Positions 1 through 64,000 of a stretch of 64,000 bases of DNA are shown piece by piece. The notes under the pieces were generated by a model. It did no database searches. It was not told the origin of the DNA and saw nothing but the letters and a program-made list of their open reading frames with translations. Both the position numbers and the translations under genes were made by a program. The number at the start of each line of letters is the position of its first letter. Position 1 is the stretch's first letter. The stretch comes from a phage: the NCBI GenBank assembly GCA_012441205.1, contig GCA_012441205.1_4705.1; one strand, 5' to 3'.

Positions 1-1
1 G

Positions 2-787
2 CCGGAAGGTGCGGCGGAAGGTAGTGTCGCGTGGTGGCTCAACCGAGGCAATGTGTTACGCGATCCTGCGAAACGGGGTGATGTGCGCCAAGTTCGTTAT
101 CTGGTTAACGGTGGCTATAATGGATTACGTGACGTTGAACAGCGCTCTGCTTATTGGATTCAGGCGGCTAAGAATGGCACCCTGAAGAAAATGATGGATG
201 AGTTATCGGGATCAACATCAGGCGATCAAGCTGAAGGACCGACTACCGCCGAGCAGGTGAAGAATGAAGCAGCCCAAGAGGCAAACGGAACGCCAACTGT
301 AAGCAACGATCCGCAAGCCCCAGCACCTTCAACCACCCCTGAAGCTAAACCGTCTGCGGCTGCCGGTACGGCTCCAGCACCCGGAGAAGCATCACCAGCG
401 CCTGGAAGTTTCGAAACAGCGAAAGCTGCGGCAGGACAACCGACATCAACGCCAGCACTTAGCGATTTGCCGTCAAACCCTGGCGCAAATCGAGGGATAT
501 CGGTTCCGAATACGCCTGCACAGGTCGCGCAGTCTGCGACACAAACATCGGCCGCGAGTGAGAACTTCTACGGTAGCGCAGGTGAAATTCTCCGACAGCA
601 GCTGACCACGCAGCAGAACATCGAGAAGAACACCGGTAGAACGAATGAACTTATTTCGGAATTAATCCAAGCCGTTAAGGGTTCTTCTATCGGTAAGGGT
701 TCTGCAAGTCCTTCTCAACAACAGGCGATGTCGCTACCTAATCGTCCGCAAGGAATCTCTCCAACACGGACAAGGTACGCGCAGTAG
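2..787 (+). CDS. hypothetical protein, Ala/Pro/Thr/Ser/Gln-rich low-complexity; probably 5'-truncated by window edge
   Basis: Track ORF 53..787 starts with GTG; same frame is open back to nt 2 with no stop, so the gene likely begins upstream of the window. Confidence 0.5.
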   Translation, partial: PEGAAEGSVAWWLNRGNVLRDPAKRGDVRQVRYLVNGGYNGLRDVEQRSAYWIQAAKNGTLKKMMDELSGSTSGDQAEGPTTAEQVKNEAAQEANGTPTVSNDPQAPAPSTTPEAKPSAAAGTAPAPGEASPAPGSFETAKAAAGQPTSTPALSDLPSNPGANRGISVPNTPAQVAQSATQTSAASENFYGSAGEILRQQLTTQQNIEKNTGRTNELISELIQAVKGSSIGKGSASPSQQQAMSLPNRPQGISPTRTRYAQ

Positions 788-798
788 TCATTAGTTAA

Positions 799-824
799 GG
801 GCGGGAATCTCCCGCCCTCTTCTT
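799..824 (+). terminator. intrinsic terminator candidate (GGGCGGG-aatct-CCCGCCC followed by TCTTCTT)
   Basis: GC stem-loop immediately after stop of the first CDS, followed by a T-rich run, then an SD (GAGGAA) for the next gene. Confidence 0.5.
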
Positions 825-836
825 GAGGAATGTTAC

Positions 837-2978
837 ATGGGTATTCTTGTTCAAAACGCCCTAATCACCAAACAGGCGTTTTTATTACCGGGCGATAGCA
901 GCACGCTTAGTGCTGACATGATTAAAGCGAGACATACACCGTATTCCTACGATAACGTCGATGATACCACCTTAGGCGGGAACTGGGTGCTTAACCCACC
1001 ACCGCAATATACCAAATTTGCCGACATCAAGGAACGCCGACGTGCGGTTATGCCTGGATCAACGGGCATGGGCCGAGGCTATAGTGAAAGCATTAACAGC
1101 TTTAAAGAGGTCGTTACGTTACGATTCGGTAAACCTCGCTTTACAGGCGCAAGTATCTTCTTTACTGATTTCTACGATGCCGATGTTGCCGTAACGGTTA
1201 AAACCGGTCGCGATCCCGGTATTCTTTATTACGCAGCCAAAGCGTATACCACCGTTCTTTCTTACCTCACACCTCTACCCTACTTGTATATGGTTGGACG
1301 TATCGGTCGATATTTCCTGGGTAAGCCTACCAGTCAATATTACTATCAAGTACCAACCATGCACGTGTATTGGGCGTCTTTCCAAACGCTGGTAAACCAA
1401 ACAGCGATAAACATGGGTCTTATCGCCGGTGCCGGTAAAGATAAAGGCTATGTGGAAGAAGGGGGTACCGTACTCCACCAATATTCAATCGGTGGTCAGA
1501 ACGTTGAAGAATTCATCAACTACGCCTCTAAGACGCTACCGGGGATTTATAAGAAAGGTGGTGGGATCGATATCTACCAGATCGCAACACGACGTCAGCG
1601 CATACAGAACGCATGGGTACGTCGTATTCAATCCATGATGGAAAACGATTACTCGTCTTACGAGGAGTTCTGGAACGATCTTGATAAACGACTTGATAGC
1701 GGAGCATTTCCATCGGATGTAACCGGCCGTACGTTAACGCAGTATCTCGCCGACACGCAGAAGTCTGCTGTTTACAGTGCGACAGCTGGTGATAATAAAC
1801 AAACGATGGACGACCTTTTATTTGGAAGAGCCTCGTACACCAATAAAGATGCCGATGCTAACTTCAATGTCTCAGCGGCTACCTCCGACGGCGGTACGTC
1901 AACACAGAGTCAGGGTACAACAGCCAATGTCGGTAATTCGACGTCAGGGACAACGCAGGCTTCAACAACAGCATCAACGGCTGGAGGCGCGAACGTACAG
2001 AGCAAAGGAATCGGTCAAACGAACGCAGCCGAAGAAGCTACGTTTCTTGATCTGATGGATGCTGAACTGGCCGATGGTGCTCAGTTTATCAGTTTTCGAG
2101 TCGACTCTGTCACCAGTGTAACCGAAACGTTTTCAAACAGCGCTTCAGAAAGTTCAATCGCACAGACGATGAATAGCCGTGCACAAGCGAACATCGAACG
2201 TCGTTTCACCCTCTCCGGTGGTAATACAGGTTGGGCTGTACTAGACGAAGCCATCAAAGCCGGTTCCGATCTCGTTAATGGTGCTATTTCCGGGATGGGC
2301 CTGGATGGTATTTTTGGTGCCTTCATGGGTTCCGGCTTCGCCGACATTCCGAAATTCTATTCCGGATCATCGGTAAGTCTTCCGCGTGCAGATCTGACGA
2401 TGGAATTGCGTTCCTGGAGCGGGGACCGCTGGTCGATCTTTACGAACCTCATGGTACCTCTTTTAGCGATCCTTGCAGGTGGTTTACCTCAGGCTACCGG
2501 TAAATCGTCCTACGGGATGCCGTTCATGTGTGAGTGTTATATTCCAGGTAAAGTCCAGATTAAAATGGGCCTTATCGATAATATCACTGTGACGCGCCAT
2601 GTTGGAAACGTACCATCAACACGCGAGCGATTACCGTTGGGGATCGACGTCAGCTTCAGCGTTTATGACCTGTCGTCTATCGTCGCCATGCCGATCACAA
2701 CGACGGCCGCATCGATCGCAAAATTGGATCCTCGTGGCTTCTTAAGCGATCTTCTTGCTGACGATACGCCGCTCAACAACTATCTTGCTGTATTATCAGC
2801 ATTGACACTTACGGAACAAGTTTACATGATTCCGGATTTAAGTCGTCGCATGCATAAAACCATGGCTGATATCGATAGTTTCTGGAGCAAAGGTAATTTT
2901 GCTAGCTGGTTGTCTGACACCATGCCTGGCAGGATAGCATCAGGGCTGTTATGGAAACGTACAGAACGGCCGTTCTGA
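837..2978 (+). CDS. hypothetical 713-aa protein with Ser/Thr/Gly-rich linker and hydrophobic C-terminal segments (virion-associated?)
   Basis: Long ORF with ATG preceded by GAGGAA; no catalytic motif recognised. Confidence 0.6.
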   Translation: MGILVQNALITKQAFLLPGDSSTLSADMIKARHTPYSYDNVDDTTLGGNWVLNPPPQYTKFADIKERRRAVMPGSTGMGRGYSESINSFKEVVTLRFGKPRFTGASIFFTDFYDADVAVTVKTGRDPGILYYAAKAYTTVLSYLTPLPYLYMVGRIGRYFLGKPTSQYYYQVPTMHVYWASFQTLVNQTAINMGLIAGAGKDKGYVEEGGTVLHQYSIGGQNVEEFINYASKTLPGIYKKGGGIDIYQIATRRQRIQNAWVRRIQSMMENDYSSYEEFWNDLDKRLDSGAFPSDVTGRTLTQYLADTQKSAVYSATAGDNKQTMDDLLFGRASYTNKDADANFNVSAATSDGGTSTQSQGTTANVGNSTSGTTQASTTASTAGGANVQSKGIGQTNAAEEATFLDLMDAELADGAQFISFRVDSVTSVTETFSNSASESSIAQTMNSRAQANIERRFTLSGGNTGWAVLDEAIKAGSDLVNGAISGMGLDGIFGAFMGSGFADIPKFYSGSSVSLPRADLTMELRSWSGDRWSIFTNLMVPLLAILAGGLPQATGKSSYGMPFMCECYIPGKVQIKMGLIDNITVTRHVGNVPSTRERLPLGIDVSFSVYDLSSIVAMPITTTAASIAKLDPRGFLSDLLADDTPLNNYLAVLSALTLTEQVYMIPDLSRRMHKTMADIDSFWSKGNFASWLSDTMPGRIASGLLWKRTERPF

Positions 2979-2995
2979 TATTCACTGCATAAACC

Positions 2996-3027
2996 CCCTC
3001 TCCCTTCCCTGCTGGGTTGGGAGAGGG
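2996..3027. terminator. nested hairpin element (family copy, reverse orientation) between convergent genes
   Basis: CCCTCTCCC-ttCCCtgctGGGtt-GGGAGAGGG between stops of 837..2978 (+) and 3034..4101 (-). Confidence 0.55.
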
Positions 3028-3033
3028 ATTATG

Positions 3034-4101
3034 TTAACCTAACGTCACCGTCGGTAAATCAGGATAAAGTTTCTTCAAGCCTGCCATCGTGGTGGTAGTT
3101 GTATAATTCTTACCCATCGCAGCAAGAGATGCGTATTTCCTACTGCGAGAGAAAAGAGAATAGAACCCACTGGATGTTTCCATCCACATCGTGAGGAGTT
3201 CTGCATCGTTACCGTGATAGTTCGTTTTACCCCATCCAGGTTTAAACGCATCGGCAAAATCAATTAAACGCGAGGCTTCAGCGTCGTATTCTTTAAGGGT
3301 AAGGTACGATGGAATGCGGTAGTTACGAAACAGTAACGTAATGAGTTCAGGGACAACGCTACGGGCACGTTCAGCCGTGATAAGTTCGGTGATCACAGCA
3401 GCTGTACGGAAATCGCCGTTAAGACCAACGCTGCTTAACGATTCCGCTAAAGTGGTCGCCATCGCCACTTTATCCTCCGCTGACCCAGAGTCATACAGAC
3501 TACGCACATCGATGTAGTTGCCTGCTAATGCGGCTTGACGAATCAACGATGTGACAACTGTCCGGTTCGTCTTATAGTCGTTGTAACTGAATTCGGTTCG
3601 CGTTTTCCCTTGATCGTCGAGATACCGATCGACAATCGTTGAAAGTTTATAATACTCATCGCCCGACATCAGACTATCGAGAAGCTTAACGTTTCCATCT
3701 TTATCAATAAGCTTCCCTAACGCACCATTGGATTGCTGGTTAATGGTACTGTAAATCTGGTCTTTTACTTGCGATAGAATGTTATCGGTTGACGATATAT
3801 TCAGGCCAGTAACATCTTTGATCTTATTCATCAACGCGTTTTCATTCAGGGAGATTTTGCCTCCGCTGATATCGATGAAAGAATTAAGATCGCTTATGGA
3901 AATCAGGTTTCCTGTTAACGCCGATAATGTACTATTGATACTGTTCGTAATACTGCTGCGAAAACTGGTTAACGCATCCGCCGCTGAAACAGCGGTACCG
4001 CTAACCGCTTTAAGGAGCGTATCACGCCCTGTCGAAAAATCGCTGGTGATGGTTTTGATCTTGGACGTATCTATACTCGGCAGTTTGTCGTAAAGACTCA
4101 T
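3034..4101 (-). CDS. hypothetical protein
   Basis: Track ORF 3034..4152; internal ATG (MSLYDKLP) at 4101 is preceded by AGGAGG, so I place the start there. Confidence 0.55.
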   Translation of the reverse strand: MSLYDKLPSIDTSKIKTITSDFSTGRDTLLKAVSGTAVSAADALTSFRSSITNSINSTLSALTGNLISISDLNSFIDISGGKISLNENALMNKIKDVTGLNISSTDNILSQVKDQIYSTINQQSNGALGKLIDKDGNVKLLDSLMSGDEYYKLSTIVDRYLDDQGKTRTEFSYNDYKTNRTVVTSLIRQAALAGNYIDVRSLYDSGSAEDKVAMATTLAESLSSVGLNGDFRTAAVITELITAERARSVVPELITLLFRNYRIPSYLTLKEYDAEASRLIDFADAFKPGWGKTNYHGNDAELLTMWMETSSGFYSLFSRSRKYASLAAMGKNYTTTTTMAGLKKLYPDLPTVTLG

Positions 4102-4183
4102 CACGTCCTCCTGAAAAAGAAAAAAGAAATACGGCATAAAGCCTACCCACACAATGGTGGGTAGGCTAAGATCAACATCGATG

Positions 4184-4696
4184 TTAAACTTCTTCGTTTT
4201 CTGAACCTAATGATTCAGCATCTGGATCGTCAACAGGAATGGTTGCATCAAAATACCGTTTCGTATGCGTGGTTGTATATCCTACGCTATCTGTGATGGA
4301 AATCGTAAACGTGACTTCCCTTGCACGGATTAAGCGTAGTTTATTCATGAAGTTACGGAACGGCATCGATCCCCGATTCAACTCCTTAATGACGTTTCCC
4401 CGAATACTGGAAATGTCTTTATTCGTTTTATCAGGGTGTCGTTTCTTCACATCACGCATATGTCGGGTAATATACGAATTGAGCTGATTTGCGCCGATCC
4501 CTCTCTCCGTATAAATCTGCAACAGGAACTCCGTAAGGAAATCCTGTCTACCCGTAGGCGTCCAGAAATTGTTACCGTGATTGTAGTTAGTCGCTCGTCC
4601 TCGATTGCTTTGAGGATTTTCATCATCGCTTTCATCACGACGCTTAAGCGGATTAATGCGTGCGCGGAAAGAGACTTCATTATATTTATTTGTCAT
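4184..4696 (-). CDS. hypothetical basic protein (putative early gene)
   Basis: Track ORF 4184..4741; start MTNKYNEV at 4696 overlaps the upstream stop in an ATGA arrangement (translational coupling). Confidence 0.5.
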   Translation of the reverse strand: MTNKYNEVSFRARINPLKRRDESDDENPQSNRGRATNYNHGNNFWTPTGRQDFLTEFLLQIYTERGIGANQLNSYITRHMRDVKKRHPDKTNKDISSIRGNVIKELNRGSMPFRNFMNKLRLIRAREVTFTISITDSVGYTTTHTKRYFDATIPVDDPDAESLGSENEEV

Positions 4697-5208
4697 AATA
4701 CACCAGTGTACTGACTGAGTGCGAAGGTTAGGAGTTCGCAACAGTCTCTCGCTAGTTTCCTTGTTTTGCGTAATCCATAAGCCGCATCCAAATCGTCACG
4801 TTCCGCCAGCGCGTCTAACCACGTCGCAAGTATGCGTCCATACTCGATAACGTCACGCATGAGAACGTCGAACCGGATAACACGACCATCGGCATCAGCA
4901 AGCCAACGATTGAACGTGATTTGTGGTGCTAGTATTGCATATGTTCTCTCCTCTAATGCGATTATGTTTATGTTGCCTTCGTTATCGAACGCTTGATGCC
5001 AACGGCGAAGGTCAAGCATCAACGACTCAGCGTCCATATACCACAACGGTAAATACGTTTTACGTGCAACGCGTATATCGTAGATGTTGTGAACCCAGGA
5101 CGTTGTTTTGTAAAGCAACAAGAGTTCGTTTAACCGTTGCCTATCATCTTGAAACGTCTTCCTTTTATAACGTTGGAACGCACGCCTCAAGAAAAAGCGA
5201 TGTAACAT
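4693..5208 (-). CDS. hypothetical protein (putative early gene)
   Basis: 171-aa ORF directly downstream of the promoter-like motif pair at 5258-5313. Confidence 0.55.
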   Translation of the reverse strand: MLHRFFLRRAFQRYKRKTFQDDRQRLNELLLLYKTTSWVHNIYDIRVARKTYLPLWYMDAESLMLDLRRWHQAFDNEGNINIIALEERTYAILAPQITFNRWLADADGRVIRFDVLMRDVIEYGRILATWLDALAERDDLDAAYGLRKTRKLARDCCELLTFALSQYTGVL

Positions 5209-5257
5209 GGCATCACCTATGTATCATTCTTGCAGGCATCAATGAAGCCATCACAAG

Positions 5258-5313
5258 AAGGTAACGTTATACGTCGCCTTCATGACTGTCATCATGAAGG
5301 TAATATAGTCCTG
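5258..5313 (-). promoter_or_regulatory. tandem promoter-like motifs (AAGGTAACGTTATACGTC and AAGGTAATATAGTC on + strand; minus strand reads ...TATATTACCTT)
   Basis: Same motif family recurs at 18418, 30976-31038 and 59181, each just upstream of a minus-strand gene block. Confidence 0.45.
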
Positions 5314-5341
5314 TTATTTTTTTCAATACGGAGAATGTAAA

Positions 5342-5971
5342 ATGAGCGAATATGGTGTTGCCCCCGTAGATGATGAACCGCAAGAAGCACCTGATAAATT
5401 CGAGGTCCGTCTTGACGAAACCCGTAATATCCGCCAACGATTTATTCAACGCCTTGAAATGCTGTTAGATAGCGAATTCAAAGATTTCGAGCTTAATCCT
5501 GGCGCTGATAACAAAGCCATCGTCGACGTCGAAAACGTCGACCGAATAGGTAAGCTGTTGTTGAAATCGTTGGGCGATAACGACAAAGTCGACTTAACGT
5601 TGAAACGTATCAGTGCCGACCAGGCCATGAATGACAGCGCACTGAAAACAGCACAAGCCCTAACCGAAACCATGCTGCGCCGCTTAGGTCAGATGGATCA
5701 ACATCCTCTCGCAGCAGGGGCTGTTTATGAAGGCGAAGTCGTGAAGCCAGTCACGCCTGAAGAACGTGATCGTCGACTTGGTTTTGCGTCATTGGAAGAG
5801 TTCGATAGCAAGGAGTTCTCACCAGGCGTTCTCATCCAGGGACGTGTCGAAGAAACCAGCGATGCTTTCTATGCTAGAATGGCTCAACTGACGGCGTCGG
5901 TTCGTGAGGAGGTATCTCAGAAGATGGCTGCAGATCATCAGTCTTCGGAGGCGTCACACGAGGAGGAATAA
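5342..5971 (+). CDS. hypothetical acidic protein
   Basis: ATG preceded by GGAGA at 8 nt; 209 aa, Glu/Asp-rich. Confidence 0.6.
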   Translation: MSEYGVAPVDDEPQEAPDKFEVRLDETRNIRQRFIQRLEMLLDSEFKDFELNPGADNKAIVDVENVDRIGKLLLKSLGDNDKVDLTLKRISADQAMNDSALKTAQALTETMLRRLGQMDQHPLAAGAVYEGEVVKPVTPEERDRRLGFASLEEFDSKEFSPGVLIQGRVEETSDAFYARMAQLTASVREEVSQKMAADHQSSEASHEEE

Positions 5972-6662
5972 AATAACTGAACCATTTTATTCCAAAGAAC
6001 CGCATGAACATCACAGGCGCGTTAGAAAGTTCGATTGCTTCGTAAAGTTTGTCATAAGCCAGATCGGAATCAGGGATGGTTTCACTGATTCGTCTGGCTA
6101 CAACCAATACGTTACAAATCGGATTGTCTTCTAACAGCATCTGATTGGGGAGGTGCCAGCGTTTGAAATCGTAAAAGAACATCGCATTATACGTCTTACG
6201 GATTTCTGACGGATGCAGTGTGGCCGGATGACGGTAAATAATCTCAACGCTATCTTGCGCGCCGAGGTATTGCTGGATGCCTTCTTTTAACGCAATTGCA
6301 GCATCTCCCACAAATTCAAACGGGTACGTATTCACATGAACCGAAAAATCCGGTGCGGCAATCCCTGTCAAGCGGTCTTTCATGTAGTCCGCAACCACGT
6401 AACATAATCGCCACATCAACTCCGTCGGAATACATTTATCAAGAATGGTTTCATCGATATTTGCCAACGCACCCTTAAACTCTTCGTAAGTGTAAGTAAC
6501 ACCCGCCTGCTTTTCCGGCTCCAGGTTATAGGGTCGGTAATGCCATTTCTTCCCCCACTTTCTGATAGCCTCAGGATCCAACGTTGTTGCTACCGCCATT
6601 TCGATATCAAGCAGCGCCTCGAGTTCTACGTACACCGTCACTAACGCCGCATTTCCAGTCAT
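5874..6662 (-). CDS. hypothetical protein (3' end overlaps convergent gene 5342..5971)
   Basis: 262-aa ORF; Pro-rich C-terminal ~30 aa lie in the 98-bp overlap with the + gene. Confidence 0.5.
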   Translation of the reverse strand: MTGNAALVTVYVELEALLDIEMAVATTLDPEAIRKWGKKWHYRPYNLEPEKQAGVTYTYEEFKGALANIDETILDKCIPTELMWRLCYVVADYMKDRLTGIAAPDFSVHVNTYPFEFVGDAAIALKEGIQQYLGAQDSVEIIYRHPATLHPSEIRKTYNAMFFYDFKRWHLPNQMLLEDNPICNVLVVARRISETIPDSDLAYDKLYEAIELSNAPVMFMRFFGIKWFSYFIPPRVTPPKTDDLQPSSEIPPHEPTPSVEPF

Positions 6663-7366
6663 CGTTGCTCTCCAGCTTCACCGGTTAACATCTGCATATC
6701 GGGAGACGTTTTAATTTTCTTCTCGTACTCTTTTGTTTGTTTGAATACCAACTCACCGATTTCTTCCAATTCTTCAACGGTGACGGTATGCAAATAAAGC
6801 AACGGAATAATCCAGGTATTCGCACGAAGCATATCCCGAATATCATCAATGGTGGGTAATTCCGTAAAGAACTGTTCGTCTACCGCGAATAAATCCCGGG
6901 CGATACCATCCACCAGTTTATGATTGCTTTCATGGATCCATGCAAAACTTCCAGCAAGATGATCGATAAGCATATCGATGTCATCGACAGTTGAGAACAC
7001 TGTACGCCGAACGTGCGTTGTGAGGTCCATCGTAAAACCCATTAACGAAGGGGTTTCCTCAGAACGGAGTTCACGCCAAAGACGGATCATGTTTTCAGGG
7101 ATAAACAAATCATGGATGAACGTCACACTGAATTTCGTAACCCAGTCACGAATTGTTGCCCCTTTGGAATATTGTTGCGGTGGGGAATACAAATACACCC
7201 AGCGTTTCGTGTACGCGATAACTTCCTTTCGCATCGCCGCATCTAAAACAAGCACGTAACGATCGGAAGCAAGCTCTTCTAATAAAAGCTCGAACGCAGT
7301 ATCACTCTCTGGGGAGAACGATCGTTTTATTTCTGCGATACGTCGTGATAACCGACCACGTAACAT
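6659..7366 (-). CDS. hypothetical protein
   Basis: 235-aa ORF, 4-bp overlap with downstream gene (operon-like packing). Confidence 0.55.
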   Translation of the reverse strand: MLRGRLSRRIAEIKRSFSPESDTAFELLLEELASDRYVLVLDAAMRKEVIAYTKRWVYLYSPPQQYSKGATIRDWVTKFSVTFIHDLFIPENMIRLWRELRSEETPSLMGFTMDLTTHVRRTVFSTVDDIDMLIDHLAGSFAWIHESNHKLVDGIARDLFAVDEQFFTELPTIDDIRDMLRANTWIIPLLYLHTVTVEELEEIGELVFKQTKEYEKKIKTSPDMQMLTGEAGEQR

Positions 7367-7368
7367 AA

Positions 7369-8043
7369 TTAGCCCTCATCAAGGTTATTCTGGAGATGCA
7401 TCGCGGTGAGGATAACGCCAACCGCCGAAACCGATTTTGCCTTGCTGTCTTCAGGGAGCTGCTCCAAGCTTACGGTACCTGTTTCTAACAGCATGCGGTT
7501 CATCGCGTTGAACTTCTTATCGTCACCACCACGAGCCTGCATCAGCTCTCGGTTCACGTTCGGCATCGACCGTCCTAACGTCGCTTGCATTTCCGGCTGG
7601 CTCCAAGTGGAACCTTTACTATCACCCGTCGGCTGATTGGTGAGCTGGTCCTTGGTGTTGTTGTTTTTCGGAATCGAAATTTTAGCACTCAACGTTTCGG
7701 CTTGTCGGCGGTTTGGAATCAGGTACAATCTGGTTGGGCGGTCACGAAGCACCAATTGCCCTGTTTTCTGGTCGGTGAGATAAATGCGTTGGAAGAAAGG
7801 GAAACCGTATTTCTTACCGACTTCCAACGCACGTTTTATCGTCACCTCGTTTTTGTTCATGTTGGGTACCCAGATGGGTAGAATCTCTTTCTTATCCCGA
7901 CATAAACGCATATAGGCATCAAACGTCTCATCATCGATTTCAGCAAAACGTTTTTTGTAAATAGCGTAAGTCGGGCTCGATTCACCCACCAGGTCTTTGA
8001 TATACCCAAGAATGAATTTTTCTGCTGCAGCGCGGTTGGACAT
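7369..8043 (-). CDS. hypothetical protein
   Basis: 224-aa ORF in tight minus-strand array. Confidence 0.55.
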   Translation of the reverse strand: MSNRAAAEKFILGYIKDLVGESSPTYAIYKKRFAEIDDETFDAYMRLCRDKKEILPIWVPNMNKNEVTIKRALEVGKKYGFPFFQRIYLTDQKTGQLVLRDRPTRLYLIPNRRQAETLSAKISIPKNNNTKDQLTNQPTGDSKGSTWSQPEMQATLGRSMPNVNRELMQARGGDDKKFNAMNRMLLETGTVSLEQLPEDSKAKSVSAVGVILTAMHLQNNLDEG

Positions 8044-8052
8044 AAACGTCTC

Positions 8053-8394
8053 CTATTGTCGTGTCTGTTGCGGAAATACCCGAAACACCTGGACAATGAT
8101 GTTCTTGTCCTCGCGGTTGGCGATGTCGATCATGTGTTTTGTTCCAGGACTTTTGAAATCCCAGAACGCAATTAAATGCGTAATGACATCGCCCATCCAC
8201 TCATTGCGTCTGAATCCAGCACCTTTACGATAAGGACCATCCCAATCGGCAGGAAACGTGGTGTATTTAAACCCGTAATCCTTCGCGTAGCGGCGCACAT
8301 GCAAATCAGCGCCTGAATGCGCACCGCCAGCAATGAGATGAACTTTGTCGTGAGGAAGGTTGTGTAACATCTGGTTCATACGCTTTTCGAACAA
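8053..8394 (-). CDS. small Rossmann-like protein, possible SLOG/DUF2493-like
   Basis: Motifs LIAGGAHSGADL ... FPADWD ... GAGFRRNEWM ... LIAFWDFKSPGTKHMI resemble phage-associated SLOG proteins (from memory). Confidence 0.35.
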   Translation of the reverse strand: MFEKRMNQMLHNLPHDKVHLIAGGAHSGADLHVRRYAKDYGFKYTTFPADWDGPYRKGAGFRRNEWMGDVITHLIAFWDFKSPGTKHMIDIANREDKNIIVQVFRVFPQQTRQ

Positions 8395-8447
8395 GGGATA
8401 ATCATCCCAGTAGCGTGATCCCGATACCCCTACACGATAGGGTTCGC

Positions 8448-8768
8448 TTATCTTCCACCGCGCAATGACTTTACGTTGCGTGCGATAAAGGGTGCAACGT
8501 AATCACGGAAATTATGGATCCATCCTTTAATGGGTTGGTTGTCTAGTAAGCACTCACGTACCGAAAACGTACTTACTTCTAATACACCAAACTGTAGTCG
8601 CCAATAGCGATTGATTTCAGCTTGGGTATGTTCTAATGTCATGTACTCAGGAACACGAGCCAATAGGTCGTGTTTAAATTGCTCAGCAATCGCTGGTTGA
8701 TGTGACGCAATTGTCTGCGTGATAACATCAATCAGTTCATGTGCATGCTTGATAGCAGGTGCGGTCAT
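8448..8768 (-). CDS. hypothetical protein
   Basis: 106-aa ORF in same operon-like array. Confidence 0.5.
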   Translation of the reverse strand: MTAPAIKHAHELIDVITQTIASHQPAIAEQFKHDLLARVPEYMTLEHTQAEINRYWRLQFGVLEVSTFSVRECLLDNQPIKGWIHNFRDYVAPFIARNVKSLRGGR

Positions 8769-8780
8769 TTATTTAGCCTT

Positions 8781-10271
8781 TTATTTTTTACTCGGACGAT
8801 TCAATGCGGGTACCGGGTTCTTTGGTTGCTTTGTCTTTTCATCCATCCAGTACGGGAAGTACTCACCAGTACGCATACGCAATAAGTCCATTGTGGACAG
8901 GAACGGCAGCGGGTTAGGATCGTCCAGATACGTCCAGTAACCACGCGTGTTTAACAATACATCCCAATCGAAACCTTTTGCTTTAAGATCGTCGTACAGT
9001 TCCTGTGGGGTGCAATACAGCTGTGGGTTTTCGTAAACCTCTTGACGCCAGAGATTATGCATTTGACACAGCTCCGACGTAATTTCCAGAGCACGCTGTA
9101 AATACTCATCCTCTTCGCAGAGAGAACGAATGGTCGTACGCTGCAACGCAACATCCGGATAAATATCCAAATATACCGTTGAAGCACCATCAGCTGACTT
9201 ACCACCTGACGCATGCATACCCCAACCACGCATCCAATCTTTATCACGCAGGTAGTGGTATTCCGTTAATGATGGTTTAACCCCTTCGCTCTGACTAACC
9301 ACAATCGGGAACGGTAAGCCGGTGGGTCCGTTTTTAGCGCGCATGTTAAAGACTTGAATCAACTGCAGATCGGTATCCCCGATAAGGTTGTCACCAGGCC
9401 CACGCGGATAAAGGACGCGTTTATCCGCGTTCTGAAGAATCGTCAGTTTATCGATTTTCCAGAGGTTATTCGTATAAAACGTGAAGCGTTCCGGGACGTT
9501 CTTAAACTTCTCATCGCCCTTAAACCCTTTCAGTTTTCGTACCGGTTGCTGTCCCGGCATACCACCAACGTTTACACCGTCACCAAGGTGGGCGGTCATG
9601 GTAATGTAGATACCCGCCGACGCTGTGAGTACTGGCATCTGTGATAGAATCTGGCTTTTCGCAGCTGCTGAACGCATCGCTTCAGCATTCAGTTTTGCGC
9701 CACCCGCGGTTTCTTTATCGAACAGTGCATCAACGGCATCGATTGGTAATCCAGAGAAACTGTCGATGAGTACAACGGTCGGCAACCACCAGGTATAGTT
9801 CTCACCGTGTTTATTAATAAACGGAACGGCTTTGCGTTGAGATTTATCTTTGACCTTGTCGTCACGGAATTTCTTAATCGCATCAAACCAAATGTTACCG
9901 CTCATCTGAACAGCATCGGTGATAAACACACGTTCTTCTTCGAAAAGATCGACACCTGCGATATTAGACATGTTCATCGCAAGCGTTAAGATACGTGTTG
10001 TCGTTAACGACATTTCTGTGTCGTAAACGCTACTATTGCTGTTTGCGTAACGATCGATAACGCGTAACAAGCGAAACATTATGAACGTGGTTTTGTTCAT
10101 GTTGCCGCGAGCGCCTGCGCCCTCAACAAGCATCATGCCGCCGTTACAAATGCTTTCACCGTGTTTACCGACATAGTACCGACCACCAGATGTGGGAATA
10201 TCCATTAAGCAACCAATGTTGAGATTAAAACGCATCTCTTCACCAGGAGAAAGGTACTTATTAAGATTCAT
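8781..10271 (-). CDS. hypothetical 496-aa protein, possible RecA-fold NTPase with atypical P-loop
   Basis: NGGMMLVEGAGARGNMNKTTF resembles RecA GG...hhhhEhxG....KTT, and TVVLIDSFSG resembles Walker B hhhhDS; P-loop is non-canonical. SD AAGGAG upstream. Confidence 0.3.
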   Translation of the reverse strand: MNLNKYLSPGEEMRFNLNIGCLMDIPTSGGRYYVGKHGESICNGGMMLVEGAGARGNMNKTTFIMFRLLRVIDRYANSNSSVYDTEMSLTTTRILTLAMNMSNIAGVDLFEEERVFITDAVQMSGNIWFDAIKKFRDDKVKDKSQRKAVPFINKHGENYTWWLPTVVLIDSFSGLPIDAVDALFDKETAGGAKLNAEAMRSAAAKSQILSQMPVLTASAGIYITMTAHLGDGVNVGGMPGQQPVRKLKGFKGDEKFKNVPERFTFYTNNLWKIDKLTILQNADKRVLYPRGPGDNLIGDTDLQLIQVFNMRAKNGPTGLPFPIVVSQSEGVKPSLTEYHYLRDKDWMRGWGMHASGGKSADGASTVYLDIYPDVALQRTTIRSLCEEDEYLQRALEITSELCQMHNLWRQEVYENPQLYCTPQELYDDLKAKGFDWDVLLNTRGYWTYLDDPNPLPFLSTMDLLRMRTGEYFPYWMDEKTKQPKNPVPALNRPSKK

Positions 10272-10370
10272 TGGGTAAAGACTCCTTCGATTCTTCGACT
10301 AATTCTTAGTGTTCAGAGAATAACTATTTTTTAGTTAAGACTGACAACCGCTATTTCCACGAGGACAATC

Positions 10371-11213
10371 ATGCATAAATTTACCATTCCTGAAGACCCG
10401 ATTACACTGCAGACCCTTTGGGATTCACATCGTGCTTTATCAATGGAAGGCTTTGCGCAAGACTTCGCTTCACTTACCGCAGTAACGAATCTTCGCAGTA
10501 TGTTTACCAACGGTAAGAAGTTTGTTACCGATTGGCTTAAGAAACGTGATGTGACGGTTTATCCTAAAGTTTTCGATGACCTCGATACGATTTTTAGCAA
10601 CAACGCTTACAGCGATCTCATTGGGTATCGTGCTTTTATTCCGAATGGTTTAAATGCGCCGATGTCAGATTATGTTGTTGCTTTAACTCAGAGCCTGGAT
10701 AGCGTGATTGGCACCATCCTACCTGATTTGGATAAGCTGACCGTAACGTGCGCTAAAGCCGTCAACGACGTTAACTTCCGTCGTAGTAGTGGTATGGCTC
10801 AAACGCTACCTAAAAACGATCCAGAGAACGTTCTAGAGACGTTACGTGCGATGTTCAAACAAGGGACGGTAACACAGACCACTGTAGGCCGTGCATATAA
10901 GAACGAAGATGATATTCGTCAGATCGGAAAAGATCTGGATGCTTCCCGTATCCGTGCGCTTGACGTTAATCCTAAAGACGTGAAGAAGGCAATCGAACGT
11001 TTCATGGAGGTAGCTGACCGTTTAACCGAAATCCTGGTTCAAGACTACAATGAAGGTGCGGTGAGCAACGCGATGATTCGCGATATTAGTGACGCTATCT
11101 ACCAAACAGCCAAGCAGGCTGAACTGTATGCGTTTCTCGTGAACGCTTTGGCTGAGGCGATCATCGCATATAACGACACTTGGGACGCCGTTAAAAAGAA
11201 CGCGAAAAAATAA
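10371..11213 (+). CDS. hypothetical protein
   Basis: 280-aa ORF, ATG preceded by GAGGA at 5 nt. Confidence 0.6.
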   Translation: MHKFTIPEDPITLQTLWDSHRALSMEGFAQDFASLTAVTNLRSMFTNGKKFVTDWLKKRDVTVYPKVFDDLDTIFSNNAYSDLIGYRAFIPNGLNAPMSDYVVALTQSLDSVIGTILPDLDKLTVTCAKAVNDVNFRRSSGMAQTLPKNDPENVLETLRAMFKQGTVTQTTVGRAYKNEDDIRQIGKDLDASRIRALDVNPKDVKKAIERFMEVADRLTEILVQDYNEGAVSNAMIRDISDAIYQTAKQAELYAFLVNALAEAIIAYNDTWDAVKKNAKK

Positions 11214-11221
11214 CATAATAA

Positions 11222-11257
11222 CCCACCCTACTACCCCGTTAAGGGCGGTAGGGTGGG
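11222..11257. terminator. nested hairpin element between convergent genes
   Basis: CCCACCCTAC-taCCCCgttaaGGGcg-GTAGGGTGGG between 10371..11213 (+) and 11265..11696 (-). Confidence 0.55.
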
Positions 11258-11264
11258 ATAAGGT

Positions 11265-11696
11265 TTATTTGCCGTATAGTTGTACCACTCGTTGTGTCGT
11301 AGGAACGCAGACTCTTACCAGAAGCTTTTTAATCTCCTGACGAATCGTTGCTTTATCATCATAATAAAGCCATGGCGGAACGCGTTGCATTATGCACTGC
11401 ACGGCTTCATCGTAGTTCGTCGTCTCATTAAGTAACGTCTCACTATCCAGATCTTTCCATGCAGTAATACCAAGTCGCGCAGCAAACATCAACGCTGAAA
11501 CCGACTCAGCTATCTCCAATCGCTCATTCATATCCGCAAGACCTTTTAGCATGATGTAATTATCGTCATGCTGGTGCAGGGTACCATACAAACTTCCGAA
11601 GAGAAGTATGCGTTTAGCTTTTGCGGTTAAGAGGAACGATAGGAGAGCGTGTTTCAACGGTTGTTTCTCACGTTCTACCTGTTCGACCATCACCAT
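11265..11696 (-). CDS. hypothetical protein
   Basis: 143-aa ORF. Confidence 0.5.
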   Translation of the reverse strand: MVMVEQVEREKQPLKHALLSFLLTAKAKRILLFGSLYGTLHQHDDNYIMLKGLADMNERLEIAESVSALMFAARLGITAWKDLDSETLLNETTNYDEAVQCIMQRVPPWLYYDDKATIRQEIKKLLVRVCVPTTQRVVQLYGK

Positions 11697-11699
11697 TGA

Positions 11700-13226
11700 T
11701 TACTCCAACACATAACGTGGGTTACTGTATATGTTAGCCCATATACCAACGTCGTCTCCCGACTCAATAATCACAGCGAAACGAAACGCAACATCAGACT
11801 CGCGATATGTTACCGCGTACGCTTTCGTTTCCGGTGATGCTAAATAGCTCAAGTTCAGACGTTGAGGCAGGTCTAACCCCAAGGACATGGTACAAGACGT
11901 AACGCCCTGCTTATCGGGGGTCAGTCTGTAATTCACGTCCACCTTCAAGCTTTTCGTAACCTGCGTAATCGCACTATGCACTTTGGTAACCGTTTTGCCT
12001 TTCTTATCCTTTTCTGTTTCGAAAAGAACGTCGGTAATTTCGGTTACGACTAGACGCGGTGTGGATTCGCGGTTAGCGTCAAGCCATTCATCCAGTAACG
12101 TCTTTAAGAAGTTCAAGGAATCAATCGCACGCCAAGCAAGGTTAGGCGGGTTGCACGCTTCCATTAAAATGGCTGTGTTGGATCCACCTAGCGGAAGATG
12201 CACGCTCTTACCGAGGCCTGTCGGACGCATCGTAAGATCGCACTCACCCTCAAGAATATCGCGATGATATTGACGATGATGAAGGTTATCCGTGTATGCG
12301 ATATACACTGACTCCGTTGTCCCATGCTCTAATACCCGAGATGCATGCGTACGCATAATCTCAACAGCATCATCCGGCTTGCTTAGATAGATAACACTGT
12401 ACGCACTATCGCTAATCCTTTTCCCTAACTCAAGACGTCCCTTGTTGTCTTTATCGGTGTTACCACCGAAATAGATGTAGCGGCCATCTTTCGCACGCTC
12501 TTGCTGCTGGTTGGTGGTAAAGTAGCAGCGTGAGAACGTAAAGAACGGGCTTATTTCCGGTTCGGGGCTCCAATACCCCTTAGCCGGAAGTTCGCGGCGT
12601 ATTTGGGTTCTTACAGCCCAGTCCTGGTTTTGTGATAGATATGTTCCACGCGTTGCCAACATATCCGCACGTTCGTTACCAACATTGCCCTCATGTCCAG
12701 GAACATAGCGCAGCGAAATATCGATAGCGTCGCGCTTCGCATCCCTTATCGCGCTATCGAGTTTCCGCCACCGTTCCGCATTCATTAACGGTTTATTGTC
12801 GGATTTAACCCAGTTGTTCTCTCGCCAATTAGCAAGATGGTTGGTGGCACCTACAACAACATATTGGCTGTCCGACAACAGCTGGATCCGTTTTGCCCCC
12901 TTTGCTTTTCCAAGTTCAATCGCACGTATTGCGGCATCCAACTCAGCCTGATTGTTCGTTACATTGAAACCCAAAGCCTCTAACTCATCCACGTATTCCT
13001 TGGGTTCGACCAGCACAGCGTCTTTAGGAAAGTCGAGTTTAGGGTCAACATAACCGTATTGCGTTGGTTTGGGCTTCCCACTTTTTGAAGGTTCCAAGGT
13101 GCCTTTTATTTCTTTCACCATATCGTAGGTGTAGCCATGCACGCCATAGCCACCATACCCACTCGATGTTGGACGGGATCCTCCATCACAGTAGAAAACG
13201 GCACCAAGCTCAGTATTTCCTGCCAT
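11700..13226 (-). CDS. RNase HI-domain protein fused to ~300-aa C-terminal domain of unknown function
   Basis: N-terminal FYCDGGS, GYGGYG, TNNQAELDAAIRAIE, LLSDSQYVV, GHEGNVGNERADMLA match the RNase HI D-E-D-H-D catalytic pattern; start placed at ATG 13226 (GAGG 6 nt upstream). Confidence 0.7.
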   Translation of the reverse strand: MAGNTELGAVFYCDGGSRPTSSGYGGYGVHGYTYDMVKEIKGTLEPSKSGKPKPTQYGYVDPKLDFPKDAVLVEPKEYVDELEALGFNVTNNQAELDAAIRAIELGKAKGAKRIQLLSDSQYVVVGATNHLANWRENNWVKSDNKPLMNAERWRKLDSAIRDAKRDAIDISLRYVPGHEGNVGNERADMLATRGTYLSQNQDWAVRTQIRRELPAKGYWSPEPEISPFFTFSRCYFTTNQQQERAKDGRYIYFGGNTDKDNKGRLELGKRISDSAYSVIYLSKPDDAVEIMRTHASRVLEHGTTESVYIAYTDNLHHRQYHRDILEGECDLTMRPTGLGKSVHLPLGGSNTAILMEACNPPNLAWRAIDSLNFLKTLLDEWLDANRESTPRLVVTEITDVLFETEKDKKGKTVTKVHSAITQVTKSLKVDVNYRLTPDKQGVTSCTMSLGLDLPQRLNLSYLASPETKAYAVTYRESDVAFRFAVIIESGDDVGIWANIYSNPRYVLE

Positions 13227-13276
13227 TGTAAACCTCATTAATCATTGTCCGTATGATAGCCCAAAGTTGTACGGTA

Positions 13277-13828
13277 TTACCGATTACCGTCAGTTGACGT
13301 TGGTTGATTGCGATCGATTTTCATTGACCGTAATTTTCCACCATTAGTTACACACTGATTGCGCTGTTCGACGGAGGCCAGACTGTTACAGACATAATAA
13401 GTATCGATAAAACGCTCAACGCGTTCTTGAAACTTCCTCCCGGCAACTTGCTCTTTTTCAAAAGTTCGTAATGCACGATCGACCTCACCTTGGAGAATCC
13501 GGTTCTGTTCAACCATACTGTCTATTAAACGGCCTCGCACTTCGTTCGATGTGTAGAGTTGATGAATCAGTTCTCGGTTGGTGTCTCGCGCATAACGCAA
13601 TGTTGCATTTTCCTGACGTAAACTACTCACGTCAGCCATCAAGGTAATGATTTTTTCGCCAGCGAATAACGTCACGATACCCAATACGATGAAAAAGCCC
13701 GTAATCAAGAATATCGAGGACTGTCGAGCTCCATCTCGACGATAGCGTGTGGGCGGTCGCTTACTTCGCCGAAACAACTCGCGAAGAAAAGGGAAAAGCC
13801 AGGGCAACGCCTTGAGTGTAGTAAACAT
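13277..13828 (-). CDS. membrane protein with one TM helix followed by coiled-coil (spanin-like or other membrane factor)
   Basis: Internal start MFTTLKALPW (AAGGA upstream); hydrophobic IFLITGFFIVLGIVTLFA then heptad-like charged region. Confidence 0.45.
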   Translation of the reverse strand: MFTTLKALPWLFPFLRELFRRSKRPPTRYRRDGARQSSIFLITGFFIVLGIVTLFAGEKIITLMADVSSLRQENATLRYARDTNRELIHQLYTSNEVRGRLIDSMVEQNRILQGEVDRALRTFEKEQVAGRKFQERVERFIDTYYVCNSLASVEQRNQCVTNGGKLRSMKIDRNQPTSTDGNR

Positions 13829-13882
13829 GCGTGTGTCCTTGATAGTATGAAATTTCCAATACAACTTAACCGAGGACGTCGA

Positions 13883-15223
13883 ATGATTAGTATTTTTGGT
13901 TTTTATACGTACAAAGGGTACGCTAATAACCACCCAAAAACCACGGCGAAATTCGGTGAGTTCAGTCAGCACAGTGCTACGTTCAGTCGCGAAATCGGCA
14001 TCTATACCAACACGGCGTACGCACGTACGACCTTATTAGTGTTGAATGCCGAAAACGAAGCTGGTGAAGCACAAACGCTGAATGACGACACCGCAGGCCG
14101 CATTCTTCAGGTTGGTCAATGGTTGCTGGAAAAAGCCTCATCAGGCGAAATCCAGGATGACCGAGACCAGGTTATCGGCTACCTAAAAGACGACTTCACA
14201 ACGTATCTGGATTCTATCGACATCCCAACACCCACCACCGATGGTACCGTCTATCTACCGGCGTGGATCAGTTTCAAGATAACCGCCACCGGCGATGTCG
14301 TCAAGATTTGGTTGTCTGATAGCGTATTCCAAAGTCAATATCCAAAATACGAATATGAAGTCGTTCCCCCTGTTCCTAAGGATCAGTTAGATACCTTCTT
14401 CGAAGATCTGGCAACATTGAAGAAACTGGTTGACAGTCGAAGCAGCGAGAAACTGACCGAAGAAATCAACGAGGTGCGCGACCAATTCCCAGACACACAA
14501 TTGTGGACGAAAACATATAAAGCGTACGATTACACCGACGATTCGAAATATATTAATACCGATTGGACGGTGATTATCTACGGTGCAGCAGGTAACAACA
14601 TTGATAATATCAAGGAGTTCCTGCAAAACTGGATTCTTAGCAATAGCACGCACGGACGTCCAGACTGGGAAATCGTTCTGCCGGATCTTTTTATTCCGAC
14701 GGAACACATCTTCATTCCAATCTGGAACCGCCACAGTGCGCCAGAAATGACCAATCAGGCACGTATCTATAGTCCTATATTCGATGATTCGTTGATGGAT
14801 ACCTACCTGAAAAACTTTGCTGATGGTTACGGCGAAACCGCCGAAGTCCGTAAATCGCTTCAAGCGGTGCCGACGTTGTGGCGCTCGATCGGTTTCTTAA
14901 GCGTTGGTAACTCACGTAACCGAGACGGTAAACTTAAGTTCTACGATCGTTGGCCGCAATACGCGCTCATCAGCACAACCAGCATCGATATTAACCGTAT
15001 CGATGATGCGACACGTGAATTCATCACGTTCACTTACGAAATGCTGAAACTGGCAGAATCGCTGACCGAAGACGACCCGGTACCGTTGGGTTATAGTCGT
15101 GTTACGCGTGGTAGCAATAGCTTCTTAGCGAAAAGCCACAACGATGTTCAGTATCTCTTCTTAACAAAAGAAGCGTTCCTGAAGAAAATGCCGGATGAAG
15201 CCGACACGCCTGTTGGAGGTTGA
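13883..15223 (+). CDS. hypothetical protein
   Basis: Track ORF 13847..15223; ATG at 13883 has GAGGA 6 nt upstream. Antisense ORF 14387..14863 judged spurious. Confidence 0.6.
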   Translation: MISIFGFYTYKGYANNHPKTTAKFGEFSQHSATFSREIGIYTNTAYARTTLLVLNAENEAGEAQTLNDDTAGRILQVGQWLLEKASSGEIQDDRDQVIGYLKDDFTTYLDSIDIPTPTTDGTVYLPAWISFKITATGDVVKIWLSDSVFQSQYPKYEYEVVPPVPKDQLDTFFEDLATLKKLVDSRSSEKLTEEINEVRDQFPDTQLWTKTYKAYDYTDDSKYINTDWTVIIYGAAGNNIDNIKEFLQNWILSNSTHGRPDWEIVLPDLFIPTEHIFIPIWNRHSAPEMTNQARIYSPIFDDSLMDTYLKNFADGYGETAEVRKSLQAVPTLWRSIGFLSVGNSRNRDGKLKFYDRWPQYALISTTSIDINRIDDATREFITFTYEMLKLAESLTEDDPVPLGYSRVTRGSNSFLAKSHNDVQYLFLTKEAFLKKMPDEADTPVGG

Positions 15224-15225
15224 TT

Positions 15226-15852
15226 ATGGCTGTAACACGCATGACGCCAAGTCCCGGTGCGGTCGGGGTATTCACAGTATCAGCGCCGTTTACCGTTGGT
15301 GCGTCAACGCTATATACCGTTACAGCGTTGCGAAGATTCAGCGAAGTCATCGGTAGTGGAATCGATCTATTTACGGAACTGTACGAACCGTTATCAATAG
15401 ACAAATCCACATTCGAAGCGCATCTCGAAGCGAATGCTTATCTCGTCACGTTGCAACCGGATTACGGTGCACCCGTACTGGTACCTGATACGTATATCAC
15501 GTCGTACCCAAAGAACGATTCATTGCGGTATCGTCGCATTATTCTGGGTATCGATTTCGGGCCTCTTCCTCCCGGTCTTGACCTTTCGTATTTAACAACG
15601 ATATTGAAAGGTAAGGCCAGTGATATTCTTGGTGTCGAACCTGAAGTTAAAACGATGGAAATCACTCTCGATGATACCGTTACTCAGGAACAACATCAGA
15701 TAAACGAAGCCCGTCGTCAGGCCGCGATAAAAGAGCGAGATACCATATACGCACGTTGTGAAACGCAAGAGAAGCAGATAACGGCTTTACTTGCAACCCA
15801 AAAGCAACTTATCAAATTGCTTCAAGACGCCGGTATCAATCCGACACCTTAA
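15226..15852 (+). CDS. hypothetical protein
   Basis: ATG at 15226 preceded by GGAGG; start overlaps stop of upstream gene. Confidence 0.55.
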   Translation: MAVTRMTPSPGAVGVFTVSAPFTVGASTLYTVTALRRFSEVIGSGIDLFTELYEPLSIDKSTFEAHLEANAYLVTLQPDYGAPVLVPDTYITSYPKNDSLRYRRIILGIDFGPLPPGLDLSYLTTILKGKASDILGVEPEVKTMEITLDDTVTQEQHQINEARRQAAIKERDTIYARCETQEKQITALLATQKQLIKLLQDAGINPTP

Positions 15853-15858
15853 CATATT

Positions 15859-15890
15859 CCCTCCTCCTTCCCTGTTGGGTTGGAGGAGGG
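15859..15890. terminator. nested hairpin element (reverse orientation) between convergent genes
   Basis: CCCTCCTCC-ttCCCtgttGGGtt-GGAGGAGGG; reverse complement is nearly identical to the copy at 43673. Confidence 0.55.
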
Positions 15891-15904
15891 TTATGCTGTC
15901 AAGC

Positions 15905-15920
15905 AAAAAAAAAAAAAAAA
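15905..15920. repeat. homopolymeric A16 tract
   Basis: 16 consecutive A between the hairpin and the stop of 15966..16667; reads as U16 on the minus-strand transcript. Confidence 0.8.
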
Positions 15921-15965
15921 TGATAGTCACAGGCTCTCCAATGAAGGAGAGCCGTGACCGTCAGT

Positions 15966-16667
15966 TTAAGATGCAGATAATCTCGCGTACTTCTGGCGAA
16001 CATGGTTCTTACGGCGAACTTCGTCGTCCTCGTCGCGCCATTCGAGGTAAGCAACGAATCGACGTAACTGCGCCGCCGTCATCGTTGACGAGCGGTCTTC
16101 TACGTCTAGAACAACGTAACGAACATCACCAACGCCATCGCAATCAACGTAACTGAATACCAAAAGGCCATCGCCGTACTCAACGATGGTAACTTCGAAT
16201 CGTTTATCGAACAAATAAAACAGTTCCGATTCAATGATCATCGGAATGACGCATAAATCAGCACGATTGAGGATTTCCATCATCACCCGTAACGCGCGAG
16301 GAGTATGGCGAGCGAACTGGTCGTTAAAACGTTGTTTCATCGCTTGTTCCACGCCATCTGTTTTTGTTCCAAACCACGGACGTACTACAGATTTCGGTGG
16401 TGTAAGACGAAAGCGATATGCTTGTATAAACAACAGAATATCAGCGACGTTAGGAAATTCTTCCTGGTCTTCGTATATCTTGCGGATAATATCCGGAATC
16501 GTAACCATCAAGTATTTCTTATCGCCTCCCACTTTCTCGAGATTAGCAATATGTCCTTCTACCACAGGCTGGTAAACGAAATTATACCAATGACGGTATC
16601 TTTCAGTACGTTGGTAGTTTGGGATAAAATTAAGAATAATACTCACTGCGCGTTTTAATGGGTTCAT
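15966..16667 (-). CDS. hypothetical protein
   Basis: 233-aa ORF, last gene of the minus-strand block starting at 18392. Confidence 0.55.
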   Translation of the reverse strand: MNPLKRAVSIILNFIPNYQRTERYRHWYNFVYQPVVEGHIANLEKVGGDKKYLMVTIPDIIRKIYEDQEEFPNVADILLFIQAYRFRLTPPKSVVRPWFGTKTDGVEQAMKQRFNDQFARHTPRALRVMMEILNRADLCVIPMIIESELFYLFDKRFEVTIVEYGDGLLVFSYVDCDGVGDVRYVVLDVEDRSSTMTAAQLRRFVAYLEWRDEDDEVRRKNHVRQKYARLSAS

Positions 16668-16681
16668 CGGAAGGATCCTTC

Positions 16682-17095
16682 TTATGTTTTAATATGCACA
16701 TCGTCAATCCCCTCGGTAATCCAGCCGATGGGAAGGACAATCGTTGTTATCCTGTTATGGGTGTAGTGGTTGAGAAAATGGAAATAGTAATTTTTGTTAG
16801 ACTGTTCGATCCGCAGGTCGAGATGCGCGTCTTCAGGTAACCGTAACCAAGCACCGTACAGTTCATTAAACTTACGCTGAATTTTACCGGGGTTCATTGG
16901 AACCCCACGACCACGACGATGTAGCTGACGTAATGATTCAATCAAACACTCAGAGATACCCGTTGTCGTTCCGTTATCGCTTGTATCAATAACGATGAAC
17001 TCTCGTGACCCACGACCGAGATAAAAGCCAGCGACAAAAGCTGCAGCAACAAAAATTATCGTACCGATACCAATATACCAATAGTAAGTATCCAT
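16682..17095 (-). CDS. N-terminally membrane-anchored protein
   Basis: Start MDTYYWYIGIGTIIFVAAAFVAGFYLG (GTGAGG upstream) gives one N-terminal TM helix then a globular domain. Confidence 0.5.
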   Translation of the reverse strand: MDTYYWYIGIGTIIFVAAAFVAGFYLGRGSREFIVIDTSDNGTTTGISECLIESLRQLHRRGRGVPMNPGKIQRKFNELYGAWLRLPEDAHLDLRIEQSNKNYYFHFLNHYTHNRITTIVLPIGWITEGIDDVHIKT

Positions 17096-17106
17096 AACGA
17101 CCTCAC

Positions 17107-17634
17107 TTATACCCAATAGTCGGCAAGCGGTTTTACCTTATTAATGGGCAACTGTACTTTACCGATGTTCTCTACATCCGCATCAGCGTAGAGAACAATT
17201 TTATCACCGTCTCTTTCCCAACGAATAATGAATCGACCAGGAAGAAGATTACTCTGTTCAAGAGACGCAGTAACCTGTTGTGTTAAAACAGACAACCAAG
17301 CAGGCATCAGTGTTGCAACATCTAAGTCATTTGACCATTCAGCGCGTTGCTCCACTGGACGTAACATACGTTCGACGGTGCGTTGAACTGTTGCGGTGAT
17401 ATAGCCTTTATCTTCGTCACTGATTGGATCAGGACGAGACACAAAACGTTCAGCAGGCTTGTGGGTAATATATTCATGCAAATCGATGAGTGGTGTTGTC
17501 ATAGTACTCGCTCCATCAGAATGTAATTGGGTAACCCGTAGGGTTGTCTGCATGCTATTCAGCAGCGCAAAAGCGCCATAAACAACAACGATACCAAGTA
17601 TAGCCAAAACAGAAATCATTAACGTGTATTGCAT
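17107..17634 (-). CDS. N-terminally membrane-anchored protein
   Basis: Start MQYTLMISVLAILGIVVVYGAFALL (GGGGAG upstream); single N-terminal TM helix. Confidence 0.5.
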   Translation of the reverse strand: MQYTLMISVLAILGIVVVYGAFALLNSMQTTLRVTQLHSDGASTMTTPLIDLHEYITHKPAERFVSRPDPISDEDKGYITATVQRTVERMLRPVEQRAEWSNDLDVATLMPAWLSVLTQQVTASLEQSNLLPGRFIIRWERDGDKIVLYADADVENIGKVQLPINKVKPLADYWV

Positions 17635-17682
17635 TGTCATCTCCCCTACATACGCATCTTGAAGATCGGTTAAAAACAACAA

Positions 17683-17732
17683 AAGAAAAAACGATATAAA
17701 GCAAGGTCCTCTGATATCAGAGGACCTTGGAT
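17683..17732 (-). terminator. rho-independent terminator candidate (perfect palindrome plus T-run on minus strand)
   Basis: AGGTCCTCTGA-tat-CAGAGGACCT followed on the minus strand by CGTTTTTTCTTTTGTTGTTT, just after the stop of 17736..18392. Confidence 0.6.
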
Positions 17733-17735
17733 CAA

Positions 17736-18392
17736 TTAGCTTGCAGCTTCTTCATTTGTATCAGGTTTGCTTCCCCCTAACAAACCGTCAAACAGACCCG
17801 TATGTTTCAGGTAGAAGAGAGCGATAGCGCCCATTGCTGCTGCGCTCGTCGCCGTTAACGCAACCCCGGCACGATACTGCCATTTACGGTCAGGCTTTTG
17901 ATCAAGAGCCATACGACGCATGTATTCAGCCTCTGCTTCATTCCGATGAATTTCGGATTCAGCCAAGCGGGCTAAGGTATCGCGGTCAAGGTTATCATAA
18001 CGTACGTTCATGGTGGTTTCCTCTTGTTTGGAAGTTGATTGCTTAGTGGATTCTTGGTCAACAGTCGTTTCAGATGGTTCAAACGGCTGGTTGTTCATTT
18101 TCTGATCTTTATTGGTCATGATAGACTCCTTCGATTTTTGAGACGAAATTGATTTAAACCATCGTGGATGGCGGTATTCAGTTTTACATGTGCAGTTAAG
18201 TTTCTCGTGCAGGAAAGCGTAAAAACGTTTTGCGCCTACACGTAAGGCTTTCAGCATTACCCATCCACGAGCACTCAAACGGTGTAGCTGTTGCGGTATG
18301 TCGAGTTTCCTAGCCAAGCGAAAGTATCTTTCAATCACTTCGATAGGAAACCATTGTTGTTCCACATCGGTGAGACTGAAAGTCTTATCCAT
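17736..18392 (-). CDS. tail-anchored membrane protein (basic N-terminal domain, acidic middle, C-terminal TM helix)
   Basis: C-terminal ALTATSAAAMGAIALFYL hydrophobic segment; first gene after promoter-like motif at 18418. Confidence 0.5.
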   Translation of the reverse strand: MDKTFSLTDVEQQWFPIEVIERYFRLARKLDIPQQLHRLSARGWVMLKALRVGAKRFYAFLHEKLNCTCKTEYRHPRWFKSISSQKSKESIMTNKDQKMNNQPFEPSETTVDQESTKQSTSKQEETTMNVRYDNLDRDTLARLAESEIHRNEAEAEYMRRMALDQKPDRKWQYRAGVALTATSAAAMGAIALFYLKHTGLFDGLLGGSKPDTNEEAAS

Positions 18393-18417
18393 GATTGAAA
18401 TCTCGCTGGCTTACTTC

Positions 18418-18438
18418 ACTTAAGTAATATAGCCGTGA
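18418..18438 (-). promoter_or_regulatory. promoter-like motif (TTAAGTAATATAGCCGTGAAA on + strand; TATATTAC core on minus strand)
   Basis: About 30 bp upstream of minus-strand gene 17736..18392; same family as 5298, 31018, 59181. Confidence 0.45.
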
Positions 18439-18542
18439 AAAATGTTGGATTAAGTTAAATACCGCAACCGCAGCTAATTTTATAGGCTTTTAGCCTAAAC
18501 CAATCATCTTCGGAATCATCATCTTTGAAACAGGAATCTATC

Positions 18543-19364
18543 ATGGAAAAAGTATTTGTTTGTAAGTTGTTTACCAACGGCAATAGCCAACCAATGTATC
18601 TGACCGATCCTGTTCTAGGTAATCGGAACAGTACCGTATTCAAAGAGGCTTTCGAATACGCTAAAAATAAAGCCGTGAGAACACTGACGTCTGATGACTG
18701 TATCAACGGTATCACGTGGGCAGAGTTAATCGGTGATGCCGTTCGACACTTCGTTCGGGATGCGAGAAAACGGGAAATCTGTCTCACGACTATTGTTGTG
18801 CGTGAAAACGCAGAAATTTTATCAAACGTTTTGGTTGATTTTAATGACGTTTGTGTGTTTAATCCAGAGAACACGTTTGAACAATACCTTACTGCCCTGA
18901 ACAACCAGCTCGGTAAAGATATTCATCCCGAATTCGCCAAGTTAACATATCAGTTACTTTTTGACGACGTCGATCCAAATACGAAGATCGATACCAGCTT
19001 ATCGCCCCTGGTAAAGAAATACGGATCGGTTCTCGCTACGGCAACACCCACCACCGATGGTGGTTATGATATCGAATTGGATGATCCATTAAAAGAACAA
19101 GAGCCTACTGGGGTTAGGGCGGTACATCACAACCTCGTCGTTAAATCTGATGGATGCGATGAACATTACGCTATGATAAACGATGAAAACAATTACCGTT
19201 TAAGTCAAGCGATTGGTGTTCTACGCTATACCGAACCCACTGTTGTAGACGATTATACATCGACAACAACGCACACCACGTGTTTCATTTTCATCTATCC
19301 CAATGAAAGTGTGTACATTACCGACTGCTATGGCAATACCGTAGATAGCTTACGTCGTTATTGA
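18543..19364 (+). CDS. hypothetical protein
   Basis: Track ORF from 18525; ATG at 18543 has AGGA 8 nt upstream. Confidence 0.55.
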   Translation: MEKVFVCKLFTNGNSQPMYLTDPVLGNRNSTVFKEAFEYAKNKAVRTLTSDDCINGITWAELIGDAVRHFVRDARKREICLTTIVVRENAEILSNVLVDFNDVCVFNPENTFEQYLTALNNQLGKDIHPEFAKLTYQLLFDDVDPNTKIDTSLSPLVKKYGSVLATATPTTDGGYDIELDDPLKEQEPTGVRAVHHNLVVKSDGCDEHYAMINDENNYRLSQAIGVLRYTEPTVVDDYTSTTTHTTCFIFIYPNESVYITDCYGNTVDSLRRY

Positions 19365-19370
19365 TTATCG

Positions 19371-19398
19371 AGCCTGTCCTTCGGGGCAGGCTTTTTAT
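19371..19398 (+). terminator. rho-independent terminator
   Basis: AGCCTGTCC-ttcg-GGGCAGGCT followed by TTTTTA, directly after the stop of 18543..19364. Confidence 0.75.
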
Positions 19399-19473
19399 GC
19401 TGTTAAATATCAGGAATAAGAATTAACAAAATAGGAAAATGGTGTGTATATAACACAAAGGAGGGAGATGATT

Positions 19474-19590
19474 ATGTTACTCATTCTAATGGAGAGAGCA
19501 TTGCTGGCGGGTATCTGCGCATTCTCTGTTAAACACGCTGTTGCTATCATGGCTGAAGAAAGGCGTAATACGCATAATGTATTACGCTGA
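19474..19590 (+). CDS. small hydrophobic peptide (38 aa), unannotated short ORF
   Basis: Strongest SD in the window (AAGGAGGG) 6-7 nt before ATG; MLLILMERALLAGICAFSVKHAVAIMAEERRNTHNVLR. Below the ORF-track size cutoff. Confidence 0.4.
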   Translation: MLLILMERALLAGICAFSVKHAVAIMAEERRNTHNVLR

Positions 19591-19658
19591 AAACACTGTG
19601 TGCATTAGTGTATGACGAGAAATCGTCGAGGCCCCCGTCTTCACGAGGGCCAACACCT

Positions 19659-20009
19659 ATGCATGATTATTCATCGTCTGTTAAACAAAAGGTTATAAAC
19701 ATGAGCAATTTGAACGTTGAATTTACTTCAACAACGCCTGTCATGAATGGTGTTGGCACTGAAACCAAAATCGTATTAGAACCCATTCCAGGGTTACGCG
19801 ATCTCGGTGATTTTTATCCACTGATGCCGCGTATACGGAAGGCCTTAAACAGTATCGATCTTGATTCCAATAAAGATTTCCAACACGATACAGAAAATAC
19901 CGATCATGTATTGCTGCCATCAGGGATCGCAAAATTCACCTACACGCAAACATTGAAAGCCTCTGATGGTGAAATCCGTCGTTTTATCGTTGAAGTAGAA
20001 AGCGCATAA
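19659..20009 (+). CDS. hypothetical protein (start uncertain: 19608 GTG, 19659 ATG or 19701 ATG)
   Basis: Track ORF 19608..20009; internal ATGs at 19659 and 19701 have weak SD-like sequences. Confidence 0.45.
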   Translation: MHDYSSSVKQKVINMSNLNVEFTSTTPVMNGVGTETKIVLEPIPGLRDLGDFYPLMPRIRKALNSIDLDSNKDFQHDTENTDHVLLPSGIAKFTYTQTLKASDGEIRRFIVEVESA

Positions 20010-20013
20010 AAAC

Positions 20014-20045
20014 CATCCTCCCAACCCGTAAGGGAAGGGAGGATG
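20014..20045. terminator. nested hairpin element between convergent genes
   Basis: CATCCTCCC-aa-CCCgtaaGGG-aa-GGGAGGATG with GNRA-type GTAA tetraloop. Confidence 0.6.
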
Positions 20046-20062
20046 AAATATGCCGTTAAACG

Positions 20063-20692
20063 TTATTCAACAAACCCTGCATTCAACAGATTGTCGTAAA
20101 CACGATTAGCGACATCAACAGGAGAATGTGTGTTACTGGTATCTATACGCAGCGTTTTCGCGTCGCCGAGATAGTCCATAAAATCCATGTAACGATAACG
20201 TCGTTTATTGAATGTCGCTTCATCGATGTTATCAAACATCTGATGTTTAGCGTGACGAACACGGAACCGCCTTAAATACGTAGGATAGTCGATATCCAGA
20301 TAAACATAGTAAGACGGCATGATAATCGACGGTAGGTTCGGCAACAATGCGTCAAACAACTTAACGTTGGCATCATTAACCTGATAAACATACGTCGAAG
20401 CAATCGAACGATCGCTAAGCACAGTCTTCCCTTCGTTAAGGGCTGGATGAATCACCTTGTTGAAGAGATGATTACGTTGCGACATCATCGCCAATAGTTC
20501 AGTTTCTGGATCGAATCTGTTCGTTGGTGTCTGATCTTCCAGGATAAGTTTACGAATGGCTTCTCCGTAGAGCGTACCACCGGGTTCACGTACGACACAG
20601 ACGTTGTTTAAACGACTGTGTAAAGACGAGATAACCGAACTCTTTCCTGAATAATCCAGACCTTCAATAACGATATATTTATTACGAGACAT
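20063..20692 (-). CDS. tmk: thymidylate kinase (dTMP kinase)
   Basis: KYIVIEGLDYSGKSS (P-loop), REPGGT, VLSDRSIASTYVYQ match the Tmk motif order; start placed at MSRNKY. Confidence 0.8.
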   Translation of the reverse strand: MSRNKYIVIEGLDYSGKSSVISSLHSRLNNVCVVREPGGTLYGEAIRKLILEDQTPTNRFDPETELLAMMSQRNHLFNKVIHPALNEGKTVLSDRSIASTYVYQVNDANVKLFDALLPNLPSIIMPSYYVYLDIDYPTYLRRFRVRHAKHQMFDNIDEATFNKRRYRYMDFMDYLGDAKTLRIDTSNTHSPVDVANRVYDNLLNAGFVE

Positions 20693-20708
20693 TCCCCGCT
20701 CCAATTAA

Positions 20709-21935
20709 CTACTTCGTTTTCGCCGTTATCGGCTGCGATACTGTAATCTCGACCCGATCGACATCGGTACGTTTAACGATGATAAGGCTGCGTTCATCAC
20801 CGAATGGTTCTGAGATCTTACAAGCCTCTTTAAGATTTTCGAGAATCGTGCCATGGGGTTCAAACACCGCAAAACCGGAACTAGCGTCGATTCTTATTAA
20901 ATATACACGCACATTGTTTACGGTAATGGTGTCATCCGTCTTGAACCCACAGCAGGAGGGTAGACAGAACTGACCATTAACGCAATTAGCTAAGTATGCC
21001 TCACCACCGAACATTTCTATTAACGTCACCGGTTTAAATGTTTTCTCTGGGAAAGCATTATTAAGAATATCGTTTCCATTCACAAACCAGATCGTTACTT
21101 TATCTTCGGAATACGCTAGTCTGTATGGTTGGGTTGCGGACGCCTGCGCTTTATGCTGGTTAAATAACTTTGATTTTGTCGCAATCACAGCACGACCTTG
21201 GGCGTCAAAGTACAGAACTTCATACCCAACACATCCGATAAACACGCGACGGTTATTAAGTTCCGGAATTCTGACTACTAACGCATTACCATCTTCCGTC
21301 GGTGTAATACCACGTAGGATGATAGATTCGTTGTTCAATGTTGAGTTGCTCACGATGACGCTTCGCATTACCGCTGGCGACACTATTTCATCTGCTGCAG
21401 GTTCAAGTTGCTCCGCTGTTACAGTCACGGATCTGTCTTCCTTTTCAACTGGCCAGTTGAAAAGGATTGTTTTATTAAGACAAACAATTGGGGTAATTTC
21501 GCCGATACTCCGTATCTTGACTGAGGGGCAATTGCACACATACGGAACAAAAACATCAATATCGTTGGTCGCTTCTTCAAGCATGCTAGCATACGCCATT
21601 GCTTCGGGACGATCGGTGAGATGAATAACAGCATAGACGATATCGTCTTTTAACCACGCACGTTTCACTCGTCCTATAACACGATTGATGTCTACAATAA
21701 CTCTCTGAGCTTTCATCTCCCATTTTACTGCATCAGTACCACCCGCAACCACGTTCGGTTTATCCGTGTTTACACGATGAAGGAAACTATTGATTATTTC
21801 CTCATCGATCTGGATATCCTTTCTCGCAAAATTCAACAACGGAATAACGAACTCATTGTTACCGCACTTCTCTGCTCCGCGAATGATAGGAGTACACTTC
21901 TTGTTCTCATCTGATCCCCAGATAACTTTAGTCAT
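20709..21935 (-). CDS. hypothetical protein
   Basis: Track ORF 20709..21962; ATG at 21935 has AAGGAAAC upstream. No motif recognised. Confidence 0.55.
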   Translation of the reverse strand: MTKVIWGSDENKKCTPIIRGAEKCGNNEFVIPLLNFARKDIQIDEEIINSFLHRVNTDKPNVVAGGTDAVKWEMKAQRVIVDINRVIGRVKRAWLKDDIVYAVIHLTDRPEAMAYASMLEEATNDIDVFVPYVCNCPSVKIRSIGEITPIVCLNKTILFNWPVEKEDRSVTVTAEQLEPAADEIVSPAVMRSVIVSNSTLNNESIILRGITPTEDGNALVVRIPELNNRRVFIGCVGYEVLYFDAQGRAVIATKSKLFNQHKAQASATQPYRLAYSEDKVTIWFVNGNDILNNAFPEKTFKPVTLIEMFGGEAYLANCVNGQFCLPSCCGFKTDDTITVNNVRVYLIRIDASSGFAVFEPHGTILENLKEACKISEPFGDERSLIIVKRTDVDRVEITVSQPITAKTK

Positions 21936-21968
21936 TTTCTGTTTCCTTCTTGGGTTTTGCACAAGTTT

Positions 21969-22583
21969 CTAACGGCGTTTTGTACCGACCTTCCCATTTC
22001 GATGGTCATCAAGAATACGCCATTCTTCGAACAGGAGTTCGGCTGCGAAATAACCTACAGCGATGCTGTCTATCGCATGCTCATCAAGATTCGCTAACAC
22101 AACACCGTTTCTGGGTGTGATGTTCATGAGGTTCAACACTTTCTGGCGAACATCGTCCTTACCAACACGGGACGTCATAATCCCAACAGCGCGTTTTGCG
22201 CTTCGGTTATCAACCCCTAAGAAAGATACCGTAGGATCAAAATCGATAACCGTTGTATGAATCGCTGAAAACAGCTCGCTGAGCGCCATACCGCTTTGCT
22301 TGAAACGACCGATGAATGGCGTCTCACAAGCGACCGCTTGCGGCTGGTACTCTTGCAATAACGTTGTCAGTGAACGACGGTGTTCTTGGATACGTGCGGC
22401 ACGATTACCGTATCCAAGCGCAATATCGCCATCGGGATCATATCGACGTGAAGCGTGCCATGTCCCTGCATACAGCAGTTCAATATCTTCGACACGCACG
22501 TCCAAACGTAGTAACGACGCACCGAGTGTATCGGTGCCAGGGTCGATTGCCAGAATATCGTAAGCGTATTCTGGTGGGATCAT
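21969..22583 (-). CDS. RuvC-like Holliday-junction resolvase
   Basis: ILAIDPGTDTLG (cf. RuvC ILGIDPGSRVTG), acidic E in ACETPF, and C-terminal DEHAIDSIAVG (cf. DAADALAIAI); start overlaps upstream stop as ATGA. Confidence 0.65.
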   Translation of the reverse strand: MIPPEYAYDILAIDPGTDTLGASLLRLDVRVEDIELLYAGTWHASRRYDPDGDIALGYGNRAARIQEHRRSLTTLLQEYQPQAVACETPFIGRFKQSGMALSELFSAIHTTVIDFDPTVSFLGVDNRSAKRAVGIMTSRVGKDDVRQKVLNLMNITPRNGVVLANLDEHAIDSIAVGYFAAELLFEEWRILDDHRNGKVGTKRR

Positions 22584-23395
22584 GGTGTTACAACAGCCTC
22601 TACTGACCATGGGAAGGTTTTCGCAACAACACCTTCCAGGAAGCGTTCAACTTCCGATTGCTCATACACCGAAAGCTTTTCGAACGGCGTTTGGTCTTCG
22701 GTTAAACCTATCGCGTGAATAGGACCCAGGTCTTTAACCAGAGTGACTTCGCCTTTAACGCCTTCGCGTTTAACGATGATCGCATGATCATTAACCTTGG
22801 GATCATACAGCACGCGCATCATGGTTACCGCGTCATCCGGTTCATGACCGAAATCGATGGCAACACGAGCATTCGTCCCTTCATCATCCAGAAGCTTGCT
22901 CAGCGCTTTACAACGGTCTTCAATCCAATCCAACGCAACCACGGTTTCTTGGCGTAGCTGAACCTCAACTTCTTTTCCTTGTTCGTCGATACGTTTCACG
23001 GTAACAAAATCGTGTAATAGGCGGTCAGGAAGGAGGGAAGCAATAAGCTCAATGTTGGGTTCAGGTTTTTCGTTTTCCAGAATGATGGTCGCTTGTGCGT
23101 CCAGATGTTCTTTAAAACGGATGTAGCGCGTTAATCGCAGAACTTCATCTTGGGATTTTGCGTCTTCGGGAATAATCTCCGTCATGACGTTATAAATCTT
23201 TTCAGCGAACGTCGGAATTACGGTGATTGTAATTCGTGCTGGTGTACCACGCTCCTGGTACTCATCGGCTAACTTCTTCGCCATCCCGTTAAAGTAGGTC
23301 TGGAGAAACGGTTGCTGCGTTAAAAACATTTTCTCCAGATCGGAATAGCGATGCTTGCGTGCATGGCCTAGCTTCTTCATGGGTTTTTTCATCAA
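22580..23395 (-). CDS. hypothetical protein (no metallophosphatase motifs, so not an obvious SbcD/Mre11)
   Basis: 271-aa ORF between the SbcC-like gene and the RuvC-like gene. Confidence 0.55.
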   Translation of the reverse strand: MMKKPMKKLGHARKHRYSDLEKMFLTQQPFLQTYFNGMAKKLADEYQERGTPARITITVIPTFAEKIYNVMTEIIPEDAKSQDEVLRLTRYIRFKEHLDAQATIILENEKPEPNIELIASLLPDRLLHDFVTVKRIDEQGKEVEVQLRQETVVALDWIEDRCKALSKLLDDEGTNARVAIDFGHEPDDAVTMMRVLYDPKVNDHAIIVKREGVKGEVTLVKDLGPIHAIGLTEDQTPFEKLSVYEQSEVERFLEGVVAKTFPWSVEAVVTP

Positions 23396-23413
23396 CAGAA
23401 ATCCTTATTTGTC

Positions 23414-25933
23414 TTAAATAATCGTGACGTGTTCGTTATATGTTTCAGGGAGAATGATGTTCGTTTTATCAAGAACCATACACTCGGCTTTACGGAATGA
23501 TGCATGGTTGATCACATAGTGACTGATGAACCACACCTGGCTTACGCGGTGACCATCAACCAGACGACGAACAAAATCCATGGCATTAGATTGGTGCTGC
23601 GGATCAAATGTTGATGCGAATTCATCTAACATCAACGGATAATCCGTAAACCCCTTGTAATGCATCATCGCGATGATGAACGCGATATTGATAATTTCCT
23701 TTTGTCCCTTACTCCCATAAACAATATCTTTTCGCGGTGTCGGATACTTCTCAGTTAAAAGCGGAAAACGATAGTTCAATCCTTGCGCGTCGATAGCACA
23801 CGGGAGTATCTGAAGTTGGTATTCCCAAATACTCGCAATGATGCCGTTCATGTACTCAACGAACGCGTTGATGGGACCCGCAATTGTTTCGGCAATCAGT
23901 CCGTTGGATGGACTCAACTCATCCAGAACAAGTTGTGCGTAACTGAGCTGTTCTTCCACCTCTTTTTGTGTCGTTTCCAACTGAGCCAGAAGCTGCTGGT
24001 CGGTTTTAGCTTCCTGTAGTTGCTGTTCGACATGACTTATTCGGCGAACTGTATCAGACATCGCAGCACGTAACGATTTCGTGTAGAGGTGTTGCAGATA
24101 CTCTAACCACAGTTGCGTTAACGCTTTATCGCTGTTATCAGAACGTACCTGATCTTCCATAATCGCCGTAATGGTTTCCAATCTACCTTCCGTAGCTGTG
24201 ATGGCTTGTGTTAACCGCTCAACGGTTGTTAACAACTCTGTCCTGTTCTTATAAAGCAATTCTCGACGTTGCTGTAACGGTTCAACATCAACCGCTTGTA
24301 CACGTTCGAGCATGCCTTGAAGATGTTTACGTTCTTGTTCGGCTTGTGTATAACGTGCGAGTTTCTCGAATGCAAGCAACCAATCATTAATGATTCCAAT
24401 GCTGCGGAATCCTAATCCGTTTTTACGTCCTTCTTCCAGCAGATTGTCCCACATGGGTTTAATGGCGTAATAATCCTTCGTCCAACGTGTTAACTGACGA
24501 TGTTGTTCCATCCAGAGCGTATAACGCTGAACCTTCTCGCTAAGCTCAGCTAACGATTTCTCTTGTTCTTCAACCCAAGCACGGCCTTTCTGAATGCGTT
24601 GTTCAATACTCGCTTTGCTGGTCTTTTCCGTTTCACCAACATGAAAGCGATAATTGCATTTTGGACAGCTGGTCTGGGGTTGATGATTCAGATGGTCGAG
24701 ATGCGCTTCCAAATCGGCTAACGCATGTTTCGCGTTACGCAAACGCATTCTTGCTGCCTCTTCCTCCTTGATGTAAGCTTCAGCATCGTAAACATGATAG
24801 GTGTTGTCGGTATCAATCCATTCTTGCAATAGTTCCGTTAACGGAGCCTGAACTTGTGTGAGCTGTTGTAAACAAACCGCAGCGTCCAGATTCATCGTTA
24901 AAAGCTCACCTGGATGATCTTGCTGAAGTTGTTCGTCCAAACATGCAATGCGGGCTTTAATTTGATCGATATCACCTTCGCCAGACTGTTTCAACTGGTC
25001 AAGGATATTATCGATACCCAACAGCTCGTCAACCTGACTTTCGAGTTTTGCATTCGCATTCGCGAGTTGCTCTCTTAGTTCAGCCAGATTCTGCTGTTCT
25101 TGTTGCGATGTTCCTCCTTGGTAACGAACAACCGCACGAAGAAGCTCGCGATTAAAATGATGGGCACGTTGTGCGGATTCCAGAAGCTGTCGTTGATCAA
25201 CATCGCTATCGAATAACGGCAATCCCATCATCGCTTCGAGCGCTGAGCGTTGCTGTTTTAACTCTGCTTCCAATCCCTGGTGGTCGGTGCCCGTGTATTT
25301 CGCTTCAATGCGCTGTGATGTTTCAACCAACTTATTCAGTGTATGCTCATTCACCGCTTTCAGTGAACGTACTTGTTGCTTAACAACCTGAAACAACTCG
25401 AGCGCATAATCGACGTTAACCGGACATATCTGTGTTAATCGTTCGCGGCGTTTCATCGGTCCCATTTCGGTGAACTGATAAGCCGTTTCGTAACCTAGCA
25501 ACAAACGAATGGTGTCATCATTAAGTTCGAAATGTTCTTCAATCAGTTTCCATTGGGCCGGTTGTGTGCCACCACCGTTCAGGTTCTCGCTGTCGTTAAC
25601 GTAGAACTCATGCTTAAACCCTTTTTCTAAACGACTGATAAGACGGTATTGCTTATTACGGTGTTCGCAGCGGTACTCGTAATACCCGTCTTTATCAAAA
25701 TCAGCACGCTCAGGAACGGTCGGATACAGCAAAGGCAATAGACTACTCTTACCGGAACCATTACTGCCTAAAATGAGTTGTACGGGATTATCTGGCCGGA
25801 TGACCAGCTCCCGAATCATCCCGGTATCAAAACGATTGAATCCACGTAAGTGGAGATAGGTGCATCGCATGCTATGATAATCCTTCTTCGATACCTTCTG
25901 AACCACGGGTTCAGAATGCGAAGCTGAAGCCAT
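23414..25933 (-). CDS. SbcC/Rad50-like SMC-family ATPase with zinc-hook
   Basis: N-terminal LILGSNGSGKSSLL (Walker A), long coiled-coil middle with CPKC hook motif, C-terminal LMLDEFAS (Walker B). Functional start may be internal Met at 25870. Confidence 0.7.
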   Translation of the reverse strand: MASASHSEPVVQKVSKKDYHSMRCTYLHLRGFNRFDTGMIRELVIRPDNPVQLILGSNGSGKSSLLPLLYPTVPERADFDKDGYYEYRCEHRNKQYRLISRLEKGFKHEFYVNDSENLNGGGTQPAQWKLIEEHFELNDDTIRLLLGYETAYQFTEMGPMKRRERLTQICPVNVDYALELFQVVKQQVRSLKAVNEHTLNKLVETSQRIEAKYTGTDHQGLEAELKQQRSALEAMMGLPLFDSDVDQRQLLESAQRAHHFNRELLRAVVRYQGGTSQQEQQNLAELREQLANANAKLESQVDELLGIDNILDQLKQSGEGDIDQIKARIACLDEQLQQDHPGELLTMNLDAAVCLQQLTQVQAPLTELLQEWIDTDNTYHVYDAEAYIKEEEAARMRLRNAKHALADLEAHLDHLNHQPQTSCPKCNYRFHVGETEKTSKASIEQRIQKGRAWVEEQEKSLAELSEKVQRYTLWMEQHRQLTRWTKDYYAIKPMWDNLLEEGRKNGLGFRSIGIINDWLLAFEKLARYTQAEQERKHLQGMLERVQAVDVEPLQQRRELLYKNRTELLTTVERLTQAITATEGRLETITAIMEDQVRSDNSDKALTQLWLEYLQHLYTKSLRAAMSDTVRRISHVEQQLQEAKTDQQLLAQLETTQKEVEEQLSYAQLVLDELSPSNGLIAETIAGPINAFVEYMNGIIASIWEYQLQILPCAIDAQGLNYRFPLLTEKYPTPRKDIVYGSKGQKEIINIAFIIAMMHYKGFTDYPLMLDEFASTFDPQHQSNAMDFVRRLVDGHRVSQVWFISHYVINHASFRKAECMVLDKTNIILPETYNEHVTII

Positions 25934-25984
25934 ACTTCAGCGTTATTTTCTATATCGTTATTTAAATCAGTAGGAGATTACAGC

Positions 25985-27073
25985 ATGAGCGACCTGGCAA
26001 CAGACAATCGCACAAAAGGGAGTCAGCTAGCTCCAGACAACAACGTAAGCGTTTTCCGTATCTATGCCTTGGGTACTGTTGCTGCCGACTTTTCCAATAA
26101 AAGTCTGGAGGAAGATCCTAACCAGACGCTGGAGGTCTTTCTTGATGAGATGATGTCAGGCGCTGATGGGAAAGTTGAAGCGGTGGGAAGCGTTAAAGAA
26201 GTCAGTGCAACAGACGCTCAAGGGAACAGCTATACGGCGAAAGCGGCAACAACAACCAGCATACAGTGTTACTGGTTACCCTTCGGCAGTAACCGGATGA
26301 CAGCACCTAACTTGAGGAAAGGTCAGCGTGTGGTGGTTTGGCGTACCGCGGATGAAGAACAACTCTATTGGCAACCCAAAGGAGGGGATAGCGAGCTGAT
26401 GACCATGGAATCGGTTATCCTCACCGTCAGCGCACGTCCTAGCGCCAAGAAGGACCGTAAATCGATTTCAACGGAAGACTGCTATTACCTAATGGTTGAT
26501 ACCTTCCTCAAGAAAGCGGTTATCGGCACCAGCGCACAGCTTGGTGAAGTTACCCAAGTCTACATGGAACTTAATCTGGACGAGGGTTACCTACAGGTTG
26601 CGGACAGCGTTCATCAAAATCTGTTGTTACTCCATTTTGTCGAGCATATGCTGCGTTATCAAAACCAGGACGACAGCATCATCGACGTGACAAAAAAGAA
26701 CATCACGTTCCAGTGCGAGGATACGCTCAAAGCAATCGCTAAGAACGATATCCGAATGAAAGCAAAAAATATTTATACGGAATGTGAGAACTTTGAACGT
26801 ACCAGCAAAACAGAAAGCGTTACGAGTCAGAATGTTTCTTTGAAGTGTGATCGTTACACCGCGCAAGTATCAGGACAGACCACGTTTAAATGTCCTAATA
26901 CGGTATTCACTGGAGCTGTAAGCTTCACAGGTGAAGACGGAAACACGATGACGTTGAATGGGAACTTCGTACACATCGCAGGCTCTTGGCGTTCACCAAC
27001 CGGAACAAACGTATACACCCACGATCACGGTGGTGTAGATCGTGGTAGCGGTCGTACAGACCCGTTCCAATAA
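25985..27073 (+). CDS. hypothetical protein, possible baseplate central-spike (gpV-like) with His-rich apex
   Basis: AGGAG 8 nt upstream of ATG; C-terminal NVYTHDHGGVDRGSGRTDP recalls the HxH iron-binding tip of P2 gpV / phi92 gp138-type spikes (from memory). Confidence 0.3.
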   Translation: MSDLATDNRTKGSQLAPDNNVSVFRIYALGTVAADFSNKSLEEDPNQTLEVFLDEMMSGADGKVEAVGSVKEVSATDAQGNSYTAKAATTTSIQCYWLPFGSNRMTAPNLRKGQRVVVWRTADEEQLYWQPKGGDSELMTMESVILTVSARPSAKKDRKSISTEDCYYLMVDTFLKKAVIGTSAQLGEVTQVYMELNLDEGYLQVADSVHQNLLLLHFVEHMLRYQNQDDSIIDVTKKNITFQCEDTLKAIAKNDIRMKAKNIYTECENFERTSKTESVTSQNVSLKCDRYTAQVSGQTTFKCPNTVFTGAVSFTGEDGNTMTLNGNFVHIAGSWRSPTGTNVYTHDHGGVDRGSGRTDPFQ

Positions 27074-27104
27074 ACAGAAGAAAAAAAAAAGAAATGCAAT
27101 ACAA

Positions 27105-27139
27105 CCTCCTTCCCTAGCCGTCAAGGCCGGGGAAGGAGG
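27105..27139. terminator. nested hairpin element between convergent genes
   Basis: CCTCCTTCC-ctaGCCgtcaaGGCcgg-GGAAGGAGG, preceded by an A10 run. Confidence 0.55.
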
Positions 27140-27154
27140 ATTATAGTTTATTTA

Positions 27155-27544
27155 TTAACGCGTTGCATTCTGGATGATTTCTTTTCCGATCTTAACCAAA
27201 GCGGGTATCTGTACAGCGGTTGCGCCTCGATGACGAAACGCGGTCGTTAACGCGGTATCGATACTCACCGCACGTCCGTGAAGACGATCGAAATAGACTT
27301 GAGTGATTGCGGTAGCGTAATCCTTTCGCTGTTTCTTGGTTTGGCTCAACAGCGCCGCACTATGACTAACGATGAAGTAAGCGATTAAGAAGAACGCCGC
27401 TGACCGAGAACCAGGTAGAAAACCTTGTCGCTTAGGGAGCATCTCACAATCGCGAACACTATTATCGTTCGCCAGCTCTTCCATATCAACACAGCATAAT
27501 TTTGCATAGGTGTGGAGATAGTGGGTAAAAGTTGAATTTAACAT
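27155..27544 (-). CDS. hypothetical small protein (putative early gene)
   Basis: 129 aa; last gene of the minus-strand array downstream of the 31 kb promoter-like motifs. Confidence 0.5.
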   Translation of the reverse strand: MLNSTFTHYLHTYAKLCCVDMEELANDNSVRDCEMLPKRQGFLPGSRSAAFFLIAYFIVSHSAALLSQTKKQRKDYATAITQVYFDRLHGRAVSIDTALTTAFRHRGATAVQIPALVKIGKEIIQNATR

Positions 27545-27649
27545 TTTCTTTCCTCGATTGCCATGAGTTCAATGTATAGCTTAAACGTCACAGAACGACG
27601 TATAACGGTTTGTTTTAATTTCTAAGGGGTTTCCTTATCTAAGATTGAT

Positions 27650-28012
27650 TTAAAGCGTTCTGAAGAGTTCTGTAGCGTTCTCGTCACGTAGGCAGGCTTC
27701 GTTCAACAATTCAGCTAACAGCTTCGACCGAACTTCAACAAATGTCCTGAGGCGATGCTCCCATTCTAAACGGATAGTGTACGTATTATCCAGGTTTTTG
27801 TAATCAACGACAGATGTAGAACAACGGGCCTCGCGTTTGTTCACAGCACTCCAAACATCACGGATAACCGTCACGCCTTTCTTGGTACACGTAAACGTTA
27901 AAATAAAGCGATTATTCGCAGCTTCTTCACGGACGCCAACAAATTCACTTCGCAACGATGAGACTTTGATCAGTCGGTCAATAGCTAACGATAAACCGAT
28001 ACGTTGTTGCAT
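27650..28012 (-). CDS. hypothetical small protein (putative early gene)
   Basis: 120 aa; stop 2 nt from the next start. Confidence 0.5.
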   Translation of the reverse strand: MQQRIGLSLAIDRLIKVSSLRSEFVGVREEAANNRFILTFTCTKKGVTVIRDVWSAVNKREARCSTSVVDYKNLDNTYTIRLEWEHRLRTFVEVRSKLLAELLNEACLRDENATELFRTL

Positions 28013-28013
28013 A

Positions 28014-28439
28014 TCAAATTCCTTCTTTCAGAATCTCATTAAGACCGTCAGTAATCCAGTCGAACTTCGTCTTAATCATGGCTGGGTTCAATCCATATAC
28101 TTCCCACACAAGCTGGGGTTTATGTGTTCCATCGTCCAAACAAAGCACATCGATTGAGAGTACCATACCACCCGTCAATTTCATGTTCTCGCAACTACGA
28201 AGATATGCGGATTCTAGCAATACTTTCCCTAACGCAGTGCAAGCAAATGTTAACCGGGAAGAGTACAGGTACGATGACGTTTTACAGTAGGTTGCTGATA
28301 TCGGTTGAATATGTTTGCGGAGTTTGGCGTCTTCACGTAAAAGCAATAACGTGTGATGTAACCGCGTATGCTCGGTAACCGATGAGCTATACTCACCGAT
28401 ACACTCTTCGGCGACTGATTTAGGCCATTTAATTTTCAT
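28014..28439 (-). CDS. hypothetical small protein, paralog-like with 28455..28898
   Basis: N-terminus MKIKWPKSVA resembles MEIKFCKSIA of the neighbour. Confidence 0.5.
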   Translation of the reverse strand: MKIKWPKSVAEECIGEYSSSVTEHTRLHHTLLLLREDAKLRKHIQPISATYCKTSSYLYSSRLTFACTALGKVLLESAYLRSCENMKLTGGMVLSIDVLCLDDGTHKPQLVWEVYGLNPAMIKTKFDWITDGLNEILKEGI

Positions 28440-28454
28440 GTTCGATTCCTCGTA

Positions 28455-28898
28455 TTAACACTGTGTTCCATTCGATAAGCGGGTGGTATCAAAACGATCC
28501 AGTTGGTGTACAATGCTATCAGCAACACGATGCAAATAGTGTATTTTGTCCATTCGTGAAATCGCAGAAATCGTCCAGCAAGCCTCTGACGTCCAATAGG
28601 TGCCGTCTTCACTAAGGCTAACGTTATAAACTAACTTCGTCATCACATTTCTCGCCTTATGCTCAGCAGACCAGAATATGTTTTCTAACACATCCTTCCC
28701 CGTTTGTGAAAACACGAACCCAAGCTTCACGTCGAAGTCGGATGCTTCAAGATTAACGCAGTGAAGATGATTCTCTAACGGCGCAAAAGAGGCTAAACGT
28801 TCCAGCGCATGTTGCAGTGTGGGATGATCGAGCTTTTCGAGATCATCCGCAGGTTGTTCAGGTACAATCGCGATCGATTTACAGAATTTAATTTCCAT
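28455..28898 (-). CDS. hypothetical small protein, paralog-like with 28014..28439
   Basis: 147 aa; similar N-terminus to neighbour. Confidence 0.5.
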   Translation of the reverse strand: MEIKFCKSIAIVPEQPADDLEKLDHPTLQHALERLASFAPLENHLHCVNLEASDFDVKLGFVFSQTGKDVLENIFWSAEHKARNVMTKLVYNVSLSEDGTYWTSEACWTISAISRMDKIHYLHRVADSIVHQLDRFDTTRLSNGTQC

Positions 28899-29010
28899 GG
28901 TAGGTTCCTCTTGATAGTGGTTGATGATAGTAACGGGGACGGCGATGTCCCCTTGGTTTCTTATTGCCCCGCCTGTACCCGATGGGGTACAGGCGGGTGA
29001 TGTTGATGCG

Positions 29011-29418
29011 TTATAGCGGCATCAGACGTTCTTTAAGTTGGGTTAACTTATTTGCAACGATGTTCTCAACGTCGATCATCTTGTTCATGTTGTCGAGGGT
29101 ATCCTGCCAGATGAAAATATCCACGGAACCGGTTCCGACTAACGCGTTCTCAGGACGATGGTCACGGGTCACGTAGCGTGGTCTCTGCGGGCAGGTTTGT
29201 AACTCGATCCAAAGCGCATCTAACGGACCACGGTCCGTGACACCTAAGGCGAAGAATTCACCTCGTACGACCAGAACATCATCAGCCGTCCTGACACGGG
29301 TTGATCCTTCGTACACCAATTCCATCTTTGCTCGACAGGCTGGGTTCTCGTTCCACGCCTGGACGGCATCGGCAAGGGCTATTGACGTTGCGGTGGTGTT
29401 CGTTTGATCATGTTGCAT
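29011..29418 (-). CDS. hypothetical small protein (putative early gene)
   Basis: 135-aa ORF. Confidence 0.5.
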   Translation of the reverse strand: MQHDQTNTTATSIALADAVQAWNENPACRAKMELVYEGSTRVRTADDVLVVRGEFFALGVTDRGPLDALWIELQTCPQRPRYVTRDHRPENALVGTGSVDIFIWQDTLDNMNKMIDVENIVANKLTQLKERLMPL

Positions 29419-29495
29419 TCTAAGCTCCTGTAACGCTCTCTAAGCGTCGTTTTAAGTTAAGGTATAGTTTCCCTTCTTTGGATTCGTTTATTGCG

Positions 29496-29771
29496 TTATA
29501 CGGCTTTTCTGTGCGCGTAGAACGCCTTCGTTCCGTTGTTGATTGCTTCAACCACATCCCGGGTTAACACAACGGCGTTATCGCTTCGAGACGACGGTGC
29601 GTAATACCCTTCACCGTTCTCGGTAATCAGGCGATAACGGACTAAGCCTATGCTCGGTTCAACACGTAGCACCTTCTCAAGTTTGTATTTGATGATCTTC
29701 GTCAGGCTAACCGTGTCTGACGCGTAGATCGCTTTATAAACTTTGTTCTTTGCTGTGGGTTTCATCAACAT
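29496..29771 (-). CDS. hypothetical small protein (putative early gene)
   Basis: 91-aa ORF. Confidence 0.45.
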   Translation of the reverse strand: MLMKPTAKNKVYKAIYASDTVSLTKIIKYKLEKVLRVEPSIGLVRYRLITENGEGYYAPSSRSDNAVVLTRDVVEAINNGTKAFYAHRKAV

Positions 29772-29811
29772 GATTTCTGTTGTATTTTCCTTTTCGCTTG
29801 TTGGTGTTGGA

Positions 29812-30111
29812 TTAATGTTTAGGTTCCGTTTTGTGTTGTGCGAGTAATGTGTTGATCTGCTCCCGTTGTTCTTTTAAGCATGCAGGAAGCTGGTCTTCCC
29901 GTACCGTTCCGATTTCCAACGTGATGTACCAACGTTGTTCGGAAGCCTGCCATTGAAAACTGCTCTGTAACCTCAGGATGCTAGGATCACGTACCTTGCT
30001 TGCACTGTAACGGTTGAACCAATCCAGGTATGCTGCTTTCCCTTCCTCGTCAGCGATGTAACGCTGCACGCTGTTCTTCCCTTTGTTCTCGTATCCCGTT
30101 GCACGTATCAT
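29812..30111 (-). CDS. hypothetical small protein (putative early gene)
   Basis: Track ORF 29812..30165; start MIRATGY at 30111 overlaps the upstream stop as ATGA. Confidence 0.45.
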   Translation of the reverse strand: MIRATGYENKGKNSVQRYIADEEGKAAYLDWFNRYSASKVRDPSILRLQSSFQWQASEQRWYITLEIGTVREDQLPACLKEQREQINTLLAQHKTEPKH

Positions 30112-30890
30112 GCGAACGTTTCTCCTGTAATGTGTTGCGGATGGCGTAGCATGGTAGCATCCCATTGTACGATCTGGCTTCGGCTTACCCGCATCATGAT
30201 GGATTCGTCATCAAGCCCCTGTTGCGCAACCGGCAACCAACGTTCCCCAAGCACCTTCGCTTCAACACGTTTCTTGCGTGGGTTGTAACGCACCTCGCTA
30301 ACCCAAGCGAATCCAAGCGGATGGACTACCCGTGGATAAAACATGCGAAGCAATTGATGCATCCGATCCGTTGCCTCCAATTTGCCATCCACCATGTAAG
30401 GTTTCACCATGGTAAGCTTTTTGGTGTAATACGTTCCAACGGTATGGTTACGCCAACTTGGCAAGGCATGATCCCCTTCTCTCAGTTTGCTATCCGAGTT
30501 CATTGACCAGACCTGCTGTTTACCGGCCAGCATCGCGTACTGCCGATCAACGCAACGAACCCGATCGGCGAACAATGGATCCAGGACATCATCCACCGCG
30601 CCCTTATTGCGATAACCGTGATGTACCACCAACCTGCTTGCGCTCATCGATGCGGGATGCTGGCTCTTATGCGCATACAGCCCTCCGTCACCGCGAGCGT
30701 CGTAAAGATAACCGCATGCGCCACGCCATATCACCTTGCCTACGGTTCTCTCGTCTTCAAGCAGCATCGTCGGCCCATCAAGCAAATTGGTGAACCACTG
30801 CACCTTCACGCATTCCGCTTGGACATGCTCAGGTAATGCCTGATACTCTTTTTGGGTGTATAAGGTATCAAAAATGATTTCTTCGTTCAT
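30108..30890 (-). CDS. hypothetical protein, first gene after the AT-rich control region
   Basis: 260-aa ORF; no motif recognised. Confidence 0.55.
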   Translation of the reverse strand: MNEEIIFDTLYTQKEYQALPEHVQAECVKVQWFTNLLDGPTMLLEDERTVGKVIWRGACGYLYDARGDGGLYAHKSQHPASMSASRLVVHHGYRNKGAVDDVLDPLFADRVRCVDRQYAMLAGKQQVWSMNSDSKLREGDHALPSWRNHTVGTYYTKKLTMVKPYMVDGKLEATDRMHQLLRMFYPRVVHPLGFAWVSEVRYNPRKKRVEAKVLGERWLPVAQQGLDDESIMMRVSRSQIVQWDATMLRHPQHITGETFA

Positions 30891-31717
30891 TTAAAAAGTT
30901 CCTCTGTTTCACGTTAATTAAACAACGTATTGATTTCTATTTGACAGAATACGAACATCGTACGTATCTATCACTTAGGTAACGCTTACGCGTCGCGTTC
31001 ATGATACCATGCATCATGAAGGTAATATAGCCGTGAAAGGATTTGTGTTAACGCAAGGGTTTTGTTTGTTTTTTAAGAAGGGATGGATTTAGAAGAGGTG
31101 TTTCAAGGAAGGTAAACGAGAATAGGTATTTTGATTTAAGTAAGATGTTATCTGTATCCGTTAGAAGTGTATTGTCTAAGTTATCTTGTTTATCTTAGGT
31201 TTAATCGTTTTTATCTTGGTATGTTTAAGTTGTTTTTATTTAACTGTTAAAATGCTTATCTTCAAAACAATGGATAACATGTGTTTACTACGCTCGTTGA
31301 GTTATAACTCAACGGTAACACATGTCATCTGTGCATTACACTACGTTACATGCTAGTTAAATCGGATAACTCAAAAAAACATTTGTGATACTCTTCTTCA
31401 CGTTGTTCATCAGAGTATCTCGTCTATACTCATTGCATTCGTATACGACATAACCGTTACACGCTAACGCTACGCTTATAGCTTGATAACTCTAAGGATA
31501 AAAACATAAACTCGCTTCGCTCGTTTAGTTTTTCTTTTTCTTAGAGTTATCCTGTTGCTCGTCTCTAAAGGACTTCGCTCCTCCCCCGTCCCCCGAAGGG
31601 GCCGAGGTCGTGGAAATTTTACTTTCCAAATACATTTACAACATCTGTAAACTTTTACTCCAGGTACTTAATCTTATCATTAGAAATTATAAAAGAGAAA
31701 ATAAACACAAACATAAA
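30891..31717. other. AT-rich ORF-free region with direct and inverted repeats (candidate origin / promoter cluster / ncRNA locus)
   Basis: About 830 bp with no ORF of 60 aa or more; five TTATCT(T/G) repeats (31150-31260), GGATAAC/GAGTTATC repeats, palindrome CGTTGAGTTATAACTCAACG; no tRNA-like T-loop seen. Confidence 0.5.
30976..31038 (-). promoter_or_regulatory. tandem promoter-like motifs (TTAGGTAACGCTTACGCGTC and GAAGGTAATATAGCCGTGAAA on + strand)
   Basis: Minus strand reads CACGGCTATATTACCTTC; 90-130 bp upstream of minus gene 30108..30890. Confidence 0.45.
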
Positions 31718-31750
31718 CCTTCCCCCGACCCGTAAGGGAAGGAGGAAGGG
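31718..31750. terminator. nested hairpin element downstream of minus-strand gene 31761..32654
   Basis: CCTTCCcccga-CCCgtaaGGG-aa-GGAGGAAGG. Confidence 0.55.
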
Positions 31751-31760
31751 AGAGATTAAA

Positions 31761-32654
31761 TTATTCGGAAACGTTATAACCGAATACTGCTTTACCGTAG
31801 GTGTGAGTACCGTCAGCTAACGACAGCACCAACACATGGTTGTATGTAGCGTTAACGCCTTTATCGGTAGACCCGGTGGTAGCACCGTTATAGACAAAGG
31901 TAGCTGTTTGCAGATTGGTTTTCAGTTCATTGATGATATCATCACTTACACCAGTCTGTTCTTTAATCAGGGTGGTCAGGTTACCCGCTAAGCCTGCATC
32001 GATCTTGGTATCGTTACTGGTAATAGCTTGTAAACCTGCGGTGTAAGTACTGAAGTCTAACGGATAGGTTAACAGACGTGCTGAGGTCTTGGTACCATCG
32101 CCTTCATCAACGTAGGTTAAGTTACCCAGATTGGTAACCTTGATGATGTTAGCCAGATCCAGCGTGGTGTTATAAACTTTAACTTGAACAGAGCCATACC
32201 ACGCCAACGAATCTTCTTTGGCTTCCAGGGTGATCGTCTGGATACCATGCTGGTCGAAGGTAACCGGCGTAGCTAACGTTTCGGCTTTGATGTCTTTCGC
32301 TTTATCCAGGAACTTCTCACCGGAAGGCGTGATCATACCGTAGCGTTGAGCTACAAGGTCAACCACATCACCGATGGTGGTGTTCGCCTCAACGTTAACA
32401 CGTACAGCGATCTTCTGGAACCACTTAGCCAGATCCAGACGATGGTAGGTGACATCTCGGTTATTGAAGTAAGGGGTACCTTCACCAGGACTAAGTGTTA
32501 AAGTTGCTTCTGGAGCAGAAGGATTCTTTTCTTTAAGGACGTATTTAAGGTCGGTATATTTAAAGCTGGCACCAGTGTCAGCGTTAAGCTGGTTGATCTC
32601 ATCAACGATAAGTTGCCAAGGTGTTTTTAAAGTAAGCGATACTTGAGCAGTCAT
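31761..32654 (-). CDS. YYDR-domain paralog family member (structural protein candidate)
   Basis: Internal start MTAQVSL with GAGGAAG SD; shares YHRLDL ... LAWYGSV ... GYNV motifs with 43714, 45536, 46398 and 32794 genes. Confidence 0.55.
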   Translation of the reverse strand: MTAQVSLTLKTPWQLIVDEINQLNADTGASFKYTDLKYVLKEKNPSAPEATLTLSPGEGTPYFNNRDVTYHRLDLAKWFQKIAVRVNVEANTTIGDVVDLVAQRYGMITPSGEKFLDKAKDIKAETLATPVTFDQHGIQTITLEAKEDSLAWYGSVQVKVYNTTLDLANIIKVTNLGNLTYVDEGDGTKTSARLLTYPLDFSTYTAGLQAITSNDTKIDAGLAGNLTTLIKEQTGVSDDIINELKTNLQTATFVYNGATTGSTDKGVNATYNHVLVLSLADGTHTYGKAVFGYNVSE

Positions 32655-32793
32655 TTTCTTCCTCGATAGTTGGTACATCACTCTCAAAAGATGTAAGTGT
32701 TTACAGAAATTAATATATTTTATATTAAATGTGAATATTATGGAGAACGACTCCGAATCTCCTTTTCGACCATCAAAATCAGAGGACACGAAC

Positions 32794-33339
32794 ATGTCTA
32801 CTTTAGACTTTAACAAAGCAGCGAAATCCCTTCTGCTTGATCTTATTAACACCAAAGCGACCCGCACATTGGCTGAAGAAGAACTGCAGTTCGGTACTCC
32901 GCAGGAATCTTCCGAACATGAAAAGAACACCGTTATTCAGCTGGACGCGGCGGCTGAAGCAGCTAACCTGCAGGGTACTCAGCAGTTCTACTACGATCGT
33001 CTGGCTCTGTCTGACGTTTTCGCTGATGTAACTGGTGATGTTACTTTCGAACTGCCGCACGGTACTGACAGCATTCAGGCTTCTGAGCTGGTAAGCAAGC
33101 TGGTCACCAAATTCGGTCTGGCTTCCCTGAATGGTGAAATCAGAGAAGAAACCTTCCAGCTGTCTGCCGGTACTGTTGATGAGGTAATTCTGAATGCGAT
33201 CGAGGGTGGCCTGGTATACACTGGTACTCTGCGAGTTGCCCTGACCTACGCACTGGCACCAAAAGACGAACTGGCAACCGTTCTGGCGAATAACGTAGCT
33301 GAAGGTTTCGAGAAACCGACCGTTAGCGTTGTTGGCTAA
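32794..33339 (+). CDS. abundant small virion protein candidate, minimal member of YYDR-domain family
   Basis: Strongly biased E. coli-like codon usage; FYYDRLAL ... FGLASL ... LVYTGTLRVAL matches the family domain; GAGGA before ATG at 32794. Confidence 0.6.
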   Translation: MSTLDFNKAAKSLLLDLINTKATRTLAEEELQFGTPQESSEHEKNTVIQLDAAAEAANLQGTQQFYYDRLALSDVFADVTGDVTFELPHGTDSIQASELVSKLVTKFGLASLNGEIREETFQLSAGTVDEVILNAIEGGLVYTGTLRVALTYALAPKDELATVLANNVAEGFEKPTVSVVG

Positions 33340-33632
33340 TAAGCACATAGAGCAATAGTATGGGTTTTGTACAGCTCGGCTATTGATCTTCTACAATTTG
33401 GTTGTAACAATCTGCGTGGTTGCACGCTTATCTTTCTCATTGAACGCTTCGTATGAAGCGTGGTGTTGAAAGGGTTGTGGATCTCCTCAAGCGGCCAGGG
33501 ACCCAGACCAACCTGAATAAACACAAACACATGTTAAGCCCCTCCTCATCCGTTATTGGGTGGGGGGGGTCTTATACGTCTTTATGCGTTCCGTTCGTTC
33601 TGGAGCGTTTTAGGACGGTTTATGATGGTGTT

Positions 33633-34268
33633 TTACTCAACACTGAACCCGTTCAAGATGATCGCTTCATAACGCTTACGTTCACGACGTTTGCGTGCCT
33701 GCCAACCGTAGATGAATTTCTCATCTTTCTCACGACGTTCCGCTAATTCGATGTAATAGGTGCTCTGCATGTCCAGCATCGCATCGATGAGATAATCCTT
33801 ACCGGTTGCACCACGCTTAGCGATGTAAGCGTCGAGCGCGCTTAACGTCGCAGGTCCCATCAAACCGTCGGCGTTGATATTCTTCCAGTACGTTTGTCGG
33901 TTGTTCATGACGTTCAGATAACGTTGGAGGTTCTTAACCGGGACGGTTTTGCCAGCATTGATACCCAGGTCAAAGAGACGGTCAGCTAAGAACACAGAAC
34001 GTTTCATGACTTCGTCAAGTTTCATCTTATCCCAGAAGTGGGTCTTGTAGATAAAGAACGCCATTTCCGTGGTAAGGTTACGCATGTTACCGTCCCAGCC
34101 GAATTTCGTTTTCAGCGTGGTTTTGTATTGATCGGCGAGTGTTTTCGTAATGCCGTGGTTCGTGATTCCACCCGAGTCATCGGGATCGTCGACGTAACCT
34201 GCTTCGATGCTGGTTTTATCGCGAATGATAAATTCGCACGTGAAATCTTTCTCAGTAATCTTAGCCAT
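33633..34268 (-). CDS. endolysin, GH108-type muramidase with C-terminal peptidoglycan-binding domain
   Basis: EAGYVDDPDDSGGITNHGIT matches the GH108 signature EGGYxxDPxDxGGxTxxGIT; Trp/Gly-rich C-terminal half is consistent with PG_binding_3. Confidence 0.75.
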   Translation of the reverse strand: MAKITEKDFTCEFIIRDKTSIEAGYVDDPDDSGGITNHGITKTLADQYKTTLKTKFGWDGNMRNLTTEMAFFIYKTHFWDKMKLDEVMKRSVFLADRLFDLGINAGKTVPVKNLQRYLNVMNNRQTYWKNINADGLMGPATLSALDAYIAKRGATGKDYLIDAMLDMQSTYYIELAERREKDEKFIYGWQARKRRERKRYEAIILNGFSVE

Positions 34269-34394
34269 TAGAACTCCTCGTTTAAATAACGATTTAGAGG
34301 AACAGGAAGGGTCTAGAACGCGATAAACGATTTAACCCAGGCAAACCCTAGATTAAACTTTTCGAAGCGTTACAACGCGTTCTAGAACGTTGAA

Positions 34395-36443
34395 TTAAAT
34401 ACCCTTGGTTCCCTTCACGTGATGTGCAATTTCTTCAACCATTGCACGCAGAGCACGAAGTTGTTGGTCATGTTCGTACCAACCACCCAACAGAACCCCG
34501 CTATACACCATGGTGTCAAGACTTAACAGCCCTTTATCTGATACGTTGATCATTTCCGGGAACTGTTCTTGAACACGCTGTGCGATAACACCGATCTTCT
34601 CGACATCAGGATCGTAGTTGTGACGGAAACGGGCAAGTCCGGTATACGCCATTTCACGTAAACGATCACTGAAAGATTCCGGATGATCTTTCAGATAACG
34701 AATGTCATGTTTACTACGTTCATCCGAGCGAATGTAAGCGTTAGGAACATCGATATTGCTGTTGAAGTACAGCGCACTACCACCGCCTGCAGAGTTCCCC
34801 CAATAGAAGCGTGTGATCTCACCGCCACCATTCTCCGTGATGATGACATGTTTACCTAAACGCGTACCGCCACTACCATCAACGAAGACCAGTTTGTTTC
34901 CGCTGTAAGAACCCCAGAACAAACGTGTATCGATGATGTGCGTTGCAGCGAGGCGGGCGTTACGTGGCGTAGAATACACGGTGTTAACATCTTGCTGCGC
35001 TTGCGCATCGGAAGCGATACCATAGTTCTGTACGTTACCTAACCCAACCTGCGCTTTCGTAACCGCGTGTGGGTTATCACGACGGTTAGCGTGAGCGTTA
35101 ACCAGATCACCCGCTAATTTCTGAATTGCCCAGTTGGTAGACTGTGGTGTCATGTAACGGTTAGTTGCAGAACCACCTTGCGCTTCAGCTTGGTTAGCGG
35201 TTGGATAGTTCTCAACGCTTCCCAAACCGACCTGCGCTTTGGTTACTCTGTGTGGGTTGTTCTTGTCAGCGATGTGCGCATTAAGCGGAACTAACGCAAA
35301 GGTCTCAATGGACGCTTTGGTTGTGTTCGGTGCCATTAATCGGTTAGCTGCAACACCGGCACGCGCTTCTTCTTCAGAAGCCATCGGATAGTCTTGCACA
35401 TTCCCTAACCCAACCTGCGCTTTGGTTACTCTGTGTGGGTTGTTGTAATCGGCTTTATGTGCATTAAGTGGAATCAATGCGAACTGTTCAATCGCTGCAA
35501 CAGTGCGTAGCGGCGTCATGAAACGGTTGTTCGCTGTTCCGGCTTTCGCCTCATCATCCGAAGCGGTCGGGAAGTTATCAACGTTCCCAAGGTTAACCTG
35601 TGCTTTGGTGACGCTATGCGGGTTGTCTCGACGGTTAGCGTGAGCGTCGACTAGATCGCCCGCCAGTTTAGCAATCGCCCATCCAACCGTTTGTGCTGTC
35701 ATGTAACGGTCTGGTGCGGTACCGGCTTCTGCCTCCGCCTTGTTGGCAGTAGGATAGTTCTGTACATTACCTAGTCCGACTTGGGCTTTTGTGGTTTCGT
35801 GCGGGTTATCGGTACGGTTAGCATGTGCGTAATGCAGATCGGTCAGATCTTTATCCGCTGCTTGCATGTCTTTGCGTAACTGATCGATTGCCGCCCAGAG
35901 ACGGTTATCGGATGCAGCATCACCGATAAGTATTGCGGCTTTCAGTGAATAGATCGCTAAGCAAAGATGTTCGGTACCGTAGATAGCACTAACGTGGTGG
36001 ATGTGTGGTTCAGGCGGATAAAGTTCCGGTTTGTTCTTGATGTCGTCCCAGTTGATCGGACGATCGTCAAGTTTGAGTTCTTCGATAGCCTGATACAACG
36101 CGTCAATAAGACTTACGTAAACACCACCGATGATACGATAGTCGTTAACTAACGTCCCCTCGATATCATCGTTGATGATGGCGATGGCTGCACAGATTTC
36201 TTTACCAGCGTAAAGCGTAGCGTCCTGATACAAGAAGATGGGTTTGTAATCCACGCCGCGTACCAGTGTCTTACCGGTAAGCTTTTCAGTGATGACCAGA
36301 CTTTCGGTGAAGAACGGTCCGCCATCAAGAGCGTAACATTTGTTCTCGGTTCGTGGAACGGTATGCTCTTCACCAACGATGTGGTTGCTATCGAGCGTGC
36401 CGGTCCAGTCCTCGGGGTACTTCAGGGTAATTGGTGTTGACAT
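34395..36443 (-). CDS. tail fibre protein with five ~45-aa fibre repeats and C-terminal intramolecular chaperone (S74-like) domain
   Basis: Five repeats of NRxDNPHxVTKAQVGLGNVxNY...NRYMT (about 35125-35835); C-terminal SDERSKHDI ... GVIAQRVQEQFPEM ... LRALRAMVEE resembles the autoproteolytic chaperone of endosialidase/T5 pb1-type fibres. Confidence 0.8.
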   Translation of the reverse strand: MSTPITLKYPEDWTGTLDSNHIVGEEHTVPRTENKCYALDGGPFFTESLVITEKLTGKTLVRGVDYKPIFLYQDATLYAGKEICAAIAIINDDIEGTLVNDYRIIGGVYVSLIDALYQAIEELKLDDRPINWDDIKNKPELYPPEPHIHHVSAIYGTEHLCLAIYSLKAAILIGDAASDNRLWAAIDQLRKDMQAADKDLTDLHYAHANRTDNPHETTKAQVGLGNVQNYPTANKAEAEAGTAPDRYMTAQTVGWAIAKLAGDLVDAHANRRDNPHSVTKAQVNLGNVDNFPTASDDEAKAGTANNRFMTPLRTVAAIEQFALIPLNAHKADYNNPHRVTKAQVGLGNVQDYPMASEEEARAGVAANRLMAPNTTKASIETFALVPLNAHIADKNNPHRVTKAQVGLGSVENYPTANQAEAQGGSATNRYMTPQSTNWAIQKLAGDLVNAHANRRDNPHAVTKAQVGLGNVQNYGIASDAQAQQDVNTVYSTPRNARLAATHIIDTRLFWGSYSGNKLVFVDGSGGTRLGKHVIITENGGGEITRFYWGNSAGGGSALYFNSNIDVPNAYIRSDERSKHDIRYLKDHPESFSDRLREMAYTGLARFRHNYDPDVEKIGVIAQRVQEQFPEMINVSDKGLLSLDTMVYSGVLLGGWYEHDQQLRALRAMVEEIAHHVKGTKGI

Positions 36444-36456
36444 AACCTGGAGGTCC

Positions 36457-39054
36457 TTATAACGTGACTGTACCTAATTTGGTTGTCTTATTGAGATTAA
36501 TGACTGAGATCTGGGTATCGCTGGTCGTGATGGTGCCGATATTAACGCGCTGTCCTTTATCATCCTCTTGCTTGTGGATGGTTAATTCCAGCTCTAACTG
36601 GTTACCATTAGGAACAACGGAAACGTACCATGTTTTATTACCTGGTGAGCTATTATAGTCTTTTAGGTTATAATGGCCTTTAGGTAAGGTCATGGCCTTA
36701 CCAGCAAACAAACATGAAATATCCTCGTTGATATAAACGTCGAAACCGGAAGAAGCGATGACTGTTGAGGCCATTATTCGAGACGCGACGATACCACGAT
36801 TATAGTCGTCGATTGTGGTACCTATGACATTGAATACTTGCCCCCCGTTACCCATAATGGTCGATTCGCTAGTGTTTACGTAGCCGATACCCCAAGTCGG
36901 ATGAATGTTCCAGCGGTACCCACTGTTTTGTAAATATGTATACAAGTCTTCATAGGCCGCATTCACCCAACTACCATCACTTTTTCGTCCAGCCCTAAAT
37001 TGGAATGTATTGCTATTTCCAGATGTTCCTCGGCCAAGAGGGACATGTCCCGCCACTAACCAACCATCTGTACTTTGCATATACGCGAACGAACCGTACG
37101 CTCTGTTATCGGCCCAAATATTCACGGTATCAACACGTTCAACGTAGGCGATCACCTTTTGTACGCCGGTTATAGCGATCGAACCCTTGCGTGCCGACAC
37201 ACTAACTTCAGCAATTACGACACCCATTTTCCGCTGGCTGCTGTTAAATCCCAATACAACCATTAAACACGGTGCGTTTGTTGTTTCTGGAGGAATCGTT
37301 ATCGATTGTTTCCAGTCGGTGATTCCGCTGAGTTTTGTTCCAGTATATGCGTTCCAGACGGTTTGTCCAGCCGATTTCAGATTCTGTTCAGAAATAGAAA
37401 TGGCCTCGCCCTCAGGGATTAACGTGTCGTAATTGAGACCAATGTTGCTGGATAGACGAAGGTCGTTTAAGTAAGATCCGCTGAGTGTGACGTTACCGTT
37501 ACGATAAATTGTCAAGAATGGCGCAGCCAGGGAGTTTAATACCGTAAAGTTACTCGATGGCATGAAACCATAGACATCGATGCCATTACCGTGGTAATGG
37601 TAGTTTGTCCAACTACCTTGATAACTTACGGTACGTGCATCGTAGTGGCCTTGTCCAAGACCGCTGCTGGATAACGTGTATATCTTGGTTGCTGATAGAA
37701 ATGCGAGATATCCATGCGCTGCCAGAGCTCCAACTACCCTGTCTTTTATCTTTAACCAAGCTGAAGTATACAACGTACTGTCGGGATTCATTTTGGCTAT
37801 TTCATCGTAAGCCGTGCCTGCGAAGTTTCCGATAGTGTACGTACGTATATCCGGCTGTCCGTTATTGTCGTTCTGTACAGCAATTACTTGCCCAGAATCA
37901 TTGATATCGATATTACCGATACAGTTGTGAGCCCCCCACACCCAATATCCATCTTTATAATTGGATTCTCCTTGTGTAAATGTCGACGGTCCTCGCCACG
38001 CGATGCCGTTCGATTCGGCGTAGTAGGTAGCTTGTCCCGATCCTGGATTCATGGCGTATCTGTTATTGGTCGGGTCAAAATCGATGTAAAAATGATGCAT
38101 TCCTTGACGTTGACGGTTGTCCCGATCATTTGTCCACCACGACGAACCGACCAGAATTCGCGCCTTACCATTTTTTACAGTGGACCATAAACGTATTGCG
38201 GCGCGCCAGACGATTTGACCGATCCCGTTGGACGGGAAACTATTCGTACTGATGCTGTTGCAGACAACGAGCTCGCTGCTGTTGTTTATTTGAGTCCCTT
38301 CAATTGTAACGCCGTTTATGTTAGTAATCAGTGTTGCCGATACACTACCCCCTGTAGGGGCGATAGAGGAACGTTGAACGGTGTAAATTTTTAGTGATAA
38401 TTTATAGCCGCTCCGAATAGCTATACCAATGTAAATAGTTCCGTTAATTTCCCAACAACAAACATCGGGCATTGTTTCTTTGAAATCGGATAAAGCACCG
38501 TCGATATACATCGCAACGTGTTTACTGGCGTCGAATGTGCCGTCCGTTAACGCGATGAACATTTTGGCGTTATTGCCGTTGATATCAGCCGCTAATCCGA
38601 GTAGTATGTTGTTCTGATGACAGTAGATGGCTTTAGGTGCTAGATCCAACATAGCTGGTTGGTACTGTCGGCTTGTTGGTATTACGCTAGTAACTGCACC
38701 ATTTTGATCCGTTTTACAAATAACGTAATATACACCGTGTATGATGCTGTTTGTCGCTGACCTCAGTAGGACGATCGTCCCGTCAGATTCACGACATATA
38801 CCGTAATGGCGATAGTCGGTGATTAAACCGATAGCGCCATCGGCCGAACCTTCGATTGCCAGAGGAAAATAACTTTGGTCCCCAACCTGTTCGATATCGG
38901 TTGCGCCGATATCGATGTATTTTTCCATCTCAGTGTTGAACTCAGCGGTACTGTAGGCACCGAGATCGCTCGCCTTTAGTCCCGTTGGGTTGTCACGACT
39001 GGCGATACGTGTAGTAACGCTACTCACCAGTTCGCTGAACTTTTTCATTGCCAT
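36457..39054 (-). CDS. distal tail fibre / receptor-binding protein candidate
   Basis: 865 aa, Gly/Asn/Ser/Thr/Trp/Tyr-rich; N-terminus carries one degenerate fibre-repeat-like motif (RDNPTGLKASDLG). Confidence 0.6.
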   Translation of the reverse strand: MAMKKFSELVSSVTTRIASRDNPTGLKASDLGAYSTAEFNTEMEKYIDIGATDIEQVGDQSYFPLAIEGSADGAIGLITDYRHYGICRESDGTIVLLRSATNSIIHGVYYVICKTDQNGAVTSVIPTSRQYQPAMLDLAPKAIYCHQNNILLGLAADINGNNAKMFIALTDGTFDASKHVAMYIDGALSDFKETMPDVCCWEINGTIYIGIAIRSGYKLSLKIYTVQRSSIAPTGGSVSATLITNINGVTIEGTQINNSSELVVCNSISTNSFPSNGIGQIVWRAAIRLWSTVKNGKARILVGSSWWTNDRDNRQRQGMHHFYIDFDPTNNRYAMNPGSGQATYYAESNGIAWRGPSTFTQGESNYKDGYWVWGAHNCIGNIDINDSGQVIAVQNDNNGQPDIRTYTIGNFAGTAYDEIAKMNPDSTLYTSAWLKIKDRVVGALAAHGYLAFLSATKIYTLSSSGLGQGHYDARTVSYQGSWTNYHYHGNGIDVYGFMPSSNFTVLNSLAAPFLTIYRNGNVTLSGSYLNDLRLSSNIGLNYDTLIPEGEAISISEQNLKSAGQTVWNAYTGTKLSGITDWKQSITIPPETTNAPCLMVVLGFNSSQRKMGVVIAEVSVSARKGSIAITGVQKVIAYVERVDTVNIWADNRAYGSFAYMQSTDGWLVAGHVPLGRGTSGNSNTFQFRAGRKSDGSWVNAAYEDLYTYLQNSGYRWNIHPTWGIGYVNTSESTIMGNGGQVFNVIGTTIDDYNRGIVASRIMASTVIASSGFDVYINEDISCLFAGKAMTLPKGHYNLKDYNSSPGNKTWYVSVVPNGNQLELELTIHKQEDDKGQRVNIGTITTSDTQISVINLNKTTKLGTVTL

Positions 39055-39066
39055 TATTCACCTCGA

Positions 39067-39552
39067 TTAAATAGGCGAGTCGGGTAGCTGACCATCATCG
39101 ATCTCGATGGTGGCCACCTTACGTGTTGCAGCAAGATGTGATGTACCCTGGATTTTGTTCCAGGTGCCGATACGCATGGCGTTTTTGTAGCTGCTATCGC
39201 TATCGTTCAGCGTGTAAACAAAACCGCTATCGGTTACGGCAAGATAGATCCAGCCTACAGACTCACTGATGCCTGACACATCCAAAGTTGCTGCTGGCAC
39301 CGTCCCTACCACCGTGTTGTATTCCGCTGTACCTTGACCAATGCTGATCCGGCCGTTGCTGTAAGTGGCTGCCGGAAGCGTTTTATTTCGACTGAAGAAA
39401 AGAAACGGAAGGTAACGCTGAGTAACAAGCGGTGCAAGTTTAGGAGCCACTTCGGTCTTAACGTAGACATTTGTTTGTGCTGGCGTTACCTCGTGAGGGT
39501 TCTTTTGGGTGAGATACGCTCCCCATTCAGAAAGCAATGTTGATAGCTTCAT
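39067..39552 (-). CDS. small tail-fibre-associated protein (paralog of 39557..40072)
   Basis: N-terminus LSEWGAYLTQKNPHEVTPAQ carries the NPHxVTxAQ motif of the fibre repeats. Confidence 0.5.
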   Translation of the reverse strand: MKLSTLLSEWGAYLTQKNPHEVTPAQTNVYVKTEVAPKLAPLVTQRYLPFLFFSRNKTLPAATYSNGRISIGQGTAEYNTVVGTVPAATLDVSGISESVGWIYLAVTDSGFVYTLNDSDSSYKNAMRIGTWNKIQGTSHLAATRKVATIEIDDGQLPDSPI

Positions 39553-39556
39553 GCGG

Positions 39557-40072
39557 TTACCCCATGTAACGTTTTTGGCCGAGGATGAAGACTTTGTTGA
39601 ATACCACCGAAGTGATTCCTGTTGCGTTACAGCTCACCTGCCCGACGCGAATTGCTGTTGATGTATCGACCCCAGCACTACTCTGCCAGATCCAATCGAT
39701 CGATCCGTCTTTCTGACGAATGAAAAGATAACCGGTTTTGTTCGCCCAGTCGGAAGTAAGTTTTTTGATGTCTAGCGTTCCCTTCGCCAGAATATAGTCG
39801 GTACCGGCGATCATGACGGGTATTTCAGGATACGAGATTACCGTACCGCTGGCAGTAACGTTGCTGATGCGTTCGCTACGAATATCGGTACAGTCACCGA
39901 AATACGCTACGGGGAGTATCCCCTTAGGGAGCTTTTTGCCGATTCTCGTATCGATCGTGTTTTTATCGGGTGCGTCGATTTGCGCTGCGGTGACTTGGTT
40001 AGGGTTATCCTTCCTTGCGTACCATGTCGTCATGCGAGCACCCAATTCACTCATTTTTGTGCCCATTTTCAC
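39557..40072 (-). CDS. small tail-fibre-associated protein (paralog of 39067..39552)
   Basis: N-terminus MSELGARMTTWYARKDNPNQVTAAQ; similar layout to neighbour. Confidence 0.5.
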   Translation of the reverse strand: MKMGTKMSELGARMTTWYARKDNPNQVTAAQIDAPDKNTIDTRIGKKLPKGILPVAYFGDCTDIRSERISNVTASGTVISYPEIPVMIAGTDYILAKGTLDIKKLTSDWANKTGYLFIRQKDGSIDWIWQSSAGVDTSTAIRVGQVSCNATGITSVVFNKVFILGQKRYMG

Positions 40073-40123
40073 ATCCTATCGAAAAATAAAAAGAAGGAAA
40101 GGTGGGTAGAACCCACCCATCCG

Positions 40124-42277
40124 TTATAACGTTTCGAAGTCGGTTGCTTTGATAACCGCGTTGAAGTTGGCAAGGAATTCCTTAAGCAGTGCTTGGAAGA
40201 CATCACGAAACGCTGTGTTCGTCTGCAAGCTGGTTAAATAATCGTTCTTAAGGTAATCGCTCAGCTTACCGATCTTCTGCATCTTCTCGCCGTCTTGGTT
40301 CTCTCCAGGTTCTTGGCTGTTGATGTTAACCCATTTGATCCCTTCGAGATCACCATCGGCAAGGAAGTTGGCGGGTGTCTCATCGTCGTTCAGGATTTTA
40401 ATCGTATCACTGGATTCAATGCCACCGTAAGCTTCCAGAAGCTGGTTGACTGTTAGCTTATTGGTGTTGATTGAACCATTGACACCATCGATACCGATGC
40501 CTGCACCTGTGATGGATGTCGCCGAAAGATCGATCGGTCCGGTTAACTTACCACCGTTGATCGGTAACGCACCAACTTGCTCAGCGGTGTGTGTATGGTC
40601 AGCTAACGCCGCAAACGCCACGATAGACTTATATGTCGAATACGGCGTCATATACGCTGATTGGTTGGTGTTGTCAGCCGCTTCAGTATCGGTAGCGACA
40701 TTAAAGTTCTGCACGTTGCTGAGACCGACCTGCACCTTCGTTACTTCATGCGGGTTGTTCTTATTGACAACGTGTGCTGCAAAACCATCACCAGCTAAAG
40801 CAGTGATTGCCGCTTTTGTCGCAGCCGGTGTCATATAGCGGTTGGTTGCTTCACCCGTTTGCGCCTCTTCGTCGGAAGCAACAGGATAGTTCTCAACGCT
40901 TCCCAAACCGACCTGAGATTTTGTTACTTGGTGTGGGTTTTCGGTATTCGCAATATGACTACTGAACCCTTGACCCGCCAGTTGCTCGATTGCGTAACGA
41001 ACAAGTATTGGTGTCATGTACTTGTTGTTAACTTGACCATCGATAGCTTCTTGGGTGGTGGCAACCCCGAAGTTTTGCACGCTCCCCAACCCAACTTGAG
41101 ATTTTGTTACCCCATGGGGGTTATTGGTGTTACCGATGTGTTCGGTTACAGTTGGGGTGATTAATGCTGCGATAGCGGCTGCTGTGGTCGCAGGTGTCAT
41201 GTATTTATCGTTAGCAACACCCGCAGCAGCTTCTACGTTAGATGCTAAACCGTAGTTCAATACACTACCCAACCCAACCTGAGCCTTGGTTACCCCATGG
41301 GGGTTGTTCTTGTCTCCGGTATGGGTTGTCAACGAAGCATTAACGTTATCGATACGTGTACTTAAGCCATCGGTGATTGCTTTGATTGCGGCTCGTACAC
41401 CCGCTGGAGTCGTGTACAGATTTGTGGCCGTACCGGTAATAGTTGTATTACTATCGGCTACACCGTAGTTCTCAACGTTTCCGAGTCCGATCTGTGCCTT
41501 GGTCACCTTGTGTGGGTTGTTGTAGTTGCTGATGTGCGCAGCGGCACTATCACCACTCAGGTTAGCGATCATCTTACGTGTCATCGCCAACGTCATGTAC
41601 AGATTTTCACCGATGGTTTCCAGATCGCTCTCGGTCGCCGTTGTGAAGTTCTGCACATTCCCTAACCCAACCTGAGCCTTGGTTACCCCGTGGGGGTTAT
41701 CGCGACGATTCTCGTGCTGCAACAATGCGGTCATTGCTTTATTGAACCCTTCTTCAAGCGGTTCTTTCAATGATTCGATTGCAGCTACCACATCGTCCCA
41801 CGTCATTGTGTCGGTTTCGACATTATGCTGGTGGTTAATTGGCGGGAATACGGAAGGAACGTCGGCAACCTTTTCCCAGAATGTAACGCGAGGGTCGTAA
41901 AGGTTGTTGGCTAAAACGTTAAGAATTTGCTGCTGATCGAGTGTAAACTCACCCCCCAGTGAATAGTAGTTCAGTTGCAACTGTCCACTGAATGCGGTGT
42001 CCAACAGCATGATGGAACCGTATAATTCCAGGCCGGTCAGCGCAGCCATGGCACGGAAGGGGTGAGTGCATAAAAAGTCAACGCCTTCTTCCAGATACGC
42101 GTTTGTTTCAGGGTTATAGATCTTTAACCCATTACGAAAATATGGCGCGTATTTAGGAACGAGAAAGTTAAATCCGGTCCCCGTGGAAGGACGGACAGTG
42201 ACGAGTTCTTCTGGAACCCATGCGCCATCCAAATTCCCCTGCGGGTTATACGGAAGGCGTTTAATTTCATCTGTCAT
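40124..42277 (-). CDS. tail fibre protein with six fibre repeats
   Basis: Six repeats of NPHGVTK(A/S)QVGLG(N/S)V(Q/E)N(F/Y) (about 40867-41710); N-terminal domain resembles that of 34395..36443. Confidence 0.8.
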   Translation of the reverse strand: MTDEIKRLPYNPQGNLDGAWVPEELVTVRPSTGTGFNFLVPKYAPYFRNGLKIYNPETNAYLEEGVDFLCTHPFRAMAALTGLELYGSIMLLDTAFSGQLQLNYYSLGGEFTLDQQQILNVLANNLYDPRVTFWEKVADVPSVFPPINHQHNVETDTMTWDDVVAAIESLKEPLEEGFNKAMTALLQHENRRDNPHGVTKAQVGLGNVQNFTTATESDLETIGENLYMTLAMTRKMIANLSGDSAAAHISNYNNPHKVTKAQIGLGNVENYGVADSNTTITGTATNLYTTPAGVRAAIKAITDGLSTRIDNVNASLTTHTGDKNNPHGVTKAQVGLGSVLNYGLASNVEAAAGVANDKYMTPATTAAAIAALITPTVTEHIGNTNNPHGVTKSQVGLGSVQNFGVATTQEAIDGQVNNKYMTPILVRYAIEQLAGQGFSSHIANTENPHQVTKSQVGLGSVENYPVASDEEAQTGEATNRYMTPAATKAAITALAGDGFAAHVVNKNNPHEVTKVQVGLSNVQNFNVATDTEAADNTNQSAYMTPYSTYKSIVAFAALADHTHTAEQVGALPINGGKLTGPIDLSATSITGAGIGIDGVNGSINTNKLTVNQLLEAYGGIESSDTIKILNDDETPANFLADGDLEGIKWVNINSQEPGENQDGEKMQKIGKLSDYLKNDYLTSLQTNTAFRDVFQALLKEFLANFNAVIKATDFETL

Positions 42278-42308
42278 GATGCGCCCTTTACAAGTTGTTA
42301 GTAAGAGT

Positions 42309-42326
42309 GGGATACCCTGGGGTATC
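42309..42326. promoter_or_regulatory. palindrome GGATACC-ctgg-GGTATCC in divergent promoter region
   Basis: Perfect 7-bp inverted repeat between starts of 40124..42277 (-) and 42382..43662 (+); followed by AAAATATTACTGTAACTATAAAATAAG. Confidence 0.35.
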
Positions 42327-42381
42327 CTGTGTTAACAGCGGTAAAATATTACTGTAACTATAAAATAAGGGGGCCTCTACC

Positions 42382-43662
42382 ATGTATACATTGGTAAAAA
42401 CTTACGGATTACCCGTAGGTTCTGGCACGGCCTGGACAGCACTTGAGGCGGGTGAAAGTGTCCTGAGTACGTTGTTCTCAACGTATCAAAAACTCAAGAT
42501 CCAGGTTCATGAAAGCTATGCTGACCAGCAACAAGTTATTGATCTGTACGCATTTCAATCCGAGCTTCAAAATAGTAGCGATACGCTTAATGCGTGGTTG
42601 AAAGCGAAATCGGATGCGCATACCAACCTTCGCGGACAGCCCGGCGAGCTGTCGATTAAAACCCACAAGCTCTATTGCCATGACGCTATTACAGTAGGCT
42701 TTCTTCCCAAAGTCGGTAATAGCGGCTATCATCCGAGCAACGCGATCCCTGAGTCGGAACGCACTGATATCCTGTTGACGAAAGCAAATACGAATTACGA
42801 AAATATCGGCAAACATTGTCTATTCACCGTAGGCGGTTATGTTCACCCTCATGTCTACGGTAAAGATGTTGGCGTCTATATCCAGGGTGGGTTCAAAACA
42901 GCACAGCGCAGCCAAGAAAACGATATCGGCATGATTGATTTTAGCCGTATCGGGAGTTTGGAAATTCATGCTATCACAGAAGAGATGATTGCTGATTCCA
43001 CGAAGCTCTTGCCGTATAAGGACGAGATGTACTTACGGCTACCGCGCAAGGTCGCCGAAGATGAAACCGTTGCGCTGGTGTTCGGGGGATATTTACATCT
43101 TCTTGACGATTGTTACACGATCGTTAGTGACACGACAGCGAAAATAAACTGCATTAATATGTTTCTGTATGAAAGATACTTCCGCTCCCGCAAATACCTT
43201 GATTTAACATCCCTTGGTATTCTGCTGAACGAAGAAGACCCGCAGTCCGACATTGTTGCCAATCGTTTACTGTCCGATAAAGCATTAAAAGCTTGGGTGA
43301 CGCACCCCTGCAGTTTCTGGGTGTATATCAAAGCAACATCGATTCAGGTTACGCAAGAACCTTTACCACGAAGTGGCGTACCAGGACAATATTTCTTAGG
43401 TAAGAAACCGGAAGGACTGATTCGAGCCGATCTCGGCGAGTTACCGGCTTACGTGCAGACCTATGAAAAACCGTTATGGGTACTTCACTCGCGTTGGGGA
43501 CTTCGTAAGAACATGTTGTTTGAAAATACATTGTACAAACATACCCGCGTTAAGAGACTTAACGATACGCCTTATCTTCACCAGGTTTGGTTGGAAACGC
43601 ATGCGACGTTACAGACAGTACACAAGCTCGAATTGATCGATTCCAGTCAGAAAAACAAATAA
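42382..43662 (+). CDS. hypothetical protein
   Basis: 426-aa ORF; no motif recognised. Confidence 0.6.
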   Translation: MYTLVKTYGLPVGSGTAWTALEAGESVLSTLFSTYQKLKIQVHESYADQQQVIDLYAFQSELQNSSDTLNAWLKAKSDAHTNLRGQPGELSIKTHKLYCHDAITVGFLPKVGNSGYHPSNAIPESERTDILLTKANTNYENIGKHCLFTVGGYVHPHVYGKDVGVYIQGGFKTAQRSQENDIGMIDFSRIGSLEIHAITEEMIADSTKLLPYKDEMYLRLPRKVAEDETVALVFGGYLHLLDDCYTIVSDTTAKINCINMFLYERYFRSRKYLDLTSLGILLNEEDPQSDIVANRLLSDKALKAWVTHPCSFWVYIKATSIQVTQEPLPRSGVPGQYFLGKKPEGLIRADLGELPAYVQTYEKPLWVLHSRWGLRKNMLFENTLYKHTRVKRLNDTPYLHQVWLETHATLQTVHKLELIDSSQKNK

Positions 43663-43672
43663 CCAAACATAA

Positions 43673-43704
43673 CCCTCCTCCAACCCGTAAGGGAAGGAGG
43701 AGGG
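43673..43704. terminator. nested hairpin element (archetype copy) between convergent genes
   Basis: CCCTCCTCC-aa-CCCgtaaGGG-aa-GGAGGAGGG: perfect 9-bp outer stem, symmetric AA bulges, 3-bp inner stem, GTAA tetraloop. Confidence 0.65.
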
Positions 43705-43713
43705 AATATGCTG

Positions 43714-44619
43714 TTATGCTACATATAACGTCAGATAACCGTCGATGAGCGTATTCATCACACTGAGTTGAAGTACGACAGCTTTACTACCATCTGTACG
43801 TACACCGAACGGTAGTGTTTTGAATTGCTCTGGATCGGCTATTACTTGCGCATTCTGCAAGTTGAGCGGTCCAGGCATTGCTGACAATACCCAGCGATCG
43901 TTGACCATAAGGCCGTCGATCTCTTCAGAGAGACCCAATTGCAGTGCGTTCATTTCTGCGATTAGTGCCTCCGATTGCGTATCGCCTGAGGTTAGCGTAT
44001 ACCCATCGGTAAGCGATGCCAGAACACCAGCAGATACGAACCAGTTGTACGAAACAATAGCGCCTGGGAGTTTACTGCTATCTCGATCGATGATATAATT
44101 CAACCCAGCCAACATATTGTTGCGAACGAGGTTGTTGAGGTCATTATGTCCTGAGGTTAACTCAACAAGTAACTGACCAACCCATACTTGGTTACCGGGT
44201 TTAGGTGTTATCATAACCTGTATCGGTGACTTGGACTTATCCAGATCCGCGTCGACAATCTCGGTTTTGTTGAGAAGGATACCGTACGTCGATGCTAAGA
44301 CAGGTAGGATCTCAGAGACCTTGGTTAATGCATCTAAGGTTTCGATCTCGATGGGCCAGCGGTGCTGTCCGCCAGACCAGGTACCCAGTTTACCAAGATC
44401 GATGCGGTTATAATAGATGTCGACAGAGTTCACCAACCCTGAACCCGGTTGGGGATGCACGGTTAACTTGCTGTTACGCTTGTACCATGTGCTTTCAGAA
44501 GCCTCACCGATAACCAGTTTATCCAGCGTTACGCCTCGAGCATCGAAATCGCTATGCTTTCGAATCAGCAGAAAGAGGATTTCTTTCGATTCTAACCCCA
44601 GGATTTCACTGTACTCCAT
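43714..44619 (-). CDS. YYDR-domain paralog family member (structural protein candidate)
   Basis: IYYNRIDLG ... VWVGQLLVEL ... DRWVLSAMPGPLNLQNAQV shared with 46398 (DRWVLDDNIAPYNLYNAKV). Confidence 0.6.
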   Translation of the reverse strand: MEYSEILGLESKEILFLLIRKHSDFDARGVTLDKLVIGEASESTWYKRNSKLTVHPQPGSGLVNSVDIYYNRIDLGKLGTWSGGQHRWPIEIETLDALTKVSEILPVLASTYGILLNKTEIVDADLDKSKSPIQVMITPKPGNQVWVGQLLVELTSGHNDLNNLVRNNMLAGLNYIIDRDSSKLPGAIVSYNWFVSAGVLASLTDGYTLTSGDTQSEALIAEMNALQLGLSEEIDGLMVNDRWVLSAMPGPLNLQNAQVIADPEQFKTLPFGVRTDGSKAVVLQLSVMNTLIDGYLTLYVA

Positions 44620-44634
44620 TTAACACCCCTTAGG

Positions 44635-45519
44635 TTACGGTAGGATTTCTGCGCCCGTCGGGCCTGCCTTACGAGCTTCCAACGCACCAAGGTCGTATTT
44701 CAACGTCAGCGTATCGTTGGTGGTAAATAGGTTGTGATAAGTCGAAATCAGATCGGTAACCTGTGCGCCTACGATTTCGTTCATGTCGAAGGCAGAACCT
44801 TGACCATCATCAGCACGAACGATTTTGTCGCCAGCAGAGACCATCCCAATTTCAGAAATAACCGCGTACTCTTCACCACCTTCGGTGAGTTTAGCCACAT
44901 TGAGGTATTCGCTGATATCCCACGGCGTCCAGACCAAAGAGACTTTACAGCTATAATCGTAGTACTCTCCGGTTGCCACCAGAATTCCTGTTGTTGGAAT
45001 ATCCGGTCGGGGTGGGTTGAGGTTCTTGTCGGTTGGATGCCATTCAATAGTCTGAGCAACACCATCGATGTACTTGGTATATCGCGTGGAGCGGACAACG
45101 TTATCGAAATCGATGCGACGGCCGTAATAACAGATGTACTTTTTACCGTTTTCCAGTGTCTCAATACGACGTAACCCAAATCTAGCACGTTCGTCCGTGG
45201 TTAAATCGTTACCAACTTCACGCATCACGAAAGGTTTGATTTTCCATGGTGAAAGATCGCTTGCTTCGTGAGCGATCGGCATCGAGGAAGGGATGCCGTT
45301 AGCGTTGCGGATGAATTCGTGACCTTGGTTGCCGATACAGAAGTAACGTACAGCAGGATTACCCTCGGGGTAAACCTTTGATTGAATCTGAAGCTTTTCG
45401 TTCAAGGTGCTGTGTTCTTCCCATGCGTGAGGAAGACCGAGCGTAAGGTTAGTTTGTACTTGACCGCCGATAATCGTACGGACGATACGATCGGTAGCAC
45501 GGATTTGTGTAGAAGCCAT
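44635..45519 (-). CDS. hypothetical protein, possibly divergent member of the same family
   Basis: YYGRRIDF ... SLVWTPW weakly matches the family motifs. Confidence 0.5.
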   Translation of the reverse strand: MASTQIRATDRIVRTIIGGQVQTNLTLGLPHAWEEHSTLNEKLQIQSKVYPEGNPAVRYFCIGNQGHEFIRNANGIPSSMPIAHEASDLSPWKIKPFVMREVGNDLTTDERARFGLRRIETLENGKKYICYYGRRIDFDNVVRSTRYTKYIDGVAQTIEWHPTDKNLNPPRPDIPTTGILVATGEYYDYSCKVSLVWTPWDISEYLNVAKLTEGGEEYAVISEIGMVSAGDKIVRADDGQGSAFDMNEIVGAQVTDLISTYHNLFTTNDTLTLKYDLGALEARKAGPTGAEILP

Positions 45520-45535
45520 GTCTTTTCCTATTTAA

Positions 45536-46387
45536 TCAGTTATATTGCATCAACAGGATACCGCCGTAGTTCGTGCAGTAATCTTGGCTAAGCGTAACGA
45601 TAACAGCGTTAGCGAACGCAGGGTTAACAGGATAACCCTGTGCGATAAGTTCTGTTGTTTTACCGGTTGCAAGCACGGTGGCTCCGTAAAGGTTGTTTTC
45701 GTCTTCACGGCCGTTATAAACCCATGGGGTTGGCGCAACGTTGTTGAATAAGCTAACCAATGCGCTTAAGTTACCACCAACTTTTAACCCGGCGAGATCG
45801 GAACGGATAGCTGTACAGTCTATAGCGTAACTGTAGACCAATGCCTGGATACGATTTGCGGTGTAGTACGGGAAATTGAGACCGGTCATCACCGAAGTCT
45901 TCATCATCCCCGCAATATCGTGGGCACTATCGAGGAGATAGAACGTAACACTTCCCGTCCAAGCCAATCCGGTTGTTTTCAATTCTACGGTGTGAGGGAA
46001 CGGATACTCATCACCTCGTACGATCGGAGAATCGACGCAGCTATCCTGATCGATAACGATTCCGTACGTTGATTGAATCAGAGGGATAAGATCGTGCGTT
46101 GTTTTAACCCCAGCATCGATAGCAAGCTTCGGTTCCATTCCCAAGAAGAAGTCTTGGATAGGGATACGATCGTACCACACGTAGCTGCTTTCGCGGTATT
46201 GTGCTGGTGTTACTGTTGCCGAAGGGGATACCTTAGCGCGAGTGTTTCGGCTATACGCGTGGTTTCCGTTTTCAGCAACATCCGTGATATCAATTGCATC
46301 GAAGTTAAAGTCGAAGTCAGGATTGGCTGCCTGAATAAGTTCAGCGACCAGTACTTTAGGACTTTTGTTTAACAATTTCTGACTCAT
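45536..46387 (-). CDS. YYDR-domain paralog family member
   Basis: VWYDRIPIQ ... LAWTGSVTFYL ... QDYCTNYGGILLMQYN. Confidence 0.6.
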   Translation of the reverse strand: MSQKLLNKSPKVLVAELIQAANPDFDFNFDAIDITDVAENGNHAYSRNTRAKVSPSATVTPAQYRESSYVWYDRIPIQDFFLGMEPKLAIDAGVKTTHDLIPLIQSTYGIVIDQDSCVDSPIVRGDEYPFPHTVELKTTGLAWTGSVTFYLLDSAHDIAGMMKTSVMTGLNFPYYTANRIQALVYSYAIDCTAIRSDLAGLKVGGNLSALVSLFNNVAPTPWVYNGREDENNLYGATVLATGKTTELIAQGYPVNPAFANAVIVTLSQDYCTNYGGILLMQYN

Positions 46388-46397
46388 TGTTTATTCC

Positions 46398-47333
46398 TTA
46401 GCCTTGTTCTTCTGGAGAACGACCCTGGAGGCTTGCGGTATGTCCGTCGACGTTGTAATAGAAAATCAATGGACCGCCGACAGCAGTACAGTAGTTTTCA
46501 TCCAGACTGATCTCGATACCGTATTGGTAACCTGCTCGTGCTGGAATACGTCCACCTAACTCGCCGTTGAAAGCCACTTTAGCGTTATACAGGTTATACG
46601 GTGCGATGTTGTCGTCTAATACCCAACGATCGGTAGTCATTTCAGCCAGAAGATCGGCAACCACCACATCGCTAATAACGGTACCTGTTACCAGCGAAGC
46701 CAGCAGTTCACCGTAATCAGAGGTATCACGACTGTAACTGTAAATCTCACCGCTAGCGCGTACGCCTTGACCAAAGAACTTAAGACCATCCAGCTCCTTG
46801 ATCGCGATAATATCATCAAGATTCGGTACACGCGACTTCATCAAGATACGAACGCTCCCCGTCCAAGCCAGGCAGTTAGATGCGACACGAAGCAATTGTC
46901 CGTTAACAGTATCCCAGTTAAGTTCGTCGTTGACGATTTCTTCCGCGGTAAGACCAAGACCGAAACGTTCTTTGATGATAGGCCAGATATCACGCATCTT
47001 GGCGGCGTCTGGCGCATCGATAAGAATAGGCGCTACGTTACGCAGATACGCACCGATATTGATACGATCGTAATACAGCGTCGTCGAACCTTCATAATCG
47101 TCTAACTCGGTAAGCTTAGCGGTTGCTGTCGCCGTAATCTGGGTGTCGCGCTCATAGGCGCTTTGGTTGGTGGTTGGTGTTCCTAAAACCAATAATTCAG
47201 GGGTTAGGATATGCTCTCCGTTCTGAGGTGGGTTATCGTGGTTGATAAGACCATACACGAGATCGGATGAGGGTAAAGAGACGTCGACCGGGTAAAGTTC
47301 GGTGTCGTCAATAGTTGTTACCGTATCACTCAC
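46398..47333 (-). CDS. YYDR-domain paralog family member
   Basis: LYYDRINIG ... LAWTGSVRILM ... DENYCTAVGGPLIFYYN. Confidence 0.6.
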   Translation of the reverse strand: MSDTVTTIDDTELYPVDVSLPSSDLVYGLINHDNPPQNGEHILTPELLVLGTPTTNQSAYERDTQITATATAKLTELDDYEGSTTLYYDRINIGAYLRNVAPILIDAPDAAKMRDIWPIIKERFGLGLTAEEIVNDELNWDTVNGQLLRVASNCLAWTGSVRILMKSRVPNLDDIIAIKELDGLKFFGQGVRASGEIYSYSRDTSDYGELLASLVTGTVISDVVVADLLAEMTTDRWVLDDNIAPYNLYNAKVAFNGELGGRIPARAGYQYGIEISLDENYCTAVGGPLIFYYNVDGHTASLQGRSPEEQG

Positions 47334-47392
47334 GGTGACCTCCTCGCCAGGAATTAGATAAAAAAGACTTTACGATTTGCTGCGCTATCACG

Positions 47393-49804
47393 TTAAACGT
47401 CCTCGATAGGCAAAGGTTTAACAATCAAACGATTGAGCGGATTCGATAGACGCATACTGATAGGCTTATACGCAGCATGATTCGTCTCACTTAGAGCCAC
47501 TGATCTGAAACGACCGTTCAACTGTTTGTAAATCGGTTCTATCCAGAGACCTCGAAGATCACGTTTACGGAAACGTTGTTCGAACGGTTTGATTGGGGTT
47601 ACGGTTAACCCACGCAACGACTCTGATGGCAGACGCTCACGAAGGTCGCGTGGTGCCCGACCTGGGAACGGTGCAAGCCACAAACCATCGAGCGGATTTT
47701 TACGGAAACGCAACGAGACAGGATCGCTAATGACTTGTGCCCAATATTGCGTACTGAATCGAACGGTTTGGGTGTTCTCGTAACCACTACAATCACACCA
47801 GGTTGGTTTCGGAGGCGCTTCCAAACTTTCAACCGCTGATTCACGCCAGTTCGTCATCGGGTTGTTATCATGCACGAATTTGATAACTTCCGTAGCCTGG
47901 TTATCCGTATCATGAACGTTTGCCTGTGCCCAGTCTTCCCACAGTTCTTCACTACCACTTACTAAACTCGAACCGAGACGAACGGCGATTTTATTTAGTG
48001 GTTTGATTGGGTCACTGTTGATTGTCTGGATAAAATGGATGGTGTAACTGCTCAATGTCTTAAGCAGCTGCAGCATTCCGTATTGAATATCCTTAAGACT
48101 GGTGACATCTTCCAAATCCTGGCCGGTGGCCTTTGTGAAGATATCGAGAGCCAGAATACCCGCCTCTTCTTGACTGATTGCGTCAAGCTCCCAATCCATC
48201 GATAAGAACCATTCCTTGTAAAGCTGTCCAATACCGAAGTCGACACCAACATCCATGTAGAAGTTTTCAACGATTGCTTCAGCCATGCCTCGAGCTTGAT
48301 AATGTTCTTGGAGCTGATACATGAACTGATGGCGACGCCAGCCCTGGTAAATCTCGGTAACGGCGCTCAGAAACTCTTCAGTACTGACGACAGCACGCAG
48401 CGTCACTTGCTTATCCAAACACCACCAGATCAGTTTATCGGGAATGATAGCAGGATCGGTAATGCTACGGAGATGGTCGAATGTCGGTAGCGTTAACACC
48501 CTGACGTGGTTAGCATGGATCTTAGGTACTTCAATCAGCGTCATGCCCATCGAATAGTTCAGCAAATACAAGAACAGCTTGTATGCATCTTTCATCGACA
48601 TCGTCATGGTATCACCCGTCACCGGGTTGGTTGTCGTTAACCGTGACTGATACATGCCTATCGCGCTAAGATGAATCCATTCGTTCAGCAGGAAATCATA
48701 CTTAGGATACAGTTCACTGTCTGTAAGGTCTTCGGCTTCACTTTCCAACACCTTGGTCGTTAAGGTATTGTTGTCATGCATCGACATCTTCTCTATCGTG
48801 CGGTTAAGCTCGGTATAATACTCCGCTTCGTTATCCCGCGCTAAAGGGAACTGTTGCTGCATCACGGTGGTGACCTTACGTCTTACCGTGCCATTACCGA
48901 CGATCTCTTGAAGGTTAAGCGGTTTACGCTCCATGTAAACAGCAGGTTTTAACGTCTGGGGTATCTCGGAAGCGTCTTGTTTGATCGAGAACGCACCGAT
49001 TGGAATTCCACGATCGGTTAATACCTTTTGAATGAGCTTATCGTAGTTTTCCGTTCTGCCCATGTTTCTTTCAACGTAAGCGATGTTACGATAGAACCAG
49101 AGCATTTGGGATTCGGTCATGTATCGCTTGAATCGATCGAGACCTTGATGGCTTGCCAGATAACTCCAGATATGGAAGCTATGGGCATAATGGGTATGAC
49201 AGTTTTCCCAACGAATACCTTTTATCATCTCAGGTATTTGTGTGAATAGGATGGCGTATAGCGCAGGCCAATGAAGCATATCGACGCTCTCGTATGCCGG
49301 ATGTTCCCAGCGTCTGAAGTAATCGTCGATTTCTTGCTGTAAACGTGGAATAAGATTGGCCTCGCGTGACTCAACCTCTTGTGTATCGTACCAGAGAATC
49401 TCATGATTGCGTGCCGCAATTGCTTTCTCGATATCGATGGGGTTAAGGATACCCAAGATCAACATACGTTGTTCCGGGTACCGCGCAATTAAACGATTGA
49501 AATAATCTCCACCATACGCGTACTCCCTTGCCGTCATGCGATGCCGTAACATGTTTTCCTTAGTGAACTCGATCTCTTCGAGCGTATCCAGGGAATTTAC
49601 GGTCATCATTGTCTGACAAGGATGATACTCGCCAGCGAGATTCATGTAGTATAACCACGTGCGTGGGTCGTCCCCGACGGCCATCTGGTAGACTTCGGAA
49701 ACCTTGAGGTTTAACCGTTCTGCCGTGATGTCGCTTTTAATAATCAGGGTGTCCGTTAGACGCTGCACGCTTTCCGAATAAAGCTGATAGTCAGTGTTGG
49801 ACAC
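47393..49804 (-). CDS. large hypothetical protein with C-terminal R/L/W repeat motifs
   Basis: Track ORF to 49873 (TTG); GTG at 49804 has GGAGGA 6 nt upstream. C-terminus repeats SLRFRKNPLDGLWLAPF / RKRDLRGLWIEPIYK / RFRSVALSE. Confidence 0.55.
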   Translation of the reverse strand: MSNTDYQLYSESVQRLTDTLIIKSDITAERLNLKVSEVYQMAVGDDPRTWLYYMNLAGEYHPCQTMMTVNSLDTLEEIEFTKENMLRHRMTAREYAYGGDYFNRLIARYPEQRMLILGILNPIDIEKAIAARNHEILWYDTQEVESREANLIPRLQQEIDDYFRRWEHPAYESVDMLHWPALYAILFTQIPEMIKGIRWENCHTHYAHSFHIWSYLASHQGLDRFKRYMTESQMLWFYRNIAYVERNMGRTENYDKLIQKVLTDRGIPIGAFSIKQDASEIPQTLKPAVYMERKPLNLQEIVGNGTVRRKVTTVMQQQFPLARDNEAEYYTELNRTIEKMSMHDNNTLTTKVLESEAEDLTDSELYPKYDFLLNEWIHLSAIGMYQSRLTTTNPVTGDTMTMSMKDAYKLFLYLLNYSMGMTLIEVPKIHANHVRVLTLPTFDHLRSITDPAIIPDKLIWWCLDKQVTLRAVVSTEEFLSAVTEIYQGWRRHQFMYQLQEHYQARGMAEAIVENFYMDVGVDFGIGQLYKEWFLSMDWELDAISQEEAGILALDIFTKATGQDLEDVTSLKDIQYGMLQLLKTLSSYTIHFIQTINSDPIKPLNKIAVRLGSSLVSGSEELWEDWAQANVHDTDNQATEVIKFVHDNNPMTNWRESAVESLEAPPKPTWCDCSGYENTQTVRFSTQYWAQVISDPVSLRFRKNPLDGLWLAPFPGRAPRDLRERLPSESLRGLTVTPIKPFEQRFRKRDLRGLWIEPIYKQLNGRFRSVALSETNHAAYKPISMRLSNPLNRLIVKPLPIEDV

Positions 49805-49831
49805 GATCGGTCCTCCAAGGAGCCAGTGTAA

Positions 49832-52741
49832 ATGAACGATATAAATAAAGGGCGCGTCGCCCTCGAACGTCAAATGAGCAATAATGACGTTGCGAAGGCA
49901 CTCATGAACAAATTTGTCGCTCCTGCTCCGCAGTCACGTCTTTATAATACACGTGATGCGGAAGGAGCGAACGGTCGTTTCGGGTTAGTTGTTCCCGACC
50001 AAATGACGATGAACACGGTTACGCGTGCTACCGCGACAAACATCGAGGATAATAAAAACATCCTCGAGCTGTTCCCTGAACTTAAACGCGTGATGCAGAT
50101 CTATGTTGCCGCGTTGACGAACCCTAACGATCTTAAGACGGTCGAGATGTTTATCGACAGCGAAGATTTCCCCGGCAGAGTCGCAGAAATCGTTCAGCCG
50201 ATGATCGATACCATCGACACGCATTTTAAGAATATCTATAAAATAAAGACGCTTATCCCTCGTATCATCGAAGACGTCTTCTTTATCAAGGGCAGTTATA
50301 ACTTCGTTGTTCTGCCGGAAAGCACGCTCGACCGCGCCATTAATGGTAACGGTCAACTGAAACTTGAAGAATACGGATTTAAAGACAACCATTTTGCAAG
50401 TTGGGGGCTTCTAGGTAACGACAGTCGCAAACGCCACGAAAATCAATTACCTGCGACGGTTTCGATGGAAGATTATTTCTCGGGTGTTAATGAAACCATA
50501 CCGTACGATCCTGTTGTTCGCATAGACAGCATCAAGTTTACCAATACCCTGCTTCGCGATAAGGACGGTAAATTCATTGAAGCGAAGATCGATATTCCGG
50601 ATATGGTTACGGTTGTCGATAACCCAGACATCCTCCGCATGCCTATTCTGCATCAACGTCGAGCAGCGACAGCAGTGCAGCGTGCGTTACGCGCAAACAC
50701 GTTAGGAGGTAGTGGTTTGGTAACGCTGTCAGGCGATCCGACCCTAACCGCTAACCGACGTGAGCTGTCGCAAGAACAGGTTAACGAGATCTGGAATAAG
50801 CTCAACATCCAGCGCCACACCAAGGTATCGCCCGTTTACGCGCTGGCAACCCCAGATACGCTTGATCGTCAAAGCGTTGGCCATCCTGGCGTGATGCATG
50901 TACCACCTGAGGCATTAGAACCCGTACATGCGCCCGGTGATCCTGAGAACCATATCGGGTATTTGGTTCAGTTGGATGAGTTTGGTTATCCAGTACGTTT
51001 GGTTGAAGATGCGGCGTATTACAAGCAGTTGGAAGGTCGGTTGTCGAAGATCACCGCAGATATCGCAGGTACGTCAAGCAACGGCATGGCGAGCGAGATG
51101 ATTGGTGCAGCCAAGAACATGATCCAAGGTACGTCATGTAATCAGGTAGACATGTCGGCCTTCGTATCATCGTACGAATCGCTGATGCAACGTTACATTG
51201 TCGAACGTATCGTTAACGGTTATCTTGGCAGTGCGGTGGAGATCGGTGCGACATCATCGTTTTATCTGTCGATGCTTGCTCGTAGCCTCGCTCACAAGCA
51301 GACCCGTGTTTTGTTTATTCCTCGAGAGATGGTGACTTACATCGCCTATGAATACAACAAATACGGTATCGGTCGTTCGCTGCTTGAAAGTACGAAGATG
51401 ATCTCATCGCAACGAGCCATGCTCATGGTTCAAGAACTGATGGCGAAAATCAAAAGTTCGTTGAACTATACGACGCTAAGCGTAATGCTTGAAGACACCG
51501 ACAGAAACCCGGTCGATACCGTCGAACAAGCACTGCATAGTTTCGCTCGTGTCTACCAGTCTGGTTTCCCGTTGGGTGAAACTAACCCGATGGATATCAT
51601 CAACGCGTACGAACGAAGCTCGATTAGATTGAAGGTTGAGGGGAATAACCCACGCTTCCCGAAATTGAATACAGACGTCAGTGTTGAGCAGCGTAACTAT
51701 CAGTCTCCTGATAATGAGCTGATGGATCGTTACCGTCGTGACCATTTCATGGGCTTGGGTGTGTCTCCGGAGATTATCGATACTTCCTACCAATCTGAAT
51801 TCGCAGCTTCTGTGATTACAGCTAACGCGATGCAAGAGAAACAGTTCACGGTTTGTCGTGAGGTGATCACGAATGGGTTATCGGACCACATCAAGAAATA
51901 TACGGCATACAGTCCCGTGTTGTTGACGTCGTTACGAAACACGGTTCGTGCGAACATGTCTAAGCTTTCCCAGGCACAATTGAAGCAGCTTTTTGGTAGC
52001 GATTTCGAAAACGGTGTTATCCGTAACGTTAACGCCTATCAGGAGATTGACGACCAATCAGCAACAATGGATCTGGATTACACTAAACCAGAAGTCCAGG
52101 AAGTTATTGCCGATGCTTATGTGTCCATGTTCTTAAACAGCCTGCGTGTGCGTTTACCGGATAGCAATGCCCGTCGCCTTGAAGATCAGGTACGTGAATA
52201 TAATCAGTACAAGGAAGCGATTACTGCGCAACTTGATGATTATTTAACGCCTGATTACGTCATGGGTCTGGGTGGGGTTGATGAAACAACGCTGCAGATG
52301 ATCCGCGCATGCATTATTGGTACCGCGATGCGTACGTGGGCAAAAGAGAACAACTTCAATCAGGAGCTGGCTGATCTCTTCAGTCTTGACGATAAGAAGA
52401 ATGCCGTGCAAGATTGGAAACGTATGTCCATGGAACATATTGAAGTCATGGGTAAATGCATGGGTGATTTTGCATTGTATATTCAGAATCTGACGAAGAA
52501 GATTGAAGAGAAGATGGGAGCTCAAGCACAGGACGGTAGCGTTTCATCTGATGGTTCGTGGTCATCCGATTCAAGTAGCGATACCGGTTCTTCTGATGAC
52601 TTCGGTGGCGGTGACGATTTCGGAGATACCGATTTCGATACCGAAACGATGGAGGAAACCTCAACAGAAGAAACAACCACATCTGAGGAAACGACGACCG
52701 ACACAACGTCAGAAGACGACACTTCAGGTGACATTGTCTAA
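49832..52741 (+). CDS. large hypothetical protein (969 aa) with extremely acidic Ser/Asp/Thr/Glu-rich C-terminal tail
   Basis: AAGGAG 9 nt upstream of ATG; last ~70 aa are DGSVSSDGSWSSDSSSDTGSSDDFGGGDDFGDTDFDTETMEETSTEETTTSEETTTDTTSEDDTSGDIV. Confidence 0.6.
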   Translation: MNDINKGRVALERQMSNNDVAKALMNKFVAPAPQSRLYNTRDAEGANGRFGLVVPDQMTMNTVTRATATNIEDNKNILELFPELKRVMQIYVAALTNPNDLKTVEMFIDSEDFPGRVAEIVQPMIDTIDTHFKNIYKIKTLIPRIIEDVFFIKGSYNFVVLPESTLDRAINGNGQLKLEEYGFKDNHFASWGLLGNDSRKRHENQLPATVSMEDYFSGVNETIPYDPVVRIDSIKFTNTLLRDKDGKFIEAKIDIPDMVTVVDNPDILRMPILHQRRAATAVQRALRANTLGGSGLVTLSGDPTLTANRRELSQEQVNEIWNKLNIQRHTKVSPVYALATPDTLDRQSVGHPGVMHVPPEALEPVHAPGDPENHIGYLVQLDEFGYPVRLVEDAAYYKQLEGRLSKITADIAGTSSNGMASEMIGAAKNMIQGTSCNQVDMSAFVSSYESLMQRYIVERIVNGYLGSAVEIGATSSFYLSMLARSLAHKQTRVLFIPREMVTYIAYEYNKYGIGRSLLESTKMISSQRAMLMVQELMAKIKSSLNYTTLSVMLEDTDRNPVDTVEQALHSFARVYQSGFPLGETNPMDIINAYERSSIRLKVEGNNPRFPKLNTDVSVEQRNYQSPDNELMDRYRRDHFMGLGVSPEIIDTSYQSEFAASVITANAMQEKQFTVCREVITNGLSDHIKKYTAYSPVLLTSLRNTVRANMSKLSQAQLKQLFGSDFENGVIRNVNAYQEIDDQSATMDLDYTKPEVQEVIADAYVSMFLNSLRVRLPDSNARRLEDQVREYNQYKEAITAQLDDYLTPDYVMGLGGVDETTLQMIRACIIGTAMRTWAKENNFNQELADLFSLDDKKNAVQDWKRMSMEHIEVMGKCMGDFALYIQNLTKKIEEKMGAQAQDGSVSSDGSWSSDSSSDTGSSDDFGGGDDFGDTDFDTETMEETSTEETTTSEETTTDTTSEDDTSGDIV

Positions 52742-52771
52742 ACGGATGTAAAAAAAATAACACATAGTTAA

Positions 52772-52806
52772 CCTTCTCCCCAACCCGATGAGGGAAGGGG
52801 AGAAGG
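52772..52806. terminator. nested hairpin element between convergent genes
   Basis: CCTTCTCCCC-aa-CCCgatgaGGG-aa-GGGGAGAAGG. Confidence 0.6.
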
Positions 52807-52826
52807 GCTATGCGCTATTTAATTTA

Positions 52827-53099
52827 TTACGAGGTTAACCACGATTCAATTGTGGTGAGTTTGCTTCTCAGTACGCGCCAACTAGGGTGTGGTGGGATCA
52901 CAGCGCCTTTGTCGATTACGGTTAACTGAACCTGGTACTTCTGCTGCATACGCGCTACCGTGTCGCTTATCGAGAGGAAAAGCTGGTAACGTTCATATGC
53001 CGTCAGTTCACTGTCCTGTTGAACTGCGTTGGCCGCTAACGTAATTTCGCGTAAGTCCTTTGCATCCACAGAGACGGTAATGAGTTTATATTGACTCAT
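52827..53099 (-). CDS. hypothetical small protein
   Basis: 90-aa ORF at the 3' end of the 59.2-52.8 kb minus-strand block. Confidence 0.45.
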   Translation of the reverse strand: MSQYKLITVSVDAKDLREITLAANAVQQDSELTAYERYQLFLSISDTVARMQQKYQVQLTVIDKGAVIPPHPSWRVLRSKLTTIESWLTS

Positions 53100-53160
53100 A
53101 CGGTTTCCTTATCAACTAGGGTATTGCAAATACAATACCCACCGTCGGACGATAAGTTAA

Positions 53161-55719
53161 TTACTGCTCTTCACGTTCCAGCAGATACTCGGAAGCGGTA
53201 ATACCGTTTACCGTACGTACTGCTTTCAGACGAGTATCATCGCTCAGAATTACAGTAACAGATTGCAGACCTTTTACTTTGGTTTCGAAGGTCTTGAACA
53301 CCTGATCCAGCATACGAGCAATGCTTGGGTTGGTTGCAGCCGATGCGTGGGTGTAACCGCTTTGGTTCAGCTTCAGAATCTTGGCGTTGGTCGGTACGCG
53401 AACAACAACATGCGGACGCATCGCGAACACGCTATGATTAAACCAGTAAGCATCGTTGCTATCTTCGTCGGTAACGATGTCTGGATTAACACGCATATCC
53501 TCGACAGCCGCATCCGCCAAACGACGTTCGATTTCATCGGCGTCCAGAGAGCCATCTTTCTCCAGTTCTGCACGATACTCACTCATGGCAACCAGATGAC
53601 GTTCACGATTCGCTGCGGATTTTTCGTGAGCGGCTTTCAGGTAGTCATGCATGTTGTACAGTTCTGCCATGGAAAGACGAATGTTCCACTGACCTTCGCC
53701 GTCACGATTGCAGTAGAGACACTTCAGCATGTTGACCCAGGTATAGTAGCAATTGGAGAATTCATCTTCAATGAACTTCTGGTCCATTTTAAGATCGTGA
53801 ATCAGCCAACCGGACAGTTCTCCGATATCATCAACGAAGCTAGAGATGGTGGTTTCAGAGAAGTTCTTCGGTACGATACGTTTGATCAGCTTATTGACGT
53901 CTTTGGTCATGCTATCGTTCAGGAAATGCCAGATACGCAGAGGAATAACATCTCGATACTGTTGCATGATCTGACGATAAGCTTTGATATCGTCGCTACG
54001 ACCTTTATCAATAGACAACGCATCCAGGAATTCATGGATTGCATCCAGCTCTTTGTCGGTATAGGTTCCCAGATAGGAATTGACGGTGGCAAGGAATGCT
54101 AATGCGTCGTTTTGGTTGACGTCGGTGTTGGTCTGCTGAATGATTGCCACTGAAGCTTTGGTTTCAGCATCCTCAACGCTTGACGCTGCGATTGCGTCGG
54201 TGACGGTAAACAGTTTCATTTCGCGCTGCTCACCGACAACGATTGGCTCACGTTGAACCGGTTTGTTAAGACTAACACGAACAACTTCTGCTTGCGCGAT
54301 ACGATCCAGTTTTGCCATTTCCTGCTCTGCCATACGACGAGCGGTTGGATCTGATTCAAGTTCGATGTATTCCACTTCTTCCTCCGTGAGGGATGTAATG
54401 TCAACAATGGTTTCATGAAGAATTCCGTTTTCGTCGATACGTGCTCGACGAGCGAAGTGCCTGAAGTCATACAACGTCGGCCAACGACTATTAGGTGCAA
54501 AGTCTTTGGCTTTCAGACGCATCTGCATAAATTCTTCATGTTGAACAACACGACCGTAACGCTTAGCATCTTCGGTCGCATCAATTGGATTAACGGTCTT
54601 TGTTACCGTAGCAGAACGAGCCGTACGAACGGGTTCCGGTTTCACCTGCGCAGGTTCAGGTTGAACGGGTTTCTGCTGCCCAGCCTTAACATGCCATTCT
54701 GGCTCTTCGTACTGTTCAGCAAACTGTTCAGCCGCTGCAAAGATATCGTTGATACCACCAATATCTCCTTCAGGATTTGTCGAGTAAATCCGTGGTTGTG
54801 GTGCCTCGTAACGCGGCGCTGTAGTAGCAGGCACCTCATCAACGATAGGATCGTCATCACCAACATCATACAAACGGTTGAACGCACAATCCTTCGAATC
54901 AATGTACGATGGCGCTTGTGGTTGGACAACCGTCGGCCGAGGTTGTGCACCGTATCCTGGTGTTGTTGGAGCCATGCCGCGCATAACTGCCGGACTAGGT
55001 TGGTATTGCGGTTGCGGATAGGTTCCACCATACATAGCGTACGCAGGCTGTTGTGGTTGACCATACCCGTTGCTAACCATCGCGCTTGCTTGCGGCCCAC
55101 GATAAGTCATCCCCATCTGCATCACCTGCTGCTTCAAACCACGTGACTTCTGAGCGATTTGCGCTAGGCTTCCGCTTTTATTCAGCTGCGTGTACTTATT
55201 CGCGGCTTCCGGGTTAATGCGTGATAATTCGATCGCGCGATAATATTCCGGGTACTGATTCGGTTCAAAGAGCCACGTTACAAGGTGATACAGCGCAACT
55301 GTGCTCACAGCAGCAGAGACGATCTGGTCGTCGGACGCGTTCTGCGGCATCGGGTTGATGTAAGAGAATACGTTCCAACAACAGTCTTCAACAAGCGATT
55401 CCATCATCATATCGTTATTGGTATAACGTGCGACGAACTCGGTTTGTATTTTGTCTTGCTGAGCGAAGTCTTTCAGGACATTAAAGATGGCTTGACGGAT
55501 TTTGACGATCGTCGCTTCTTGGGTGATGAAGTTATAGTTCTGCTGATATGAGGGTTGTTGGTATTGTGGTGGTTGATAGGCGTTATTCGGGTATGCGCCG
55601 TACGGAGATTGCTGATACTGTTGCTGACGAACCTGTTCAGCCGCATAATTAACCGTGCTCGTATAAGGGTTTTCGCTATAACCCATTTGTTGATACATGT
55701 TGTTACTGCCATTATACAT
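53161..55719 (-). CDS. 852-aa protein with prion-like Q/Y/P/G-rich low-complexity regions
   Basis: N-terminal ~60 aa (YQQMGY ... QQQYQQSPYGAYPNNAYQPPQYQQPSYQQNYN) and a second stretch (GYGQPQQPAYAMYGGTYPQPQYQPSP...); AAGGA upstream of ATG. Confidence 0.6.
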   Translation of the reverse strand: MYNGSNNMYQQMGYSENPYTSTVNYAAEQVRQQQYQQSPYGAYPNNAYQPPQYQQPSYQQNYNFITQEATIVKIRQAIFNVLKDFAQQDKIQTEFVARYTNNDMMMESLVEDCCWNVFSYINPMPQNASDDQIVSAAVSTVALYHLVTWLFEPNQYPEYYRAIELSRINPEAANKYTQLNKSGSLAQIAQKSRGLKQQVMQMGMTYRGPQASAMVSNGYGQPQQPAYAMYGGTYPQPQYQPSPAVMRGMAPTTPGYGAQPRPTVVQPQAPSYIDSKDCAFNRLYDVGDDDPIVDEVPATTAPRYEAPQPRIYSTNPEGDIGGINDIFAAAEQFAEQYEEPEWHVKAGQQKPVQPEPAQVKPEPVRTARSATVTKTVNPIDATEDAKRYGRVVQHEEFMQMRLKAKDFAPNSRWPTLYDFRHFARRARIDENGILHETIVDITSLTEEEVEYIELESDPTARRMAEQEMAKLDRIAQAEVVRVSLNKPVQREPIVVGEQREMKLFTVTDAIAASSVEDAETKASVAIIQQTNTDVNQNDALAFLATVNSYLGTYTDKELDAIHEFLDALSIDKGRSDDIKAYRQIMQQYRDVIPLRIWHFLNDSMTKDVNKLIKRIVPKNFSETTISSFVDDIGELSGWLIHDLKMDQKFIEDEFSNCYYTWVNMLKCLYCNRDGEGQWNIRLSMAELYNMHDYLKAAHEKSAANRERHLVAMSEYRAELEKDGSLDADEIERRLADAAVEDMRVNPDIVTDEDSNDAYWFNHSVFAMRPHVVVRVPTNAKILKLNQSGYTHASAATNPSIARMLDQVFKTFETKVKGLQSVTVILSDDTRLKAVRTVNGITASEYLLEREEQ

Positions 55720-55753
55720 TTCTTACGATCCTTTTTATTTATTCGGTTATGTG

Positions 55754-57553
55754 TCAATCGATTATGTCGTGATCGTTAATTTCTACAATTTCTTCATCGA
55801 ATCGACCGACGTCTTTCTTCAAGCCTGCATTGGTTGCTGCAACGTCATTTGCAATTTGTGGGGTAATGATTAACCGACCGCGCTCATCGATAGGTGCGTA
55901 CATACTGAACTTCTGACGTCCGGTTGGTTCGGAGTGTGGAAGATTCAGATAGCTTGCACAGAACGGGATGGAACCACTAACCAAACGACTCTCGTCAGCC
56001 AATGCAGCACCGCCTGCGTTTTGGCTCTGGAGAACAACATGCGTGCTCACTTTGAACAGCATGCAATCACCCGGTGACTGAATCGATGTTGCCACTTTCT
56101 CACGTTTATCACGATTGCTCTGGATATTGAGAATCGCTTCCGTTGCAACTTGATTTCGCAACGCCTTCTGTACATCACGATTGGTCATCTCTTTACGGTT
56201 GTTCTGTCGTTTACCACGTTCTGTGGTTTTAAGATGGAACCCCAGTTTAAAGATGCTCTTACGCACATCCTCCATGACATATTCCAACACCATCAATTCC
56301 TTACCGAACATCGTCGTGGTATCAACACGACTCATTTCGATAGTGACATTGTCAATCAGATACGCCATAAATTCGTAGAAGTCGTCGCAAGGAATATTTT
56401 CCTGTTTGAACTTCTTCTGTTGAATTTCATCAACGTAAAGATCGAGACTGTCGATGTGGTGGTTTACATCACGCAACAAACGCGCATCCGCGTTGTTGTT
56501 ATTAAAGATAATCAAACCGAGTAATGTACGCCAATGGTCTGGCGCATTCGCGAACTCTTCAACCGGATAGTCTTCCGGAAAACGATCGTAATAACGGTCG
56601 ATGAGATACAAGAATGCACCGACAAGGCCAAGAACAATACGTTCCGTGCCTCCACGTCTTACTGCAATTTGAATATCAGGATGTTTGTAACGTACAGCGC
56701 TAGCGCTACGGCTTTTACCGCTTTTGCTGATACTAAAACCTTTAGGAATAACCCCCATGGTGCGATAGATTACCCATTGGTCACGCGGAAAATCACGTTC
56801 AGCAAGGTTCCGTCCGGTTACGGCTTCGACACCTGCAAAACGTCGGAAACACTCACCCACCCCGTACTTCGCAAAGAGATAGTGACCCAGTGTGGTTACG
56901 CTGGTGTGGTTGATGTTGTCACCGTTCACTTTACTTTGTTTGGTAAGATGATAGATTTGTGACCAGGGTAATGACAGGTAATGACGATAATCGATACCGG
57001 TCGGTGTATCATTGCTCAGGAACTGATACGGTGTACGTTTAACCGTGATTTTGTCACGCGGAAGCATGATGAACGCCATGTCTTTCGTGTAACTGATTAC
57101 CGGGTCAGCGAGCACTGCACTGAGAATGAAGTTCGCACCACGTAGACGCATTTTACCACCCTGACCTACCGCGGGTAATAGGAGAGGATGTCGGATAATG
57201 CAGTAGTCCTTTCCGGGTTCACGACGGTCACCTGATTCCATCGCTCCGTACCAGCGGAATTCTAGCATCACCATAAACACATCGGATGGCGCAAGGTCGA
57301 AGGTCAGCTTACCGCTATCCTTCCCTTTGGTTTTCTTTCCTCCGCTTAAGTAGTGGAACTGTTCGCGGGCCATACAGCGACGCAGGCCATGATACACCAG
57401 ATCCTTAGGTAAACTATCTTTGCTGTTCCGCCAAAGACGATCAACATAGGACTCAACATCTTGCATCTTATCGACGACGATGTTGCGTGCTATCTTCTCG
57501 TTCATCTTCGGTGCAAGCCCAGCGACAGCTTTGCAGAATCTAGGATCCATCAC
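55754..57553 (-). CDS. 599-aa hypothetical protein in putative early operon (worth testing as nuclear-shell/chimallin-like)
   Basis: Long ORF tightly linked to neighbours; no motif recognised. The chimallin idea is pure inference from size and operon context. Confidence 0.55.
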   Translation of the reverse strand: MMDPRFCKAVAGLAPKMNEKIARNIVVDKMQDVESYVDRLWRNSKDSLPKDLVYHGLRRCMAREQFHYLSGGKKTKGKDSGKLTFDLAPSDVFMVMLEFRWYGAMESGDRREPGKDYCIIRHPLLLPAVGQGGKMRLRGANFILSAVLADPVISYTKDMAFIMLPRDKITVKRTPYQFLSNDTPTGIDYRHYLSLPWSQIYHLTKQSKVNGDNINHTSVTTLGHYLFAKYGVGECFRRFAGVEAVTGRNLAERDFPRDQWVIYRTMGVIPKGFSISKSGKSRSASAVRYKHPDIQIAVRRGGTERIVLGLVGAFLYLIDRYYDRFPEDYPVEEFANAPDHWRTLLGLIIFNNNNADARLLRDVNHHIDSLDLYVDEIQQKKFKQENIPCDDFYEFMAYLIDNVTIEMSRVDTTTMFGKELMVLEYVMEDVRKSIFKLGFHLKTTERGKRQNNRKEMTNRDVQKALRNQVATEAILNIQSNRDKREKVATSIQSPGDCMLFKVSTHVVLQSQNAGGAALADESRLVSGSIPFCASYLNLPHSEPTGRQKFSMYAPIDERGRLIITPQIANDVAATNAGLKKDVGRFDEEIVEINDHDIID

Positions 57554-57589
57554 ACACTCCTTTCAGAAAGTTGCTTAAGCAGATTAAAG

Positions 57590-59032
57590 TTACTTTTTCG
57601 ATGACACTTTCTCAAGAATCTTGAAAAAGGTCATACCTATACCGACAACGGCCGCGGTTATGCTCGCAGCGGCTTTCCAAACATCGACGTTACGTTGACG
57701 TCGCGCTTCTTCCGCTTCACGTTGTCTTTTTGCCTCTTCATCACGTCGACGTATCTCAGCAGCAAACTCGTCGTGCTTACGTTTGGATTCTTCGTCTCGA
57801 CGACGAAGTTCAGCGACGAATTCTTCATGTTTGCGTTTAGCCTCGTCGTCACGACGTTTTAAATCAGCTTGATAATCTTCGTGTATTTGTCTACGTAGAT
57901 CATCTTGACGCTTCATTTCGGCTTGGTGTTGTTCCATCCTACGTTTTTGTTCGTCTTTAAGCTGATCGAGTTCGGCTTTATGTTGTTCATCACGCAGCTT
58001 TGCGTCGGCGCGATGCGCCTCATGCATCTGTGCGATAACTGCCTTGTGTTCATCCGCCATACGTCGCATTTCAGCCATCACCCCTTTAAGGGTTTCTTCT
58101 GATGCCTTACGTTCGTAGCTACGTTGGTCGAAATCATTTTTGTAGGCTTCTTTTTGGATGGGGTCGCGCCAATGCAATGCCGATTCACGTGTCGGAAAAA
58201 CATTGTACTTCCACATCTCTTTTTCCAAATCTTCGACCGGTACGAAGATGGAGTCATTATTCCCGAAGGTAACCAACATACCTGGCGCGCCTGCTCCATT
58301 CGTTGGTTTTATTTCGAACGCTTTCCCCAACACGTTAACCCATAAGCTATACGGATTATGAAAGTCGGGCGGCGTCCAATGGATAGTGAGTTGCGTTCCG
58401 AGAATCCGGAAACCCTCTGTTTTTCCCGTCAAGCTCCGCGCGCACGTTGCGATGTAGGGGTGATCAATCCCTTTCGTAACGTGGTCTGCGCTTTTGTATT
58501 CTCCTTTAACTTTTACGATTGCCACGTTGATTTGCGCGACATAAGCGGGTTGATTAAAGTTCAGCGTGTTGAGGTCAATTTGACATATCTCATCCAGCGT
58601 ATCGTACCAGTCTTGCTGGTCTAATAGACGCGGCATTTTCTCAGCGTTAACAATACGACGGATATGCGGTTTCCTTATCGCGTAACCTGTACCGTTTTTA
58701 ACACGGAGTATATCCCGACGTCTACCCGCGTAGACGAAGTTTCTGAATGCACCATTCGCATTAGATACGTCATGGCTGTCAACTATTACAGGACTACGAA
58801 ATTTTGAACGTCGTACGATCCTGAATGTATTGCCGTCCTCAACCCTACCAGGAATGTACTGGAACATATTGTCGGAGGTGATAACCAACACGGTATGGCC
58901 AGATTCATTAATACATGCCCATCCTAATTCCAGGTCATATAACGGTTCAGCATAACCGTCAATGCGATAAGCGTGCGTACCATCCCACGGTTCGAACGCG
59001 GTATCACATATTGGCATGGAGGGCATCGTCAA
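57590..59032 (-). CDS. tail-anchored protein: globular N-domain, K/R/E/D-rich coiled-coil with tandem repeats, C-terminal TM helix
   Basis: Repeats KRRDDEAKRKHEEFVAELRRRDEESKRKHDEFAAEIRRRDEEAKRQ then AAASITAAVVGIGMTFFKIL at the C-terminus. Confidence 0.6.
   Translation of the reverse strand: MTMPSMPICDTAFEPWDGTHAYRIDGYAEPLYDLELGWACINESGHTVLVITSDNMFQYIPGRVEDGNTFRIVRRSKFRSPVIVDSHDVSNANGAFRNFVYAGRRRDILRVKNGTGYAIRKPHIRRIVNAEKMPRLLDQQDWYDTLDEICQIDLNTLNFNQPAYVAQINVAIVKVKGEYKSADHVTKGIDHPYIATCARSLTGKTEGFRILGTQLTIHWTPPDFHNPYSLWVNVLGKAFEIKPTNGAGAPGMLVTFGNNDSIFVPVEDLEKEMWKYNVFPTRESALHWRDPIQKEAYKNDFDQRSYERKASEETLKGVMAEMRRMADEHKAVIAQMHEAHRADAKLRDEQHKAELDQLKDEQKRRMEQHQAEMKRQDDLRRQIHEDYQADLKRRDDEAKRKHEEFVAELRRRDEESKRKHDEFAAEIRRRDEEAKRQREAEEARRQRNVDVWKAAASITAAVVGIGMTFFKILEKVSSKK
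57710..57880 (-). repeat. in-frame ~54-bp tandem repeat inside CDS 57590..59032
   Basis: DNA repeats encode the ~18-aa RRRDEE(S/A)KRKH(D/E)EF(V/A)AE(L/I) unit about 2.5 times. Confidence 0.5.
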
Positions 59033-59180
59033 CCTCCATCAGATTGAAAACTATCACGCATAATACATTTCCCTTTTCTTGTTCTTATCGAGCCGACAGC
59101 CGACGGTTTCAGCATCGTTCCTAGCGCGAGAACGACCTTACGTGTTGTCTATGCCTTATTCATCGCAGGCGTCTGTCACC

Positions 59181-59200
59181 TAGGTAATGTAAGCGTCAAA
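59181..59200 (-). promoter_or_regulatory. promoter-like motif (TAGGTAATGTAAGCGTCAAA on + strand)
   Basis: Same family as 5258, 18418 and 30976; about 150 bp upstream of minus gene 57590..59032 and downstream of the hairpin that follows the 740-aa gene. Confidence 0.4.
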
Positions 59201-59234
59201 TTTTTTCTATTCGCAACAATAAACGGCATAGAAA

Positions 59235-59264
59235 CCTCCCCCAACCCTTGCGGGCTGAGGGAGG
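59235..59264. terminator. nested hairpin element downstream of the 740-aa virion protein gene
   Basis: CCTCCCcc-aa-CCCttgcGGG-ctga-GGGAGG; a second small hairpin CCGGA-tgaatg-TCCGG lies at about 59285. Confidence 0.55.
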
Positions 59265-59363
59265 CTGACTTATGTATCACGGTGCCGGATGAATGTCCGG
59301 TGCAATGAAACCATCCGCAACGTTGTCGTCAAGAATATCATCCAACGAAGCAGCTACGGTAGT

Positions 59364-61586
59364 TCAGTTAGTCTGAACAGGCAGCTTGATGTTTTCAGTG
59401 TAGACCTTACGCAGGTTCACAACGTTAATCAGACCCAGCAGCGGGCAGTTGTTAACGAAGCGGCAGCGCGGCTGAACCATGGTTTCTTTAGAAACCTGAC
59501 CGTTACGGGTAACCTGAGCAACAGATACCAGTTCCGGTACATACAGGAACATACCGAAGGTCAGCGGATCCGGAGAACCCTGGATACCACGAGACAGGGT
59601 CACGAAGATCTTATCGCGCAGCATGACGTTCGGGTTATCTACAACTACGAAGTTGAAGCTTACACCAACGGTACGGAAATCACCATCGGTCTGCAGGAAC
59701 TGCGGGATGTAGTTGTCAGTTGCTACTACGCAACGCGGTTTCTCATCAGCGTTGGAAGACAGCAGCTGCAGAGCTGGCTGATAACCAGACTCGGAGTACA
59801 TGCGGTATGCCATCTCACGAATCACGTTCATGATCGCAGCAGACACTTCAGCACGACGTTCTGCAGTGGTGGTACCCTGAACAGATTTCTCCAGGTCCAG
59901 ATTGATTTCTTCGAACCACGGACGGATCAGGTAACGACCGAAACCTTCGATCTGGATGTCACCGAACTGACGGAAGCGAGAGGTCGCAACCGCTTTCAGT
60001 GCGTCTTTGTAGCTGAACAGTTTCTCAACCATCAGGTTGTCGAAACGTGCGTTAGCAGCTTGGATCAGAACGTCCAGGTCAGCAGCGTTTTCTTCCCAAT
60101 CCAGCGGACGAGGAATGGAGAACGGAGCCAGCAGGCCGATTGCGTAACGTTCTTGCTTCATGTTGAAGTCAAGGTGCTTACCGCGCTCACGACGGTTGCT
60201 GTTGTTACGGCGGATACGCAGTTCGTAACCAACCAGTTTGAAGCTCAGGTCTTCAGCCAGTTGTTTGAACTCTTCGCTCTTACGCGGTTGTTCGATGTTG
60301 TCCTGATCAACCAGGCGATACAGTTCAGCGTTAGCGCCGTTAACACGCAGACCGGCTTTCTCTACGTTGGAAGAACCGTAAACTTCGATCGCCAGCTGAG
60401 CAGCAGATTTCGCATCGATGATGTCCTGCAGCGCTTCAGCTTTCGCGCCTTTAACGTCTTTGGTGTTCTCATCAACGAAGATGGAGTGGGTGTCGAACGC
60501 CAGGGTCATTTTGCGGAAGTCGCCTTCCAGGGATTTCTGGAAACCGTTGGTGATCAGACCAGATACGTCGAACGGTACGTAAGAGGTTTTGCTGTGCTTG
60601 GTAGATTTGATTTCCACCAGGATTTTGGTCAGCGTGATCTGGGCGTCCAGCGCGTCGGTGTTGTCGCTGTAACCGTTAGCCAGGATGCTATCGTCTTCAG
60701 CAATACCGATCATGTCGATCAGTTTATCAACAGCCAGGTAAGACGTTTTGTAAGTTACGCCTTTAATTTCGATGTCGCGCGGAGCAACGATAGCTTTGTC
60801 AACGAAGTACTGTGCGTTAGCATCGTCAGCACGATAGATCGGATGCAGATCGGTCACGTCGTTGGACAGAACGTCGTTGTACATGAACGCATCCAGCAGC
60901 GGACGACGTACCCAATCAGCCGGAGTACCGTCAGCGTTACGACGCAGGTGGTTGAACACCAGCGGACGACGGAAAGATACGTCGTAACCGATCTGGTTCG
61001 GAGCCAGAACGATGGTGTTGTACAGTTCGTTACCCATGCGGCTCAGACGAGAAGCCTTCACGTTGAACACAACGGAGTACGGCATCATGTCACGCAGTTC
61101 TTTCTGGTCGTAGGACAGCTGAACCAGTTCTTCAGATTCGCAACCGCAGGAATCAGCAGCCATCATGACGAAGTTAGAGCTGTCAACTTCACGGCCAGAC
61201 GGAGTGGTGCTGATGTTCATGGAACGTGCTTGTTTAGCATATTCTACCGGGTTACCATGAGCCAGCATGATCAGTGCTGCTGCACGAGCCTGCTGTGCGT
61301 TCATGGTGAACAGCTGTTCTTCAATACGCTGCTTCTCTTCCGGAGTGGTGGTTTCGAAGCCCAGCATGGACAGAACCGGTTCTTCGGCTTTACGGATGTC
61401 GCTGCTGAAGCTCTTAACATCCATTTCGTTAACCAGTTTGTCCATGGATTTGAAATCAACCTTAGAAGCAGATTCCATAGACAGGAAGGTGTTCTCCAGA
61501 CCTTTGTCTGCTGGTTTGCTACCATTAGCGGTCAGGAACTGGCGAGTGGCCGCGACCTGTTGGCTAAGAAGGGTTTTATCATTCAT
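59364..61586 (-). CDS. highly expressed 740-aa virion protein; candidate major capsid protein of a jumbo phage (tail sheath not excluded)
   Basis: Strongest codon-usage bias in the window; size matches phiKZ-type capsid proteins (~740-750 aa, from memory). The antisense 766-aa ORF on + strand is a shadow ORF. Confidence 0.45.
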   Translation of the reverse strand: MNDKTLLSQQVAATRQFLTANGSKPADKGLENTFLSMESASKVDFKSMDKLVNEMDVKSFSSDIRKAEEPVLSMLGFETTTPEEKQRIEEQLFTMNAQQARAAALIMLAHGNPVEYAKQARSMNISTTPSGREVDSSNFVMMAADSCGCESEELVQLSYDQKELRDMMPYSVVFNVKASRLSRMGNELYNTIVLAPNQIGYDVSFRRPLVFNHLRRNADGTPADWVRRPLLDAFMYNDVLSNDVTDLHPIYRADDANAQYFVDKAIVAPRDIEIKGVTYKTSYLAVDKLIDMIGIAEDDSILANGYSDNTDALDAQITLTKILVEIKSTKHSKTSYVPFDVSGLITNGFQKSLEGDFRKMTLAFDTHSIFVDENTKDVKGAKAEALQDIIDAKSAAQLAIEVYGSSNVEKAGLRVNGANAELYRLVDQDNIEQPRKSEEFKQLAEDLSFKLVGYELRIRRNNSNRRERGKHLDFNMKQERYAIGLLAPFSIPRPLDWEENAADLDVLIQAANARFDNLMVEKLFSYKDALKAVATSRFRQFGDIQIEGFGRYLIRPWFEEINLDLEKSVQGTTTAERRAEVSAAIMNVIREMAYRMYSESGYQPALQLLSSNADEKPRCVVATDNYIPQFLQTDGDFRTVGVSFNFVVVDNPNVMLRDKIFVTLSRGIQGSPDPLTFGMFLYVPELVSVAQVTRNGQVSKETMVQPRCRFVNNCPLLGLINVVNLRKVYTENIKLPVQTN

Positions 61587-61735
61587 TGAAAGTATCCTTT
61601 ACAGAATTAACTTATATAAGTCGGTCGATAGACCATAGCGTACACGCGTGCATGCGCCACTATAGTATCAGTAAACACTTACCGTTATTGAGGTCGTGAT
61701 ACAACACTAAAAATGCCGCATAACTTTTCCCTACG

Positions 61736-62356
61736 TCACAAACGACGCAGGCGATAATGGATGGAACGATTGGTGCAATATGAACGGAACAGCGGCAATT
61801 GCGCAACTTCCGCAAGACTCATATTAATTCGCAGGTGTTCAATAACGGCGCTGTAGTTATCAGCAATACGATCGCTCAATAACTCTTCTGCCAATAAAGG
61901 AAGACAATCGACAACAATCGCGATCACATCCTCATTAACATAACGCACCCGAACACTCAACGGACGTTTGTCTGGGCTGTAAGTTGGATCCGCCAAACGA
62001 CGTTCAATATCACGCGGATAGCTCGTCAGTAAATGGTAATAACCATTGTCATAACGATTGATGTACTCACACAGCACATCAACATTCTTCTCTGGCGGCA
62101 AACCTGTTTCGTCATAGTGATACGCAAACATACCACCAAGCAGGTTGTTAAGATGAACCGCAGGGTTCGCTTGTTCGTGTTCTTTCGTGATGAAGAAAGG
62201 CACGTTCTGGGCTGCGAAATAAAAACCTACATCATTGGGCGATAGTATGCCGAAAAGACTTTTAGGGTCTAATAACACCTGTAAGTCATCACGCGCATTT
62301 CGAATAATCGCGTGTTCTACCCAATTCGGAACGACGAGATATCGGAGTTCCTTCAT
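61736..62356 (-). CDS. hypothetical protein
   Basis: 206-aa ORF upstream (minus strand) of the 740-aa gene. Confidence 0.55.
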   Translation of the reverse strand: MKELRYLVVPNWVEHAIIRNARDDLQVLLDPKSLFGILSPNDVGFYFAAQNVPFFITKEHEQANPAVHLNNLLGGMFAYHYDETGLPPEKNVDVLCEYINRYDNGYYHLLTSYPRDIERRLADPTYSPDKRPLSVRVRYVNEDVIAIVVDCLPLLAEELLSDRIADNYSAVIEHLRINMSLAEVAQLPLFRSYCTNRSIHYRLRRL

Positions 62357-62395
62357 TATGATTACCTCTTTGCAAGTATCGAAAGGATTGAGTCG

Positions 62396-64000
62396 ATGGA
62401 CCCAAAACAGATAGCCATTAAGATTATTACGTTACTGTTTCGTAATGCACAATTGAACCATCCCGATCCCAGTACGATCGAACATGTTAAATCCGTCTTA
62501 GATAAAGTCGAACCCCCGAAAAACCATCTCGCTACAGACGTAGATAGAGAGGTTTTCAACAACCTGATGAATACCATTCATTGGATGTTGGAACAACCAT
62601 TATCGGAACCTTTCGATAAACAACAGTTGTTACAAAGGATACGTTTGGATTGCCTTGAACAAAGCAATCTTTACGAGATTCTTGCCGACGGACTGTACGA
62701 TATCGAAGACGACGCTCATATCAGTAAGGTCTGTTCACTCTATTACAACGAATTACGTAATCTGATTACCCGTCGTCGTGTTTTCGAAACCTTTAGAAAC
62801 ACGTACATGGATATCAGTAACGGGCGACTTGGGGATAAAGAATTTTTCGATGCAATGGCGAATCTGAAATTATCGCTAGACAGTATCGAAATGGATACCG
62901 AAAATCCCGAAGAGATGTCGTGTATGATTGACGGCTTTATCGCTGACAGCGAAGACGATATCGAGAAAGTCGAACGTATGTTCGTCAAAGCGATGGAACG
63001 TAACAGTCCTGAAGGTGGATTTGTAACCGGCTGGCAAGGCTTTAATAAAATGTTGGGGTCGGTCGGTGTTTTACGTCGCGGTACCTTAGGACTGATTGGT
63101 GCAATGCAGCACCGGAACAAGTCAGGCGTGTTGTTAAAACTGTTCACACATCTGGCATTGTACAACAAACCCCATTTCTTTTTCCCGGAGCGAGCAAAGA
63201 AAGCATTACTGATTCATTTGTCGACAGAAAACGAAGTGGAAGAAAACACGCTTCAGATATACAAGAACATGCGAGAACAGGAAACAGGCGAATATGTCGA
63301 TATTCGTAAGATTGACCCTCGCGAGGCATCACGTTATGTGTTGAAGGTGTTCAACGATGCGGGTTTCTCTGTTTGTATGCGTCGTGTTGATGGGATGAGT
63401 TATAAACAACTCGCTAATCTCATCGACCATTTCGAACGCATGGGTTATGAAGTCATGGCGTTGTTCATTGACTATCTGAAAATGTTCTCATCGGAAGGGC
63501 TGGATAGAAATGGACCGACCGGCGCATGGCTCCAAGAACTCTTCAACAAAGTCCGTAACCTCTGCAGTGTTAAACGTATTTTAGGCATGACCGTACACCA
63601 GCTGTCATCCGATGCGAAGATGCGTGCACGTGATGGCAACGATGAAGAGTTTGTTGACCAAGTCGCAGGTTTAAGTTACTGGGATGGTTGTAAAGGGATT
63701 GACCGTGAGATTGACCTTGAAGTGATTGTTGATATCGTTAAGGAACCGGGCAAACGTCAAAGCTGGCAAGTCTTTGCATTAGGGAAAGACCGTCAACCGG
63801 ATAACGGTTCAACGAAACCTGAAGACAAACACTTCGCAATGCCATTCCAAACCATCGGGATGCTTCCTGATGATTACGGTAAGAAAGCAGTGTATTGCCG
63901 CAAGGTTGGCGGACAACCTGTCTCCGAGGGAGGTAAAGGTCCGTGGAACAAGTTCGATGAAAACGCAGCACCGAGTAATGAATTACAATTTGATTTAGAA
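62396..64000 (+). CDS. DnaB/SF4-like helicase candidate, 3'-truncated by window edge (not in ORF track)
   Basis: ATG at 62396 (AAAGGA 8 nt upstream) opens a frame with no stop to nt 64000 (535 codons, my own translation). GFVTGWQGFNKMLGSVGVLRRGTLGLIGAMQHRNKSG, LFIDYLKMF and HQLSSD resemble DnaB H1/H2/H3, but the P-loop is atypical. Confidence 0.45.
   Translation, partial: MDPKQIAIKIITLLFRNAQLNHPDPSTIEHVKSVLDKVEPPKNHLATDVDREVFNNLMNTIHWMLEQPLSEPFDKQQLLQRIRLDCLEQSNLYEILADGLYDIEDDAHISKVCSLYYNELRNLITRRRVFETFRNTYMDISNGRLGDKEFFDAMANLKLSLDSIEMDTENPEEMSCMIDGFIADSEDDIEKVERMFVKAMERNSPEGGFVTGWQGFNKMLGSVGVLRRGTLGLIGAMQHRNKSGVLLKLFTHLALYNKPHFFFPERAKKALLIHLSTENEVEENTLQIYKNMREQETGEYVDIRKIDPREASRYVLKVFNDAGFSVCMRRVDGMSYKQLANLIDHFERMGYEVMALFIDYLKMFSSEGLDRNGPTGAWLQELFNKVRNLCSVKRILGMTVHQLSSDAKMRARDGNDEEFVDQVAGLSYWDGCKGIDREIDLEVIVDIVKEPGKRQSWQVFALGKDRQPDNGSTKPEDKHFAMPFQTIGMLPDDYGKKAVYCRKVGGQPVSEGGKGPWNKFDENAAPSNELQFDLE

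Follow-up and report, generated by a model that had tools for sequence, protein, structure and literature searches.

The right edge of a stretch of phage DNA of 64,000 nucleotides (assembly GCA_012441205.1; the whole stretch is called the window here) raises two questions: what is encoded there, and what an unusual ATP-binding loop in the encoded protein means. Translation of the window shows that the plus strand is open from 62396 to 64000, with zero stops in 535 codons. The frame starts at an ATG (62396-62398) preceded by a Shine-Dalgarno-like sequence, and the nearest in-frame stop lies 37 codons upstream. Such an SD-preceded frame had been claimed in the initial annotation, and it holds; an in-frame stop, which would speak against a gene, was looked for and none occurs in the 535 codons. 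The ORF had also been called unlisted and said to run off the right edge. It is indeed missing from the ORF list of the window, which shows short minus-strand ORFs only at this locus because it omits ORFs that run off the window end, but it is annotated in RefSeq for Escherichia phage Goslar, to which the window is 98.3% identical at the nucleotide level. The end of the ORF does lie beyond the window, with the correction that the last codon and the stop alone are missing: in comparison with Goslar gp043 (YP_009820728.1, 536 aa), 535 of 536 codons are present, and the final Phe codon and the stop fall outside. RefSeq names gp043 'DnaB-like replicative helicase', and the window protein is 99.6% identical to it over all 535 residues (tblastn).

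Table 1. Features of the right-edge helicase gene and of the recombinase gene, in window coordinates.
Feature	Position	Strand	Basis or remark
Shine-Dalgarno-like AAGGA	62383..62387	+	8 nt upstream of the helicase start codon; read from the sequence
CDS, divergent DnaB-like replicative helicase (Goslar gp043 orthologue)	62396..64000	+	Open frame, Goslar identity, RefSeq, PF20307, PHROG 3213
N-terminal all-helical domain and linker, ~residues 1-203	62396..63004	+	AF2 helical over residues 3-203; Foldseek alignments include the region
C-terminal RecA-fold ATPase domain, ~residues 205-513	63008..63934	+	PF20307; AF2 alternating strands and helices; profile alignment to Aquifex DnaB 4nmn
Walker A / H1 P-loop GAMQHRNKSG, residues 235-244	63098..63127	+	Aligned on ARPGMGKT of DnaB
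N241, codon AAC	63116..63118	+	
H1a catalytic glutamate E278 (STENE, ~ DnaB SLEM)	63227..63229	+	170/170; aligned with SLEMS of 4nmn
Walker B / H2 D359-Y360 (FIDYLKM, ~ DnaB VDYLQL)	63470..63475	+	D 170/170, Y 169/170; aligned with DYLQL of 4nmn and 2vye
H3 glutamine Q402 (HQLSS, ~ DnaB AQLSR)	63599..63601	+	167/170; aligned with QLS of 4nmn and 2vye
K464-D-R466 basic pair after strand 456-465	63785..63793	+	K 166/170, R 165/170
Disordered acidic, aromatic C-terminal tail, residues 514-535, ...NELQFDLE[F]	63935..64000	+	pLDDT <50
CDS, UvsX/RecA-like recombinase, 496 aa and stop	8781..10271	-	PHROG 97, AF2, Foldseek
Recombinase Walker A GARGNMNKTT, residues 53-62	10086..10115	-	
Recombinase N59, codon AAC	10095..10097	-	

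Profile searches place the right-edge protein in a described family. It matches Pfam PF20307, 'Divergent DnaB-like ATPase' (divDNAB), with E=1.4e-120 and 402.7 bits against a gathering cut-off of 26 bits, and the match spans residues 151-513 and profile positions 3-355 of 356. Likewise, it matches PHROG 3213 over its full length (E=1.2e-122) and the canonical DnaB-like PHROG 19 at E=3.5e-11. The Pfam model DnaB_C (PF03796) does not match the window helicase even at E<=1; precomputed PF03796 matches are found in three of its relatives (P0004, P0013 and P0019). Judged from these sequence comparisons, homology to DnaB is clear, though the protein lies outside the PF03796 model. NCBIfam, searched with this helicase and with the recombinase described below, returned no model for either.

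The helicase family numbers 1603 representatives at E<=1e-3. Searches of phage records by tblastn found it in 282, all of them phiKZ-like jumbo phages, at 284 places, nearly always one to a record; in these records it is the sole DnaB-like protein matched per phage genome. Its gene adjoins the major head protein gene, an arrangement shared with the PF20307/PHROG 3213 relatives. When inteins and homing-endonuclease domains were sought in oversized family members, the inserts gave no Pfam match. Iyer et al. (2021, PMC7824862) describe a divergent DnaB as typical of group 1 jumbo phages; they noted its modified nucleotide-binding motif and took the enzyme to be catalytically active. Prichard et al. 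(2023, PMC10299810) list the replicative helicase among the core genes of chimalliviruses and place RAY gp315 in the phage nucleus. The gene, its family and the deviation of its loop are thus already known. The window helicase is a direct member of the group formed by Goslar gp043, RAY gp315, Ea35-70 and the phiKZ-group orthologues, with the same domain order and motif set, and nothing of substance sets it apart from them beyond a minority Asn where most have Tyr or Phe and a slightly longer C-terminal tail. Searches of the literature turned up no biochemical or structural study of this chimallivirus helicase family, and the text and supplements of the phiKZ TnSeq paper do not mention the helicase by name.

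Structure prediction points the same way. The AF2 model of the helicase has an overall pLDDT of 78.6, dropping below 50 at residues 514-535. Foldseek with this model retrieved full-length DnaB of V. cholerae, G. stearothermophilus and E. coli together with T4 gp41, at E values of 4e-15 to 1e-12 and in alignments of ~500-520 columns that include the N-terminal region. Model and matches together reveal the two-tier architecture of a helical N-terminal domain, a linker helix and a RecA-fold C-terminal domain, and the N-terminal domain is the predicted counterpart of that of DnaB. The proposal of a DnaB-like (SF4) helicase was therefore well founded, being borne out by PF20307 (1.4e-120), PHROG 3213, PHROG 19 and the Foldseek matches to full-length DnaB and gp41 (E~4e-15). 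Profile similarity to SF4 helicases is present as well, for the family profile reaches solved DnaB chains. These structures were reached via the family profile because single-sequence phmmer against the PDB was uninformative, giving nothing meaningful for the helicase or the recombinase. Against T4 gp41 as a single sequence hhalign found no significant similarity (E=0.25), although it set the two P-loops together.

With canonical DnaB and T4 gp41 (PDB 4esv, 6t66, 4nmn, 8gao) the helicase shares the two-tier plan and the H1a SxE, DYL and QLS motifs, and it has a basic pair that resembles their K-x-R. It differs from them in an identity of 12-15% only, in the missing PF03796 match at E<=1, in a longer N-terminal region and in an added acidic, aromatic C-terminal tail. 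This tail is a family trait: 160 of 170 representatives have F, W or Y within the last 8 residues, and the last 14 are net acidic in 159 of 170. T7 gp4, an SF4 ring helicase, carries a primase domain in the same chain and has GSGMGKS as a canonical P-loop; its acidic C-terminal tail, with Phe as the last residue, tethers the DNA polymerase. The window helicase resembles gp4 in its acidic tail with a terminal Phe and, unlike gp4, has no primase domain. We regard the tail as a possible candidate for a partner-docking peptide.

Motif conservation was counted over the same 170 family representatives. The H1a, H2 and H3 blocks read in the ORF are real and conserved across this set. The basic K464-D-R466, which follows the penultimate strand and lies beyond the profile-to-PDB alignment that ends at H3, is a candidate for the arginine finger (R466) or H4-region residues, from its position and its likeness to the K-x-R of DnaB. 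The atypical Walker A stands too. N241 stands where the canonical loop has its second glycine, and K242 and S243 are kept: the family profile ALqhnfKtG aligns on ARPGMGKTA of Aquifex DnaB, and K242 and S243 align on the GKT of DnaB 4nmn and 2vye. Expressed as consensus, the family reads A-[LM]-Q-H-x-[YFN]-K-[ST]-G against A-R-P-x-x-G-K-T in DnaB, with the second glycine lost.

The second P-loop glycine is among the most conserved residues of P-loop NTPases, and all canonical DnaB-family proteins in the comparison (Aquifex DnaB, Geobacillus DnaB and T4 gp41) have it. In the divergent family it is lost in ~98% of representatives and kept in 4 of 170; the Walker A Lys and the following Ser/Thr are each present in 170 of 170. 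The residue before the Lys is Y in 72, F in 63, N in 17, W in 7, G in 4, H in 4 and another residue in 3, so that it is aromatic in 84% of the family. On a tree of the 170 sequences this site has undergone at least 54 inferred changes among F, Y, W, N, H, G, C, S and D, with N arising in 14 separate clades. By this distribution, Asn is a recurrent minority state at a labile P-loop site.

A second protein of the window had been noted for a similarly odd loop, GARGNMNKTT, and for a RecA-like fold. Motif and fold are both present, with the strand corrected to minus: read on the plus strand, 8781-10271 contains 17 stops, and a plus-strand gene was rejected. The protein matches PHROG 97, 'UvsX-like recombinase', at E=1.8e-32, and no Pfam model was found for it. 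Its AF2 model (pLDDT 87.7) matches RecA/Rad51 filaments in Foldseek at E~1e-10, with target-normalised TM up to 0.74. Alignment to T4 UvsX reaches E=0.0028 over the Walker A region and places GRGNtfKS on GPSKSFKS (hhalign). The P-loop of T4 UvsX, the recombinase that we take to be PDB entry 3IO5, is GPSKSFKS in NC_000866, with Phe before the Lys. Likewise, the recombinase of the phiKZ-like phage HUST_1 has the F-type loop SRPNNFKT. Among 121 recombinase homologues the residue before the Lys is F in 75, Y in 30, G in 11, N in 4 and H in 1; the Lys itself (K60) is found in 121 of 121, the Gly is lost in ~91%, and the N state is limited to the Goslar clade. Among the relatives of this protein there is precedent for activity when the second Gly is missing. 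T4 UvsX is an ssDNA-dependent ATPase that hydrolyses ATP to both ADP and AMP (PMC3016280), and Nlp1/gp152, the F-type UvsX homologue of phiKZ, is functional in vivo (PMC12676376).

The initial annotation had suggested that NK[ST] may be a conserved, lineage-specific P-loop variant common to both proteins. As a conserved variant it fails, since in helicase and recombinase families alike an aromatic residue (F/Y) normally precedes the Lys and N is in the minority; NK[ST] is not a motif because the replacement site is labile. As a trait common to both proteins it fails as well. If the shared Asn were a functionally coupled adaptation of the Goslar lineage, for instance to a cofactor, nucleotide pool or host factor that both proteins use, the two states should travel together, and at first sight they do: both window proteins use the codon AAC at the homologous P-loop position, the window, Goslar and two more IMG/VR contigs each hold an N/N pair of helicase and recombinase, and relatives of each protein at 71-74% identity also carry N, though these are not paired by genome. 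We paired the genes by contig, taking the best 80 IMG/VR loci of each; this gave 19 shared contigs, none from the second N-type helicase clade, for which six GenBank genomes were added. N/N pairs proved to be confined to the Goslar clade. The second N-type clade, represented by Agricanvirus Desertfox and by SA002, combines N-type helicases with F-type recombinases, and the other pairs (Y/F, F/F, C/F, G/Q, F/G six times and Y/G) likewise speak for independence. Furthermore, N has many separate origins in the helicase family, and the change from Tyr to Asn is a single nucleotide step. Close paralogy of the two proteins, which could explain a shared Asn, was rejected: hhalign gave E=0.43 and aligned the Walker B region alone. 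Across the genomes paired, the data show that the two pre-Lys states are uncoupled. The coupled reading is largely refuted by these pairings already, and we hold it to be very improbable.

We consider it very probable that the ORF encodes the active, ring-forming SF4 replicative helicase of a Goslar-like nucleus-forming jumbo phage, with a P-loop that is a tolerated variant. Homology, fold, motif conservation, variability of the site and lack of coupling, as observed here, form the basis of this reading; hexamer formation, polarity, activity and a replisome role would follow by analogy. The phage belongs to the phiKZ-like group, Chimalliviridae, and its helicase to the 'divergent DnaB' family PF20307. 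By analogy with DnaB and gp41, the protein would work inside the phage nucleus as a hexamer on single-stranded DNA; NTP hydrolysis at the subunit interfaces would drive translocation and unwinding in front of the divergent family-B polymerase of the phage. In the P-loop, the Lys that binds phosphate and the Ser/Thr that binds Mg are kept, but the second glycine of GxxxxGK[ST] is replaced across the family, as a rule by Tyr or Phe and in the window by Asn. The site probably drifts freely, through residues most of which lie a single nucleotide step from a Tyr codon, and Asn would therefore carry no special meaning. Its presence in the recombinase too would be a coincidence of the Goslar clade, on top of a tendency towards non-glycine residues shared by both families and T4 UvsX.

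Might the altered loop instead betray a degenerate DnaB-like scaffold or loader that has lost NTP hydrolysis? The departure from GxxxxGK[ST] at a glycine that hardly ever varies elsewhere and the failure of DnaB_C to match at Pfam thresholds would suit such a protein, but the conservation of the catalytic residues does not. We argue for an active enzyme because K242, S/T243, E278 and D359 are each found in 170 of 170 divergent representatives, Q402 in 167, and K464 and R466 of the K-x-R pair, with R466 as the candidate arginine finger, in 166 and 165. A dead helicase would, besides, leave these phages with no other matched DnaB-like protein per genome (282 records, 284 places), and activity was also the conclusion of Iyer et al. 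(PMC7824862). T4 UvsX is catalytic despite the same substitution. This RecA-superfamily ATPase, with its aromatic residue before the Lys, is a relative of the window recombinase (PHROG 97); being a filament-forming recombinase and not a ring helicase, it offers the helicase a P-loop precedent only, one that is compatible with catalysis after loss of the second glycine. A dead enzyme is thus most unlikely. Loss of the glycine may nevertheless bring some change in nucleotide handling. A stronger version of this idea, in which a bulky or polar residue alters the NTP/dNTP choice or the products of helicase and recombinase, draws on the extent of the loss (~98% of 170 helicases, ~91% of 121 recombinases), on the production of ADP and AMP by T4 UvsX with its GPSKSFKS loop (PMC3016280), and on the 84% aromatic residues in the helicase family, which suggest some selection and not pure neutrality. 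A site that has changed at least 54 times is, however, a poor fit to a finely tuned specificity determinant, and the text of PMC3016280 does not tie the formation of AMP to the Phe of UvsX. We consider this version unlikely, and tolerance of the variant P-loop the better account.

The sequences compared suggest that throughout the phiKZ-like lineage both RecA-superfamily DNA motors have lost the second P-loop glycine, most often to an aromatic residue; T4 UvsX, with the same substitution, is unusual in hydrolysing ATP to AMP besides ADP. It is an unlikely, speculative extension that the variant loop gives the replisome and recombination machinery of chimalliviruses a distinct nucleotide handling suited to the enclosed phage nucleus. 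If true, these motors might prefer other NTPs or dNTPs, carry hydrolysis through to NMP or resist a host defence based on nucleotides, and the Asn found in the Goslar clade would be one of the functional flavours of the variant P-loop. As it stands, the value of the locus lies mostly in its correct annotation as the core replicative helicase of nucleus-forming jumbo phages, from a family already in Pfam and in Iyer et al. 2021. To this we add the extent of the second-glycine loss (kept in 4 of 170) and the lability of the replacement site, together with the same deviation in the UvsX-like recombinase and T4 UvsX and the finding that the states of the two window proteins are uncoupled. The helicase is a reasonable target for reconstitution of the chimallivirus replisome.

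An open DnaB-like frame at the right edge of the window had been reported by the initial annotation, and translation confirms that observation: the frame runs for 535 sense codons with zero stops from an ATG preceded by a Shine-Dalgarno-like motif, and its closest upstream in-frame stop lies 37 codons back. The ORF had been called unlisted. It is indeed absent from the ORF list, which has nothing but short minus-strand ORFs for this interval, but this is a reporting artefact, because the list leaves out ORFs that run off the source end.

Features of the window discussed in the text
Feature	Coordinates	Strand	Details
UvsX-like recombinase CDS	8781-10271	-	clean 496-aa reading; GARGNMNKTT at residues 53-62
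766-codon ORF	59289-61589	+	antisense to the major head protein gene
Major head protein gene (Goslar gp041)	59364-61586	-	740 codons
Shine-Dalgarno-like AAGGA	62383-62387	+	8 nt upstream of the ATG
Helicase ORF	62396-64000	+	ATG at 62396
Walker A GAMQHRNKSG	63098-63127	+	helicase residues 235-244
Helicase C-terminal tail	63935-64000	+	helicase residues 514-535; pLDDT<50; acidic, aromatic; ...NELQFDLE, then F in Goslar

The last 4 kb of the window (60000-64000) share 98.3% nucleotide identity with Escherichia phage vB_EcoM_Goslar, a nucleus-forming jumbo phage. Its counterpart of the edge ORF in RefSeq NC_048170 is gp043 (536 aa, annotated 'DnaB-like replicative helicase'), which adjoins a small hypothetical gene and the major head protein gene. 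The Goslar protein ends in ...FDLEF*, the window version being short by just the final codon and the stop. Both the helicase and the recombinase of the window match with 100% protein identity the metagenomic viral contig IMGVR_UViG_3300045988_173921 (IMG/VR; 182,865 bp), which is probably the same phage. Thus, the window phage is a Goslar-like variant and not Goslar itself. Remoter members of the Goslar clade (71-74% protein identity) were found in metagenomes only. A 766-codon plus-strand ORF, nearly coextensive with the major head protein gene, is probably not a real gene but a mirror frame, poor in stops, of a highly expressed one.

Several searches assign the edge ORF to the DnaB family. 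It matches PF20307 'Divergent DnaB-like ATPase' over residues 151-513 (402.7 bits against a cut-off of 26, E=1.4e-120), PHROG 3213 end to end (E=1.2e-122) and the canonical DnaB-like PHROG 19 (E=3.5e-11), while Pfam DnaB_C gave no match even at E<=1 and NCBIfam none. In an AlphaFold2 model (pLDDT 78.6) the N-terminal region is helical (residues 3-203), strands and helices alternate in the core, and residues 514-535 form a disordered tail. The top Foldseek matches of this model in the PDB are exclusively full-length DnaB-family helicases, from V. cholerae (9dls/6t66), G. stearothermophilus (4esv/2r6a), T4 (gp41, 8gao/8dtp) and E. coli (7t20), at E values of 4e-15 to 1e-12 over ~500-520 columns; the modest TM-scores (~0.45) are as would be expected if the relative angle of the two domains differs in the monomer model. 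An exhaustive profile search recovers 1603 cluster representatives at E<=1e-3 and 655 at E<=1e-30. By tblastn the gene is present in 282 phage records of GenBank, every one a phiKZ-like jumbo phage, essentially in single copy and usually annotated already as a DnaB-like helicase. Some members are oversized: in P0265 (634 aa) and P0279 (562 aa) an insertion, in which Pfam recognised no domain, interrupts the PF20307 match near profile position 113, just past the P-loop helix; P0156 (639 aa) carries a C-terminal extension of ~130 aa; and in PhiPA3 (NC_028999.1) the gene is matched at two separate places around 118348-119502. Insertions, introns or homing elements in the helicase gene may account for these anomalies.

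The atypical Walker A and the DnaB-like H1a, H2 and H3 blocks that had been read in the ORF were borne out by searching a profile of 22 family members against PDB sequences. The profile segment lrrGelvvigALqhnfKtGf aligns to FHPGDLIILAARPGMGKTAF of Aquifex DnaB (4nmn), placing N241 at the second Walker A glycine position; likewise, slEne, iDYLkml and HQLSseA align to SLEMS, VDYLQLL and AQLSREV of solved DnaB. Across 170 aligned representatives, K242, S/T243, E278 (H1a) and D359 (Walker B) are each present in 170/170, and Y360 in 169, Q402 (H3) in 167, K464 in 166, R466 in 165 and G244 in 154. Residue 241 is Y in 72, F in 63, N in 17, W in 7, G and H in 4 each, and S, D and C in one each. Loss of the second P-loop glycine is therefore family-wide: the glycine is kept in ~2%, most representatives have an aromatic instead, and Asn accounts for a minority of 10%. 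A neighbour-joining tree of these sequences requires at least 54 changes at the site and places Asn in 14 separate maximal clades; the closest neighbours of the window helicase outside the Goslar clade are all F-type. Since Y, F, N, H, S, D and C, all seen at site 241, are each within one nucleotide of a Tyr codon, the pattern fits a weakly constrained site at which aromatics are preferred. Iyer et al. (PMC7824862, section 3.4.1) name the modified motif of divergent DnaB 'Walker B'. This appears to be a slip for Walker A: in the sequences it is Walker A, the ATP-binding motif, that departs from the norm, whereas Walker B (hhhhDYL) is invariant and keeps its canonical form. If Walker A was meant, a published description of the atypical P-loop already exists. 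The gene, its family and its modified nucleotide-binding motif are already known.

The second protein with an odd P-loop had been described as RecA-fold-like; motif and fold are present, and the gene lies on the minus strand, since the plus-strand frame contains 17 stops. It matches PHROG 97 'UvsX-like recombinase' (E=1.8e-32), and its confident model (pLDDT 87.7) matches RecA and Rad51 filament structures (E~1e-10, TM up to 0.74 on the target). The family, for which Pfam and NCBIfam hold no model, is single-copy, with 809 homologues at E<=1e-5 and 288 phage records, and includes phiKZ Nlp1/gp152. Walker A in 121 homologues reads G-[IV]-G-G-R-G-N-[TM]-x-K-[ST], x being F in 75, Y in 30, G in 11, N in 4 and H in one; the four N-type proteins are those of the window and its close relatives.

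The initial annotation had the family and the deviant P-loop right, but its proposal that NK[ST] is a conserved variant common to both proteins fails. The two families show no close paralogy by hhalign (E=0.43, with Walker B alone aligned). Pairing the pre-lysine residues by genome (helicase/recombinase) gave N/N in three Goslar-clade contigs, N/F in Erwinia phage Desertfox (Agricanvirus) and Salmonella phage SA002, Y/F in phiKZ-like HUST_1, F/F in Moabite, C/F in Asesino and G/Q in VP4B; IMG/VR contigs shared among the best 80 loci of each gene are F/G (6), F/F (2), F/Y, Y/F and Y/G. The RAY helicase is likewise N-type (locus L071). An N-type helicase thus does not predict an N-type recombinase, and the N/N state is a particularity of the Goslar clade, most simply explained by two independent single-nucleotide Tyr-to-Asn changes.

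A literature search found no biochemical or structural work on the divergent DnaB-like family, and we infer a ring and unwinding from its homology to DnaB and gp41. The helicase would form a hexameric ring on ssDNA, with NTP sites at subunit interfaces comprising K242/S243 (P-loop), E278, D359 and Q402, and K464/R466 as a putative trans-acting basic pair. Within the chimallin shell, the translocating ring would unwind DNA in front of the divergent family-B polymerase of the phage. In phage RAY the orthologue, gp315, is found in the phage nucleus (PMC10299810). Among the 170 representatives, 160 have F, W or Y within the last 8 residues and 159 are net acidic over the last 14, often with PFW(D/E)F. 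In T7 gp4 an acidic, Phe-terminated tail tethers the polymerase. The helicase tail is also acidic with aromatics, ending in F in Goslar, and because of this resemblance it may be a partner-docking peptide.

T4 offers a precedent for the variant loop. Like the jumbo-phage recombinase, T4 UvsX has a non-glycine before the Walker A lysine (GPSKSFKS, NC_000866), onto which hhalign places the family's GRGNtfKS (E=0.0028), whereas T4 gp41, unlike UvsX and the jumbo-phage helicase, keeps a canonical GVNVGKS. It is improbable that these motors handle nucleotides differently because they lack the second glycine, the one argument for this being the analogy with T4 UvsX. UvsX itself has been studied in depth and is active as an ssDNA-dependent ATPase (PMC3016280); the phiKZ homologue Nlp1/gp152 is imported into the phage nucleus, confers fitness and is required to survive the CBASS NucC nuclease (2025 TnSeq preprint, PMC12676376); and the recombinase P-loop of a phiKZ-like genome reads SRPNNFKT. 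A non-glycine at the position is therefore compatible with function. Eleven of the 121 recombinases, paired with F-type helicases in 6 contigs, form a GRGNMGKS subgroup with the canonical glycine, which may be a reversion to, or retention of, the canonical P-loop and could serve as a natural control in functional studies of the variant loop.
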